Shown here piece after piece: positions 1-64,000 of a stretch of DNA of 64,000 bases. The DNA is from Trichoplax adhaerens (lineage: Eukaryota > Animalia > Placozoa), in the NCBI RefSeq assembly GCF_000150275.1, contig NW_002060947.1:6587648-6651647 (forward strand). The letters run 5' to 3'. Under the pieces are notes generated by a model. That model saw nothing but the letters and a program-made list of their open reading frames with translations. It was not told where the DNA came from and ran no database searches. The translations under genes were made by a program, and so were the position numbers. Every line of letters begins with the position of its first letter. The first letter of the stretch is position 1.

Positions 1-1351
1 CCTTTGCTTCTACCTTAAAACAACTATACAATTGAGAACTGCTTTATTCAACTATCTGACGGGCTTACAGCAGCTAACATTCACGAGTCATCTTATTAAA
101 ATACTTAGGTGAGAACATCTACTAACTAATTTTTTACAGTCAGACTACAATATGTCCATTCACAGAATCATTTCAGTACACATTACAGCACAGCATTAGA
201 TTTACTGTAACACATTTATAATTAGAGTAATTCCTACTGTAAGTAACTAGTTGTAATATATTATCACTATATTATATTAACCAAATTTAGATGACTATTT
301 CTTCACGGTAATTCGTACCGTGACAAATATACATAGAGTAAAGTAAAAAATGGTTCTATCTAAAAATTGTTAGTTTCTCTCTTAGCCCTATTTCTACCCA
401 ACAGCATCCAGCTGTAGGTATGGCTTTATATCTATATACGTGTATTGGAAATCAAGGGCAGTGGCGACTGAGAATATATAAATAAGTTATCGGCATATTT
501 AACGTTCAAGATCAAAAAGTAGAAATAACTCTCAAGGTATCTACCACTAATGATATTAAGACATTTAGAGAAGCCCGGGACGGTCTACCGTGATTTTGCA
601 TTCGTAGAGAGGATGGGTTATCATAAGTAGGATAACAATACGAATATGCGCTTCCAAGCAGATGATGATTTTCTACAGCAGTATAACCGATTAATTAACC
701 AATAGGACATGGAAACTTAGCATTTTTTGTTGGAATAATAGCAAAAATAATAAATTACAGCATCTAAAATGGCTATGCCTATGGATGTGCAAGCATTTGA
801 TCTATCAATGTATAAAAGGAGCAATTCAATTCTTTGTCATATCACATATCCCACTTCTAGTAACCTCGTAGACTTACTATCGCGATGCCAAAATTAATTA
901 TTACTTTTTACTGTAAGACGATTTATTGTCAGATATGGACAATATACGTTCACCGCTATTAACTTTGTAGACTTACTACTACGATGCATGAATTAATAAT
1001 TGCTTTTACTGTAATATAATTTATTCCGACATATAGACGATTTATTGGCATCAAAGTAATCATCTTGAGCTACGGATCACCAATGAATAATTAATTGCTT
1101 TTTCTGTGATATTCTCGATTTAATTATAGTAATCTGCGTACAGTGCATACAGCTAAAAAAGTACTATACTGGTACATCACGTACAAACATCTTGACTGCT
1201 ATTTACTAAAGCAGCCTTAACCAACAATTTTACCTATATTCATTATTCTAATCTCAGATAGGTTCCAGCATACCTTGTTCTCTCCATTATAGAAGCAGCA
1301 ACATGTCCTGATAAAGGAGTTTTGCGTCTTAGCTTGATCGTTGTTAGCCAT
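1..1351 (-). CDS. Probable 5' end of a third Cys-cluster pseudokinase paralog (continues off the left edge)
   Basis: Exon 1351-1274 reads MANNDQAKTQNSFIRTCCCFYNGENK|gtatgc, resembling exon 1 of the gene at 8954 (MDDSDQVQEQGSVFCCCFTLSNK|gt). A candidate exon near 672-588 contains ENHHLL (ExxxLL), but its phase needs an intervening exon I could not find. The kinase domain is not in the window. Confidence 0.5.
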
Positions 1352-4037
1352 ATTTTATGACTTCTCTGTTGATCCGGTAAGCTGACTGCTGATATGAAAT
1401 AGTATTAATTTGATTTACTTTTAATCAATTTTGGCAATCTTGCTATGGCGCTACAAAACTATGAAAAAGGCGGAATTAAAGTAAAGGCTGGAGAATGGGA
1501 TATAGATAAAATAAACTTATTTTACGCCGTAAAAATAATAGTAAAGAATGAATGTGAGAGAAGAAAAAGAAAGAATACGAGTAAATATATTGACAATAAT
1601 ACTAGGATTTCTAGGGAACACTGTCTGTTATAGAATTAGTACTGTATACATTTAGCCTCGATCTAATCAAAATAGGATGTTGAAATGACTAATTTCTGTT
1701 TATATGCTTATGAATACAGTTTAATTATTATACCACTTCGATGCACTCACCGAGCCCGTTTGCGTATAAATTAAATATGGAATGGATAGCTAATCATCGA
1801 AAATTGTTATGAATAAATGTCATTGTAGTATTTTCGATTTATGCATTCATTAAGCCTGTTTACCTATAAATTAAATATGGAATGGGTTGCTAATTAAGTT
1901 TGTTACACATAAATTTAATATAAAGTGGATTGCTAATAATCGATAATTAATTATCAGTAGTTTCCTTATTATATTTTTGATATAGACATCTTCTTATTGA
2001 TGCTAGTGAATAAAAAACGAACTGATACCTCAAGTAACAATTTACAGCGATTTCTACGAGGGCATACACATGTTCGATCTTATATTTTGCCGTATTTTAG
2101 CGATTTAATTTGAATTTGATAGCCCATTCATTTGATTCATTATTTCATATACTTTGTATCCAATCTACTGAATATCTTGTTAAGATAAATATGAAATATT
2201 TGGCCTTCATTGATTTATCGTAACTGGACAATCCATCAACGAATTACATCTTAAGGATGACATCATGGCTGACAAAATGCCTATAAGAAATGGATAGAAA
2301 ACCTGTTTTGTTGATATATTATTTTAAAAGTAAATAAAATTCTTTAGTAGACCACAAGGTTGTCGATTTAGGACGGAAATATGAAGTAGAGGCATACTGC
2401 GAGTTTCATCGCTTACTCAATAGTGCCTTCAGCTATAATTTGCTCATCATTATTGTAAATAGTTTTACAGGTAATCTTGCTGAAAAGAACATATGGATCA
2501 GAATAAAGTTATTAAATTGAAAATTAGATTCTTAGGTAGGTAATCAAGCTAGCAATGACAAGAATGGAGACATAAGTGTATGGTTATGCAAATTTGTCAC
2601 AGGAAAAGTTGATCTGGTGTGGTGATTTTTTTAACATGATTATGATAATTGTGATACTCTATAGATTTAATATAAAAATTAATATTTTAGGATAACTTCT
2701 AATTGAGGGTGAGTTAACTGACCGTGGTCCTTTCGCTGGATCTATCTACACTCATATAGCTACGTTGCATCATCTTTCTGCCTCGATCAAGCTCATACTA
2801 GACATAAAACTGCATTGCAATGATTCATATCCACATTCAATTACACAGAAAGAATAATGAATATCAGTGCTAGACTAGAAATATTCTAGAAATTTCGCTT
2901 GATGTTAAAGAAATATACCATCAGAATGAAGTAAAATGCCCCGATTGAAGACTAAACTTAGGTCCTAACTATCCTTTTTAATAATTCCTTTCGTAATATT
3001 GTCATGCATGATGGAGATCGTAATTAATAGGCTCAAATTGTGCAGCACTGCAATAGCTTCGGTATTACTTCGAAAATTATTAGGACAGAAAAGTTAAATA
3101 TGTAGGCAGCACACTAATGAATACGTGAAATTTTTAGTTATAATAACTTTTATTCCTAGAAATGGTAAATAAAGGATAGATAGATAGAACTGCGAATATA
3201 GATATTACAGTTGAAGATCAAAGTTACACGCCATCCATTTAAAAAATACAAGCGGTACTCAAAACGATCAGCTTCTGATGTAGCAATACCATTTCTTCGC
3301 AAATGGACTATTCTAGAGCTATCAATAAGGAAGAATACGTAGAAATTCTGATTTTTTGAAATTATATGCATAGAGATAGAAAGCTGGCTTTATATTAGGC
3401 TCCAAAAATTTAGCCAGCTTTCTGCTACATGTAGCATTTTTTACAATCTTCTACAAGTATTAACGAAATGGATAATATCAGGATGTTGTTTAAATAGTAT
3501 AATTTTATATCAGCACCTGCATTATGGCAAAGAATGCATACTTGAAACATTACCATTACCTATAATATATGAATACGTATGCAACAAATGCCTGCTAATC
3601 AAAAATCAGACCTTAACAATGCGGGTGCTAAAGATGAAAAAAATTATCCAACGGTATTGTTACTTCATGTATCGCAGATAAATATTCTGTAGCCAGCGCA
3701 GTTTTCCAGGAAATGTGCTGTGTACATTGTATAACTTTATAGAATTTATCGTGCCGAGATCAAAAGACTTCTTTTTACCATGAAGGCACAAATAGCGTAA
3801 TCGAAGGAACAAAGAACGAAATATTTACTGAATCGTGAATTGGATAGCATACTGTTGTTTAGATTTCACTTGAAAGGATGCCAGTAGAGCTATTAGATAA
3901 CATTACTTAAAACAATTGTTTTGGAGTTTACTTTATGTATCTATTCTATAAATTCAATGTTGTCCATTTTCAAGGACATAAGGAAAGGTTTTGTATAAGT
4001 ATATCAGGTCCAATATTTTCATATAACATTTAAATTT

Positions 4038-7000
4038 TTAAAAAGTACAAGACGATGTATCACTCTCTTCATCTTTATTATCTTCGCCGCTTTCTATGTG
4101 TTCATTTGGAATATTATAATCAAAGGTAAAATACGCTGTCTTATAGCGCTCTAGCTTGCCTTTAATCTATTCAAGATGGTTACACAAAGTAGCATGTCAT
4201 AAGATAACAAAGCTCCTACGATACTTACAATCAACATCAGCAGAGCTAATACTTGTATTATCAAAATAGCTATTAAAGACTGCAATGGCAATTACGCGGA
4301 ATTAAATCGGGTATAATAAAACTGTACATTTTAAAATTCTATAGCATGTCAAACCTTATTTAAGGTCGGTCTATCGTTAGTTTTCTCTTTCATGCAATCT
4401 TTAGCAATTTTAAGCAAGGCCTTCCTGAATGTCTTACTGGAAAACTGAGATCGTCTCTTTACCCATACTATTCTTTCATCTTTTAATTTATGCCATTTCG
4501 ACGTATCCTCAAGTAAAAATTTCTATACAATCAATTATAATTAATCAGTGTATCATTCAATGACGTTGCATTAAAGTATAATCTACTGGTCTGTATACGA
4601 ATGTAATCATAATCATTGGTTTGACTAAAGTAAACTAAATTTTACAACTATGCTATTGTCAATACAGTATGCACATGGAAAGAGCAATGGTTCAGCTGTG
4701 AGGTATATTTAAATCGTATAATTTCGCACCATAAAATTAATTTAGTTTATGTCAGTTCATTAGCAAGTGAAATGACAGAAATTTAAAGGCGTAAGGGTAA
4801 GAATAAAGAGTAAGAGGGCAAAGTACGAAGCAATATCATTAACTGATTGACAATTTCAATTCCAGAATGCTTTGAAGAATTATTTACCAATATAATCTAG
4901 ACAACGTTGTCTGAAGCTTAGTATACGATATTCGATCTATCTAGATTACAGAAGTAAATCTGTTCGGTTTGGAGAGCAACTTACAGCAAATACGTATTCA
5001 TCGTTTTCACCATATGGTTCCTTGCCAGTCACAAGTAATAAAATAACCTTCAAGACGAAAATTGACAGCTATCAATATTTCTTACAACACATATTCTCCT
5101 TTGTCACCATATTGACAAGTACCATTTTGCGATACCTTTTCTAGCACACAATCCAAAATAGTAAATTTAAAGAATTCTGTATGACTTACAGCTCCTAAAC
5201 TGAAAATATCATTGGGTATTTCAGGTATTCCTCCTAATGCCCTAGAACTGTAGTAACCAAGTTTATGACGAAAATTTTTAAAACTATCCAAATTGATACT
5301 GGACTTTGCTTTAGGAAAGACTGTGTAATAGCCACCATGAGCTACTTTAGCTGTCCCATCCTTAGTTATAATTATATTATTGCTAGAAAAGAAGGCGAAG
5401 AGAGTTAATCGGTGTGAGGTACAAGTAACTGTTATGCTATTTTTCAATATTTACCCAGTTAAATTGTTATGAACTACTGATTTTGAGTGTAAGTAATATA
5501 ATCCTTCCACAACATCACAAAGTATTTTGTGGCGTTGAAAGCATTCTAATACCCTACTGTTGTCCTATAATGTACAATGTAGAGCATAATTTAAATATAA
5601 GTTCAGATAAAAAAATGAATTCCAATAGAAGTCTAGCGAATAGTCTTTCGCCTCAACTATCATCTAAATATATTAATATTGATTGCTAGATGAAGAAAAG
5701 CTTTCAGTAGATAACATTTATTGCGCGACTGGAACGATATAAAAAAGCTATTATTTACCGTTTCCATCATTCGATCACTTAAACTTTCAACACCCCATTC
5801 CTCTAAAACTCCATTCAGTTCTTTATAAAATCCTAGCACCTTGATTACATTCCTATGTTTTAATCTTCAATCACGAAAAATAGTTATGAACATCTTTAAT
5901 GTTTAAATTTTAATTCGAAATGCCTGATAGCAATAGTAAATCTATCTATAAATGAGGTTACCCTGCTAAAATCCTTGCACCTTCTTCAAGTGGTTGCTTC
6001 GCTTTAAGAACAATCTGAAGAATTAGCACGGTAAAAATTTGTGTTATTACAAACCAAATGAATGTCTCTAAGTCGATGGTCTATTTATTACTCTATTGGA
6101 TAATTCAGGTATGAATACATGGCTATAAGTAATTAGAATTGCATTTCAACAGCTGAGTTACTTCTTTACAACCTGATAATTCCATTGCTTAAATACATAA
6201 CGTCGATTACGATGTTCAATACCAGTACAAGTTTTACCAAAGTAGCCTTCATTTTGTGGTAATTTAAGGGCGTCAAGAATCAACTGGAAAGAGAGTTTAA
6301 CCGATTACCCTTAAATACCATCATGGTGATATTTAAAATGATAAGATGAAGATTATTCTTTCGGTTATTTATGAGTTGAGTAGCTAAGATGATGCTGTAC
6401 GGTAAATATGTTGATACTATATAATCTAATTGCTTCAAGAGAGTTTTTGAAATTAGTGCACAGTGACTCAATATCTTTCTCAATAATTATGTCAAGATAC
6501 ACGTCAAATTGGTCAGAAGTTTTGCAAATCAAATTGAGATCATGCATAATTATAACGAGTAATCAGTTTTGAATGACAAACACTGGCTCTATATAATAGG
6601 AGAATACGATAGGAAATACTCGCAGGCAAATCTCGACCGTTGTATTTCCCATCTTTTCGTTGAAGATGAAATTCTTACTAACCTTAAACAGGCTAACGTT
6701 ATTTATTTCTTCTCTAGTCTCGATCTGACCATCTAGACGATCTGAGATCTGAGATAGAGATGAACTTCTAGAAGAAGCAGTGGTGACTGATTCATCGCTA
6801 GTTCTGCTATGATGAGTTGATAGAGATGGATTTTCCGGAGAGGTATTTTCTAACGTAGCGGGATCATTCTTTTCCTGATTATTTTCATTTTGTCCAAGAA
6901 GATTGGAGGGTACAGGTTGAGCAGTCAATAGTCTGGTTCTTTCACCAATTTGCTCAGGATTCTATAATATAAATGGATTGATCGTCAAGTTAATACTGTA

Positions 7001-8954
7001 GAAGGATAAGGTAGATTAAATAAGACCCTGTCTATGATTCAGTAAAATCGTGCCCAAATTGCTTTTGATCAGATTGCTATTGAACAACACGCAGAATAGG
7101 CTGTACACAAGAACTTTTCCACCTTTATGACTACTGCAACTGTTCTTTCTAGAAATCTAAGATTAAGATAAGGTACGCTGATTAAATGAAATGATCCAAG
7201 ACTAGGATAAGGCAGATTCAGTGAGCTATTGTGTATAATTCAACAATTTCATGGGCTCAAACTGCTTCCAACCAGAATGCAATTTACGAGTGCACAGAAC
7301 AGGCTTAAGGAATCGATGATCAAATCTCTAAACTATTAGTCCATTTCAAGTCATGTTCGCTGATGATACTCACTTTGATCTACGTTAAGCTACATTATAT
7401 CACTAATCTCTTGAAAGTAGTTTACATTAATTATCAATACTGTAGTAATGCCAAGATTTTCAACATCAGGCTCAAGTAAGATAAGGTTAGATTTTGTGCG
7501 GATGACTGAAATCAAAGACTTTGATGGAGGACATTTCCTTGATCCTATCTGAACGAAGAGCTACAAGCATTCTAAATTAGTAGAAAGTCTAAAAGATCGA
7601 CTTATACGTGTTGCTCAAAGTAAATAGTGCTCTCTTTTACTGGTCTCTGAATATATCGTTTAGCTGTAGTATTTTGTAACGAGTTTAAGAAGAAGAATTG
7701 ATTGAATTTTAGAATACGTTGTATGATAATGCAGTATTAATGGCAGAAAGTTTGATGCACAACCTAATAATATCAGAGTTACAGTAGTCCATTCTCAGTA
7801 CAGTATTGATCGAAAAGAATAAAATATGAGCATTGCTATGTTCTACTGAGAATGGCAAAAAATTGTTATGAAATCACTTTCCCAAAGAATATACCAATGA
7901 ATTTAAAGCAACCCATTATTATAAGCATTACCTATTCTACTGTAAGTAAAGTATTGAGTTTGAAGGCTGCGGCGTAGAGGGGAATGATTAATCATTTTCT
8001 GCAGTAGCTTGGAACGATTTATCGACGTGCTGTAGATAGCGCATTACAATTTGCTATCTTGGTAAAATGTAGAATTACGGCTTCTAGCAAGAGAATTCTT
8101 TCTACTGTAGCAGGTCTTATTCAATGAACAACTATTGACAACATTCGAGAATTCTTCCTATTGCAGCAGGCAATCTTAGTACAATTTACAGTAGTACTAC
8201 ATCACAAAATTTTTCCTACTGTTGTAAGTCTTATATTTGATGAACTCTCTGGAAGTGCCCATTTTGACGTGATATCAATTTGCAATCGCTCTCTTTTGAC
8301 AATTAATAAACGGTGGCCTTTAGCAAGATCATTCTTTTTCGACGAAACAACAGTAAGTTCTATCATTTAATCTCACGTTTACAATTAAACAGAATCATTT
8401 GCTAGCCAAGGCATTAACTTGCTCGTATAGCATAAAGTACGATAATACACTTGTCAATTACTTTTCGATAGCAATCTGCCAAAGTACTTAAGGAGCAATT
8501 TGCTGATATCAATAACATCGATTAATTATATACTCTTAAATAATTATTTAATTATTGACTTAAGCCTGTACTGCAAAGAGATTACTCTACTGCGCCATAG
8601 GCAGAGCAATGTGCTTGCCCTATGGAAGGGTAATCACGACATGTCATGATTAAATTTCATTCTTTTATTACGATAGCGCCATCATGGCACAATCTGCTGT
8701 TGGCATCCATAAAGTATCTGGCCTGCAAGGAAATGATATCCTATAGCCATAGCATACTGCACAAAGGTCAGCATACGAGTATTTCAATGGCGTATTCATT
8801 AAATCAATCAATAAAGGCAGAAAAATATCCTACAGTATTCTCTTCTAGCTCAGTAGTCATACTTCAAGGTGCTTATCAAAGTTACCTTATTGGATAGAGT
8901 AAAACAGCAGCAGAAAACGGAGCCTTGCTCTTGAACTTGATCGCTATCATCCAT
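4038..8954 (-). CDS. IRAK/Pelle-like pseudokinase A with N-terminal Cys cluster and dileucine motif, about 10 exons
   Basis: Approximate exons: 8954-8886 (..SVFCCCF..), 6961-6698 (GERTRLL, Ser-rich), 6283-6173 (NEGYFGKT..YVFK), 6014-5962, 5864-5759 (LKHRNVIKVLGFY), 5564-5455 (GLYYLHSKSVVHNNLTG), 5382-5190 (NNIII..AKVAHGGYY..KLGY..NDIFSLGA), 5047-4985 (LVTGKEPY), 4522-4335 (IAKDCMKEKTNDRPTL), 4166-4038 (stop). All introns are GT-AG with consistent phases. Confidence 0.85.
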
Positions 8955-9024
8955 GTGGATTATTTATGAATTGCTGAGTCTCCCCTGGAAAAAATGAGAT
9001 TCATGTTTAGAAAAGGTTCATCAC

Positions 9025-10100
9025 GTTATTAACCTGAGCTAATTATCAGGAGAAGAAAAAACTTGACTATGATCGGACATTTTGTAACAGTAAATAATCT
9101 AATTTTCTTGTACAACATAGCCATCATAGATAGATAACTGCGTTGCTATATAATCTAATTCAAAAATAGAAAACTACAAATTGTTTTCAACGGAACAAGA
9201 AGTTCGATTTTGCAATTTGTAATGGATCAGAGCTCATCGACAGAACAAGAGAAGAAAGAACAAGACTATGATCGGATATTTTTGTAAGAGCAATAATTTA
9301 ATTTTTTCCGATATGACTTGTTACGTTGTACTGTAGTTGCAGCTCATCATCGACATACCATTTTCGACATAATCTAATTCGAAATGAGATGCTGTGCCGA
9401 TCAGGTAACGATGAACTATTTTCATCACAATAAAAATTCTACGACAGAATATACTGCAATTTGTCAATATTATTAACCTGAGCTCATCGATAGAACAAGA
9501 GAAGAAAGAACTCAATTGCGATCGGATATTTCAGAACAGAAACGATTTAATTTTCTCTTCCAACCTGTCTTGTCACATTATAAGTGGTGGCTCATCATCG
9601 AAATACTGTTTGCTATATACGAGTATAATCCGATTCAAATTTAGATGCTCTACCGATCAGACAGCCATGAACTATTTTCATCACAACAAACATTCTACTA
9701 CTGCAATTGGTCATTGTGATTAAGCTGAGCTCATCGACAGAACAAGAGAAGAAAGAACTCAATTACGATCGGATATATTGCAATAGTAATAATTTAATTT
9801 TCTCTTCCAACCTGACCTATTCCATTATACTGTCGTTATAGCTCGTCATGCACGTACTATTTTCTATATAATCTAATTCAAAATTAGGTAACGATGAACT
9901 GTTTTTATCCGAGCAAAAAATCTACTACTATACTGCAATTAGACATTGTTATGAATCTAAGCTCACCGCTAGAACAAGAAAAGAAAGAACTCGACTACGA
10001 TCGGATATTTTGCAATAATAATGAGCTCATTTTCTCTTCCAACGTGACTTTGTTGCAGCCATCATCGACTAACTGCTTTCTATTTACTGCAATCGAACAG
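9025..10100. repeat. Degenerate tandem array, about 5 copies of a 200-245 bp unit
   Basis: Recurring core ctgagctcatcga.agaacaagagaagaaagaactc.a.tacgatcggatatt near 9035, 9230, 9478, 9724 and 9960, directly upstream of pseudokinase A. Confidence 0.85.
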
Positions 10101-10150
10101 ACTGTAGAAAATGATATCACTATAGTCAGTTTCATCAGGCTAAAACCCCA

Positions 10151-10503
10151 TTTTTAATTTTACTACAGTAGTTGTTATTATTTTTCTTTCAATAGTCCGT
10201 AAATAAATAGGTAGAAATCAACAATAATGATAAAACGGAATTTTACGGAGGCAAGAGGAGCCATTTTTGTCTTTGTCAACGCAATTTCTAGCCGATGATT
10301 TGCTACCATGAGCTATTCCTCAACTCTATTTTTAATTTTACTACTGTAGTTGTCATTATTTTTCTTTCAATAGTCCGTATATAAATAGGTAGAAATCAAC
10401 AATAATGACAAAATGGAATTTTACAGAGGCAAGAGGAGCCTTTCTTGTCTTACTTTGTCAACGCAATTTCTAGCCGATGATTTGCTACCATGACCTATTC
10501 CTC
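10151..10503. repeat. Tandem duplication, 2 copies of about 175 bp
   Basis: tttttaattttactac...gatttgctaccatga.ctattcctc occurs at about 10151-10321 and 10330-10503 with few differences. Confidence 0.9.
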
Positions 10504-11419
10504 CATCGTTGCGCATGCTATGCTGTCCACGCTTGACTCTGATTTAAGGATGGGCTCATCCAACGTAGAGGAATAATTTTTTCCTTGATCGATCAATCAA
10601 TCAATTGGCAATCGATCAACAAAATGGATGAGGAAAATGACGTTATGACAGAGTAAGTTCGCTGCAAGATGTGCTTAGCCCCGCGATGGATTAATTAATT
10701 CAATTAATTAGTTCTTGTGATTGATTTGAAAGCTGGAGGGTAAATATTCCCGCAGCGATACTAGATTGCCAAGTGTTCGATACGTGCCTTCGTGTCCAGT
10801 CTAAAATCTATAATCCTATTCGTCCCATCGACATCGTCATGGCACCGTTGTATCCATCCATAATATTACTGAAAAACCACCTAGCAACATCATCATGGAT
10901 ATCATTAACGGCTCATTTAGCTCATGATAACCTACTGAGCTACAGGTAGTGACTGTATATTTGCAACAACAGCCTTGCGATCCTTTGCTAATGGCTGCAT
11001 GAAAATGAACTTAATTCAATTATCCCTTATTACTCTCCTATTCGAATTAAAAGCATTACAAATTAATGGAGTCTATCAACCTTGTCATTCAACTTCTTTT
11101 ATAGATTGCATATGGATAGTGCATGGCATTTTAGTTTCGGTTAAAATTATTATCCGTAAGCATTTATTATCATCAATTAAGATTAAAGCATAAACATTTC
11201 TTTTAATTAGCAATGCCATTAAACTCCTCCTACTTGCTGTAGAATATATAGTGCATTGATAGTGAACAGTATGGCAGTTTATTCTCTAACAAATGATCCT
11301 TAAAAAGGGATGGTTTCTGCTGTACCATGGAACTGAAGAGTACATTAATCAGCTTGTACACAAGAATGGCGTGATCCAATGATTGATTTCAAGACGATTA
11401 CTGTGCATTGAGTAAGCAA

Positions 11420-11655
11420 TCAATCGTGGCCGCATTTTATTTGGGCCGCTTAAATCATCGCCATACTTTACGTTGACTATTTAAATCGTGGTAACATTTT
11501 ACTTGGGAAACTTAAATCATAACCATCATCTGCAGTACTTGGATCATTTCAATCATAGTCATGTTTGATTAGGGCCATTTAAATTGCGGCCACACTCTAC
11601 TGATGTGCCATTTAAATTAAATTATGGCCACATTCTCCTTGGGCCATTTTAATCT
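11420..11655. repeat. Degenerate minisatellite, about 30 bp unit, about 7 copies
   Basis: Repeated ttgggccatttaaatc.tggccacatt-like units. Confidence 0.7.
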
Positions 11656-14600
11656 GTACACGTGCAAACTACGGCCACGATCTGCAAAGGAAATTTATTA
11701 ATTCCAAAAGAGAGTTACAGCGAGTTATCTTGGCTCTACACAGATGATGCACCCTGCAAAATCGAGGCATCGATAATTCTATCATTCGAGCTAGATTCTC
11801 TCCTCTGTTATGATAGAAATAGCAGCGGCAATGCTTTGATCATCAGAATTGAAAAATTAAATTATTTGTGTATTGTTTTACGTTAACATGACGTAATTTG
11901 CTATGCGAACGCTGTCTACCACCTATACATCATGCCATTGGAATAACTAATAAAGCCTAAAGGCAAATGCTCAACTGGAATTTCTTTCTTAAGTTTCTTT
12001 CTGCTAATGACGCAGTACTGGATAACATGTTTAATTTCCCAATCGATCAAGCTTCTCCGTGTTCTATTAATTGTACACAGCTACTGCGAGCGCATTCTAT
12101 CATCGCTTGTCTACATTCGTCCCTAACGTGCACTGCGCCATTTGAAATTGTTCGACATCAACAGCAATTTCATGAATATTGCAATAGTTGAGTTCCGAAG
12201 AGCTTATCAACGTTTACTTGAAAGAAAAGCAATATATATAGAATCGATGTAAAAACTTGAAGAGGAAAATGGTGTTTTTTCGTGTTTGATTACATTATTG
12301 ACTGTTTTCCATCTCCTTGAACATGTTGACATATTAGCGCCTTTTGAAAGACCTAGTGGCAGATCGCCGCGATACTATACAACTTTTGTTGATGATAATA
12401 GTTGTTATGAAATGTAGCAACCAATCGATGTTAATATTTTGTAATTCTTTTCAACGTGGACATTGTTCATCCCTGCATCTACAATATTATTCTTCCATTT
12501 ATTGATTAATCTGCAATCATGATTATAATGGTTAAATTAATTAAATTAAATTAATGATCGCGGATCCACTTTGTCACGTGATAATTTAGTAATAACATGA
12601 TAGTCATATGATAACTTGCAACAAGTTAGCGCCTAATGATTTCATCTTATTTCTTAACGTAGAGAGGAAAGCAGCTTGTTTCAGATAATTGGGAATACAG
12701 TAAAGTGAGCGCTAGCCGATTTCATCAGCTCGATTTCCTATGGTGGGCAAGGGCGAATGGCCAACATTGATATCGAATAATTAAGCTACTTTGATCTATT
12801 GCTGTATGCTATTACGATATCGTTAGCATGCCGTCTAGATTGAGACCAATCTGGCCGAATCGATCTATCCTTCGACGCGTAGATAGGCCGACTGGAAGAG
12901 TTTATTAAGTTGTAGCTGCCGATATTAGTTTAGTTTTAATGACATGTATATATACGCTGCAGCTAGGACACGCCACAATATTGATGCACAGGAGATGACT
13001 ACATAATTATTATACGTGTACGGACAAGAACCGAATTGTTATTGCTAGATTGCATTACTCAGCAACTATGGTATAATATATTCATGCATACAGTATCAAA
13101 GGGATTAATGGGTAGTATTGTCTTTCGGCATAACATGTTTTGATGGAATCAATTAATTGTGCATACAGTAGCAAGTGAATATTATTAAGCAGAATATACT
13201 CAATACTTAATTATAATTAAAAAGCGAAGTAGAGTGAACTAGCAGTCGAAAATGTAGTCTTGGTGCCTTCTGTTGACACAGTTCAACTGCAGTAGATATA
13301 GAACTTGCTAAAATTACTGTAGAATTCCAATAAAAATGTCTTAAAATCCAAGCTGCAAACTTGCGCGCTTAGCTTAAATCGTTTCTAGAATAAATATGCA
13401 GTAAAACTGTTACTATTCTTTCCATATGCTACAACTGCATTGCCTAATGAGCTAACACAGTATCGTATCTACAATTCTATCCATTCCATTTTCTTTGATA
13501 TTATTATTAGCAATATAAACTAGCCTCTTGTGTATTCACCTATGACGTGTAATATCTACCTAGACAGCCAGAGTACGTTAATGGATATCGATAGAATATT
13601 CAGAAATCTCGAATTATTGCTATCAATTGAGTAATAAATTCCAATTTACATCTAACGAATATGGATAACTTTAGGAAGAGGAACAAATTATCAACTGACA
13701 ACCGTAACGACTACAAAGCTACCGTTGTAGTAATGTTTCAAATATTAAAGGTGTGCAAGTGTAAATATGTTTGGATGATGGCTACAATAACATTCTGCTA
13801 CAGTATTCGTACACATAAAACAATTTTGAATTATTACATCAGATATACATATAGATTTTAATTAATTGCAATACGCATACTGTCGATTCAAAATAGTAAT
13901 CAAAAGCGGTACGCAAAAATTAGCCTTCCTATACAATTTTCTACAGCACTAGGACAATTTCCTAGAATTGGTTCGGATTCGGCCACTTGAAGAATGATGT
14001 ACTTGAAGAATTTTAAGAGAATATAAAAGGTACCGCTTAAATATGATCCTAGCATTTGCCAACAATTTAGCACTTTAACTAAATTTGCCTCACTATAACC
14101 GAAGCGATAGTATTATATATATATTAAGGCATCGATTAAAGCAGGAAGACAGCTCAAAGTACAGGAATAATTGTAAAACTTCATATAATTGCCAGGTTAT
14201 CTATGCAACTTTGTTCAAATATCTTTTAGTAGTAGCATTTTTTACTGTTTTCGTAGTATTTTAGTTTCACAAATTTCTGGGAGATTAGAGCATTGTAAAG
14301 TACTTTCCAATAATGACATCCAAGACTAAATACTGTACTATAAGTTTACCTCAACAATTTGAATAAGTTTCATGATAATATACGCCCATTACAATATCAT
14401 GAAAGCAAATGAAGCCCAATGCTAAATTTCGTAAGTCTACTCCAGTAATTTGAGTAAATGCTATATATGTAGTACTTGTACAGTACTTTCTAATCTAATT
14501 TTATCGCATATCGAATCTCACAAATCTACTCTAATAAGTTATCCTATTTTTGACTGTTTAAAACAAAGATTAATGCTAAAATTTTGGTCGATATTTATCT

Positions 14601-15625
14601 CTAAGTTACAATCATTCATCAAGAATGTCTTTCTTAAATGGCCGGGAAACTATCTTGGCGATAGATATCATGCTACATCTATTGCAGCAAGTATTTACAG
14701 AAGTATACACCACTAAAATATATTGAAATACATTGTAAATAGCCATAAGATTATTTTACATATTTCATACTTTATTACTTTCGGAATTTAAAATCTCAGC
14801 AATAATATATCAATTTAAGTCTACATTATTATACAGTATCATAGTAGAAATGATGACAATAAATACCATCATTTATACAAGTAAACTGGATATTATTGAC
14901 AGAGACCATAATATATAAATTGCAGAAAGTTTTTGAAGAAGTATATAGCAGAATAATACGAGAGAACTGTATCGCAAACATCAGTAAAATTATTCATAGA
15001 GCTATTACTCTATTGCATATTTTTTATCTGGATATAAGTTCCAGCGAGGTGAATTTGAATTACAACCTACGAATAAGTTAGAATGGTAATTAACAACAGT
15101 TTACAGGTCTGGGGCAGCATCTCCAACTATCATGAATGAATTTATGTAGTTGCTATTTATTCTGATATCCACGTTAGTATCTTATGTTTGAAATTTTAAA
15201 CTATCGGTAAATTGCCGATATGCTTAACGTTTATATCATAAAAATGTTACAGTTTACTAAATGATACTAGTAATAGATGATAGGAAAGAAACCGTTACTA
15301 TGATATAGCTTTGATCTAGAACTGGCATATCTTTCGCTAAGCCAATCACTTTATTGGTAATATAGGTGGTAGTAAATGGGAAAGTGGAATAGGATAATTA
15401 AAGCTTGAGAAATGCCGAATTAGGTATATACTCCGCAATTTTTTATTTACTGACATTAGTATCCTTATAGTTTGTGCTTTCATTTAGCCACTACTCTGGT
15501 TATGCCTAGATGGAATTGAATTTGCAATCAACTTCGTAATCATTCTTGAATTCTTTCAAATCTCTGCAATATTCCATTGTTTGACATAAGTTAGATTAAA
15601 ATTAAATAAACTTACAATCTTCAAT

Positions 15626-18411
15626 TTACTTTAGCATGTCATAGCCGTCATTCTATTATTAACATAGTCAAATTTTAAAAATAAAAGTACTGGATAGTGA
15701 AAAGCATCATAGTTAATTTTTTAATCCTTAAAAGGTTCGCCAACGTATATTTTAGTTTGCAAAGTAGTGGTTTATACAGAAAGGCTTAAATAAGATCAAA
15801 CTGTTTGCTTCTGGGATATAATTTAACTTAATTAGAAGAAAAATAATAAAAAATTTACTATAATTTAATTTAGGTTACCGAGTTTAAGGCTAATTCTTTT
15901 TGAAATAAATTTTCTTCAATCTATTAAATTGCATTTTTATCTATAATCAACAATTAATGATCAAGAAATGGAAAACATAGTTAGTCAATATAATTTATAG
16001 AGCCATCTATAAATTTAGAGAATTATTGCTCTAAAATATTCTTAATTGGTATATACGTGTATACCCAGTCTAAACTTGGTCTCTCTAGATCGTCATCATG
16101 TAAACAATAATTGGCCAAAGAAAGTAAATCTCTTCGAAAAGTTCTTTTAGTTACTGTAAATTTTCTTTTTGCCCATTTAATTTTACTATCTTTCAATCTC
16201 CAATTATTCCATTGCTGATGATCCGATAATAAATCACGCTAGAGCAGAGCATAAAATTACAAGTGATCACTTTGACATCAACTATATTTTAATGCATATA
16301 TCACAAATAGCACAAGGACATTTATTATAAGCCGATTACACATAGACTGTTTTAAACCACAATAAATTATATGAATTGTAAGTATACTTCTTCACGATTC
16401 ATGCAAAATTTTAAAATAGAAATCAATTAAGCAAGCGAATATTTAAATTTGCATCTGCAAGGATACAAACGACGACTTACTGTATATTGTGGATCATCAT
16501 CAGGCAAATATGGTTCATCGCCACTAATCATGACAATTAAAATCTTACGTGGAAGATTATAAAATAGGCCATTAGAGTTTAAGGAAGAGTTATGAATAAG
16601 TAATATCAATTTTGTAACTTTCTTAGCGCGAAAATATGAAAACGCTTTAAAGGAAAATTTCGATTAAACACTTTAGTACTATTAAATCTTTAACCTGACT
16701 ATTCACATATGATTTTATAAGTATCTAGAAATAACTTACTGCACCAAAGCTATAAACATCATTTGATGAAATCACTTTGCCATCGAAAGCTTGAGTGGAA
16801 ATGTATCCAAGTTTCCCTTGCTTTGCTAGTGTATCTTCATCACAATCTTTCATACCCTTATTAACATAGGGTAATAAACTATAGTAGCCACCATGGCTTA
16901 GCTTTGTGGTAATGTAAGAGGAACCATTAAGAAGAACATTCCGACTAGTATTGATTAATAAGAAGTACTAATCAAATTAAGATTAACGAGCAGATAAGAG
17001 TTCAAAGTTTACAAGATTCCTTGGATGAATATATAACTTATCGAGAACAATGCCATAGTTAAATCTTTCAAATAATTACTAGCCATAAACTAATGTTATG
17101 TTTCTCATTTGTCTTTACCTTGTTAAATTGTTATGAACAATTTTATTACTATGCAGATAGTGAAGGCCATCTAAAATTTCATTTAAAATGGAGAATCTTT
17201 GAAGGCATGTTAGAATTTGATCATCTCTCTATTTAAGTAGAAAATATCAATTTTAACCTTATTATCCCAAAAATACTCCAGCAAAACATAAAGAAAGCGG
17301 GAAATATCGTTCTTGTATTTGTATTAAAGGAAAGTTTAATATATTTCCATTACTAGTTTAGTCGTACCGATTTTATGCGTTTATATAAACTACTTGAGCA
17401 ATATTCTTCTAGTACGCCATGGAATTCAAAATCACGGTAATATGCAAATATTTCAACCAGATGATCAAAGTGGAAGCTATGAGAATACAAGAAATTGGAA
17501 TAGTAAGCAAAGACTAATAGATGACATGTGGAATATGCAAGAAATCACACGATCATATCAATTTTAGCTATATAAGTCACCTTTTCAGCTTATCGACACT
17601 TTGTTTTATTTCATCTTTATTAGATTCATGATCAAATGGTATAACCTTGAAAATAATTTAAATGATCTCATTAAACGTGAATATGAAGCAGGAATATAAA
17701 AGTTAAAAGTGAATGACGGTAGTAATAATTACGATAATAATAGAAGTATAATAAAAGATTGGTGGCTTACATTTAAATCCCAGGACTTAAATATATAGTG
17801 ATCTTCATCGTAAGGCAAATCATGGATTGTTCCAAAATAGCCAGCGCCTAGAGATTTCTTTAATGTGTCTGATACAACCTAATGCAATAATTTCATAGTT
17901 AGAAATAGGATTTATTTTGATTTATAGTATATGGGCTCAGAAAGGAGCAGACGTAAATCATTAATTATGAAATGCCTTGCTGCTACAGTTGATAACAAAA
18001 TAGCAATATTAAAAGATACATTCTTTATGCCATTATGATCGATGGCAGTGTTTCAACAGAATAATAGCCAGTGAAACAAGTCAGAATAACTTACATCTTT
18101 AGGTGGTAATTCTTCATCTTTAACATCATATCTTGTTAAACCACGACGGCGACCGAAAAAGTCTTCACCACCGCTTAATAACCTAATGGTTTCATCTTTA
18201 TCTTCATTCTGATTAAATCATATAAAAATACTTTACTATTGTGACATTAAGTTAAGCCAATTTTCATCATTAAATTGATTGAATTGATGTTCATAAAATA
18301 AATAGTCAGTTTCAGTCTTACACAAGTCCAACAGCAGTAAGTGCATCCTGATTCTGATTTAGGTTCATCAAGGCCGTCAAAGACGCTTTTATTGATTGGA
18401 TTCAGAGACAT
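15626..18411 (-). CDS. IRAK/Pelle-like pseudokinase B, paralog of A, about 11 exons
   Basis: Spliced translation: MSLNPINKSVFDGLDEPKSESGCTYCCWTC|NEDKDETIRLL..|..LGAGYFGTIH..YIFKSW..|..|FHFDHLVEIFAYY..|..GLHYLHSNKIVHNNLTS|RNVLL..TKLSHGGYY..KLGYISTQAF..NDVYSFGA|ILIVMISGDEPY..|..LANYCLHDDDLERPSL..|..|NDGYDMLK*. Intron positions match gene A across the kinase domain. Confidence 0.87.
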
Positions 18412-20439
18412 TGCGGTATCTTATACGAATATAACTAGGATAATAATACTGAAGTTAACCTAGGCCGTAAAGCATAAAGAAATGATAAACTGTGTAAATG
18501 ATTATGGATTACACCGTAGGATAAAAGTGCTATAAATCATCACAGAAGATACGGGGAAATGAAGTGTAAAAAATAATTGAAATATCAGTTTAAATTCCAA
18601 AGCAAAAATAGAACATCATATAGAGTGGTAGATAATGAAAAGAAGAATATCATTGATTGGAAAAAGATATCTTGTAAATGAATCTATTTCGAAATAAAAT
18701 GTACTTTACACGTGAAATAATTAATATTTCGTGCTACTAAAAGTGCCAGCTGGCATTAAAATTTCTCATCCAATTTATGATGATGGCTATAACATCCCGT
18801 AATATCGTTGGAAATATTGTGAATTTCTAACAAATGCATACGGTAGTTCAATTCATTCTGTAATAAGAGATGCGGAAGATAATATTTTTCATGGTTATTT
18901 ACTCATAATGTACAGCTGCTAAGGTTTCATTAAAATTTTACAAATCTGATTGAGTAAATAAACGAGAGTTAAAAATATGTTTAAACGTGCGTTGATGCTA
19001 CTATTTCTATAATTAGATTTGGTATAGTAAATTGATATAATATTTAGAAACGTGGATGATCATTTACAGACATCTTATATAAGTAATAGTTTAATTACTA
19101 TCATCAACGGGTAATGCGATTTGATGAAGATAGTATATGCCTTGTAATTACTGATTTATTGCTGTCAAAGCCTTCCCTATTCATCTAGTTAACTAGAAGC
19201 TGCTAGAAATAATGATTGATTATATAATTATTATTGAATTCAAGGCAACGCATAAAATATGAATACATAGCAGGCGATTAATAGGGAATACATTTTAGAC
19301 GTCCAGGATAAAGTCAAAGTTGCTTTACAACATTATTCTATCCTGTAGCAATCCCTTACGTTAATAAAAACAATAAATTGGGTATTTATTCCGAGATTTA
19401 TGAAGGTCTATCGGTAATTGATAACTAGTTAATAAATGATAAAATCTTTAAATAAATTACAAGTTCACTATTTTAATAGTAAATTAATTCTTTTAGTGAT
19501 AATCTACTGGAAAACTACCTAGGCTGTGGTAGGCCATGTTCTATATGCTCGTTGATTAAATGGGTTGAAAAATACAACTCTAAAAATGTTTTTAATAGCT
19601 TTCAATCTACCAGTGAATCAAATCCTTTCAATCTTCAAAACTGTCATTAATTAATTGAGATTCTACTTTACATTGATTATTTATAAGAGTAACTAATTGC
19701 TTGGGAATTGATAACGATTGCTATTATCGTATATGGATCAAACGTTTGATACGCCAAGTTAAAAGGCTTACATTCAAACCATTAATTAATTATAGTTATG
19801 ATAAGATGAAAGTGATTTACTTTTCTCTTGGTTACATTTTAATGCGACAGCAACTAGTTATTTCATCTGATTATTATCGTTAGGAAACTTACGCGTTGTT
19901 TCTGGAATTTCAGCTTAACTACTGCCAAAGCTTAACCAATATCTAATTCATGAAAGAGGAAACTTTTTGAAGGAAAATGAAAAACACGCAGAAATTATAG
20001 ATGACGTGATGGTTAGACGTATAGCTTAACGAAAAATTATTCTAATTAGAACAGTATTAGACACTGCAACGACAATAAGATAATTTACAGGATTTTAGAT
20101 TCTACTATTGCATACCAATGCTTTGATTGGTATCACGTGGCGGAATTATTGGATTAAATTGAACTAAGTAGTACAAATAGTTAATTAACTTATTTCTGAC
20201 GTTAATGAGATACTGTTACTTCTATTAGTAATTTACGACTTCCATTTGGGCTTGATAAGTAAACAGATATCCTGATTGGTGGCACTAATTATTTGAGTTG
20301 ATTGTATAATTGAGCTAAATCAACAACGATAGTAGTGCTAATTCTTTAGCGTTATGATGTTAGGAATGTATCAAACTAGATGATCGATTTTCAATATTTT
20401 CAATATTATGATTTCCAATTTCAATCGATTGAAATTTAA

Positions 20440-21260
20440 TATAGTACGGTAGTATTAACTCGTTAGTGTTATTCTAACTACAATATAGTAACATATATGG
20501 CAGATTTCAGATATGTGCGACGTGATGGTTTTCTTTCCAATCGATTAAAAGTCAGTATAGTAGTATTAGCTTTCGCTCTTGCGCGCTTCATTATAACTAA
20601 AATAGTGCAACATGAAGGACATTTACTTAGAAATGCATAAAATGTGATGCTTTTGCTATTGATCGGTTCAAATTAAGGATGCTAGCATTTGGTCTCTCGT
20701 GTTTTTACAACTAGAGTAGAGCAGCTTGAAGGATAGTTTTTTAAAATAGTGTAACATGAAGGACATTTACTTAGAAATGCATAAAATGTGATGCTTTTGC
20801 TATTGATCGGTTCAAATTAAGGATGCTAGCATTTGGTCTCTCGTGTTTTTACAACTAGAGTAGAGCAGCTTGAAGGATAGTTTTTAGAAAAGTGTAGTAT
20901 GTAGACTTTCCTTTTAATCGGCTGGAATTTAGTATGGGCAGTATAAACTCTCTGGTGTTCTTATTCTAGAATATAGCAATGTACTGTACAGGTTTTAAAT
21001 ATGTGTAATGTGATAGCTTCCCGTTGAATCGGTTGGAAGTTAGTATGCTAGTATTAATTTTAATGTCATTCTAAATAAATTATAGCAACATACATAAGAA
21101 CAGTTTGGGAGATTTGTAATACGATGACTTTGTTTTCAATTGGTAGTTAAATAGTCTAGTAAAGCCAACGTTTTAGTATTCTTATTCAACTAGGATGTAT
21201 GTAAGTAGGCGTATAAGATTGATTTTAGAGATGTGCTATGTGATCTTATTCTTTTCAATT
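20440..21260. repeat. Old degenerate array (about 115 bp unit) containing a recent near-perfect duplication of about 144 bp (about 20598-20741 and 20742-20885)
   Basis: taaaatagtg.aacatgaaggacatttacttagaaatgc...cagcttgaaggatagttttt occurs twice nearly identically. Flanking units are diverged versions. Confidence 0.8.
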
Positions 21261-22650
21261 TATTGTAATCGCTCTCGTATCAACCAAATAGGATAGACAT
21301 CGGCCATCTATCCCTTGTTTCATGAGATGGTTGAAGATTTTAAATAGATGAACTATTCAGACATTAGTCCATGAAAAAAATCAACCTTCTTCCAATTCCT
21401 ACAAAAAGGATTCATGAAAATTGACCATTTTTGTTCAAGAAGCAGGTCATTGCCTGTTGTACCCGTATATGCATCTTACTGTCTAGGTCTCTGTTTTATG
21501 CGTGTATGGTTATGCAATGATGGAAATGATAACTACGTCGTATCTGCTTGTATTATTTCTGCAATGCTGTACAGACATTGGGCAAGCAATACAATTACAA
21601 CACACGTACAGCATTCAGCTAGTTGCCTTGTTCATCCCTACGTCTAACTAAGGGTATATCTGTCCTACAACGGTATGAAAGCCTGAAATCTCTTCCATTG
21701 CCGCAATCTTAAGGTTGGATAACATGATATTCTACCTTGGTGATGCATCCCTCATCCGATCCTTGCGCTTACGTTAATATGGGACTGTCTCAAATTCGCC
21801 CTAAAACAGTGCTATGATTTTCTGTCCAAGGGCTGCAGCATTGTACCATGTACCCGTATTTTCTTCAATCTCAGGCTGTATAGTATACAGTATTGTTACT
21901 TACTATTGTAGATTATGACGAACAATTTAGCAAAGAAGTAAAATTAAAACATTTGTGTAGCGAATAATCACCTGAAAGTCCATATTGAAGCTAACTGAGT
22001 TGATGATGGAATGCATAGGAAATTCTCTATAGAGAAACGAGCTAACATCGCACTGCAAATAATATACGCATGCATAATCACTAACAATAGTAGTCTGATT
22101 CGATTTTTATTCGAAGTTTTCGATATCCTACACTATAACGTATCTTTATTTATTTCATTTTTATTATTGTAAATGAGTAGTATCCTCTTCAGGAGAAATT
22201 TGAGTATATAATGCTGTAGACCTAACTGTACAGTATATTATAGTAATCTGGGATGTCGAACTGAACTGATTGTGAACACTAAACAGGTGCTTCGATTACT
22301 AACATTGATCGCTGATGATAATGCGTACAGAAACGTAACAATAACGTAATTCAACTAGAACAGTATAGCAGTCTATCTCTCTCTCTCTACTTGTACCTGA
22401 CTGACTTAGGGTAATAAAGTTCTCTTCTCTAAAATAACTCTCTCTCTGGTCTACAGTCTATAAGCAGAAAGACATCTTTGATTACAGGGGCAGCTGACTA
22501 ACGTAGTTGGCTGGTCAATTGATTGTCATCGATCGTTATAGTAGCTTATAGTACTTGTGTACAGGTACAGACGTACAGACTGACAGGGGAGTGGAAATGA
22601 CCAGCAAAAAGGGTTTGTCGTTATGGCTGATCGAGGAGGACGATTTCGCT

Positions 22651-22673
22651 TCCCTCTCTCTCTCTCTCTCTCT
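22651..22673. repeat. (CT)n microsatellite
   Basis: ctctctctctctctctctct run. It explains the REREREREA/SLSLSLSL stretches in the spurious ORFs here. Confidence 0.9.
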
Positions 22674-22842
22674 TTGCTTGCTCAACAAAAAGCAAACACT
22701 GCAGTCTACGAGTGCAGTTATGATGGTACGTTCAATAAAAAAATACAGGCGTTGAAGACAGTAGGAGTGACCAGCAACTATTGCACAGTGGACATGCATA
22801 CCTCCAAACTTCATGAACACCGATTCTGAAATGATTTGACTT

Positions 22843-23182
22843 TAGGTAAATTTGTAGTCCGTGTGCTTCTACGATCCTGGAAATAACATCAATTGAACTA
22901 ATGATTGCTCGTACGTGCGTACAATATCCTCAAATAACGATGATTAGTAAGATAGGTAAATTTGTAGTCCGTGACCGTGTGCTTCTACGATCCAGAAAAT
23001 AACATCAATTGAACTAATAATTGCTCGTACGTGCGTACAATATCCTCAAATAACGATGATTAGTAAGATAGGTAAATTTGTAGTCCGTGTGCTTCTACGA
23101 TCCAGGAAATAACATCAATTGAACTAATGATTGCTCGTACGTGCGTACAATATCCTCGAATAACGATCATTAGTAAGATAGG
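22843..23182. repeat. Tandem triplication, about 110-117 bp unit
   Basis: taggtaaatttgtagtccgtg..cttctacgatcc.g.aaataacatcaattgaac...gattagtaagata occurs three times at high identity. Confidence 0.95.
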
Positions 23183-23329
23183 AGCACAGCATGGATACAA
23201 GAAGCGATTGTACTGAATATAGTTCTGATATTCCACCGTGTATTCTAGGTTAGCTGTGCATTTCCTGTCTGCTTTTACTTCCATGCCAGGGAATTGGAAG
23301 TCGCTCAATGCGGTACAAATCCATGAAAG

Positions 23330-26300
23330 ATGATGCAACTTCTGCGTAAAGCTTGTGCGCAATCCAGCTTCAATATCACGTCAAATGGTGAGCACAGTAC
23401 AGTAGAGTATCCCCAACCTGCAGGATGTTCTACTGTACACAGTACTGTACCTAGCCGCCAATCATACAGCATAACGTGCTCTTGGCCTTGCAGTGATGTC
23501 ATGGTGTAGCCCTCGAGGTTCTGCTTGCAAAATGTCTATCGTGTTGTTGTTTTCAATTTTGGTCTAGACGGCAAATGGATGACGACAGATTGTGGAGTTG
23601 TTCTTCAGCATAATGTGAGTATTTTATACCAAGGTAACATCACGGCCAACCCGATAGAATCGATCATCCAATCTTGCAGTATCGTAATAGTAGTGCCATA
23701 AATAGCAGTCAAAGTGCTTGTGTTGACTTGTCTTGATGCTGAGTATCAAGTTAGGATAGCGCCGTCAATGCCAATCGTTGCAAACATCTGCTTCGTCATT
23801 TCTACGATAGTCATTGATTGATTGCAAGTGATTTGGAATTCTAAATTTTAACTTGTACTTACCATCTTAAATATCATTAACCTTCAGTCGTTGTGCAATG
23901 TCGTCATTAAGGTAGAAAATAATTCAATAACAATATCTTACGAGTACTTGTAAAGCAGAGGACAAGGTGAACGTGCGTACGAGTATGTACATCCTCCCTG
24001 TCTTCATCGACTAGCACTAATATAGGATACAGCAGTAATGTGCTAGTAGCCAGAATGATAATGTTGTTTTACAATATGTATTCATTAGAATAAGATCTGG
24101 TTCTCATGGATGCGTATCTATTTAAATCAACAACTACGTATTTTTTAAAATCTGCTCATGTTGGTATCATTTTTAGCATACAATTTCAATTGGCAGACAT
24201 TATTCATTACCTGTACCCTAAACTCAATTGCAATACACCACATTGTGGAGACTATACGTACAATCATTCTACAATCCAATTGCAACCAAGAATAAGAGCG
24301 ATCCTGTTGTCAGATGCTGTAACAATATCCTCCACTCGGAAGTTTTTGCAAGACAACGTCAAATACGAGAATTGCTTACGCTACCAAAATTATTTGAAGA
24401 ATTTTATAACTGACGCCATCTTGGACTTGCTGAGAAAATGTCTTTTCTAACCAGTCTCAATAAAAGTAAGATTCTTGATAAAGATCTTGATTGCTACTGT
24501 AATGTACCCAAAATATTCATTGACGCGCTATTGCATGAATAACAGTCGAAACCATTCTGTACTACAGTTGCCTTGGTAGCTAACTTTTATCGTCTACATG
24601 ATGTATAATTAAGCTTCACTTCTCATAGTTATTTCCGCCAACAAGCGCTGCATCAGTCAGGTCTATACCCAACGATCATCGTACTTCCAATCAGATTCAT
24701 CGCAACGGGATTCATCTGAACGTTTATATCCAGCTTTCAAGTATTTTACCGAGAATGAACAATGTCAGAAATCGTTTGATCTGTTAAAGTCAGTCAAAGG
24801 TCGTGTAGAAGACAGCATTAAAAATTTTCTGGGCACCAACTTTACGTATTCTCCTCAACCCTTACCGAATGATCGTTTATCTTCCGACGAGAATTTTCGC
24901 CAGTCAGAACAAAGTAAAATCGGTGATGAAATTGCTGGAGCTTTCACTTGGACGGTGAGTCAACTGCAAAGTACTTGATATCCGTAGATGTGTTGTACTG
25001 TAGAAGATAGCTCTGCATTGTCGCATAGTATATTTTGTTCGAAAACTTACTGTACAAGGATATGATGGCTTCATAGTATGTATAGGGCAATCTTAATGTC
25101 TTAATTTACCAGTTAAAATAAAGATAAAAACAAGAAAAATATGAGAATTTAATTGAATAAACTTCTATTCTTATTCATAGGGGGCTGCCGTCGTTACTAA
25201 TGCATTGATGCAGCATACATCCAAAAACGATGAGCGAACATCGCTATCACTTTCTGCTATAGCTTTTTGTAGAGTTCTACATGCTCTTGGCAGTCTTTCA
25301 CCTGGTAGGGCAGCGACACTTTCTGTCCTACCGGCAAATATTCCAACAAGTTTATCCAGTGACGATCAAGAATCTTCGAAATCAACAAGTAATCTTGGCG
25401 ATAAAAAGCTGGTGAGTTCAAGAGGACCAGCTAGTACTGTTTCTTTTTGCACGCCCCAGCATTGGTCAACTTTTTGACTTACGAGTGTTTAATAATGCCA
25501 TACTTCTCATCTGTCTAGACGGATTCTTTAGAGGCAGCTATGCGAAAATTTTCCTCATCCATGAAGAACTCTTCTGCTGCAAGTCAAAATGCTCTAGCAA
25601 TACTGTTGCAACGAAGTGGTCAACATAAAAAGGTTACTATTCAGTAACAACTCTTTAACTTTGTAGCAGGGAACGAATGACTAGATCTTATCTCAATACA
25701 TTCCTGTTGCATTTTCAAGGCTGTAGAATTTTTTAGGGAATCTAGTAGCCAAGGTTACAGTAAAGCCCAGTATAACATGGGCTTGTGCTACCATCATGGC
25801 TACGGGGTTGGAAGAAATATTGAAATGGTTAGTTAATCATCATTTAACTAAAATTTCTGGGTCTAGAAAGAACGTAGAAGTAATCATTTGGCTATCTTAT
25901 CATAATGGTAATTTTCATGCATTCTTATTAGGCTGTTGATTTTTACGAAAGAGCAGCATTGCAAGGTCATCCATTAGCCCAGTATAATTATGGAATTCAT
26001 CTAATGGAAAGTAAGAAGCAGAACTAATTATAAAATTTACAAAATCCAAGTTTTTTTGTCCAGTTTCACTTTAAGGACTAGTATATCTTGTACAGTAATT
26101 GTAAATTGTTTGACTAACTGCTACTTGAATTGCATATGTGTTTTTCATCAGATGGTAACAGCCAGCAAAGTATGACACAGGGCATAAAACTCTTGAAAGA
26201 TTCTGCTGGCCAAGGAATTGCTTCTGTAAGCGATTTAGCTATAAATACTTCGCACTATTTGCTGCCTGTCCTTCTTTAGTAAAGTGCCTTTTTAAATTAT

Positions 26301-27328
26301 GTTGGCATAGGCTCAATACTATCTTGGGCAGTATTATTTGAAACGAAGAAATTACAAAGGAAACGATGAACTTGCTGTTAAATATTTTAAAATGGCTGCA
26401 GATCAATTGGTAACTATTAGTATGCTGAGAAATTCCTCTCAATTGACTCTGACCTATATATTTGTCGCTAATCTTATGTTTAAGGACGTTAAAGCGCAAT
26501 ATTACCTTGCTATCTGTTATGAAAAAGGTGTTGGTGTAGAAGTTGACTTAACCGAAGTTAGTGAGACTCGTTAAATTATTCAAAATTTTGGGTATCCTAT
26601 TTTATTCAATTATGCATTATCTACGATTGTACAGGCAAGAAAGTTGTATGAGACATGCGTTGATAGCGGATATGTGCGAGCTATAACCAATCTTGGTAAA
26701 TACTATGAAAATGGTCTTGGAGGTACTGTAAATAGAATACGCAAAAATCTGCTTGGCTTGTACAGTACTATGATAATTGATTTATTGTATCTTTGTTCTA
26801 CACCACCTCCAGGTCTGAAAGTAGATAAAGCAAAAGCTATATCATTATATAGGAAAGCAACTTGCGCTGGTAGTCATAAAGCGAAAAGTAGACTAGAAGA
26901 CCTGCGGAAGGAAGAGTGCCGGCAGAAAGTGTCGGAAAATGGTTATTTAAGTAAGGAAGCAACTCTTAGTGAAGGTAATTTATAATAATATTAATGATCA
27001 TCCAGGGAAACGATATTGTGCGTCGTGTGATGCCGTTAATTAATTACTAATTGTACCTACCAATGTATTTTAACTTTTAGAAATCGATAAACGTTTAACT
27101 GGGACGTTTTTCCCAGCCATGATAAATGATAAAGATCTGCCTTCGCGCCCAGTCGTCCGGTTCGCTCCTACGCGACGACAAGGTAGTCTGATGACTGAAA
27201 CTTCGTCATCTGAATCTGATCCCGAAGACGTAGCGTCGTCGTATAACAGCAACGTAGGACCCTTAGCACTTTCTGCGCTGTTTACTAGCAGTAAAGCTCA
27301 GGGCACATTAGCGTTTGAGCACCCTTAA
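23330..27328 (+). CDS. DELE1: DELE1-like (DAP3-binding cell death enhancer 1) SEL1/TPR-repeat protein
   Basis: Exons 24629-24954 and 25181 onward give EIAGAFTWTGAAVVTNALMQ, resembling the DELE1 DAISWGTLAVLALQL segment. Several SEL1 repeats follow (QGYSKAQYNMGLCYHHGYG, QGHPLAQYNYG, AQYYLAICYEKGVG, AITNLGKYYENGLG, AGSHKAKSRL), with the stop at 27328. Exon 1 (23330-23387, MMQLLRKACAQSSFNITSN, phase 1, presequence-like) is tentative. Confidence 0.75.
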
Positions 27329-27840
27329 AATTGAAAGGGAGTTTTATTCAGTACTTTAAGTTATATGAGTTAATGTTACGTGATTGTACAGAGGTCTTAG
27401 CTAGATTCAGTACTTGTAAGTAAAGCGTCCGTACGAGTGGACTTTTGATTACTTAAGTTTTAAACATTTATAGGAAATTTCAAATATCTATTTTAAGATA
27501 ACGGCAAAAGATTTTTCATCTTATTCTAATAAAGAAATAATATTAACTGCTTTGTTGTATATTATTATAAGCTGTAAGTACGTTCAAGACATTGAGAATA
27601 TTTGTTGTCAATGACTTTGTATATTGTTTCGTACAGCGTTTAAAACCAGCTGTATGTGTTCTCAATCATGCATGATATATGTACGCTTAATTTTATCAAT
27701 TTTGGAATAACGCCTAAATGTATACGCCAAATACAATTAACTAAGCTGACCAAGAAAATAACATTTTCCTCAAACAGTTCTTATTGAAAGTATTAATAAA
27801 GTTTATTAAGAATTTATACACAGATATGAGGTTTTTTTTT

Positions 27841-30722
27841 TTACATAAAATCCATTGCGGCCATCCCTTCATCTAAGAAACGTTTGTAGATACTCATAAA
27901 TTTGGCAACAAAAGCTTCTAAGTGAAATATTGCTTTGCGTCCCATTTGGATACGATGTTCGTAGAACGCTGCTAAGGCTGTGATTTCAGTCTTCAATTGA
28001 CCATCCGAGTTCACGATTAATTCAGACAATAATCCCTGGGTCATGATAAAGCAGTGCTCATATTAGTGATTTACAGTTTACGACTATACGGTGGGTGTAC
28101 TGTCCGGCAGTACGTTTTGGTAGATACTAGATAAGGAGAGTGGTTATTAAACAAATGTATCGCTAGCTCAGCGCCGTATGCAATTGCGTTAGACAAAGCG
28201 ATACGGCATTATTAGCATCGCTGGCTTAATACTGTAATATTTATTCTATTCACATAATCTAGCAATGGTCCAATAGGAAGGTATTCCTAGTATTAGACTA
28301 ATTTCGCTAACGTTTAACAATGAGTATAAAATAAACTTACCTTAATAATAACGTCTGGTGGAATGCAGTGGCAGAGTAATTCGTAAAGTCTAGCTCTTAC
28401 CTCTAATAATCTAATAATCATAAAGCCACGTTAGGTTCAATATTTAATAACGGCATCACCGATTTCATGCTACTACTACTAGCTTTTTCAGCGGCTGCAA
28501 GACTACGTATATGCGATAGACTAATATACCTTTTGGGATTTTGTTGTTCTACTATTGCTGCCGCCGTTTCACGCAAATATATTTCCCATTCTGCTTCAGA
28601 TACCGGCTGATCTGGTGTAAAAGGATACCTGCAGGCCATGTAAAACATAAAGTCTTATACCAAAGTTGCAAACTTTACGGTATACCGTATCTCGAATAGT
28701 ATCGATGAACTTACTGTTGAACTTTACATGCTTCACACATTAACAGTGCTCTTCGTAAATTTCTTTTCGATTGTTCCGCTATGCGAACGGCCAATTCTTG
28801 ATTCAATGTTAAACCTTCTTTCTTACAGACACCATGCAATACTTGGGTTATCTATTGAGGTAAATCGTTGACATAATCAAGCAATCAATATTCTAGTTCC
28901 AACAGAACGTTACAATCGTCTTGAGGTCCTTACATATGAGCCTAAGCCTAAAAATTCACCATAAAATTATCCAAATATAGTTAAAATCAATTATCTACGT
29001 GCCTCATCTGCAGTTGGAGCAGCAACGCGTATCCCTAGACAACGACTTCGAACTGCTGGTATTACCCTACTAGTAGAGTTGCAACATAGTATCAATCGAC
29101 ACGTTGAGATATATTTTTCCATAGTTCGTCTTAAGGCATGCTGCGCATCTTTCGTCAATCGATCCAGTTCCATGACCACGATAACTGTAGGCCATATACA
29201 AATGCAATAAAATGCAAAAACTCTTTAGTGTTGGATAATTTAGTGAGAAAGGATTAGTCATTATCTGAATGCACCTTTAAAATTCTTTTGTGAAATGGCA
29301 TCTAACTGTTGGGTTTGTGCAACAGATTTGATCATCCCTTGAATGACAACTCTATCGTTATTTTTCGCATCGCTGTGCAGAATTGAGAAAAGGCAAAATA
29401 AAAGCGAAATTAGGTCAGGTAGTGCCTCACGTCTGCAGTTAGATACAAAATCTTGACGAATGTACGTAATTACTATAACTCTAGATCTTCAGAAATGATA
29501 ATACAGTAAATAAATGAAGAATGAGGCTGACATGGATCATCCAGTCGTATTTATCGGTATTGCTAGAATTACATTCGAATACAGATTACCTTGGATTAAT
29601 CTCAATATGGTAATTGCTGGCTACTGTTGTTATTTCAATCTTTTTCTTTGACGGTGTCTGAAAGAAATGGTATTATATTAATCTATTTCATTCAGATCGT
29701 TCAAATAAGTATAAATTGTCTTCGTAAATGGTCTAAATTACAATAACACATCAATAACGATGTTTCGATTTTAAGATAGTACAAGAATAGCTGTAGTCAA
29801 TGCTCTTCATCCTAGCAATAGATTTTTAGCAAATTCACTGAGAATTTAAATTTTTAGGATGCAGAAGTTAAGACTACAGTATTATGAATATAAGCCAACA
29901 AATTTAGTTGATAGCCTAACCTGTAAGTAATCATTTCCTGCTAGCAAAAATGATACAGGTGAATATATTCGCTTTTTACCTCAAATGTCTGATGTTCTAC
30001 TCGCAATTTTTCAACCCCAGCACCATACAATTCCCTTAACATAGCCATGATTCTGGTTTTCTTACCAGCTCCAGATGGTCCATAAAATAGTAAATGAGGA
30101 AAATCCCCACTCTGAATCTAAGTAATCAGGACAATTACGAAATAGAATTAATAGGCACATAATATCTTGAAGAATTTCTTACCAGCTCTAGAGCATGTTT
30201 GTGGCAATTTGTTATCTAAAAGTATTGTATGTTAATTATAGCTGATTCAAGTATACTAACATGCCATTATCTCTCGCTGATCTATTTGAATACAGTAGTG
30301 TAAATCTTGAAACCTGCAAATGCAACTTTAAGCTCCACAATACCGTATATTCTAGTCAATTGGCATAACAATCAATCAATCAGTTAATGCCACTCTGCAT
30401 AATTTCTGTATCATGTTAACGTATAGAACTTGTCATTGATGGTAACGCCATCTTGACAACTTCTTACAACTATCGTAAGGGTACGTTCATAAAACATACT
30501 ATAATTGAATGCATGATGTGAAATTGTCCTAGTAGAAAGTCCAAGGATCAACATTGCCTCCATTTATAGCAGGTGAACCTGCCCGCTGTCGTTCTGCAAT
30601 GGGATCAATTCAATTTTATAGCATTGCAAGCTTACCAAATTTTTCAACTGTTCTGCTAAATCCTTATGGTAATCCAATTTGGACAACGATGTGGGTCGAT
30701 ATTTATCTACCCACAAACTCAT
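27841..30722 (-). CDS. RFC3: Replication factor C subunit 3 (38 kDa; yeast Rfc5 orthologue)
   Basis: MSLWVDKYRPTSLSKLDYHK; DFPHLLFYGPSGAGKKTRI (Walker A); ASNYHIEINP; LTKDAQHALRRTMEKY..SRC; EHRIQMGRKAIFHLEAFVAKFM. About 9 exons. Confidence 0.97.
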
Positions 30723-31201
30723 CTTGATTTTGTATTCTTCCCGTTAATGTTGAGCAATTAATATGACCAATGATAAATAAGAATCAAGGACTCCTCTCGA
30801 GGAACTACTGTCAATCGATTGCAGCAGGCAGTTAGAAACCTGTAGCGAAGTTTAATTTCAGTCTTTCACAGCTAAATAAGCTTACTAGAATATTAATAAT
30901 TTGCAATCTAGCTAGCATGCTATACCTTGATCACTTTGGAAGCCTTACAACAACTTTAAAGGATAGCTAAAAGCTTTCTGTTTTTCTTTTTTATTCTACT
31001 CGCCCTGATCGCCGCCACTAATTGAGCTCAGCTGCCCAAGGAAGCAGTTTACCGAAATACTATACTGGTGCACAATCAGTACTTCGGTAACAAGGGCAGG
31101 GACTGCCCCTTAGAATGAAATCAGATTTTACCAACTATTATAGTGTACAGTACAAGGCTGTACTGTAGCAGGATAAAATACACTGTGCAAATCGTAGCGA
31201 A

Positions 31202-31213
31202 TTTCCCGCCAAA
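31202..31213 (+). promoter_or_regulatory. E2F consensus site TTTCCCGCCAAA about 480 bp upstream of the RFC3 start codon
   Basis: Exact E2F motif in an AT-rich background. RFC genes are established E2F targets. Confidence 0.6.
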
Positions 31214-31323
31214 TCTGGACGGACAGACGTCATGGAACAATGCTGTAGTGTTTGATACGAGCTGGTTGCCTATGGTGATAATAGTGTTGGAAACGTTTCA
31301 GCCTTAAGTTTAAAGGTATACAT

Positions 31324-31778
31324 TAAGTAAACCTCTCCAAATAGTATATCTCGATGGTTTTATAAGATGTTAATTAATTAATAATGGAGCTGTCAGCATT
31401 AGCAACGCGATGGGGCTCATTATAGTGCGTATGCATATGTAGATATAAATTTATAGCGTAATGCGCGAAAGGTTTATATCAAATTTATATAGTACTATAC
31501 GGTAGCATGAGTACTAGAATATTATAATAAATAAATACGTAAATATTTAAGCATATAGGTATACTGTAAGTAAACTTCTCCAAATAGTACATCTCGATGG
31601 TTTTTATAAGAAGTTCATTAATAACGGAGCTGCCAGCATTAGCAACGCGACGGGGCTCATTATAGTGCGTATGCACATGTAGATATAAATTTATAGCGTA
31701 ATGCCCGAAAGGTTTATATCAAACTTATATAGTATTGTATAGTAGCATGAGTACTATAATATTATAATAAATACGTAA
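31324..31778. repeat. Tandem duplication, 2 copies of about 215-243 bp
   Basis: taagtaaac.tctccaaatagta.atctcgatgg...gtagcatgagtacta.aatattataataaata starts at about 31324 and 31567. Confidence 0.9.
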
Positions 31779-32917
31779 GTATGCCATTACATTCCGAATG
31801 AATAATAATATAAGACTAACATACTGTATAATGTATATATAGATATTGAGAGATACTGCATAGATAGATTATGGCACTGGAATAGGCGGCTTTTTCCTGG
31901 TAATAATTGTAGTCATAACTGATCATTAACTAAACTTTTGAAGGCAACAATTGCGATAGATTGGCGTTACTATTTCTTCGACTTGGAAAGTTGAAATGTC
32001 ACGGACGGCTACATTTTGCGAGTGAGGAGCAATTGCACCTTTGGGCTCACGTGTTGTACTGTTGAGAGCGGATAGGCGTAGTGAAAACTAAGTAATAATT
32101 AATCTACACGGCGAAGCTCGTTTCTTTTAGTTTAGATATTCAAATTAATTGATTACATTATTATTATTAACACAGTACCTGGTATCAATATGGACTTCTG
32201 GAAATCTTTATCTTGCGTGATTGATCTAGTGCCGCCAACAAAAACGTAACGAATGCTATGAAAATACTCGTACTGTAGATCTGATAGGCTAGCCAGAGCT
32301 GCGCACAATTCTTTTCTTATTTATACAGCAACTGCTGCATTCACGTAAATATGTCGTCATCCAAATTGAGCTCTACGTCAAGAGCTCAAGTGATAGAGAC
32401 GGCGATGTTATACACTAGTTAATCATTCATTTGTTAGATCGTTAATCTAAGCTTGGCTAGCATTCTTTTCTTAACATAGCATAATGAAACTGATGTTATA
32501 ATACGGAGAGTTTGATAGTAGATATTATTATACAATCTCACTTAAAGTAGCTATTAAGTACGTGGGTAACTGGAAGGTACGAGTAGATCAAATAAACGTA
32601 GGCTAAACTGGGCAATGATATAACTGCAGCTTAGTAGAATATCATTTTATTATCCAGAGATAGCTCCCCAAAAGAGTTCATTGGAGTAAGTTATAATTGG
32701 ACATTAATTTTTAGCCGGAAAATGCTATAGCATTTTGCACTACCTACCAATAAACAATTTCAATTTATTAACTTATGCGCACTAATAGAGAAGCCCAATA
32801 CTACTCTTGATGCTACAATTCAAGCATATTTTATGCGTCCTCTATTCTTATTTTCATGACAGGATTCTACGATTCTACATAATGTGAATAATGGATTAAT
32901 ACAGGTGTTGAATTTAC

Positions 32918-35524
32918 TTAATCATCGTCAGCAACTGCAAGATTGACAATGCCGATCTTGGCAGAGATATTGGTCCAGAATTTAAAGCTGCGCTTTCGCA
33001 TTAGGTAACCTAATTTGGTAATAATTTCTTCCCTTTTAACCAAGTTAATTCCTCTAGGCTGGGTTAGCACCGCTCCAAGTATCCCTTTTCGTGCTCGAGC
33101 GCCCCTATGTTTTAGTAGAAATTCACTACAGTGAAATTTTTCTGCCGTGAAATCAGTTTTCCAATAAATTTTAGACTCTCCTCTTACAAATTGAATAACT
33201 CTTGCTGTGGTCAAATGGTCACTATTGGCTGTCCTTTCATCAATGGGTGGCCTTTTCTCCCACTTATAGAAATTAGTATATTTTAGCGAGCGCACATGAG
33301 TATTTCTACCCGATTTGGAAATGATATTTTCTAAATCTTGAAAGACTTCCAGATTGGATGATATTCTTATCTTCCTTTCAATGGCAGCGTGGACAGGATT
33401 AGCTGTCATAAATGTATGGCTAGGAGTAAGATATTTTAAAGTAAGCTTTTTCAAACTAACGATATTCGTGTTAATGATATGAGCCATTGCGTTATAGAGT
33501 GTCCAATTTTTATTTTGCCCGGCATGATTGTCCAGCCAAAGCGTAATGTGCTCGATTCCATTATAAGATTTCAAACCCTCAATAAATGCACTTGCAATTT
33601 CCGAATCACCTCTGCCGGCTTCCCCTTCATGCCAGAGGATGCATACGTTGGGTACTGCCATTGTTGCTCGTCCTAGTGGGACAAAGGTCTGGTTAAAACA
33701 TATTAAACGTTTAGTTCTAGCTGCTATCTGTGTATGGTTGGCCAGAACAGGCAAAAGTAGAAATTTTTGCAAATCAGCTGTCAAGTAAGCATCTGTGCTA
33801 GACTGTTTTTTCTTTCTATCTATATGATAATAAAATCGTGCTTGCCTATAGAAATTAGTATGAGCTGTATACTCTTGACATTTAATACAATTTCTATTTA
33901 TCCTTGTATGTCGATGTTGTTTGTAGCTAAAACAGCTGGGACACACGTCTGATCCTAGACTTGTAAACTTGATATTCATCTTTTGTAATTGCTTTTGATA
34001 TAAAGAATAATCCAAGCCTTCTATTAGATGTTTCTGTATGAGATTTTGATACATCGATTTGATTGTTAAACTCCCAGGTAAATAAAATGCCCTGGGTGCT
34101 TCTTCAATTCTATAGTGGCTTATGCATGGATTGAATGATAAAATTTGCTTTCTTATAACCTCAATAGCGCTCGGTTGTAAGGCATTTTTGAAGGTCACTT
34201 TAATGATTCTATCACCTAATATATTACCGTCCGCTTTTCTCAAAGCTCGATTTATAAAACAATCGGACAATAATCCTATGGTATTCATAAACATCCTTTT
34301 ACAAACATCAATTTTGACCAAATCAGGAGTTGGCAAACTGTAACGCTTTGTGTATGCTCTATAAGTTTTTCCCTTCGTCATTCGTCTGCGCTTTTAAACT
34401 TCCAATATTCGAATATGCTCAACGATCCATACTTTCTTTTTACTAGTAGACATCTTCCAAAATTTATTGTATAAATCTTTGCAATAATTTGTTGGTAGAT
34501 CCTCTCCTTTGCAAGGTCTTCTGTAGCAATGACACGGTCCACGAAATGGATGCCTTATTTTGGCTTTCTCAATAGATTCTTTACATAATCTTTTTTCTTT
34601 TATGTGTATTTGCTGCTTACTTATTTCTAAATCTGTAGCTGGATCACTGCTAATCTCATCGGAAGGAGAGGATTCTGTAAGGTTAAATGATATTTTAAAT
34701 CAGGATCAAGAAAATTTTCATTATTCTATTTAGTACAAAAGTTGGTTTGATATTCCTTCTCGCAAGTTTGTAAAATATCTGCGGAAATTATAGACAGTTA
34801 CAATGTCAGATGCACATATACTTAGGTCTATCCTTCTTTAGAGCGTATGTGTAGCTCAATAATGTTACTGCAAAATACCTACCCGTACGAAATTCCTTAT
34901 ACAAGATGCTATTAGAAAGATTGTTCAGAATAGCATCTCGAGTACTGCGAGCTTATAACATAGTTCAATTATACGCATTATTTAGTTTTTCATGTTATAC
35001 AGTAACTATCGAAGGAGTAAGCTTTGTGCTTAAGCTCTATCCTCGTATATTGATGTAGCAATATGTACGAGTATTATGTGTTGTAATTGTAAAGTGCGAT
35101 GTACAGTATTGTATATGAAATTTTTATTAAGATCATAACGTTGTTAGTGATCACGTTTTTGTAAGTTGAAATTACTAAGTTACGTCGTAAGTAAAGATAC
35201 ACAAATAAAAAGATAATTTTTAAAGTTCTAAGATTTATGCATTGAGTTACTGGAAGTGAAAGTTAGGGGTTAATGAGAGGTCTAGTTCCCAGTGTGTAAG
35301 GGAAACACAACATTATGTACTTTAGCCGTTTGTTGAAGCGAAATTAAAATGTATTTGAATATATTAAGATTGGAACAAAACCATAATTTTAGGCAATTGA
35401 AGTAAAAATTTCTAGTTTTTAAAAGTGTGCAAGATTTGGTATTTCTCCTGACTTGTATGAAATGTCATAATAGTTGCAAAGTACCTGAGGTTGTCAGCGA
35501 ATCCGAGGTCTGCTGATCGGTCAT
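32918..35524 (-). mobile_element. Sola-type DDD transposase-derived gene (domesticated or decaying), with an in-frame TAA at 34394-34396
   Basis: The 487-aa ORF has VCKRMFMNTIG, SHYR, DVCPSC..C..C..H, ADLQK..LP, WHEGEAGRGDSEIAS, WLDNHAGQNKN and SHTFMTANPVHAAIE. The same frame extends upstream through one TAA to a splice acceptor at about 34675 (PCHC..C..FW), and a phase-1 upstream exon lies at about 35524-35485. No TIRs recognised. The family assignment is from motif recall. Confidence 0.75.
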
Positions 35525-35579
35525 TGAATATTTCCGCTGACTTGTAATATCTTGTTGGCAAGATTCAACGTATCAACTG

Positions 35580-35629
35580 NNNNNNNNNNNNNNNNNNNNN
35601 NNNNNNNNNNNNNNNNNNNNNNNNNNNNN
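35580..35629. other. Assembly gap (N run)
   Basis: 50 N bases. Confidence 1.
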
Positions 35630-37635
35630 TCTTGTTTCAGAGGCTTTATAGTATATCATGGCAGTTTAATAGAATATTAAGTTAGGTACATTTGGTAGAA
35701 ATATTGTGCAAATGCCGTATTAATAAAGTTGTAATGTAATATGAATTTCCAGCTTGTTAGCTGTATGAGTTTCGTATTTATTATATTAGCTAAGTTCGAT
35801 ATGCATTAATTTAGCTTTAATTAACTATACGAACATATCAGTAAGGATAAGAATCGTGATGGCTATCTTAATGGATATTCGAAGTTAGCCATTCTAGTAT
35901 GATACTACTATCTTAGATGCCCCCCCCCGTTCAACCTGATAACCGAGTCTGCACAAATATCGGCAGCAGGTTTTTGTAATATTAGAGGAAGTACCTTGTC
36001 GGGGCATAGTCATTATTTAATGGTTTTAAATTAATCGCTGGTAAGATAAAGTAATTTTTATGAAAAAATACTTATCATTACAATTATAGTGATATCAAAT
36101 TGTTGTCGCAGTATTACAGAGTAAATCCATGTTGTGAATTATTAAGTTGGACGCATATCCTCGTTTTTGTGTTGGTGGCTTTTATTAGGTCAACTATGTA
36201 CGTATTAAACTGGGTATTTTTGTTTTTGCTATTTTCAGAGTTGGAAGTTAGCTTATTAACTGTAATGCTAAGCCATTACCAAATTGCGTATGACAATGAA
36301 CGATAATCCCATCACTGTGTGTAGAAGTGAAAGGCATGATAAATTTGCCAATTAAAATTCCATTATAAAGGTATGAGAAAAAATCCAACTAGTTATCAAA
36401 GTACTTTCTTTTAAGTACATTTCCACTGTATTATCTATTTCTGTAGATGTCACGACTAAGGAGATTATATAAAATGGGTATACTGTACTTTCGTTGATCC
36501 AATAAAAACTACTTCGTAACTTAATATTAAGTACTGTACCTTTTAACCGACAGACAAGTTTATGGTCAAGGAGTACAGTATACTCTTTTACTGCGCTAAT
36601 GGCTTTTTGTTTAGCTCCAATTTTTTATACAGTTTGCATAACTATGATGAATAGATTTCATTCATTTCCTCTAATAAATTCTAATTAGTCCATTAATCTA
36701 ATTACAGGAATGACTCAACATCCTTTCTTCTTAACCCTTTGTATGCTCCACTATAGGATTCGCTGTGACCAACGCTAGATTTTATCGTCTTAAATTTGAA
36801 CTAATAGATGTCTAATTAATAGTACCATAGCACAGACAGTGATCAAAGTATACACCTTTATTTCTATCATTTGTACAATCTGAGTCAAAAATTTACGCAG
36901 TAAAACTGATTCAAATTTACAGTTAAGTTGAATTATTTCACATCAGATAGCAGAAGAAAATTTCCAATAGCTTATTCTTGCCGTAAAGTTGCTTGTCTTT
37001 CCCTTAAAATGATCGAGAAAAACTAGGGAAAATGAGTTTTTAAACTGGAGTTTATGCACTGTCTGTGATGACCTTCATTGAGAAAAAATCTCTTTGAATT
37101 GAACACTTAGGAATACGAATACCATCGTCATGGAGAGTTAACAGTGTAGGGAAATGAATATCATGGGCCTGTAAAGTTCACAGTATTCAACGTACAACTG
37201 CAGATGCGAATAGTGTTGATATTCCCTTTACTGTTCATTTACTTCTTTTTGCTGGCCAATATGGTAAAGTCCCCTGTTTGGTTTTGCAGGCCCGATCGAT
37301 CTTTGTGGTGGAAAGAGTTGAAGAAAGTCCATCTGGTTGTCCTTCTGTAGCACCTCTTTTGATGTACTGTACTGTACCGTCATGGACTACAATATTAAAC
37401 TACAGTACAGTACTGTACTCCGTGGTACTGTACACTGTACCGAACGCCATGTTTTGAACTGGATTTTGAACCCCTACTGAACTGTATAGTCCTGTACTAG
37501 ATGTACAGTATAGTACTGTATTTGTAGTGTTGTATGTGCAGTATTTGGGCAGTTGCGATCACCTAACCTGTGAAATTGATTTAGTTCTTCTCGCCCTAGT
37601 CGGTGAAGTTTTACACAATCTGCAAATCCTAACCA

Positions 37636-40600
37636 ATGCAGGACGACGAAAGGCAACCTTTGGTATGTATAACAAATATATTAGGAGTTATTCGTGGTGG
37701 GATATTGTCATTCAGTGTCTATATACTTACAGAAGGGAACTCCATTGCGCTTGTTTTTCAAATTTTGAATGTCCATTAGCGTCTTTGATCAACGTACAAT
37801 ATTTTCTCATTGCTGTTTCACTGGCAAAAAAAAAATGAGATTTATCGTGAATGGAGATTAAAATTGTGATGAAATTATTACGGATCAACACCATTCGAGG
37901 CTACACTATTCTATGTATGTTATATACAACTTTAAGTATAGAAAGAACGCCTTAGATTAGAAAAATATTGGGACGCACTTGATCAAGTGGACGGCACAGT
38001 GAAGAAATACTTGGAATAATTAATGTTCAATTGGATCTTCTTGATATTAGACAAAATAGCCAAGATTATTCTTCAATTTTCTTACAGTGATGATAAAATA
38101 GAGTTTACCTAGTTAGTACTTAAGAATCGCTATTTAAAAGGGTATTGATTGCTTATTTTGATTCTCTTTTGAAAGAATCAAAATAAAAGTCTATAATTCA
38201 TATACCTGTATACACGAGTATCCAAATTATGACTTTTGTCAGTAACGCAAATTACAGAAAATGTAAATCTGGATCGATTGCTATGCGTCTAGATATGATT
38301 ATTAACTTTTAAAAAAGATTCCATTAATAAGGATAAATACTTTGCAAGCATGTACAAGATTCGAGTGAACACTTTTATTAACCTAAAACAACATAAAGAT
38401 TTAAAATGGGAAATAGAGAAAAAAAAAGTACACAAGAGTCGATACTGTGCTATATCGACTGTTCGATACAGCACAGTGCCGTAGCTGACACAGTATAGCT
38501 ATCGAGGGCCGTCACGGAACTTCATTTTATATGCGCATATAGTGCTGACGCGATTGGTTCCTCTACTCCTACTTTACTGTATATACACTATGGGGTGCCA
38601 CACACAAAGATCAGGCGTTCCATACTTGACCCATAGAGTAGAATACATAGAGATCAGTCGTGGAGCCAATGTACCTACTATGCTGTATTATATATTTAAA
38701 ATACCCATCTAATGTAGCAAGGAAAGTCCTCACTAAATCATCTAATGTTAGAATTGCTGATGGACGATATCTGGATGAAGTACATCTAATGGCATATGCG
38801 TATAAGTGTATTTAGTAAAATTGCAATAGTTTCTAAATAAACTTATCATTTAATATCGGATCCAATGTACATACTGTACAGTATTGTATTTTTTTAAAAC
38901 ACCCATCTAATGTAGTAAGGAAAGTCCTCTCTAAATCATCTAATATTAGAATTGCTGATGGACGATATCTGGATGAAGTACATCTAATGGCATAGGCGTA
39001 TAAATGTATTTACTGTTAGTAAAAATCATAATAGTTTCTGAATAAACTTATTATTTAATATTGGACCCAATGCACATACTGTACAGTATTGTATTGTTTT
39101 AAAACACCCATCTAATGTAGTAAGGAAAGTCCTCACTAAATCATCTAATATTAGAATTACTGATGGACGATATCTGGATGAAGTACACCTAATAGCATAT
39201 GCGTATAAATGTATCTAGTAAAATTATAATAGTTTCTGAATAAACTTATTATTGAATATCGGATCCGTATTATAATGACTGTATTATTGGTGTTAATTGG
39301 ACGCGGCTATTAACAGGGTTCTACATCACTGCCAAAAATACCTGTGCATTAACGCTACTGTCAAATATTCACGCTTGATTTCCTTACAAGACTTCAAAAT
39401 TGGAGCTTTGTTGATTTTTTCTACTTCCTTGGTCCATTTAGGTTGCCAATGAAGAAAGATCACATACTGATGAAAATGATGAAACTCAGCCTATCATGGA
39501 GGCTACCCATTCGGATGGAAATCAGGTGGAAATGCAACAAGAATGCGAACACAGTGAAAATGCACCTGCAATATCCAGCTCTACGGATTTGAATCATGAA
39601 GCACTTTGCCCACAATACGATTCTCCGCCGCCTGTTGCAAATCTCGAAGATTACCCAATAGCTTCGGAATTACCTCCTGAATATGACAGTGGATACAATC
39701 AGGGTAAGCTTTGGCCGTCAATTCAAAGTCAACTAGCACTTGACGAATGATATGATGATCGAGATTTAATATCTGTATGCGCTATTAATTTATGTAGCAT
39801 TAAAAATGTATATTTACCCAATAGCTTCAGAATTACCTCCAGAATATGACAGTCGATACAATCAGGGTAAGCTTTGGCCGTCAATTCAAAGCCAACTAGC
39901 ACTTGACGAATGATATAGTGATCGAGATTTAATGTCTGTATGCCCTATTAATTCGTGTAGCAGTAAAAATGTATATATCAGGACTGGCTTGATGATCTTT
40001 AATTTCTGTGCATTATATCTTCTTGTAGACTGGGGTAAAAATCAATCTACTGCACTTCCGCAATCTAGTCAATCCGTTGCTCAACATCAGCATTATCAAA
40101 TTGACCCAAGAAGTATGCATATTCCAAGGATACCGACATACGATGAAGCTGAAAGACATAAGCAAGGTTCCGTTCGGGTAAGAATGCACAAGTAGGCGAA
40201 ATAGGCTTTGTGCAGTAGTTACTAATGTTGAAGTACGGCTATGATCCAAACCCTATACTATGTGACTTACTTAATTGGAACTAATTGAAGAGTCTCATTT
40301 GTTAACCGTCTATCATTAATCTTTTCGTTATGTAATAGCCAAGGCGTCGGCGTGAAGAGGAACTTACTGATGGTGAGTACTAGAGTTTAATTATATGTCA
40401 TCTACTTTAAGTTTACCACAGGAAATGGACTACAAACTGCAAGCGACATGTCATTGTAACTTGTTTTATCTTTTATCGTAGATGAACTTGGAACAGGATT
40501 TGCTTTTATGGGTTCAATGTTTGGTAAGCTTGACTTTGTTTTACTGTAGTCTAATCTAGTCATAAAGAATACATAAGTAACAATTATTTATTGAAGTTAT

Positions 40601-41214
40601 TATACTTTATCTGCTAATGACTAAATATTATACACTATGTAAGTTGAAATAACACGGTATATCTATCAATTATCTAGTATCATTCATATTTAGTTGGATT
40701 GGCTTTATAATTTGCTACTGTGCTAGTAGCACTGTAGCCGGACGTTACGGAGCATTTGCCGGATTTGGTTTATCACTTATTAAATGGGCTATAATATTAC
40801 AGGTATACAAATTATTGTTCAAGTTAATAAAATTGGAAACTGTTTCAAGATAGGCTATAGGCCAGAAAGTTGATCACAATGTATTTTCTATACTGAAAGC
40901 ATCAGTTAAGCTTATGTTGCACAAATACTCTTTTCTTATTAATCAAGCATGTCAAATTTGACGGCAGTACTAATGGAGATAATTGGCTCTGGTGGCTCGT
41001 AGTTGCTTTCGGTAAGCAAGATTAGTTAAAATTACTGTAAAAAATGTTCCTGATTCCTGATTATTATTTAGCCCCAGTGATGATATCGACTTTAGGTTTC
41101 TGCCGGTTGCTAAAATTAGTACTCTTTTAAATAGGTTGGTTTATATTTATGAGAGCTGTCATTGTTTACTATCGGATTAAGAATCTTGTCAGAAATCGTC
41201 AGCTGGCCCCGTAA
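37636..41214 (+). CDS. NDFIP: NEDD4 family-interacting protein (NDFIP1/2 co-orthologue)
   Basis: PY-type motifs LPPEY and IPTYDEAE; transmembrane region SFIFSWIGFIICYC..TVAGRYGAFAGFGLSLIKW; WLWWLVVAFG|WFIFMRAVIVYYRIK. Approximate exons: 37636-37662 (MQDDERQPL, tentative), 39442-39703, 40030-40177, 40339-40372, 40483-40523, 40679-40802, 40948-41011, 41135-41214. Confidence 0.92.
38666..39266. repeat. Tandem triplication of about 200 bp in NDFIP intron 1
   Basis: ccaatg.ac.tact...acccatctaatgtag.aaggaaagtcctc...gatggacgatatctggatgaagtaca starts at about 38666, 38862 and 39067. Confidence 0.95.
39651..39976 (+). repeat. 163-bp tandem duplication spanning the end of an NDFIP exon and its donor site
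   Basis: ttacccaatagcttc.gaattacctcc.gaatatgacagt.gatacaatcagggtaagc... at 39651-39813 and 39814-39976. Confidence 0.95.
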
Positions 41215-42640
41215 TACGAACGTCAAGTAATCTACGTTGTGACTGTAAAGCATCTCCTATTTAAGTATGATAATGTCATCATTTTAGCAGTTTAACCAAT
41301 AAGACATACTGCGTTGCGAATTGACGTACAGAAGCGGAGCAATTTGTTAAGGTTTATTCCAGATTCAATTGCAAAATTATTATATTGTGAACATAAATTA
41401 TTGAATTTTTAGTGTGGTTTGGTGATATAACGTAAATTGATGTCACATCGTAGCGATATTTATATGGTATAAAGTTGCTTTACAACATTATAGATCGCTG
41501 CAATATAATAGTGTATTACTATCATTCCAATCAATATTCTGAATTTCGATAAAACTCATACCTATGGGTTATAATTAATTAATAGTGCGATATCATGTCA
41601 TCATTTTATTGTTATGACTTTCTTTTATTCTTAACATACAATGTGCTGTCATCTGATACTCAATTTAGCATATATATTTGCAAAATCACTTGCTGTTTTG
41701 ATCATAATCTTCAAAACTACCGTAGATCTATAATAGTTAAGCACTGAAATTAATTGGCAAAGCTAAGAAAAGTTTAACGCTAGCGCATATTGTTTATTGT
41801 AATAAAAATATTGTAATATATGTTAAGCAGTAAATGTAAGTGCTACTTGAGCGCAATAAATGTATAGCGCAGTTGCTGATTATACACCTGTTGTAGTACT
41901 TTAAAAGTGTTATAAACGGTCTATATCCATGAATTTGACAGTGCCTAGCTTTATGTAATTTCATAAATACTTCCGTATAAAGGCATTTAAGAATTTAACG
42001 CAAGATATTGTGGCAAAAACATTGAAAGTGCATGTTCCGTAGTTCTAGTCAGACGACAATTTTGCTCCTTTTTGGGGGGCATTTTTAAAATTTTAATGAG
42101 CCGACCTCGTAACGATAGCAGTTATTGCAGAGTGGAATCCTAGCACGAAAAATAGATTCATCATTTTCGAGATGGAATACAGATTCTTCATGGATATAAT
42201 ATTTAGAATCTATAGGGTATATTGTCCTGCATGAAACAACATCGATAGTAAACGAATGGAACGTTTCATATTTTTAAAAACATGTAGCTCTAATACGAGG
42301 TATTTACATGCATCACAGCCAAGCACCAAATTAAAAATTTTTATTACCTGATAATATTGCAGTACAGGGTCGATGGTGCTGTATATTTTCTTTTTGCACA
42401 TCTTACCAAATATAATGAAAACATTTCTATGAAATATCGTACAGCCCTTGTAACCAAGTATGACATGTGAACATTTTAATAGATAGGTAGTACTTAATTC
42501 TTGATAGAAGAAACGGTAATAACATTACCGATCCAATCTGAAAGCAACACTCATTCCTAAAATGTTAATGCACTTTGTGAATATGCTACAGAAATTGAAA
42601 TATAATTTAATAGTATTAAATGTTGTATAGTTTAGATTTT

Positions 42641-43033
42641 TTATACAGTTGTTATAGTAGCTGTATTGTTATAAGTTGAGCTACTATTTCTTCCAAGCAT
42701 ATATAGGGAATTAGTTTGAAAATAGCAGTACCGACAACAATTTATCAAGTATCTCAATGGATGATATAAAATGAGTGTGGGAAAACATACTAAACTTAAA
42801 GCAATCAAAATTGTATATCTTTTAAGGCATTCATAAGGTTTCTGCTCATAGTTTTTGCAGGAGCATGGATCTTCTATATTCATATTAGGGTATTCTTTAT
42901 CATTACTGAAATGATAGAATAGGCCTACCAGGCAAAAATAGCATGTACAGCACTTAATAGCGTTTTCAGAATGATTGAGGCATTGATACCAAGCGCGAAA
43001 ACATGGTTTGCATATAGTAACGGATTCACTCAT
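42641..43033 (-). CDS. SPRY: Sprouty-family cysteine-rich SPR-domain protein (130 aa, single coding exon)
   Basis: CTCYFCLVGLFYHFSND...EDPCSC...CLKRY..L..LSL..P.L..Y.P..CC..CY matches the Sprouty SPR consensus (TCxCCVKGLFYHCSND..DxPCSC..CxxRW..SL..PCL..Y.P). The GLFYH motif is more Sprouty-like than SPRED-like. Confidence 0.85.
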   Translation of the reverse strand: MSESVTICKPCFRAWYQCLNHSENAIKCCTCYFCLVGLFYHFSNDKEYPNMNIEDPCSCKNYEQKPYECLKRYTILIALSLVCFPTLILYHPLRYLINCCRYCYFQTNSLYMLGRNSSSTYNNTATITTV

Positions 43034-43994
43034 CGTTAGACGTATTGTACCAGTAATTACAGTCCAATAAATAGCTTCTTAGTTGCACCTTCCCTAGATT
43101 TTATGAGAACAAAAATAAATATAAATGCTATAGTATATTACTTGTTTATTATAAGGTTACAAGATCAACATGAGGACTTACAAGTTAGACATAGCATTTG
43201 TCTAAAGTTAACCTATTTAAGGTCTAGTTTATCGCTTCCTATGAAAAGAAGACTAGGTAAATTTGCCATTTTCTGACGTCAGGATAATTACTAGGCAGAC
43301 TCTCATAACGATACAATAGTAAAGCATCAAACTCGAACGTTGCAGGACTGGAAAGAATACCGTATTTAATGATGTCTGCAGCGAGAGTAACTACTCCTAC
43401 TCTTTCTCCATTTATACAACATTGTATAAATATGTATAAATGCGTGTACGTTATTGTTAGTGGATGGTTAGGAACCTCTATATGCTAATTGTGGTTGTAT
43501 TGGTTTAAGATAAGTCTCGAATCCTTTACAGTCAGTTGGTGCTCTAAGTGTGTGTCTCCCTTTTGACACAATCTATAGTATTACATAGATCACAGAACAT
43601 TCTTGGAATACATGCAGCACTCCAATAATAGAATATGTCCATACAAGGTCCAGATAGAGTTGTATTACAATTTGAGCAAGAGTTAACATTATCGATGGTG
43701 TTACCTTAATTACCCGAGCCATAAACTACTGAGAGTCTATTGCATAGTACATATGTCCTAGGAGCGTGCATTTTCAATATTAAGATTTCATGATGCAACA
43801 TCTTACCCATCCATGTTAGTATTGACATAATTTGTAGTATGAATGTAATCCATCGAGCTTTTTAAAGAAGGAAAGAGCTAATGTAGCAGCGTCGTACTCT
43901 TTTAAAATATTGATCTCAAGTTTGTAAATTGAGATAATGCTGTCGAGTGTTGTCAGTATGATGTAACCATTTTAACTTGAATATTACTTCCTTA

Positions 43995-44930
43995 CAGTAT
44001 ACTATGTTCTCTCTTCATCGTTACCAAATATATTAACAATTAAGCATTGATATCCATACTTCTTGTAAAACAGTAATGATGAATATCTCTCCTATGTCTA
44101 GTCTATTTTGTACAATGTATGCATTACAGTATTGAACTTGCCTTGTCCTCTATCCTATATTGGTTACAAGGTTATGGGACGAGTAATGTTATGTCTAACT
44201 CACAAGGACAATGCCAGAGATTAATCATTAGAAATATATTCACGATATGGTATGGAGATCCATGTCATCGCAACATCATAACTGCGAATATTCTCTCTAA
44301 TGTTCAGTATTTTGTGGAAGGATTGACTATATTGCACTTACCTCCTCTATCGTTTGTAGTGTGTGGTGAGTTTGGAAATAATGCTACCATTTTCACTTGA
44401 ACATGGCATAAATGACGTATATTAAAGTATACTCTCTCTCTCTTTATCATTGTAAATATATTAACAAATCAGTAATGATATCCATATTATTGCAAAACTG
44501 TCTGTATGAACATCTCTCCATCTTGCAGTATTTCATGAAAAGTATGAACTACAGTCTTATGCTTGCCTCGTCCTCTATCCCATATAGATCATAAGATTGG
44601 AAGATGTATAATGTTGTGTCTAACTCATAAGGACTATACGATACATTAATCATTAGGAATAAACTAACAAATTAGCATTGAGATCCATGTTATCGCAACA
44701 TCGCCGCTATCAATATCATTCCAACGTGTAGTATTTCACAGAAGGCATTAATCACAGTATTGATCGCAAATTTGTAGTTTAAGGTGTATTGGATATCATA
44801 TCGATCACTTTAAATAGAATATTTTATTACTCTAGCATAGCACATTCTCTCTCCATCGCTAGAAATTGGAAATACAATTTTCTACTGATGTTCACGTTAT
44901 TGTAGCATGATAACGATGAACAATAATGTT
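43995..44930. repeat. Degenerate tandem repeat, about 430 bp unit, about 2.3 copies
   Basis: Shared blocks cttgcct.gtcctctatcc.atat, aatgtt.tgtctaactca.aaggac and gagatccatgt.atcgcaacatc at about 44137/44562 and 44255/44680. Confidence 0.75.
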
Positions 44931-47900
44931 TCATGTTTTCACTTAGCATAACCAACTTTCTTTCACTGTCCAAGGAGAGTTATGTGAGGTTAACAGTAAA
45001 ACGTTGGTTATTGACACTGTAAATTTCACGAACTATGACTGCTATCTATACTACAATACTACTACGCCATGTCTATATTACGGATCAAGTCTCCGTACAC
45101 AAATTGCTAACTTTCCCACATTCCTCGTACAAATTGTTGACGTACAGGAGAAGACTTGTATCCTAGCATCATGCATATCAAGCAAGTATTGCAAACTAAC
45201 ATATATTCTTGATTGTAATATTGAATCCCCGACCAAGAGCATGCAAAATCTTCTAGCTTAAGTTAAATCACTTGTAAGATAAATTTTACCTTTAAAATAG
45301 AATACGCGAAAGTTTATTAAAAGTAAATTGAAGTAATAAATCTAGTCTGTGATATTGACTTGATTCCTACATTTCTTATTGGAGTGCTTCCATTTCTCTT
45401 CATTATGAGAGACAGATGGATGATTGAGCATCAAGATGATGCTGCAAGCTACCTTAAAACTTTTCTACCTAGACTATTTCTGTTTTATCAACACTGGAAA
45501 GATAACTCTGTCACTCTTTTGAACTGCAGCTTACCTTCTCCTCAACAAAGATGGCGCTATCCACGTAGGCTATAATAACTGCAATAGATTATAATATTTC
45601 GTAGTTAGGTCGATACCGAGGCCTTTCATAACTTCATTATCTTTCAACCATAACTTCTAGCTAAAATGGATACACTAGCAGTCGACGATGGTGATTAGAT
45701 TCTCCAAGTAGTAGACGAATGAAAGAAGAAGAGATTGCCAACGATTCTTGCTCAACCAAAACAAAGTCAGCTGGCTGGTTCTTGCCGACTATTTGAATGT
45801 ATCGGAAAGCTGGAACTGTATAGTGTGCAACTAGCTCGGTGTCTACTTTGGAACACACCCCTGTAGACAGTCCAGATTCCCTGTAGAGAAAATGTCACCC
45901 ACTTTGACCCAAAACGATAGAGGATTGCTATGCTTTTAGCGTTTTAACAGTCTCTTTCTGTTAGTGTTGAAGTAACTATTGATGATAGATTGCTATACAA
46001 TCTCATCCAGCATGCAAATCTACCAATCAATTGATTCAATTGAATAAATCCAAGGAAAATGAAATGAATCAAGACAATTAATCGATCTTCTCCGCCATAC
46101 TACATGCTATAGTATATCGTATATAATATTGGCCCGGTACTGCATACTATACTCTACCTGGATTCAAGGGGCGTAGTCTACACTATTTATCTGCCCCAGC
46201 CCTTTCTAAAAATACTTGAGTAAAATGTCTTAGAACAGGAAGAAAGTTAATTTGATATTTTTGACAGGAATTGATCGCAAACATGGAATAGTAGGCTGTT
46301 CATCATGATGATAATCACCTATTCCTATGATATTTTGGGGCCCATAAGTGTCATGTTATCGTTGTAGGCGATCAAGATGCTGCAAGCAAATCTTTAGGCA
46401 GACAGACTTTTTAAAAGTAAATGAAGGCAAAATATCGAAAAATTAATTATTTACTAAGCGATGCATTTTTTCCATCTCTTTTTCTTTAATTACTTGCTCT
46501 AATTTAAGAACATTCATGACTTTATATAACTATTTTGAAGCAGAACTGAGTAAAATACTACAAATTTCGATATAATATTACTTAATTTAAAAAAATAAGC
46601 GAATTACAGAATCGGGCAACCCCTTTACGGATAAAAGTCTTTGCAATAACGCCGAAATGTCCGACTGTCCAAATAGAATTTCCTGTCCGTGTCAATTTTA
46701 GGAGGCACATGCTGTAGCAGAGTATTGTATGAGGAGGATGCAGTGAGGAGCAGTAGTTGATTAACGATTTTTATGGGCCATTCCAAATCAGCGAATTGAC
46801 AAAGTGTGGATAGTCATGATTAATGGACGAAATGGAGGAATTGATGGCTATAGGGATACAGTATCTCAAATAATACGATGACAAGATTTTGGATTTTTTG
46901 TCCATTTGACTTGATTCTAGGCGTGCGAATGAATTTTCGCAACTAGAGACAGTTTTACGTCAACAATCTTCTAATTTAAAATACAAGTATGATCGATTTG
47001 AGATGATACTACCATGGACTACTAGCAGCATTTAGTAGTCTATGATTCTACATTATCATCAAGGTACCTATTTCCACTCTATTTCAATTCAGTGTCCGAA
47101 TACCTGATTACATAGGAAAATGCTCTTCCTTCACATATTCATTCAGTAAAATAAAAATGCTAAGTTATTTCATATTTGCCATCTTCAACAGTAGATGATG
47201 CAATTAGAATATCTCGATTTAATTTACCGTAGAGTCTACGAGGATATCACTTAGAAGAATCGATTCTTCATTAGAGTAAAATAACGACTGCATCGTGCTC
47301 GGATATGGGATCACTACCCGTATGTACTGTAGAGCATGCAGAAGATGAATGAATTGCATGCAGTAAATTGAAGCACTCAGTGAGTAGTCTCAGTTGGAGG
47401 CCATGCATTATTAACTTTCATCCAAACTTCCTGTTATTTCCTATCCAATAGCTGTAGTATAAGCTTGGCAGTATAAAGATATAGGAAGGGAAAGAATCAA
47501 CTTCACTGTTGAATGATGCCATATTAAACGGTTGGAAAGGCAAGACCGATCGAAGGCATGCGCTTGATCAATTCGTCTATGTGTGGGAGGAAAGGGAGGT
47601 TTCTATTTACACTAATTGACAAGAAAGAAAACTTTCTCAATATTCAATTCAGTCTAATGCTTAGTACACCAGTGCATTCTAGCTCAGATCGACAATACCA
47701 TGGCACGTTAAGCTAGCCTCCAATCAGCACTAATCATAACTTGGAAATGTGGTGAAGGTATCGTCAATTTTGCATCCTCAATCCAATCGAATAGCATGGC
47801 CATTAAGCCATTACATAAATAGCAGCTCCATTGAAATATGCTGTAGCAAACCTCTTGATCGATCTAGACGATGAGTAAAACATGGCCATTTGTCGAAGAT

Positions 47901-49302
47901 AGTAAAAGAGCCGATGGTACTCCATTGACAACTAGACAATACTATCTAACTGGGTTAACAATTGAACAAAAGAAAAACATATATTATTAATATTATCGAG
48001 TATAGGTGGCAGCGAATAACAAAAGGTAAGATGTTTACTTCACTCTTTGCCACTGAAAACTGGCATGGAGAAGAGTAGGAAAGAGTAGCTATCGCCGTTT
48101 AGGATATCTATATACACTTGAGCAGTGTTTGTGGATCGGACTGACTGACTACGTTGTCTATCTTGATCACACTTCCACTGGGATGAGTTGGAAAGCAACG
48201 AGGAGGAGGAGGAGGAGGCGGTAGCAATTATCATCATTGGACAGTTGATTAGATTCATGACTTTATTGAAGAATAGTCGAAAAAGTATTCTTTCTACATT
48301 TATTCAAAGTCTTGTAAAGAAAACCAATTGACTTGAGTTGCTATTCCATCCTGTGCAATCAACTTAAAAAGTAGATAAAATTACATGACAATCTTTGACA
48401 TTTCATTATTGTTATTATTGTTGATATTGCCACTATTATTCCATTTTATCTTAATTTTAATTTTTCCTTCTCTCCTCCTTTTTTTTTGTGTGTCTGTATA
48501 TGCCAATTCTTATTAAAACTGCCTATTACTGGGAAGGAGCTAGAGAAGAATCAATATCGTTCATCGTGACGTGGGAATAATTTTATTGGCTCAATCTGCA
48601 CTAGCACTAGTAATTTTACCTTCAATCAAGTCATTTTCAATCATGATCAGCAAGAATTAGAACTACCATTATTTATTTCAATCTAAATCAACAATTATAT
48701 TATCATTGCGTCTTCTATCTAAGATTGGTTGGATCTTAACATCACACTAGTATGGCTGCGTTATGGGTAAGTCTATTTTTTCTCTTCTAGTCTACGTGTC
48801 GGTGTTTTCTTATATCATTGCCTACCTCGTCGACTGATACACTACTCGACATAGTTAGTCGTTAGTACAACATGATAGATGAGTGTATTCCAATCGGAAA
48901 TAATATAATCAATATCGGCCAAGTTGTCATTAATGGTCGTCGTTGAGGAGAGATCATACGCTATCTTTCAATCCTGGTAGCATTTTAAAAGAATCATTCA
49001 ACGGACATGCCCTGTCTTCATTTGATTGCTTCATGACAGCATAACAATTTCCAGCACGTCAAGGAAATTCTTCTTTTATCAATTTATTTCCCTGTATGTT
49101 AATGACTAGAAAAATGCCTGGTATGTCATATACGGGAACAATTCTCGTCTAGTACAGCAATTCCACTTGTAATTCCACTTGTCTTCCATTAATTAGATTG
49201 TAGAAAACTCCCATTGATTGTGACCGTGGGAACAGGCTGGCTTCACGTTGTGTCATCAATTATGTCTCATCAATTATTGCGAGTGATTGAATAATAAGAA
49301 AT

Positions 49303-49595
49303 NNNNNNNNNNNNNNNNNNNNNNNNNNNNNNNNNNNNNNNNNNNNNNNNNNNNNNNNNNNNNNNNNNNNNNNNNNNNNNNNNNNNNNNNNNNNNNNNNN
49401 NNNNNNNNNNNNNNNNNNNNNNNNNNNNNNNNNNNNNNNNNNNNNNNNNNNNNNNNNNNNNNNNNNNNNNNNNNNNNNNNNNNNNNNNNNNNNNNNNNNN
49501 NNNNNNNNNNNNNNNNNNNNNNNNNNNNNNNNNNNNNNNNNNNNNNNNNNNNNNNNNNNNNNNNNNNNNNNNNNNNNNNNNNNNNNNNNNNNNNN
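49303..49595. other. Assembly gap (N run)
   Basis: Run of N bases. Confidence 1.
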
Positions 49596-52589
49596 TTCTA
49601 CAATTCATAATGATATTCGATCAACTTGTGCTCCAATCACCCAAGCATGACAATAGTAGTAAAATATAAGGAAGATGCGATTTTTTAACGATCGTAATCA
49701 AAAATCGGAATGGGGCAGTGTGCTGGAAACTAATATCCATTTAATTTATTATTTTTAAGTTAAGCAACCACTTTACGTCATCATCGGTATCCATATTGGT
49801 TAAGCTCTTTTTACTATGGCATTTTTTTATAATTAACATTTCATGACTTTGCATTTCCCATCTTAAGATCCAATTTGAATTGAAACTATCCTATTTTTTC
49901 ACATAATTGAGGCCATATTATCTAGAAATGAGATGTTTGACTTTTACTTTCCCTGTCATTTGATTGAAAAGCGGTCGTTATACAACAGATTGGATATTCT
50001 ACGCTTTTCCTTGAGTACAAAAAAGGCAAACTTTAGGATTACCATTATTACAGTATAATTATCTATCTATTTATTGCTAATTTTATAGACAAGAATGATA
50101 AGATAGGCTAAAATGAATGATTTTAGATTAGCATAGGATAGGGTCATAGTAAAAATGATCCAACTACTGTATAAAGTTTACGTCGACCAGATTTAGACGA
50201 GAATTTGTCTAGGCCATTTCGTTAATCTATTCTATAAATTATAATTGCCCAGTTTTAATTAAAATACTACAATCAAAGGATAAGAAAACAAATCATTATA
50301 AGTACTCCTTTGCATCTCAGTAGTTACCGTTACATTCATGAAAACATCAATTTAATTTTGGGGCCTTTTTCGTTTAACTCGAATAGCCTACCTTCAATTG
50401 CGGCAGAACTATGCTCATATTAGTTAAACGATTCATTCTCGCCTGGAGAGCGACAGAACTACCAATCCAATCCTCCATTTTCTTGTAGTTTTACAATGAT
50501 TTAATCAGTTAATTTGCTCTGCATCAAGGGAGGAGATCATCATAACGAATCATGGCAGACAGTCTCCCCCCTGTGGTGTGGGGCTAATTTTTGTTCTTGT
50601 CTTTCCTATGCAATCAGATACTAGAAAATTAATTATAGACGACAGCAATGTCGAGACGTTGTTGTAATAGAAAATATTGATGGCCACCAGCATTTCCAAA
50701 TGGAAATGTCAATCACAAGTCTGCTTGATCGTCGTTTAAGTCATGAATATTGTCGGGGAAAAAATTATTGAACTACGCTCTACTCTAGTATTAGAATAAC
50801 TCACAGATTACCCCCAAAAAATATGGAGATGATGTTTATCTTATTGTCAACTGCTGGCTAATGATTTAAACTTTGTAATAGTGAAGGACTATTTAACTCA
50901 TTGAAATAGTACTTTGCTTTAGTTTTAGTCCTTCTGTTTCCTTTCCCCTCCTTTTATTCGAAATACATTAATGGTAGATCTTCTATACCGTACTCATCCC
51001 TTATTTGTTTAAAGCACATTCAATTTGGAACATCGATCGCATATCCTTTTCCCTACTGATTGAATGTACTTTTAATGTAGACCATCAATCTCCCATCTTT
51101 TTCCATTGCTTGAAAGTACCTTTAATTTAGATGTACTACATCATACTATATTTTATTGGCAAGTAAAATAACGACTTCCTCTGCATGAATTTCCTGTTGA
51201 TTATCTTCAACTCTTCCAAATGATAATATAATTATTCAGGGTAAAATAACATTGCAAGTTATTATAAGAAATTGGTAATCTATAGTTATTGTTTCTTGAT
51301 AGTTTGCAATAATCCCATTTCTCTCTATTCGATTTCAACAATTCTAAGTCATCTATATCAATAATCGTATTGATTGAAGAGGATTACCACACCTACGAGT
51401 AGAATGGTGATCAACATATTTTCTCTTCCGTCAATGGTGATGCAACTATTGCAAAAATGCTAGTGGGAGATTTCTTGATATTTACTAACAAACAACATTC
51501 CGACACAAATGTGTTGAAGGGCAGTGTTGTAGTCCCTTCCAAAGTATCCTAAAGTGTTTGATTAAAGTGTAAAGAATATGTTTCCATAGGCAATATCAAT
51601 ACTGCCTGATGACGAGAATTGCGGCTTGTCAAGTAAAAGAAATTTGAATACAAGCCGATTTCATTATGCAATTCTCTCCTACTGTATAATCGGAAATGAT
51701 TTCATAATTTATTGGCTAGCAGATTAAAAAAATTATTCTACATATTAACTATATCGATGATTTCCATTGACTATTTTTTATTTCGTCTCCTATTAATTTG
51801 TCGATCAAAATGATTATCAAACGATTGTACTTGCATGATCTTTTCCTTAAAGAGGATATTACAACTTGTCAAGCGTTTTTCCTTATTCTACATTGAGGGA
51901 TAAAATATTTTCGCCATTTGTCACATAACGATAAACGAAAGCAATAGTCTATCTAATTTGATTAATAGGTTCATCGACTAATTTTGCCATAGTAAGATGT
52001 ACTGTACTGGAGTCTCTGTTGTAGACTACGATAGTCGCCATCATCCAGACCAATATTTCTTTCATTTGATTGACTTATTCCATGGGGAAACTTTGTCGTT
52101 CAAGGAATTTAATTATGTCGCTGTAGATTCTCATTATTGCTATTCTAATTTTAATTGATAGTGCGGTTGAGAATATCCTAGTGGCGGTTACAATGAGTAA
52201 TTGACTTATTCCATTGATGATTGCATCAAATATTTTCTGTCGTTACGGCGTTGAGTTTTTTTGCTTTAGTTTATGCCATACTAATAGTCTAAATATTTCG
52301 TTACGGTAGCCAATCTCATTTGAATCAATACGATAAACAGTCTACTGATTTTAATGCTTATACAACTGATCATTTGTAAGAATGTTGTTGTTAGTCTAGT
52401 CCTAATCCCCTTCAATCATCATTTCTCCTTCATTGAGAATCTTTATGATAGACCATCCGATCCATCATTTGATCAAGAAATACAATTCTTACAAGTCGTC
52501 ATTTCTATCGCTTAAGATTATCATTAATGGGAGATTGATCATTGTAGCCTTTGCTACACTAATCGCTTTCTCAGCCTATACGACCAATT

Positions 52590-53450
52590 GACTAAATGGA
52601 TAGGCTATAAAATCGACTATTTACTCAAGAAATGTTGTTGTTGCAGGTCTAGTCTATCGCCTTAGTTTTGGCATTAGCAAGATGGATAGCCTTAATTCTT
52701 GTTGAAATAATCAATTGGAATATCTAATTTTCATCTTCTATATTGTCATCTATACGAATCTGATCTCCTTTACTTAATGTTGTTGTTGCCGATGCCTTTA
52801 GTTTAATATTTTTAGCCAGATTGATAATTTTTAATCTTCATAGATTCATAGATTGACTATCCAATTGACTATTTCTTGACGGGATGATCAAATTAGAATA
52901 CCTATTTATCTTCCCACGTTATCATCTATAAAAGACTGATCTCCTTTACTTTATGTTGTTGCCTATGGCCTTGGTTTAGCATTCTCATGTAGATTAATAA
53001 TTTTTAATCCTAACCGATTAACTACCAAATGACTGTTTCATCAAGAAGTAATCTAGTTAGAATGCTTATTTTATTGTCCTACATTTTCATTTACATATAA
53101 GAGATTAATCTTCTTAATTTATGTTATTGTTGTCCTAGTTTAATATTAACATCTGGACTTATAATCCTAATTGATTGACTATCCAATTGGCCATTTTATC
53201 AAGAAATAATTAAGTCAGAAAGCTTATTTTATATTTCTAGATTATCATTTGAAAGAGTCTAGTCCCCTTCAGTTTATGCTATTATTGCCTATTGCACTAA
53301 TTTGCAATTTGCAGCTAGACTGACAAATTTATAATTGATTGACTTATGGATTAACTATTCAATTGATCATTTTAGCAAGAAATGATACGGCTATAATGTC
53401 TATTTCATTGCTTCCCTTTTTTCATTTATGCGAGACCGATTCTATTTATA
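52590..53450. repeat. Degenerate tandem array, about 160-185 bp unit, about 5 copies
   Basis: Recurring ttgactatccaattgactattt..caagaaataat, ctgatctcctttactt.atgttgttg and agatt.ataatttttaatc blocks. Confidence 0.7.
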
Positions 53451-54868
53451 TATTAACTATGGCTACGGTAATCGATCTCTTGTCAGACAATACGATAAAT
53501 GAAACATTTATTTTATGAACTATTTAATAGACCGGTGGATTAAGAAATCCCGTGAATTGGAGACCCATTCTATTGCTTTAGATTGAACTTCTACTCGATT
53601 GTACAATCTTAATACAGTAACTATCCAATTAACTATTTTACCACGACTTTACCCAAATATAGTTCTGTTATAAGGTCAATTTTATCAGCTTGATTTAGCC
53701 TATACTAGCTTGATAATCCTCTATTTCTTGGATACCATAGTTGATACTATCCAAATAATCGTGATGAACAGTTTTTTTTATTTTCTCCAGCATGTGATCA
53801 TTTCAACATGAAAAATTATTTCGAGATTTCATGCTGTGATTATATTATAGCTTATCACTTCTATGCTCGTATTTAAATTCTACTCTATATTCTGTTCAAT
53901 AGTAGTTAAAATCATCCGCAAGAATGCAATAAATTATCCTTCAGAGTCACAAAGTTTCGTTTAAGAAATTATAGTCAAAATATCTGACTTGATCATCGTC
54001 ATAATTATTGTGTATGAACTAACTAGAGTTGATACTCCAACCGTATGTAAAGTTCGGATCACTCTGACGAGTTTTCGAATACTGACAAAGCTAAGTACTT
54101 ACTACCACTCATTCGTTTATTGATAATTACAACGGCTTTTATATGTGCGCCGTCAACACTTACAGTGTAACGTTGTACAATACATAGTTTATGATATCCA
54201 TATCTAGAATTAGGCAGACTTGTAAATTGTAAATTAGTCACGAATATTGATTCTATAATTATACAGCGTAAGTTAACTATCAATATGGACTGTAAGACAT
54301 ATCAATAATCATTTGTATAAGAATAGTCTAATTTACGAAGCATGCTACCGCAGCCAATAACAAAGTGATTGCAGCTATGAATAATTATTGTTACCGATAT
54401 TTTTCCACCATTAAATTATGCCCCTTCGATAGTTTTATTCGCTATTATTATACCTTAAAATAGAAGTTACATTCTTGGGCTTCGCTGCTTAATCACATGA
54501 ATGCCAAAAATAATTTGACCCTCTTTTCGTCAATGCATCTTACTATTGCATGATATAATTTAGATTCGACCAGAAACACCAGGACAAATTCTCGATTTTG
54601 TCGAAATTTTATTGATGGTATAGCCTTACCACTATAAGCCGATTATCATAGTTTCTCAACTTTCTGTCTTTCCGTTTGCATAATGTATTTTTTTATCCTG
54701 TAATCTTGCCGATTAAATGGTTTGGTTGACGATTTTAAAATCCTAAAATAGAACAACTATTCTTCAGCCGTGCTGGCTAATGTAGACAAAAGCTAAGAGT
54801 AACTTAATGAACTTTAACCTTTATTCTATTTTTCTCATCAGTATATCTTGTTGTTTTATAAATTAACC

Positions 54869-55109
54869 CGATCACTAAAGCTTCTACATTTTCTATCTTT
54901 CCGTTTGACTTTAGCATTTTTCTACCATCAAATCACGTCGGATAAATAATTTTGTTTATGATTCTAATACCCAAAAATGAAACGTCTGTCACGTCGATCA
55001 CTAAAGCTTCTACATTTTCTATCTTTCCGTTTGACTTTAGTATTTTTCTACCATCAAATCACGTCGGATAAATAATTTTGTTTATGATTCTAATACCCAA
55101 AAATGAAAC
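54869..55109. repeat. Near-perfect tandem duplication, 2 copies of about 115 bp
   Basis: cgatcactaaagcttctacattttctatc...atacccaaaaatgaaac starts at 54869 and 54995. An older related copy lies near 54640-54800. Confidence 0.92.
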
Positions 55110-55745
55110 ATCTATTCTTGGGCTCTAGCCAATATAGACAAAGCTAAGAGTAGTCTGCTGATTTTTTCCAGCAATAAATCCTGCTGTTAACTGTACATCT
55201 AGGTCTATTGTAGTCCGCACAATTTCTATCTTTCCATGTGCTGTAGTATGCATATGCTAAATGGATAGCTTTGATATTTTATCATCTCGTGATGGTTATT
55301 ACACACTTTCTCTACATACTTAAATTATAATCGGTTGTCCATAGACGATAAGTCAAGTTTAAGCTTGGCACTGTTATCGAGCTTAGAATAACTAGATTGT
55401 ATTCCATTACTTTCCTGAATAAAACGTTATGTATTACGGTATTTAGTTACACTTTTAGAGTAGATATCTTTCTATGTGAATTCCTGGTCATTATTTATTA
55501 AGCCTATTTGCCGAATATCATCTCGAAATTACAGAAGTTAATCCTAAACATTTAGCTCTTATGCGATAATATGCGTTCTTGAAGAAAACTCATGTTAGAT
55601 CAGAATACCATCTCTATAGTGCTTGCAAATTTAAGTTGTATACTTTAACCATTAATGGCATATAATCCCAATTCACCATAATGGGAACTCATTTCAGAGC
55701 AACTATCATTATAAATTGTCAAATTAAGTTCTTCTATCGCATTCA

Positions 55746-58700
55746 ATGGACGGATTATCCTATTTGTACAACTGTAGTATTGAAGTACCTCTTATTACCA
55801 ATCTTATAAAAGAGATTGATCGCTTGAATAAGGACAAATTGAAGTCGGACATTAAGGGAATAAAATCTACAAATCAATCCAAAGATTTATCTCTTAATGT
55901 AAATCGTAAAATTGTAAAATTTAGCTATAGTAGAATGACGTCCAACCCTACTAAAAATGAAGAATAATGGCATTAAAATTTTATTAGATCAATCTTATGA
56001 GAATTTCACTATTGTCACCAACTATTACGTCAAATTATTTGAAGATAGGCTATGATTCGATAGCAAATCGATTAATTATTGATATATTGAAGATACCGTT
56101 AGTAATTATTGCTGTTCTATTTCATATGACTTGTCATATTGCTAGCAAAAGATCCGTTCAGTCTTTCTTTCCAATAAAACGTTGGGTTTACCCGACAGAC
56201 TTATATCTTCCCATCAGATCCAGAACTTATTGAAAGTAAGTCAACTTCTATAGCTGAATAAAATTGCTACATCTATCCATAAGTAATCGGTTTTACTGTT
56301 GCGGTATTTTAATATCATGATTGATGTTAGCGATTTAGGTAGCTTATGCTAGCTGTGAGATATTAATTATATCTAGTATCTACTAATTATTTAATAAGTA
56401 CCTTATACATATTATTTAAATTTTTAAAATCTAACTCCTATAGATTTTAAAGAGTCCGCTTTCCCCCGATTCATTATTAGCCACTGTTCAATGTGTTAGG
56501 TAGCCAAATGATGGAAATAATACAATTAAGAACGAGTATAGATGTACAATTATGAAAATTTCATATTTTTCTGTTATATAAATGTTTTAAAATGTGAATA
56601 TTATGCAAATTTACACTATTCTATTTCCTGTCATGGCTGTAATATAGACGTAGTATTGAAACTGATGAAATCGAAGACCAGCTACTTAGGTAAATTTATA
56701 TCATAACATCATTTCCATCTATTGATAAGTATGAGTATGCACACATTGTTGATGGCCATCAATAATAAATTTAATAAGGATTTTGGTAGGACATTTATTA
56801 TATAGGTCACGTTTAAATCATAACCTATGGCTGATGTATTGATATCTTTTCATAACTCTCATCTTATACCTTTCTATACTAGAATACTGTAGTAATTTGT
56901 AAAAAAATCTATAGCATACTGTATATGAATTGGAGCTTAGCATAATTAGTAAGTTTAATGATGCTATAGTTGTATAATTTTAAAAATCCAATCTGTTCAA
57001 AATATTATAATATCTACAATGTAGGTATAATTTCTAAGTGGGTTACGTAAAAGATACGACCTGTAGTCCGAATATCTAAAATCATTTTCTTAACGATTAT
57101 CATTTTACTAATTTTAGCATCAGAATTCGATAAAATAGGAACGTAGTAAATATCTACTACCTTAATAAAATTGTAGTTGAAATAATATTAAACTCCATAT
57201 CTAATGTTATTATTTTAATTAAAAGAGCACAACTAATCGAAGAATTACTAAAATGCATGCATCGGATTGATAAGTAAGCATACATGATCGATTATAAAGT
57301 TATAATGTTGTATAACCATCTCAATGATAGTCAAATGATGATAGATTTTCATTGCAAACACTATCTTATTCCTCCTTATAATGATATTTATTGGTATCAA
57401 TAATTGTGGGATATAATTGTGAACTATAGGATAGTTAAATTCTCATTTAGCAAATATCCTGTCCTATTTTATTAAGCTATCTAACATTATCCTAAATCTA
57501 TCTCTTGCGTTAGTTGTAATTTCGAGATTCAGTGTGAGGTATTCCTCATGATTAAACCTGTAATAAGACAAGAAAGAATAGCCTTCAAAAATGCAGGTAG
57601 TGATTTTGTTTATAAGATATTTATTTTCCTAAAGTGCTGTTAATTCTATCTACTCGTAAATTAACCGGTCAATATCAATTTAAGATAATCCATTGCTATA
57701 TATAACGAGAACATAACAAATTGTCTCTTCGACTTTAGATGGGATGTCTATTGCGGTAGAGTTGCTCTCTTCTCCATCTCTAGAAGTGGTTACTTCTGTC
57801 TGCAGCGCTATTGAATCCATATCATATGATGTCTATATTCACGATAACAGTTTATTAAGAAAACTGATCAACATAATCTTCTTTCACAATCATAATGTGA
57901 GTTCATCAATAATATCGAAATTTTTAAGGCGTTTTCTTGCTGTCTAGCTATTAGGAACAAAATCAATAAGTTTTTTTGTCTTGTTTGTATGAATCATTCC
58001 TTAAAATTTACTGTTACTTTTTTGTAGTTGTCAATTTTTTACAAATGAATATTTCAGTAGTTAACAATTAATAACTATATGTTTTGTCTAATTTGCGTCA
58101 CTGAAAGCTAAAATTTGTGCAGTAAAGACATTATTTACCCATAAAAGGAAAATGATAATTCAATCTAAATCGTTTAAAGCGGTTGATGATATGAAATGTT
58201 AGCTACGATACAGCTATAAACCAAACTGTTCTTTTATGTAGTTACCACTGCTAGATATAATAAGCTCTATGGTAAGACATATTAATATGAAAACTAGAAG
58301 ATTAACCAAAAAATTTGTGCTAGAGGTAAGTAAGGACACTATTATGTCGAAGTAAATTTCTAAGTTCATTACGATATAATCGACGTACAATAAATTAAAG
58401 GTTTAAAGACGGTATTAAGCCTATAATTATACTGTTCTGTTTCGATTATAATACGCTCATCATATGTAATCATCATAGATGATTCCTCTCCTTCGAGAAC
58501 TGTTATGGTGCTCAAGCACTCAGGTAGATAAGTAGATAAACAATTAGTTTTACAACTATCATTATCGGTACCCGTTTTTTAAATCAATTATGGTAAAAGT
58601 AGATAACGTTACATTCCGTTTAGACCCTCAAATATGCTATTAGTAAGACTAATATTTAAAACTAGTAGTGATATTGGCAACAATAATTATAACTTTATGA

Positions 58701-61113
58701 CATAGTAAATGATCTAATAATTCGTTTGTTTCAGACTGTACACAACTTGTGTATCATAATCGACCATTACAGCAATATTGCTTATGCAGATAGTGCGATT
58801 GAAAAGGTAATCTATACTAGGCCTCAGAATACTATAATAATCTTCTGTCTACATCAACTTAATGCTATTCTTAAGCCATTAGGATAGCATATACCATATC
58901 TTTACCAGCACTAACAATCCAATTGATTATTGATATTATCTTATTTGCCAGATACTAATGCCTCATTCCTTTCTATAACATCTTTTATAAGATGATTTTT
59001 GATAGTACTTTTATTATGCATGTTATTTCCATGACAGAATCTCCATGTGAATCGTTAAGGGTAAATTAAACATATCTAGAGCCACAATATAAAATGGATA
59101 ATAATCCTCTGTAGTAGGTGGGTCTGCTAACCATTTCTTCTGAATATTTCTAATAGGAAGCTGCTTTAATGACAATTTCTAGCTTAATTAATGGTCCATT
59201 GCAAGGCATTTCTTTAGAAGAACGTAAAAGAAGAATTAAGGTAAGTGGCCGTACTTATTATCAAGAAAAGAGAGTGAACTACTTGTAACATTAACCAACC
59301 GAATGCTGGCTACATAATTATATCTTATTTTTGCTTCTATGCATATATGTATAGACGGTAATCGATTATGGTATTGTTCGATATATAAAACCGAAATTTT
59401 TCGAAGATTCCGATAAGGCATTTTCATGGGTATATCATAATCTATTCAAATTAAGTTTAGAATAATTTAAAACTGACTGCTTGCAGCTAAAAATTAAGCT
59501 AATAAATAATTACAATATCAATCAATATTTAGACAACCTCATCGCTTCTAAAAGCTATTGCAGCAAGCGAATATCGACAGGTAGAATTATAGGACTTAGA
59601 AATTTCTTACAGTGGTGATCACACGTATTTCGGTCTATTGCAATAATTATTCTTGTATGGGATATCAAAAGCGAAAGCTTTCACGTCATGTCATAATTTT
59701 CTGCTCCTTTATTTCTGATACAGGATTTAATTGATTGTGGAATTATCACCAGAATCATTGAATTAACTGTAAAGGTATTAATCTCTCAATTTTATTTTAT
59801 GGAATACAATATCTAATTATACAACTGTACGACAATATTCTACGCGCTTTGATGGAAGCATTCTTGACAGAAGCTTTGTCGAGCGCGACTATAATCGCTT
59901 TTGGTCATAACTGCTTTAGTAACTTAAAGAGACTGTAAGATCAAAAGTAATAAGCCTTTTCAATTCTTCTTGATTAAGGGCGACAAATTATTTGGTAAAT
60001 TTCCCGCAAATGCCGCACGTCAGATTTTTTCAGAATACGCTGTACACGGGAGTAAAGAACAGGTAGAGAATTACCGAATATTAATCAAATCATTGATTTG
60101 TAGGATTATTTTTTAATTACTAATGCCCCAATTTTGTATATCAATCTCAGGGCATACCTAGCAATAATGACATATGATATTAATATATGATGTTAACTAG
60201 AAAATTTCGTTGCATATTCGTCAAATTATAGAAACTATTTTTAGCACGAAAGGGTGCTATTATTTTGTTTTGCAACCAAATAAGAGAGAAGTATCAATCG
60301 AGAGTGGTAAGAAATATTTTAATAATGTTATGTGTTTAAAATATGATAATAAATCAGCCTTTGCTTATTGATAAATTCGTACAGCAGAACTCTCCACCTG
60401 AATTTAATTATATCACCCTAATCTATTATTAATATAAAATGGTACAATTTAGGAGTTGGAGGAATGTGCACTTGGAGCTCTTAAACTCTTTCAGGTACGC
60501 AAGATTAAATAATGATAGTAAAATGAAAAGACTTTTTCTATAATTGTAATGTTTAAGTATATCGCAACAATACTATCTAATCTTGATATTTCTTCCAGTA
60601 TTACCCTATCCTTTTTAGACTAATCATTTTCTAATATGACGTAATTAATTTTTTTAGGCGATTGATGAAAGCTCTGATTTGCAAATTATACATAATCAAC
60701 TTGAAGAAATCAACGGTTTGAGACGTAAAATTATAAATTAGCACGTGCACATAAACAATTTACTATAATTGAGATGGGACCATTCACAGTTAATAAAGTA
60801 GTATAGTCTGAATGTATATGTAAATTTATATCTATTAATGGATAGATTTTAAAAGTATTACAACTTGAACATCGATTTAGGAATGAAGAAACTAGATTTC
60901 ATTATCAACCGTATACGTGGGGACAAGTTTGAAGAAGCAAAATGCCGTATTAAAAGCTTACTTGATCTATTTTCTACTCATTTTCAAAACTTATCAATTC
61001 ATAATAGTTCAGCAAATTTACCGAAAAATCTTAGCTTACAAAATTTACCCAGTCTTCATGGCACACAACATTTACCAAGTCGTAATAGTGTGCAAAATTT
61101 AGCATCATATTAA
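55746..61113 (+). CDS. Highly divergent importin-alpha-like ARM-repeat protein with many short exons
   Basis: Spliced pieces: LLATVQCVR|RSIETDEIEDQLLR|AQLIEELLKCMHRID|CNFEIQCE (compare QLQATQAARKLLS..AGLIPKFV..IQFE); DGMSIAVELLSSPSLEVVTSVCSAI; LIDCGIITRIIEL; AARQIFSEYAVHGSKEQ|KLFLARKGAI (compare GT.EQI.YLV..G.I); QLEEING|MKKLD (compare IEECGGLDKI). The 5' end and one internal exon (about 58950-59060) are uncertain. Confidence 0.7.
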
Positions 61114-62186
61114 GTGATTACTGATAAATTTAATTATCGTTACCGAAAGCCACTACTACTGTATGATCAATCTGAAAGATTGCAATTTTTAGCAAATTGT
61201 ATATATACACATTTGCTTGTTTCATTTGTAGCTATTCATTTGGTTATTGCTGTGCATCCATATTATATCGGTAAATATATATGTTTTAGACTTAACTGAT
61301 TAATGCTTATTATTAAAATAAGCAAAAATAAACGAAGCTCTTTCATGCACTTAATAAAAATTCTATCTAAACTATTGATATTTTTAATGACCGAAATTTA
61401 TTTGATCTGACATTTGCTTTCGCTATAAACATCTATATCCTATGTAATTCAATAAAGGGCATGAAACCCACATAATAAATGTACGTTTATTTGAATTTCT
61501 TCCACTGAATGATTCTCGCAATATGCCAAAATTAGTAAAGAGATAGCTCTCTTAAGCAGCTTTTAGTCACTATAACAAGATTTAGATTTTAATATCATAG
61601 CGTAAGGATACGTAACGTTAGTAGAACGTAGGAAAGTAATTTTATTTTATCTTCAGCTATTTAGGACAGCGATACGAAGGATTTCGTAACAGTTTTTGAT
61701 CGTTCCAATTAAATGCGATAGTTTCTATGTTCTCTAGATCTAGGTAGGGTGTGACTAAAAGTATATACTGGCTGTACTTGTATAATACCATGGATATAGA
61801 AAATAACAAGTAGATAAATCCAGCGAAACTATAATTACATTCAACCTTGAACTAACATTCTGTTCATATACATATAGATTAGAAAGAAAGAAAATGGAAG
61901 GTAATGTGCTAATGCGATAAAAAACATTTCTACGAGTAGCTGAATTTAATTTTTTATAAATAACAATATTCAAGTACAATTTTGAGTATTTGAAACGAAT
62001 TATTAAAATCGAACTGTATTAAACATGCACGTATAGCAATATAACGCCATGTACGCATATTTGAATTAGCATCAATAATATTTATTTTACATCCTATACT
62101 CTATAGAGTCTATAACAATAAATATGGATAATCAATATACGCGTATGCTATCGAAACTAAAATTTTTTGATCAGCGCTAAAATGAG

Positions 62187-64000
62187 TTAACGATTTCGGA
62201 CGCTTAGTTTTAGTTCTATGTTCGTGTCTGGTGTAGCAATAAACTTGTTTATCATTCCCACTTCTACTTTATTTAAGCATTCGATTTCAAATTCTGACAC
62301 CATCTGTATAAATATTGCATTAATGCCGTTATCAGTATAAACTATCGCAAAGTTATGAATATCAGAGATTTGAAATTTTTCAGTAGAGCAGTTTTAGCCG
62401 ATAGTAAACAAGATATTACCCTTGCAACCAAAATTTGCATTTCAAGTTCCGCAATTCGACGTCCTATACACATTCGTGGCCCGAAGCCAAATGGAATATA
62501 GTTGAATGAGTTGGTCTGACGGTTAGAAACTGATCGGATCCATCTTTCGGGCTTAATTTTATTGGGTTCTTCATAGATTGTTTCATCAAAAGACATCGTA
62601 TAGTGTCCAACAGAAACTAGTGTCTACAAATGATAATTATAATCATGTCGTTGGAATATGTATTACTTCTAACTAATGAATGCTACTATCTTCTCTATAA
62701 TGCAAGAATTTACAGTTGTAAATTTTATGCTAGCTATCAAGCTATACGGAGAATACTATAAAGGAGCAAATATTGACAAGTGTAATAGAGCATACGTTAG
62801 CTGGAACTTGATATCCACTTAATACAAGGTTCTGTTGTAGTTCCCGAGCGGTGAAGATTACTACAGGATATATTCTAAAAGAATTTTAGTTAGAAATACT
62901 TCTTAAATCTGCAAATTATAAATGAAGACATACAACCTCTGAACTTCCTTTATTAGTCCTCTTAAATATGGCATATTTTGAATCGCTTGAAAGTCTGGTT
63001 GTTCACCCTTCTTCACGTTACTTTGAATTTCTTCATAAATTCGTTCTTGTATGTTTTTATGTTTCCCCAGTACATAAAACGCCCATAATACTGTGTTAGC
63101 TGACTAGAAAAATGGAAACATGATGTAAATGATACTGTTATTGTATATATCCTATCTTCATTGATTATAAGTATGATATGTTCAACCATAAATCAGGAAT
63201 CTACAGATCGCAAATTATGTAATTTTTATCTTATCCTTATAGAATTTTGTCAAGGGTTATCGCAAATAAATCCTAATCTATTCTCATCTAGTGTAGTACG
63301 ACATACCAATACCACGTATATTGGTATTATAAGACTTACGGTATCTACAGCTGCCGTCATGAGTTCTATCAGGTTACTAGCAATTTCTTCATCAGTTAAT
63401 TCTCCACGAAGTAAAATGTACGGTAAAAATTCCAAATCATTGAGACGACTTGGACTAGTGGTCCTGTCGATATCAATTCCTTTTCCATCATTCAATGCCT
63501 GGCGTGCCTCGTTAATTAGCTGGCCACCAACCTCGAATAAAGTATCCCAATAACCACAATATTGTTTCCAATATTTAGTCTTTATGTATTTATAATAAGG
63601 AGGATAGAATAAGAGTTCATTGGTTGCATTCAACATTTTTAGAACATTATCGTAGAAAATGGCGGCAATCGGTGTCGGAGGATCATTGAATGCACCAAGA
63701 CTTTTACTGAATAAAACAGTATTGATAGCTTGAAAAAATAACCAAAGAGCATGAAATTGTAGAAGATTGCATCAACTTACTAAATACACCAAACTGTAAA
63801 GTGCAATATTTTTAATTGGCTATTTGAATCCCTTTCATTGATATTAACATTTATAGTTATGGACTAGAGTTGAGAGCTAACGACTTAGCCAGGAAACTAT
63901 CTACCGTAGGCAATGTACTATACTTACTTTCGAAAGACCACTTGAATAAATAATTTCTAATATTGCTCATTTCTCCAGTAGCATGATCTCCAGTCCATTC
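62187..64000 (-). CDS. Mitochondrial-clan cytochrome P450 (CYP27/24/49-like), 3' portion; 5' end beyond the window
   Basis: I-helix ELMTAAVDT, K-helix YLRGLIKEVQRIYP, LSGYQVPA, KPERW, and heme motif PFGFGPRMCIGRRIAELEMQ. The last exon ends LSVRNR* at 62187. Confidence 0.93.

What the first reader, a model, noticed from the sequence alone, without database searches (positions are those of the whole stretch)
1..18411. Tandem family of putatively lipid-anchored, death-domain-less IRAK/Pelle pseudokinases (an animal analogue of plant RLCK/ZRK pseudokinases?)
Seen: two complete genes (4038-8954, 15626-18411) and a probable third 5' end (1274-1351), all on the minus strand; the two complete genes share intron positions. 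Both complete proteins keep the kinase fold motifs (GYFG, the beta3 Lys in Y[VI]FK, L.YLH, D[IV][FY]S.G, C..RP). Both replace catalytic HRD with HNN and DFG with HGG, and both lack APE and apparently the alphaC Glu. These replacements are conserved between otherwise very diverged paralogs, which argues for selection on a non-catalytic function. Instead of the death domain of animal IRAK/Pelle, each begins with a short exon carrying a Cys cluster (FCCCF, CTYCCWTC, TCCCF). Established: Cys clusters near N-termini are typical S-acylation sites, and plant receptor-like cytoplasmic kinases, the sister group of Pelle, use acylated N-termini and include clustered immune pseudokinases (ZED1/ZRK). Inference: a lineage-expanded family of membrane-anchored scaffold or decoy pseudokinases, possibly acting in innate immunity or symbiont sensing.
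Basis: partly seen in the sequence, partly recalled or inferred. Interest (0 to 1): 0.85.

Follow-up and report, generated by a model that had tools for sequence, protein, structure and literature searches.

The report
Lipid-anchor-type dead IRAK-like kinases of Trichoplax
Three neighbouring genes of the simple animal Trichoplax encode expressed, conserved, catalytically dead relatives of the immune kinase IRAK4 that start with a cysteine cluster (a likely fatty-acid membrane anchor) instead of the usual death domain; the genes are public but this character has not been described in print.

Summary
The window is Trichoplax adhaerens. It carries two complete minus-strand genes, A (TRIADDRAFT_56778) and B (56779), and the first exon of a third, C (56777).

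- **Gene A structure:** RNA contigs from three studies confirm every splice junction.
- **Shared structure:** A and B have all nine coding introns at the same positions and phases.
- **Family:** the genes belong to a 12-gene clade found only in placozoan-like sequences.
  - 11 of 12 members lack the catalytic Asp (HRD to HNN, HEN or HNC).
  - Six, including A, B and C, also have His for the DFG Asp (HGG or HGC). A 2021 paper reports this Asn/His pair for human IRAK2.
- **Closest known kinase:** sequence profiles and a predicted structure both put IRAK4 first.
- **No death domain:** none is present in the RNA, in the public models or in the surrounding DNA.
- **Cysteine cluster:** eight of the 12 first exons carry a CC(C)(C) cluster.
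- **Selection:** natural variants in gene A are 8 synonymous to 4 non-synonymous, with none non-synonymous in the kinase domain.

Membrane anchoring and an immune scaffold role are inferred, not shown. A 2019 paper reported death-domain-less IRAK-like clusters in placozoans, but not these genes, their dead active sites or the Cys cluster. This scan found the same family earlier on other DNA of this genome.

The parts
10454..10544 (-). Gene A, 5'UTR exon (about 91 nt) with GTAAGA donor after 10454. It holds a 27-codon upstream ORF in frame with the main ATG, ended by the TAA at 8966-8964.
   Evidence: Loose end of RNA contigs X10 and X15 maps here. Donor read. ORF check.
8886..8984 (-). Gene A, exon with the start codon (ATG at 8954). 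It encodes residues 1-23, with the Cys cluster CCC at 8912-8904.
   Evidence: Joints 6961|8886 and the acceptor at 8984 are seen in X15, X5 and X10. Coordinates verified.
6683..6961 (-). Gene A, exon 2 of the CDS. It encodes a Ser/Thr/Asn/Glu-rich linker of 93 residues that is predicted disordered and includes ERTRLL.
   Evidence: RNA joints. pLDDT is below 50 for residues 1-108.
6173..6283 (-). Gene A, exon with the Gly-rich loop (EGYFGKT) and the beta3 Lys (K148, 6190-6188).
5962..6014 (-). Gene A, 53-nt exon for helix alphaC (IVLKAKQPLEEGARILA).
   Evidence: Joints 5864|5962 and 6014|6173 in X5 and X10. Present in P0003.
5759..5864 (-). Gene A, exon for beta4-beta5 (LKHRNVIKVLGFY...).
5455..5564 (-). 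Gene A, exon for helix alphaE and the catalytic loop. HNN replaces HRD at 5471-5463.
5190..5382 (-). Gene A, exon from the catalytic-loop Asn to subdomain IX. HGG replaces DFG at 5339-5331, and YYSSRAL replaces the APE region.
4985..5047 (-). Gene A, 63-nt exon (VILLLVTGKEPY...).
4355..4522 (-). Gene A, exon for helices alphaG to alphaI (LKDERIVW...CMKEKTNDRP).
3997..4166 (-). Gene A, last exon. The CDS ends with the stop at 4040-4038, and the 3'UTR reaches at least 3997.
15890..18411 (-). Gene B (TRIADDRAFT_56779), ten coding exons: 18411-18322, 18208-18095, 17878-17771, 17645-17581, 17476-17368, 17228-17119, 16944-16740, 16543-16481, 16238-16065, 15940-15890. Cys cluster CTYCCWTC at 18345-18322, HNN at 17135-17127, HGG at 16895-16887.
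   Evidence: The public models P0011 and P0152 map onto the window. A GT-AG chain reproduces them. Motifs verified. No RNA was laid on this gene.
1274..1351 (-). Gene C (TRIADDRAFT_56777), first coding exon (26 residues, Cys cluster TCCCF). The rest of the gene lies before the window's start.
   Evidence: 100% match to P0153 residues 1-26. The remaining exons are in L001.

Best explanation
A, B and C are three members of a 12-gene, placozoan-restricted clade of IRAK/Pelle-type kinase-fold proteins that can no longer transfer phosphate.

**Architecture**
- Each protein has a short acidic N-terminus ending in a cluster of two to four cysteines.
- A disordered linker follows.
- Then comes a kinase domain most like that of IRAK4.
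- There is no death domain, signal peptide or N-terminal hydrophobic segment.

**Most likely mechanism**
- The Cys cluster is S-acylated and holds the protein on the cytoplasmic face of a membrane. Lipid tethering thereby takes the place of death-domain recruitment.
- The dead kinase domain acts as a scaffold or allosteric partner, or possibly a decoy, for the catalytically intact, death-domain-less IRAK-like kinases encoded elsewhere in the genome.
- A, B, C, E, F and G carry Asn for the catalytic Asp and His for the DFG Asp. They keep the beta3 Lys and the catalytic-loop Asn.
- A 2021 paper reports the same Asn/His pair for human IRAK2, which binds ATP. Nucleotide binding without catalysis is therefore plausible.

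**Shown versus inferred**
- Shown: gene structure, expression and splicing of A, family membership, loss of catalytic residues, purifying selection, absence of a death domain.
- Inferred: acylation, membrane location, binding partners, pathway.
For: **Splicing and identity**
- Full splicing of A appears in RNA contigs from three studies.
- The spliced product is identical to XP_002113040.1.
- The Pkinase domain scores E = 1.7e-22 in A and 8e-20 in B.

**IRAK4 is the best match**
- A profile of six family members against all PDB sequences gives IRAK4 117 bits. The next hits are a plant lectin receptor kinase (98.6), a LysM-domain receptor-like kinase (90.7), SOBIR1 (85.8) and IRAK3 (84.8).
- The exon-6 profile alone gives IRAK4 46.7 bits against 31.2 for the next hit.
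- The exon-8 profile also puts IRAK4 first, though not significantly.
- Foldseek on the AlphaFold model returns IRAK4 for all 36 rows listed down to rank 48, with E about 1e-13.

**Catalytic motifs in all 12 genes**

| Motif | Variant | Members |
|---|---|---|
| HRD | HNN | 9 |
| HRD | HEN | D |
| HRD | HNC | J |
| HRD | HND | L |
| DFG | HGG | A, B, C, E, F |
| DFG | HGC | G |
| DFG | DGC | H to L |
| DFG | DFG | D |

**One clade.** The 12 genes group together with 100/98 support, apart from the intact Trichoplax IRAK-like kinases and outside references.

**No death domain**
- An in-frame TAA lies upstream of the ATG in the mRNA.
- Pfam finds no Death hit in the proteins.
- None of the 125 Death-domain exon matches in the genome lies in or near the window.

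**N-terminus**
- A Cys cluster sits in the first exon of A, B, C, D, E, F, H and I.
- There is no N-terminal hydrophobic segment.

**Selection**
- Among 12 natural variants in A's CDS, 8 are synonymous and 4 are not. None of the 4 lies in the kinase domain.
- pN/pS is about 0.13. Binomial P = 8e-4 against neutrality.
- A's protein is identical in T. adhaerens and T. sp. H2, and B differs by 1 residue.
- Exon-6 fragments from unnamed public contigs are 68-82% identical to single paralogs. They keep each paralog's own HGG, HGC or DGC, while the flanking intron translation is unrelated.

**IRAK2 parallel.** In human IRAK2 the catalytic Asp is Asn and DFG is 'HP'. The His is proposed to stand in for a Mg ion, and ATP binding has been reported (PMC7955167).
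Against: - No experiment or computation here shows acylation, membrane location or any binding partner.
- The Cys cluster could serve another purpose, such as metal or redox chemistry.
- I could not find the first exons of G, J, K and L, so the cluster is shown for only 8 of 12 members.
- Member L keeps the catalytic Asp (HND) and the DFG Asp (DGC). It may be a weak kinase, so the family is not uniformly dead.
- A, B and C have no intact IRAK-like kinase directly beside them. The nearest is about 20 kb before the window's start, next to D. A pairing by adjacency is therefore not even suggested for these three.
- The Tyr gatekeeper typical of IRAKs is probably Leu or Val here.
- The structure model is only moderately confident: mean pLDDT 59, with the kinase domain mostly 60-90.
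- No tree with named IRAK, RLK, RIPK and MLKL references could be built.
Confidence: 0.55

Rival explanations
1. They are atypical but active kinases. Other residues would do the work of the missing aspartates, as in WNK or CASK, so 'pseudokinase' is a misnomer.
For: - The beta3 Lys is invariant and the catalytic-loop Asn is kept.
- Gene A has a Glu at or beside the alphaC position.
- Member L has HND and DGC.
- PMC7955167 points to CASK, where a His binds ATP directly.
Against: - In A, B, C, E, F and G both aspartates are gone. The alphaC Glu is absent in most members and the APE Glu is lost in A and B.
- Human IRAK2, which has the same Asn/His pair, is treated as catalytically inactive (PMC7955167).
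Confidence: 0.1
2. They are decaying duplicates under relaxed selection. On this view they are gene copies on the way to becoming pseudogenes, and the shared motif changes are merely inherited from one damaged ancestor.
For: - The family arose by duplication and the motif changes are clade-wide.
- Gene C differs at 7 of 400 residues between T. adhaerens and T. sp. H2. That is more than A (0) or B (1).
Against: - All reading frames are open, with canonical splice sites.
- A is transcribed and fully spliced in three studies.
- Variants in A are mostly synonymous, with none non-synonymous in the kinase domain.
- Paralog-specific orthologous exons are conserved in other contigs while the intron flanks are not.
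- Synonymous sites between A and C are saturated, yet the proteins remain 49% identical over the whole length (59% over the kinase domain).
Confidence: 0.05
3. The proteins are dead IRAK-like kinases, but the Cys cluster is not a lipid anchor. It could instead be a metal-binding, redox-sensing or protein-contact motif, and the proteins are soluble.
For: - No test of acylation was possible.
- The cluster varies in form: CC, CCC, CCCC, C..CC..C.
- Most members lack an N-terminal Gly for myristoylation, so a first membrane contact is not obvious.
Against: - The cluster always lies within about 30 residues of the start and is flanked by hydrophobic or aromatic residues.
- It is the only conserved feature of an otherwise divergent first exon.
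- Upstream of related Trichoplax IRAK-like genes there are candidate first exons with classic MG..C acylation motifs: MGNACKK, MGGICSC, MGCLYSKKC. These hits could be chance matches.
Confidence: 0.25

Closest known systems
Human IRAK2 (pseudokinase of the Myddosome)
   Same: - The kinase fold is of IRAK type.
- The catalytic Asp is replaced by Asn, and the DFG Asp position is occupied by His (PMC7955167). This is the same pair as HNN/HGG in A, B, C, E and F.
- The beta3 Lys is kept.
- IRAK2 is thought to act as a non-catalytic scaffold.
   Different: - IRAK2 has an N-terminal death domain, a conserved Lys-Glu salt bridge and C-terminal TRAF6-binding motifs.
- The placozoan proteins have a Cys cluster instead of the death domain, and most lack the alphaC Glu.
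- They form their own clade, so the shared Asn/His pair is probably convergent. I could not compare with an IRAK2 sequence directly.
Human IRAK4 (active kinase; closest solved structure)
   Same: - It is the best sequence-profile match, at 117 bits, and the best fold match.
- The motif EAL.G.(I/V)...(S/N)DI(Y/F)SFG and the C-terminal C......RP helix are shared.
   Different: IRAK4 is catalytically intact (HRD, DFG, APE). It has a death domain and a Tyr gatekeeper.
Plant receptor-like cytoplasmic kinases, including the pseudokinases ZED1/RKS1 (ZRK group) and acylated BIK1/PBS1
   Same: - They consist of an RLK/Pelle-type kinase domain alone, of about 350-430 residues.
- They have no extracellular or death domain.
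- They carry N-terminal acylation-type motifs.
- They form clustered gene families that include dead members.
- Automatic names of the Trichoplax sp. H2 orthologues are plant RLKs: PXC2, LYK5.
- The nearest ESM-Atlas clusters are streptophyte kinases of similar size (a lead only).
   Different: - This is a different kingdom and an independent expansion.
- The plant motifs are usually MG..C (myristoyl plus palmitoyl), whereas A, B and C have no Gly2.
- No NLR partner is known or was sought here.
- What I say about the plant proteins rests on general knowledge, not on a test here.
Death-domain-less IRAK-like kinase cluster of placozoans (Kamm et al. 2019, PMC6321704)
   Same: - It concerns the same genus and the same kinase group.
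- The paper states that all IRAK-related kinases lack a death domain. It adds that many lie in a tight cluster as placozoan-specific paralogs.
   Different: - The accessions listed there do not include XP_002113039 to XP_002113041.
- The cluster it names (TrispH2_009235-009242) is most probably the array on the other scaffold (my inference from the neighbouring XP numbers).
- The main text mentions neither pseudokinases, catalytic residues nor palmitoylation.

Membership tests
Eukaryotic protein kinase superfamily (Pfam PF00069 / PF07714) | Significant match to the kinase-domain profile over its full length | tested here: met
   - A scores 80.5 bits, covering profile positions 9-258 of 263.
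- B scores 71.7 bits.
- C, D, H and L score 69-84 bits.
- All are above the 31.7-bit cut-off.
Pseudokinase (sequence definition) | Loss of at least one of the beta3 Lys, the HRD Asp and the DFG Asp | tested here: met
   - A, B and C have HNN and HGG, so both Asp residues are lost and the Lys is kept.
- Across the family, 11 of 12 members lack the HRD Asp and 6 of 12 lack the DFG Asp.
Pseudokinase (biochemical definition) | No phosphotransfer activity | not testable with these tools
   This needs purified protein and a kinase assay.
IRAK/Pelle family (TKL group) | Kinase domain closer to IRAK than to other kinase families | tested here: met
   - IRAK4 tops the PDB sequence search by 18 bits over the next hit, a plant RLK of the same RLK/Pelle group.
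- IRAK3 also ranks high.
- No RIPK, MLKL, RAF or ILK appears in the best 60.
- Foldseek returns IRAK4 for every row listed down to rank 48.
- Non-placozoan hits in the 1.84-billion library include Capsaspora 'TKL/IRAK' and Artemia 'IRAK4-like'.
IRAK/Pelle family (TKL group) | N-terminal death domain | tested here: not met
   - Pfam finds no Death hit.
- In the mRNA, the ORF is closed by a TAA four codons before the ATG.
- The nearest Death-domain exon match on this scaffold is more than 2 Mb away.
IRAK/Pelle family (TKL group) | Tyrosine gatekeeper | tested here: inconclusive
   - By ungapped spacing to the (G/E)SL motif, the gatekeeper is Leu in A, B, D, H and L, and Val in C.
- HMMER's gapped alignment instead puts an aromatic residue (W, Y or F) opposite IRAK4 Tyr262.
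IRAK/Pelle family (TKL group) | Placement inside the family on a tree with named IRAK, RLK, RIPK, MLKL and RAF references | not tested
   - No tool gave me named reference sequences in usable form.
- The 102-column tree shows only that the 12 genes are one clade, apart from the intact kinases.
Plant-type RLCK / ZRK pseudokinases (architecture) | RLK/Pelle kinase domain alone, without transmembrane or extracellular part | tested here: met
   - Proteins of 337-426 residues consist of a disordered N-terminus and one kinase domain.
- No N-terminal hydrophobic segment is present.
Plant-type RLCK / ZRK pseudokinases (architecture) | Works with an NLR or receptor partner as decoy or adaptor | not tested
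   No partner was sought, and no complex prediction was run.
S-acylated (palmitoylated) peripheral membrane proteins | Cysteine(s) shown to carry fatty acid, with membrane association depending on them | not testable with these tools
   - Only the motif is shown: CC to CCCC within residues 13-30 in 8 of the 12 first exons.
- The Cys frequency elsewhere in these proteins is 1.3-3.4%.

The most novel reading that the evidence does not exclude
Placozoans may run IRAK-type signalling the way plants run receptor-like cytoplasmic kinases. Fatty-acid anchors would replace the death-domain Myddosome. A dedicated, anciently conserved clade of membrane-tethered proteins would serve as the scaffolds or decoys of the pathway. 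These proteins would bind ATP but be catalytically dead, and they reached the same Asn/His active site as vertebrate IRAK2 independently.
Probability: 0.25. Interest if true: 0.75.

Novelty: new variant of a known kind. Interest (0 to 1): 0.5.

Why it matters
IRAK kinases are the hub of Toll/IL-1 signalling, and in bilaterians they are recruited through death domains. How early animals that lack both canonical Toll-like receptors and death-domain IRAKs use these kinases is an open question (Kamm et al. 2019).

This work makes two points:
- Half of the placozoan IRAK-like repertoire is a conserved, expressed, catalytically dead clade with a probable lipid anchor.
- Six of its members carry the same Asn/His active-site pair reported for human IRAK2.

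These give concrete, testable candidates for non-catalytic scaffolds in an early-branching animal. They also offer a natural comparison for how IRAK2-type pseudokinases bind nucleotide. In addition, the family is a third example, after vertebrate IRAK2/3 and plant ZRKs, of dead kinases arising inside the IRAK/Pelle-RLK group.

Tried and rejected
- **Single exons against Pfam.** These gave only weak Pkinase hits on the catalytic-loop exon. The public full-length proteins were needed.
- **The search for homologous proteins.** Run with P0003 and with the family alignment, it returned only family members, one grass kinase and mostly unnamed metagenome kinases (some labelled serine/threonine kinases), because of its word index. 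It was of no use for classification.
- **The look-up of encoding contigs.** I could not fetch Trichoplax sp. H2 or other placozoan DNA, so no orthologue dN/dS was possible.
- **Paralog dN/dS (A against C, A against B).** Synonymous sites are saturated (pS 0.6-0.8) and my codon mapping covered only part of the genes. I did not use this result.
- **Death-domain exon near the genes.** None was found. One weak match 3 kb from paralog G lies on the opposite strand and belongs to another gene.
- **Literature.** Searching by the gene and protein accessions found nothing. Searching 'pseudokinase' with 'Trichoplax' found nothing relevant.
- **TRAF6-type motif.** PNEHIE in A's tail fits P-x-E-x-x-acidic. 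It is absent from B and C and is expected by chance about once in five proteins by my rough estimate, so I do not use it.
- **Complex prediction.** No job was sent. I hold no full-length sequence of an intact Trichoplax IRAK-like kinase, and I do not claim binding.


Full report
**What the window is**

The window is 32% G+C eukaryotic DNA. The protein it encodes at 8954-4038 is letter for letter XP_002113040.1, TRIADDRAFT_56778 of Trichoplax adhaerens. That gene sits on a scaffold of 8,573,113 bases, the same length as the window's contig. The genome is therefore the placozoan T. adhaerens.

**Checking the observation: gene A**

I laid the contigs of four public runs from four studies on window 3900-9100.
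- Two contigs of 1443 and 1255 nt (X10, X5) join every exon.
- All nine joints inside the stretch have GT..AG ends.
- A run on record as RNA (X15) shows the long first joint, 6961|8886.

These contigs correct the model in two ways.

It encodes helix alphaC. It also explains the frame problem I met when I tried to join those two exons directly.

Second, the exon holding the ATG begins at 8984 behind a TTCCAG acceptor, and the contigs continue into a further 5' exon.
- The loose end of the contigs maps to 10454-10544, where it is followed by a GTAAGA donor.
- The leader holds an upstream ATG in frame with the main one, but a TAA four codons before the main ATG closes it.
- The protein therefore starts at 8954, and nothing lies upstream of the Cys cluster.

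**Checking the observation: genes B and C**

I mapped the two public models of gene B onto the window and found a GT-AG chain of ten exons that reproduces them.
- The T. adhaerens model reads through the last donor.
- The Trichoplax sp. H2 model has a last exon at 15940-15890. Its product (IK, eight residues, IYF) matches the tails of C and A in spacing.
- I take 15890 as the coding end, not 15626.

Exon lengths and phases:

| Gene | Exon lengths (nt) | Intron phases |
|---|---|---|
| A | 69, 279, 111, 53, 106, 110, 193, 63, 168, 129 | 0,0,0,2,0,2,0,0,0 |
| B | 90, 114, 108, 65, 109, 110, 205, 63, 174, 51 | 0,0,0,2,0,2,0,0,0 |

The introns fall at the same alignment positions in both genes. 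Window 1351-1274 is the first exon of TRIADDRAFT_56777, gene C, at 100% identity. The rest of C lies before the window's start.

**A note on method**

I searched exon by exon, by reference. A profile of exon 6 searched against 1.84 billion representative proteins returned the public full-length proteins, and I then used those by their ids. Inside scripts I joined exons only for two purposes. One was to check identity with those public proteins. The other was to place exon 5 beside exon 6 for a tree.

**The family**

Searching the whole genome with exon 6 of A, and then with a profile of ten copies, gives a clear split.
- Twelve places score E = 7e-18 or better.
- Seven places score much lower, with E of 2.5e-8 or weaker.

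The twelve genes are:

| Genes | Place |
|---|---|
| D, C, A, B | here, scaffold positions 6.566-6.605 Mb |
| E, F | 0.42 Mb away |
| G | at 2.55 Mb |
| K, H, L, I, J | an array on another scaffold |

On a 102-column tree they form one clade with 100/98 support. They are separated by a long branch from the intact Trichoplax kinases, two plant RLKs, an Artemia IRAK4-like protein and vertebrate IRAK4 exons. A and C are sisters, with 98/93 support.

Five of the seven low-scoring places are intact IRAK-like kinases with HRD, DFG and PPE in one exon. Four lie in the other array and one is next to D. The other two are not of this kind: one on another scaffold is a different TKL-type kinase (HLD), and one on a small scaffold has HRN in place of HRD.

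Between D and C there is one more gene, on the plus strand. It has a first exon MGNACKK, and its kinase domain has HLL for HRD and DYG for DFG.

**Are they dead?**

The catalytic-loop and Mg-binding motifs read as follows.
- HRD: HNN in nine genes, HEN in D, HNC in J, HND in L.
- DFG: HGG in A, B, C, E and F; HGC in G; DGC in H to L; DFG in D.
- The APE Glu is lost in A and B, and kept in H, I, J and L.
- The beta3 Lys, one Gly of the Gly-rich loop and the catalytic-loop Asn are invariant in the six full-length proteins.
- At the alphaC Glu position only A has Glu. The others have Gln, Thr, Asn or Lys.

By the sequence definition A, B and C are pseudokinases that lack both aspartates. L may not be one.

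**What kind of kinase domain?**

- Pfam sees a complete kinase domain and nothing else.
- A profile of six members searched against all PDB sequences puts IRAK4 first at 117 bits. Next come a plant lectin receptor kinase (98.6), GCN2 (91.1, two domains summed), a LysM receptor-like kinase (90.7), SOBIR1 (85.8) and IRAK3 (84.8). No RIPK, MLKL, RAF or ILK appears in the best 60.
- Exon 6 alone gives the same order with a 15-bit gap. The alignment shows the IRAK4-like stretch EAL.G.(I/V)...(S/N)DI(Y/F)SFG.
- Exon 8 alone also lists IRAK4 first, at E = 0.4, which is not significant by itself. Exon 5 is generic.
- The AlphaFold model has a disordered N-terminus (residues 1-108) and a kinase fold of moderate confidence. 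Foldseek returns IRAK4 for all 36 rows listed down to rank 48.
- The nearest non-placozoan proteins in the large library are plant RLKs, a Capsaspora 'TKL/IRAK' kinase and an Artemia 'IRAK4-like' protein.

I therefore file the domain under IRAK/Pelle-RLK. Two reservations apply. There is no death domain. And I could not build a tree with named references.

**No death domain**

Besides the mRNA evidence and Pfam, a genome-wide search for Death-domain exons found 125 matches. None lies in the window or within 2 Mb of it on this scaffold, and none lies in the other family clusters. The single exception is a weak, opposite-strand match 3 kb from G that belongs to another gene.

**The N-terminus**

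First exons with a Cys cluster are shown for eight of the 12 genes: A, B, C, D, E, F, H and I.

| Gene | Cys-cluster context |
|---|---|
| A | VFCCCF |
| B | CTYCCWTC |
| C | TCCCF |
| D | FTCCG |
| E | FCCCCY |
| F | ICCCCF |
| H | TCCCF |
| I | TCCC(SC) |

- Each of these exons ends soon after the cluster.
- I did not find the first exons of G, J, K and L.
- There is no hydrophobic segment before the kinase domain.
- H begins with MGESQS, which could also be myristoylated.

That such clusters are typical S-acylation sites is established general knowledge. That these particular ones are acylated is inference.

**Selection**

The contigs of the four runs differ from the window at 12 sites in A's coding sequence.
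- Eight are synonymous.
- Four are not: one lies in the disordered linker and three fall in two adjacent codons of the C-terminal tail.
- None of the four lies in the kinase domain.
- With 266 synonymous and 1012 non-synonymous sites, pN/pS is about 0.13. So few replacements are unlikely under neutrality (binomial P = 8e-4).

The proteins of T. adhaerens and Trichoplax sp. H2 are identical for A, differ by one residue for B and by seven for C.

Seven short unnamed proteins from Logan and ENA contigs match exon 6. Six are 68-82% identical to one paralog each: A, B, E, F, G or J. The seventh (P0043) is only 54% identical to J; I take it for K's counterpart, but K was not in that comparison. Each keeps the HGG, HGC or DGC of its nearest paralog, while the translated intron flanks are unrelated. 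Their source organisms are not named. I take them for other placozoans, which is inference. If so, the paralogs and their dead active sites predate the split of those lineages.

**How it most likely works**

This is a membrane-tethered, non-catalytic IRAK-type module. The closest mechanistic precedent is human IRAK2.
- According to Lange et al. 2021 (PMC7955167), IRAK2 has Asn for the catalytic Asp and 'HP' for DFG.
- The same paper reports that IRAK2 has been shown to bind ATP, and proposes that the His replaces a Mg ion, as in CASK.
- The HNN/HGG genes have the same two replacements and keep the Lys and the Asn.
- Nucleotide binding without transfer is therefore a reasonable, testable guess.

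Because the clade is separate, the likeness to IRAK2 is probably convergent.

Who the partners are is unknown. The intact IRAK-like kinases of the same genome are the obvious candidates, but A, B and C have none directly beside them. I ran no binding test.

**What is already known**

Kamm et al. 2019 (PMC6321704) state that Trichoplax has several IRAK-related kinases, that all lack a death domain, and that many lie in a tight cluster as placozoan-specific paralogs.
- Their list of accessions does not include the three genes of this window.
- Their main text does not mention pseudokinases, catalytic residues or palmitoylation.
- The gene models are public as 'hypothetical protein' in T. adhaerens. 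In sp. H2 they carry automatic plant-RLK names.
- No paper in the library cites these accessions.

This scan has found the same family before on other DNA of this genome. Earlier follow-ups describe the E/F pair and the array on the other scaffold, and they also count 12 genes. I reached that count independently. Those notes are not independent evidence.

**Verdict**

It is unproven for anchoring and function. I class it as a new variant of a known kind, of moderate interest.

Noticed in passing
window 9018-10061 and 10144-10503: The intron between gene A's leader exon and its ATG exon holds about five tandem copies of a unit of roughly 240 bp. A duplication of about 180 bp copies the 3' end of the leader exon. 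Only the copy at 10454 is followed by a GT donor, and it is the one used in RNA.
   Followed up: partly
L003:6731 (+) and L001:300-3500 (+), i.e. about 9.9 to 5 kb before the window's start: A further kinase-like gene lies on the plus strand between D and C, convergent with C. Its first exon is MGNACKKPSTPIFK (a myristoyl plus palmitoyl type motif). It has a GEGEFGQV Gly-rich loop, HLL in place of HRD, DYG in place of DFG and PPD in place of APE. It is a different kind of dead IRAK-like kinase, built like the intact subfamily with HRD and DFG in one exon.
   Followed up: partly
L007:483 (+) and L011:6925 (-): Short ORFs MGGICSCRKNE and MGCLYSKKCNRK lie about 1.4-1.5 kb upstream of two intact IRAK-like kinase exons, on the same strand. 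They look like dual-acylation first exons. By my estimate such a pattern turns up by chance about once per 6 kb, and I checked no RNA.
   Followed up: no
L007, L008, L010, L012 (other scaffold 2.755-2.780 Mb; this scaffold 6.5617-6.567 Mb): Four times an intact IRAK-like kinase on the plus strand is followed within 2-5 kb by a family pseudokinase on the minus strand (H, L, I and D). In these convergent pairs the pseudokinases are the less degenerate members (DGC or DFG kept). A, B, C, E, F and G have no such neighbour.
   Followed up: partly
P0121, P0136, P0138 (vertebrate IRAK4 exon ORFs) compared with window 5382-5190: The vertebrate IRAK4 exon running from N-ILLDE to DIYSFGV(V) appears to begin and end within a few nucleotides of the boundaries of the family's exon 6. 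The intact Trichoplax IRAK-like kinases have no intron between HRD and DFG. This may be a shared old intron position. I inferred it only from read-through ORFs.
   Followed up: no
window 4103-4086 (gene A residues 404-409): PNEHIE in A's acidic C-terminal tail fits the TRAF6-binding consensus P-x-E-x-x-acidic. The three non-synonymous tail variants fall on its two free positions. The motif is absent from B and C and is expected by chance in about one protein in five by my rough estimate.
   Followed up: partly
window 6871-6854 (A, ERTRLL) and 18193-18176 (B, ETIRLL): An acidic dileucine-type motif ([DE]xxxLL) follows the Cys cluster in A, B and D (EEVMLL), but not in C, H or I. Another first-stage note on this stretch raised it. 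It is present in 3 of the 6 members I could check.
   Followed up: partly
L009:4523-4957 (-), paralog K: In paralog K the intron between exons 6 and 7 is open in frame, so exons 6 and 7 stand in one 145-codon open frame. This could be an intron read through or one being lost.
   Followed up: no
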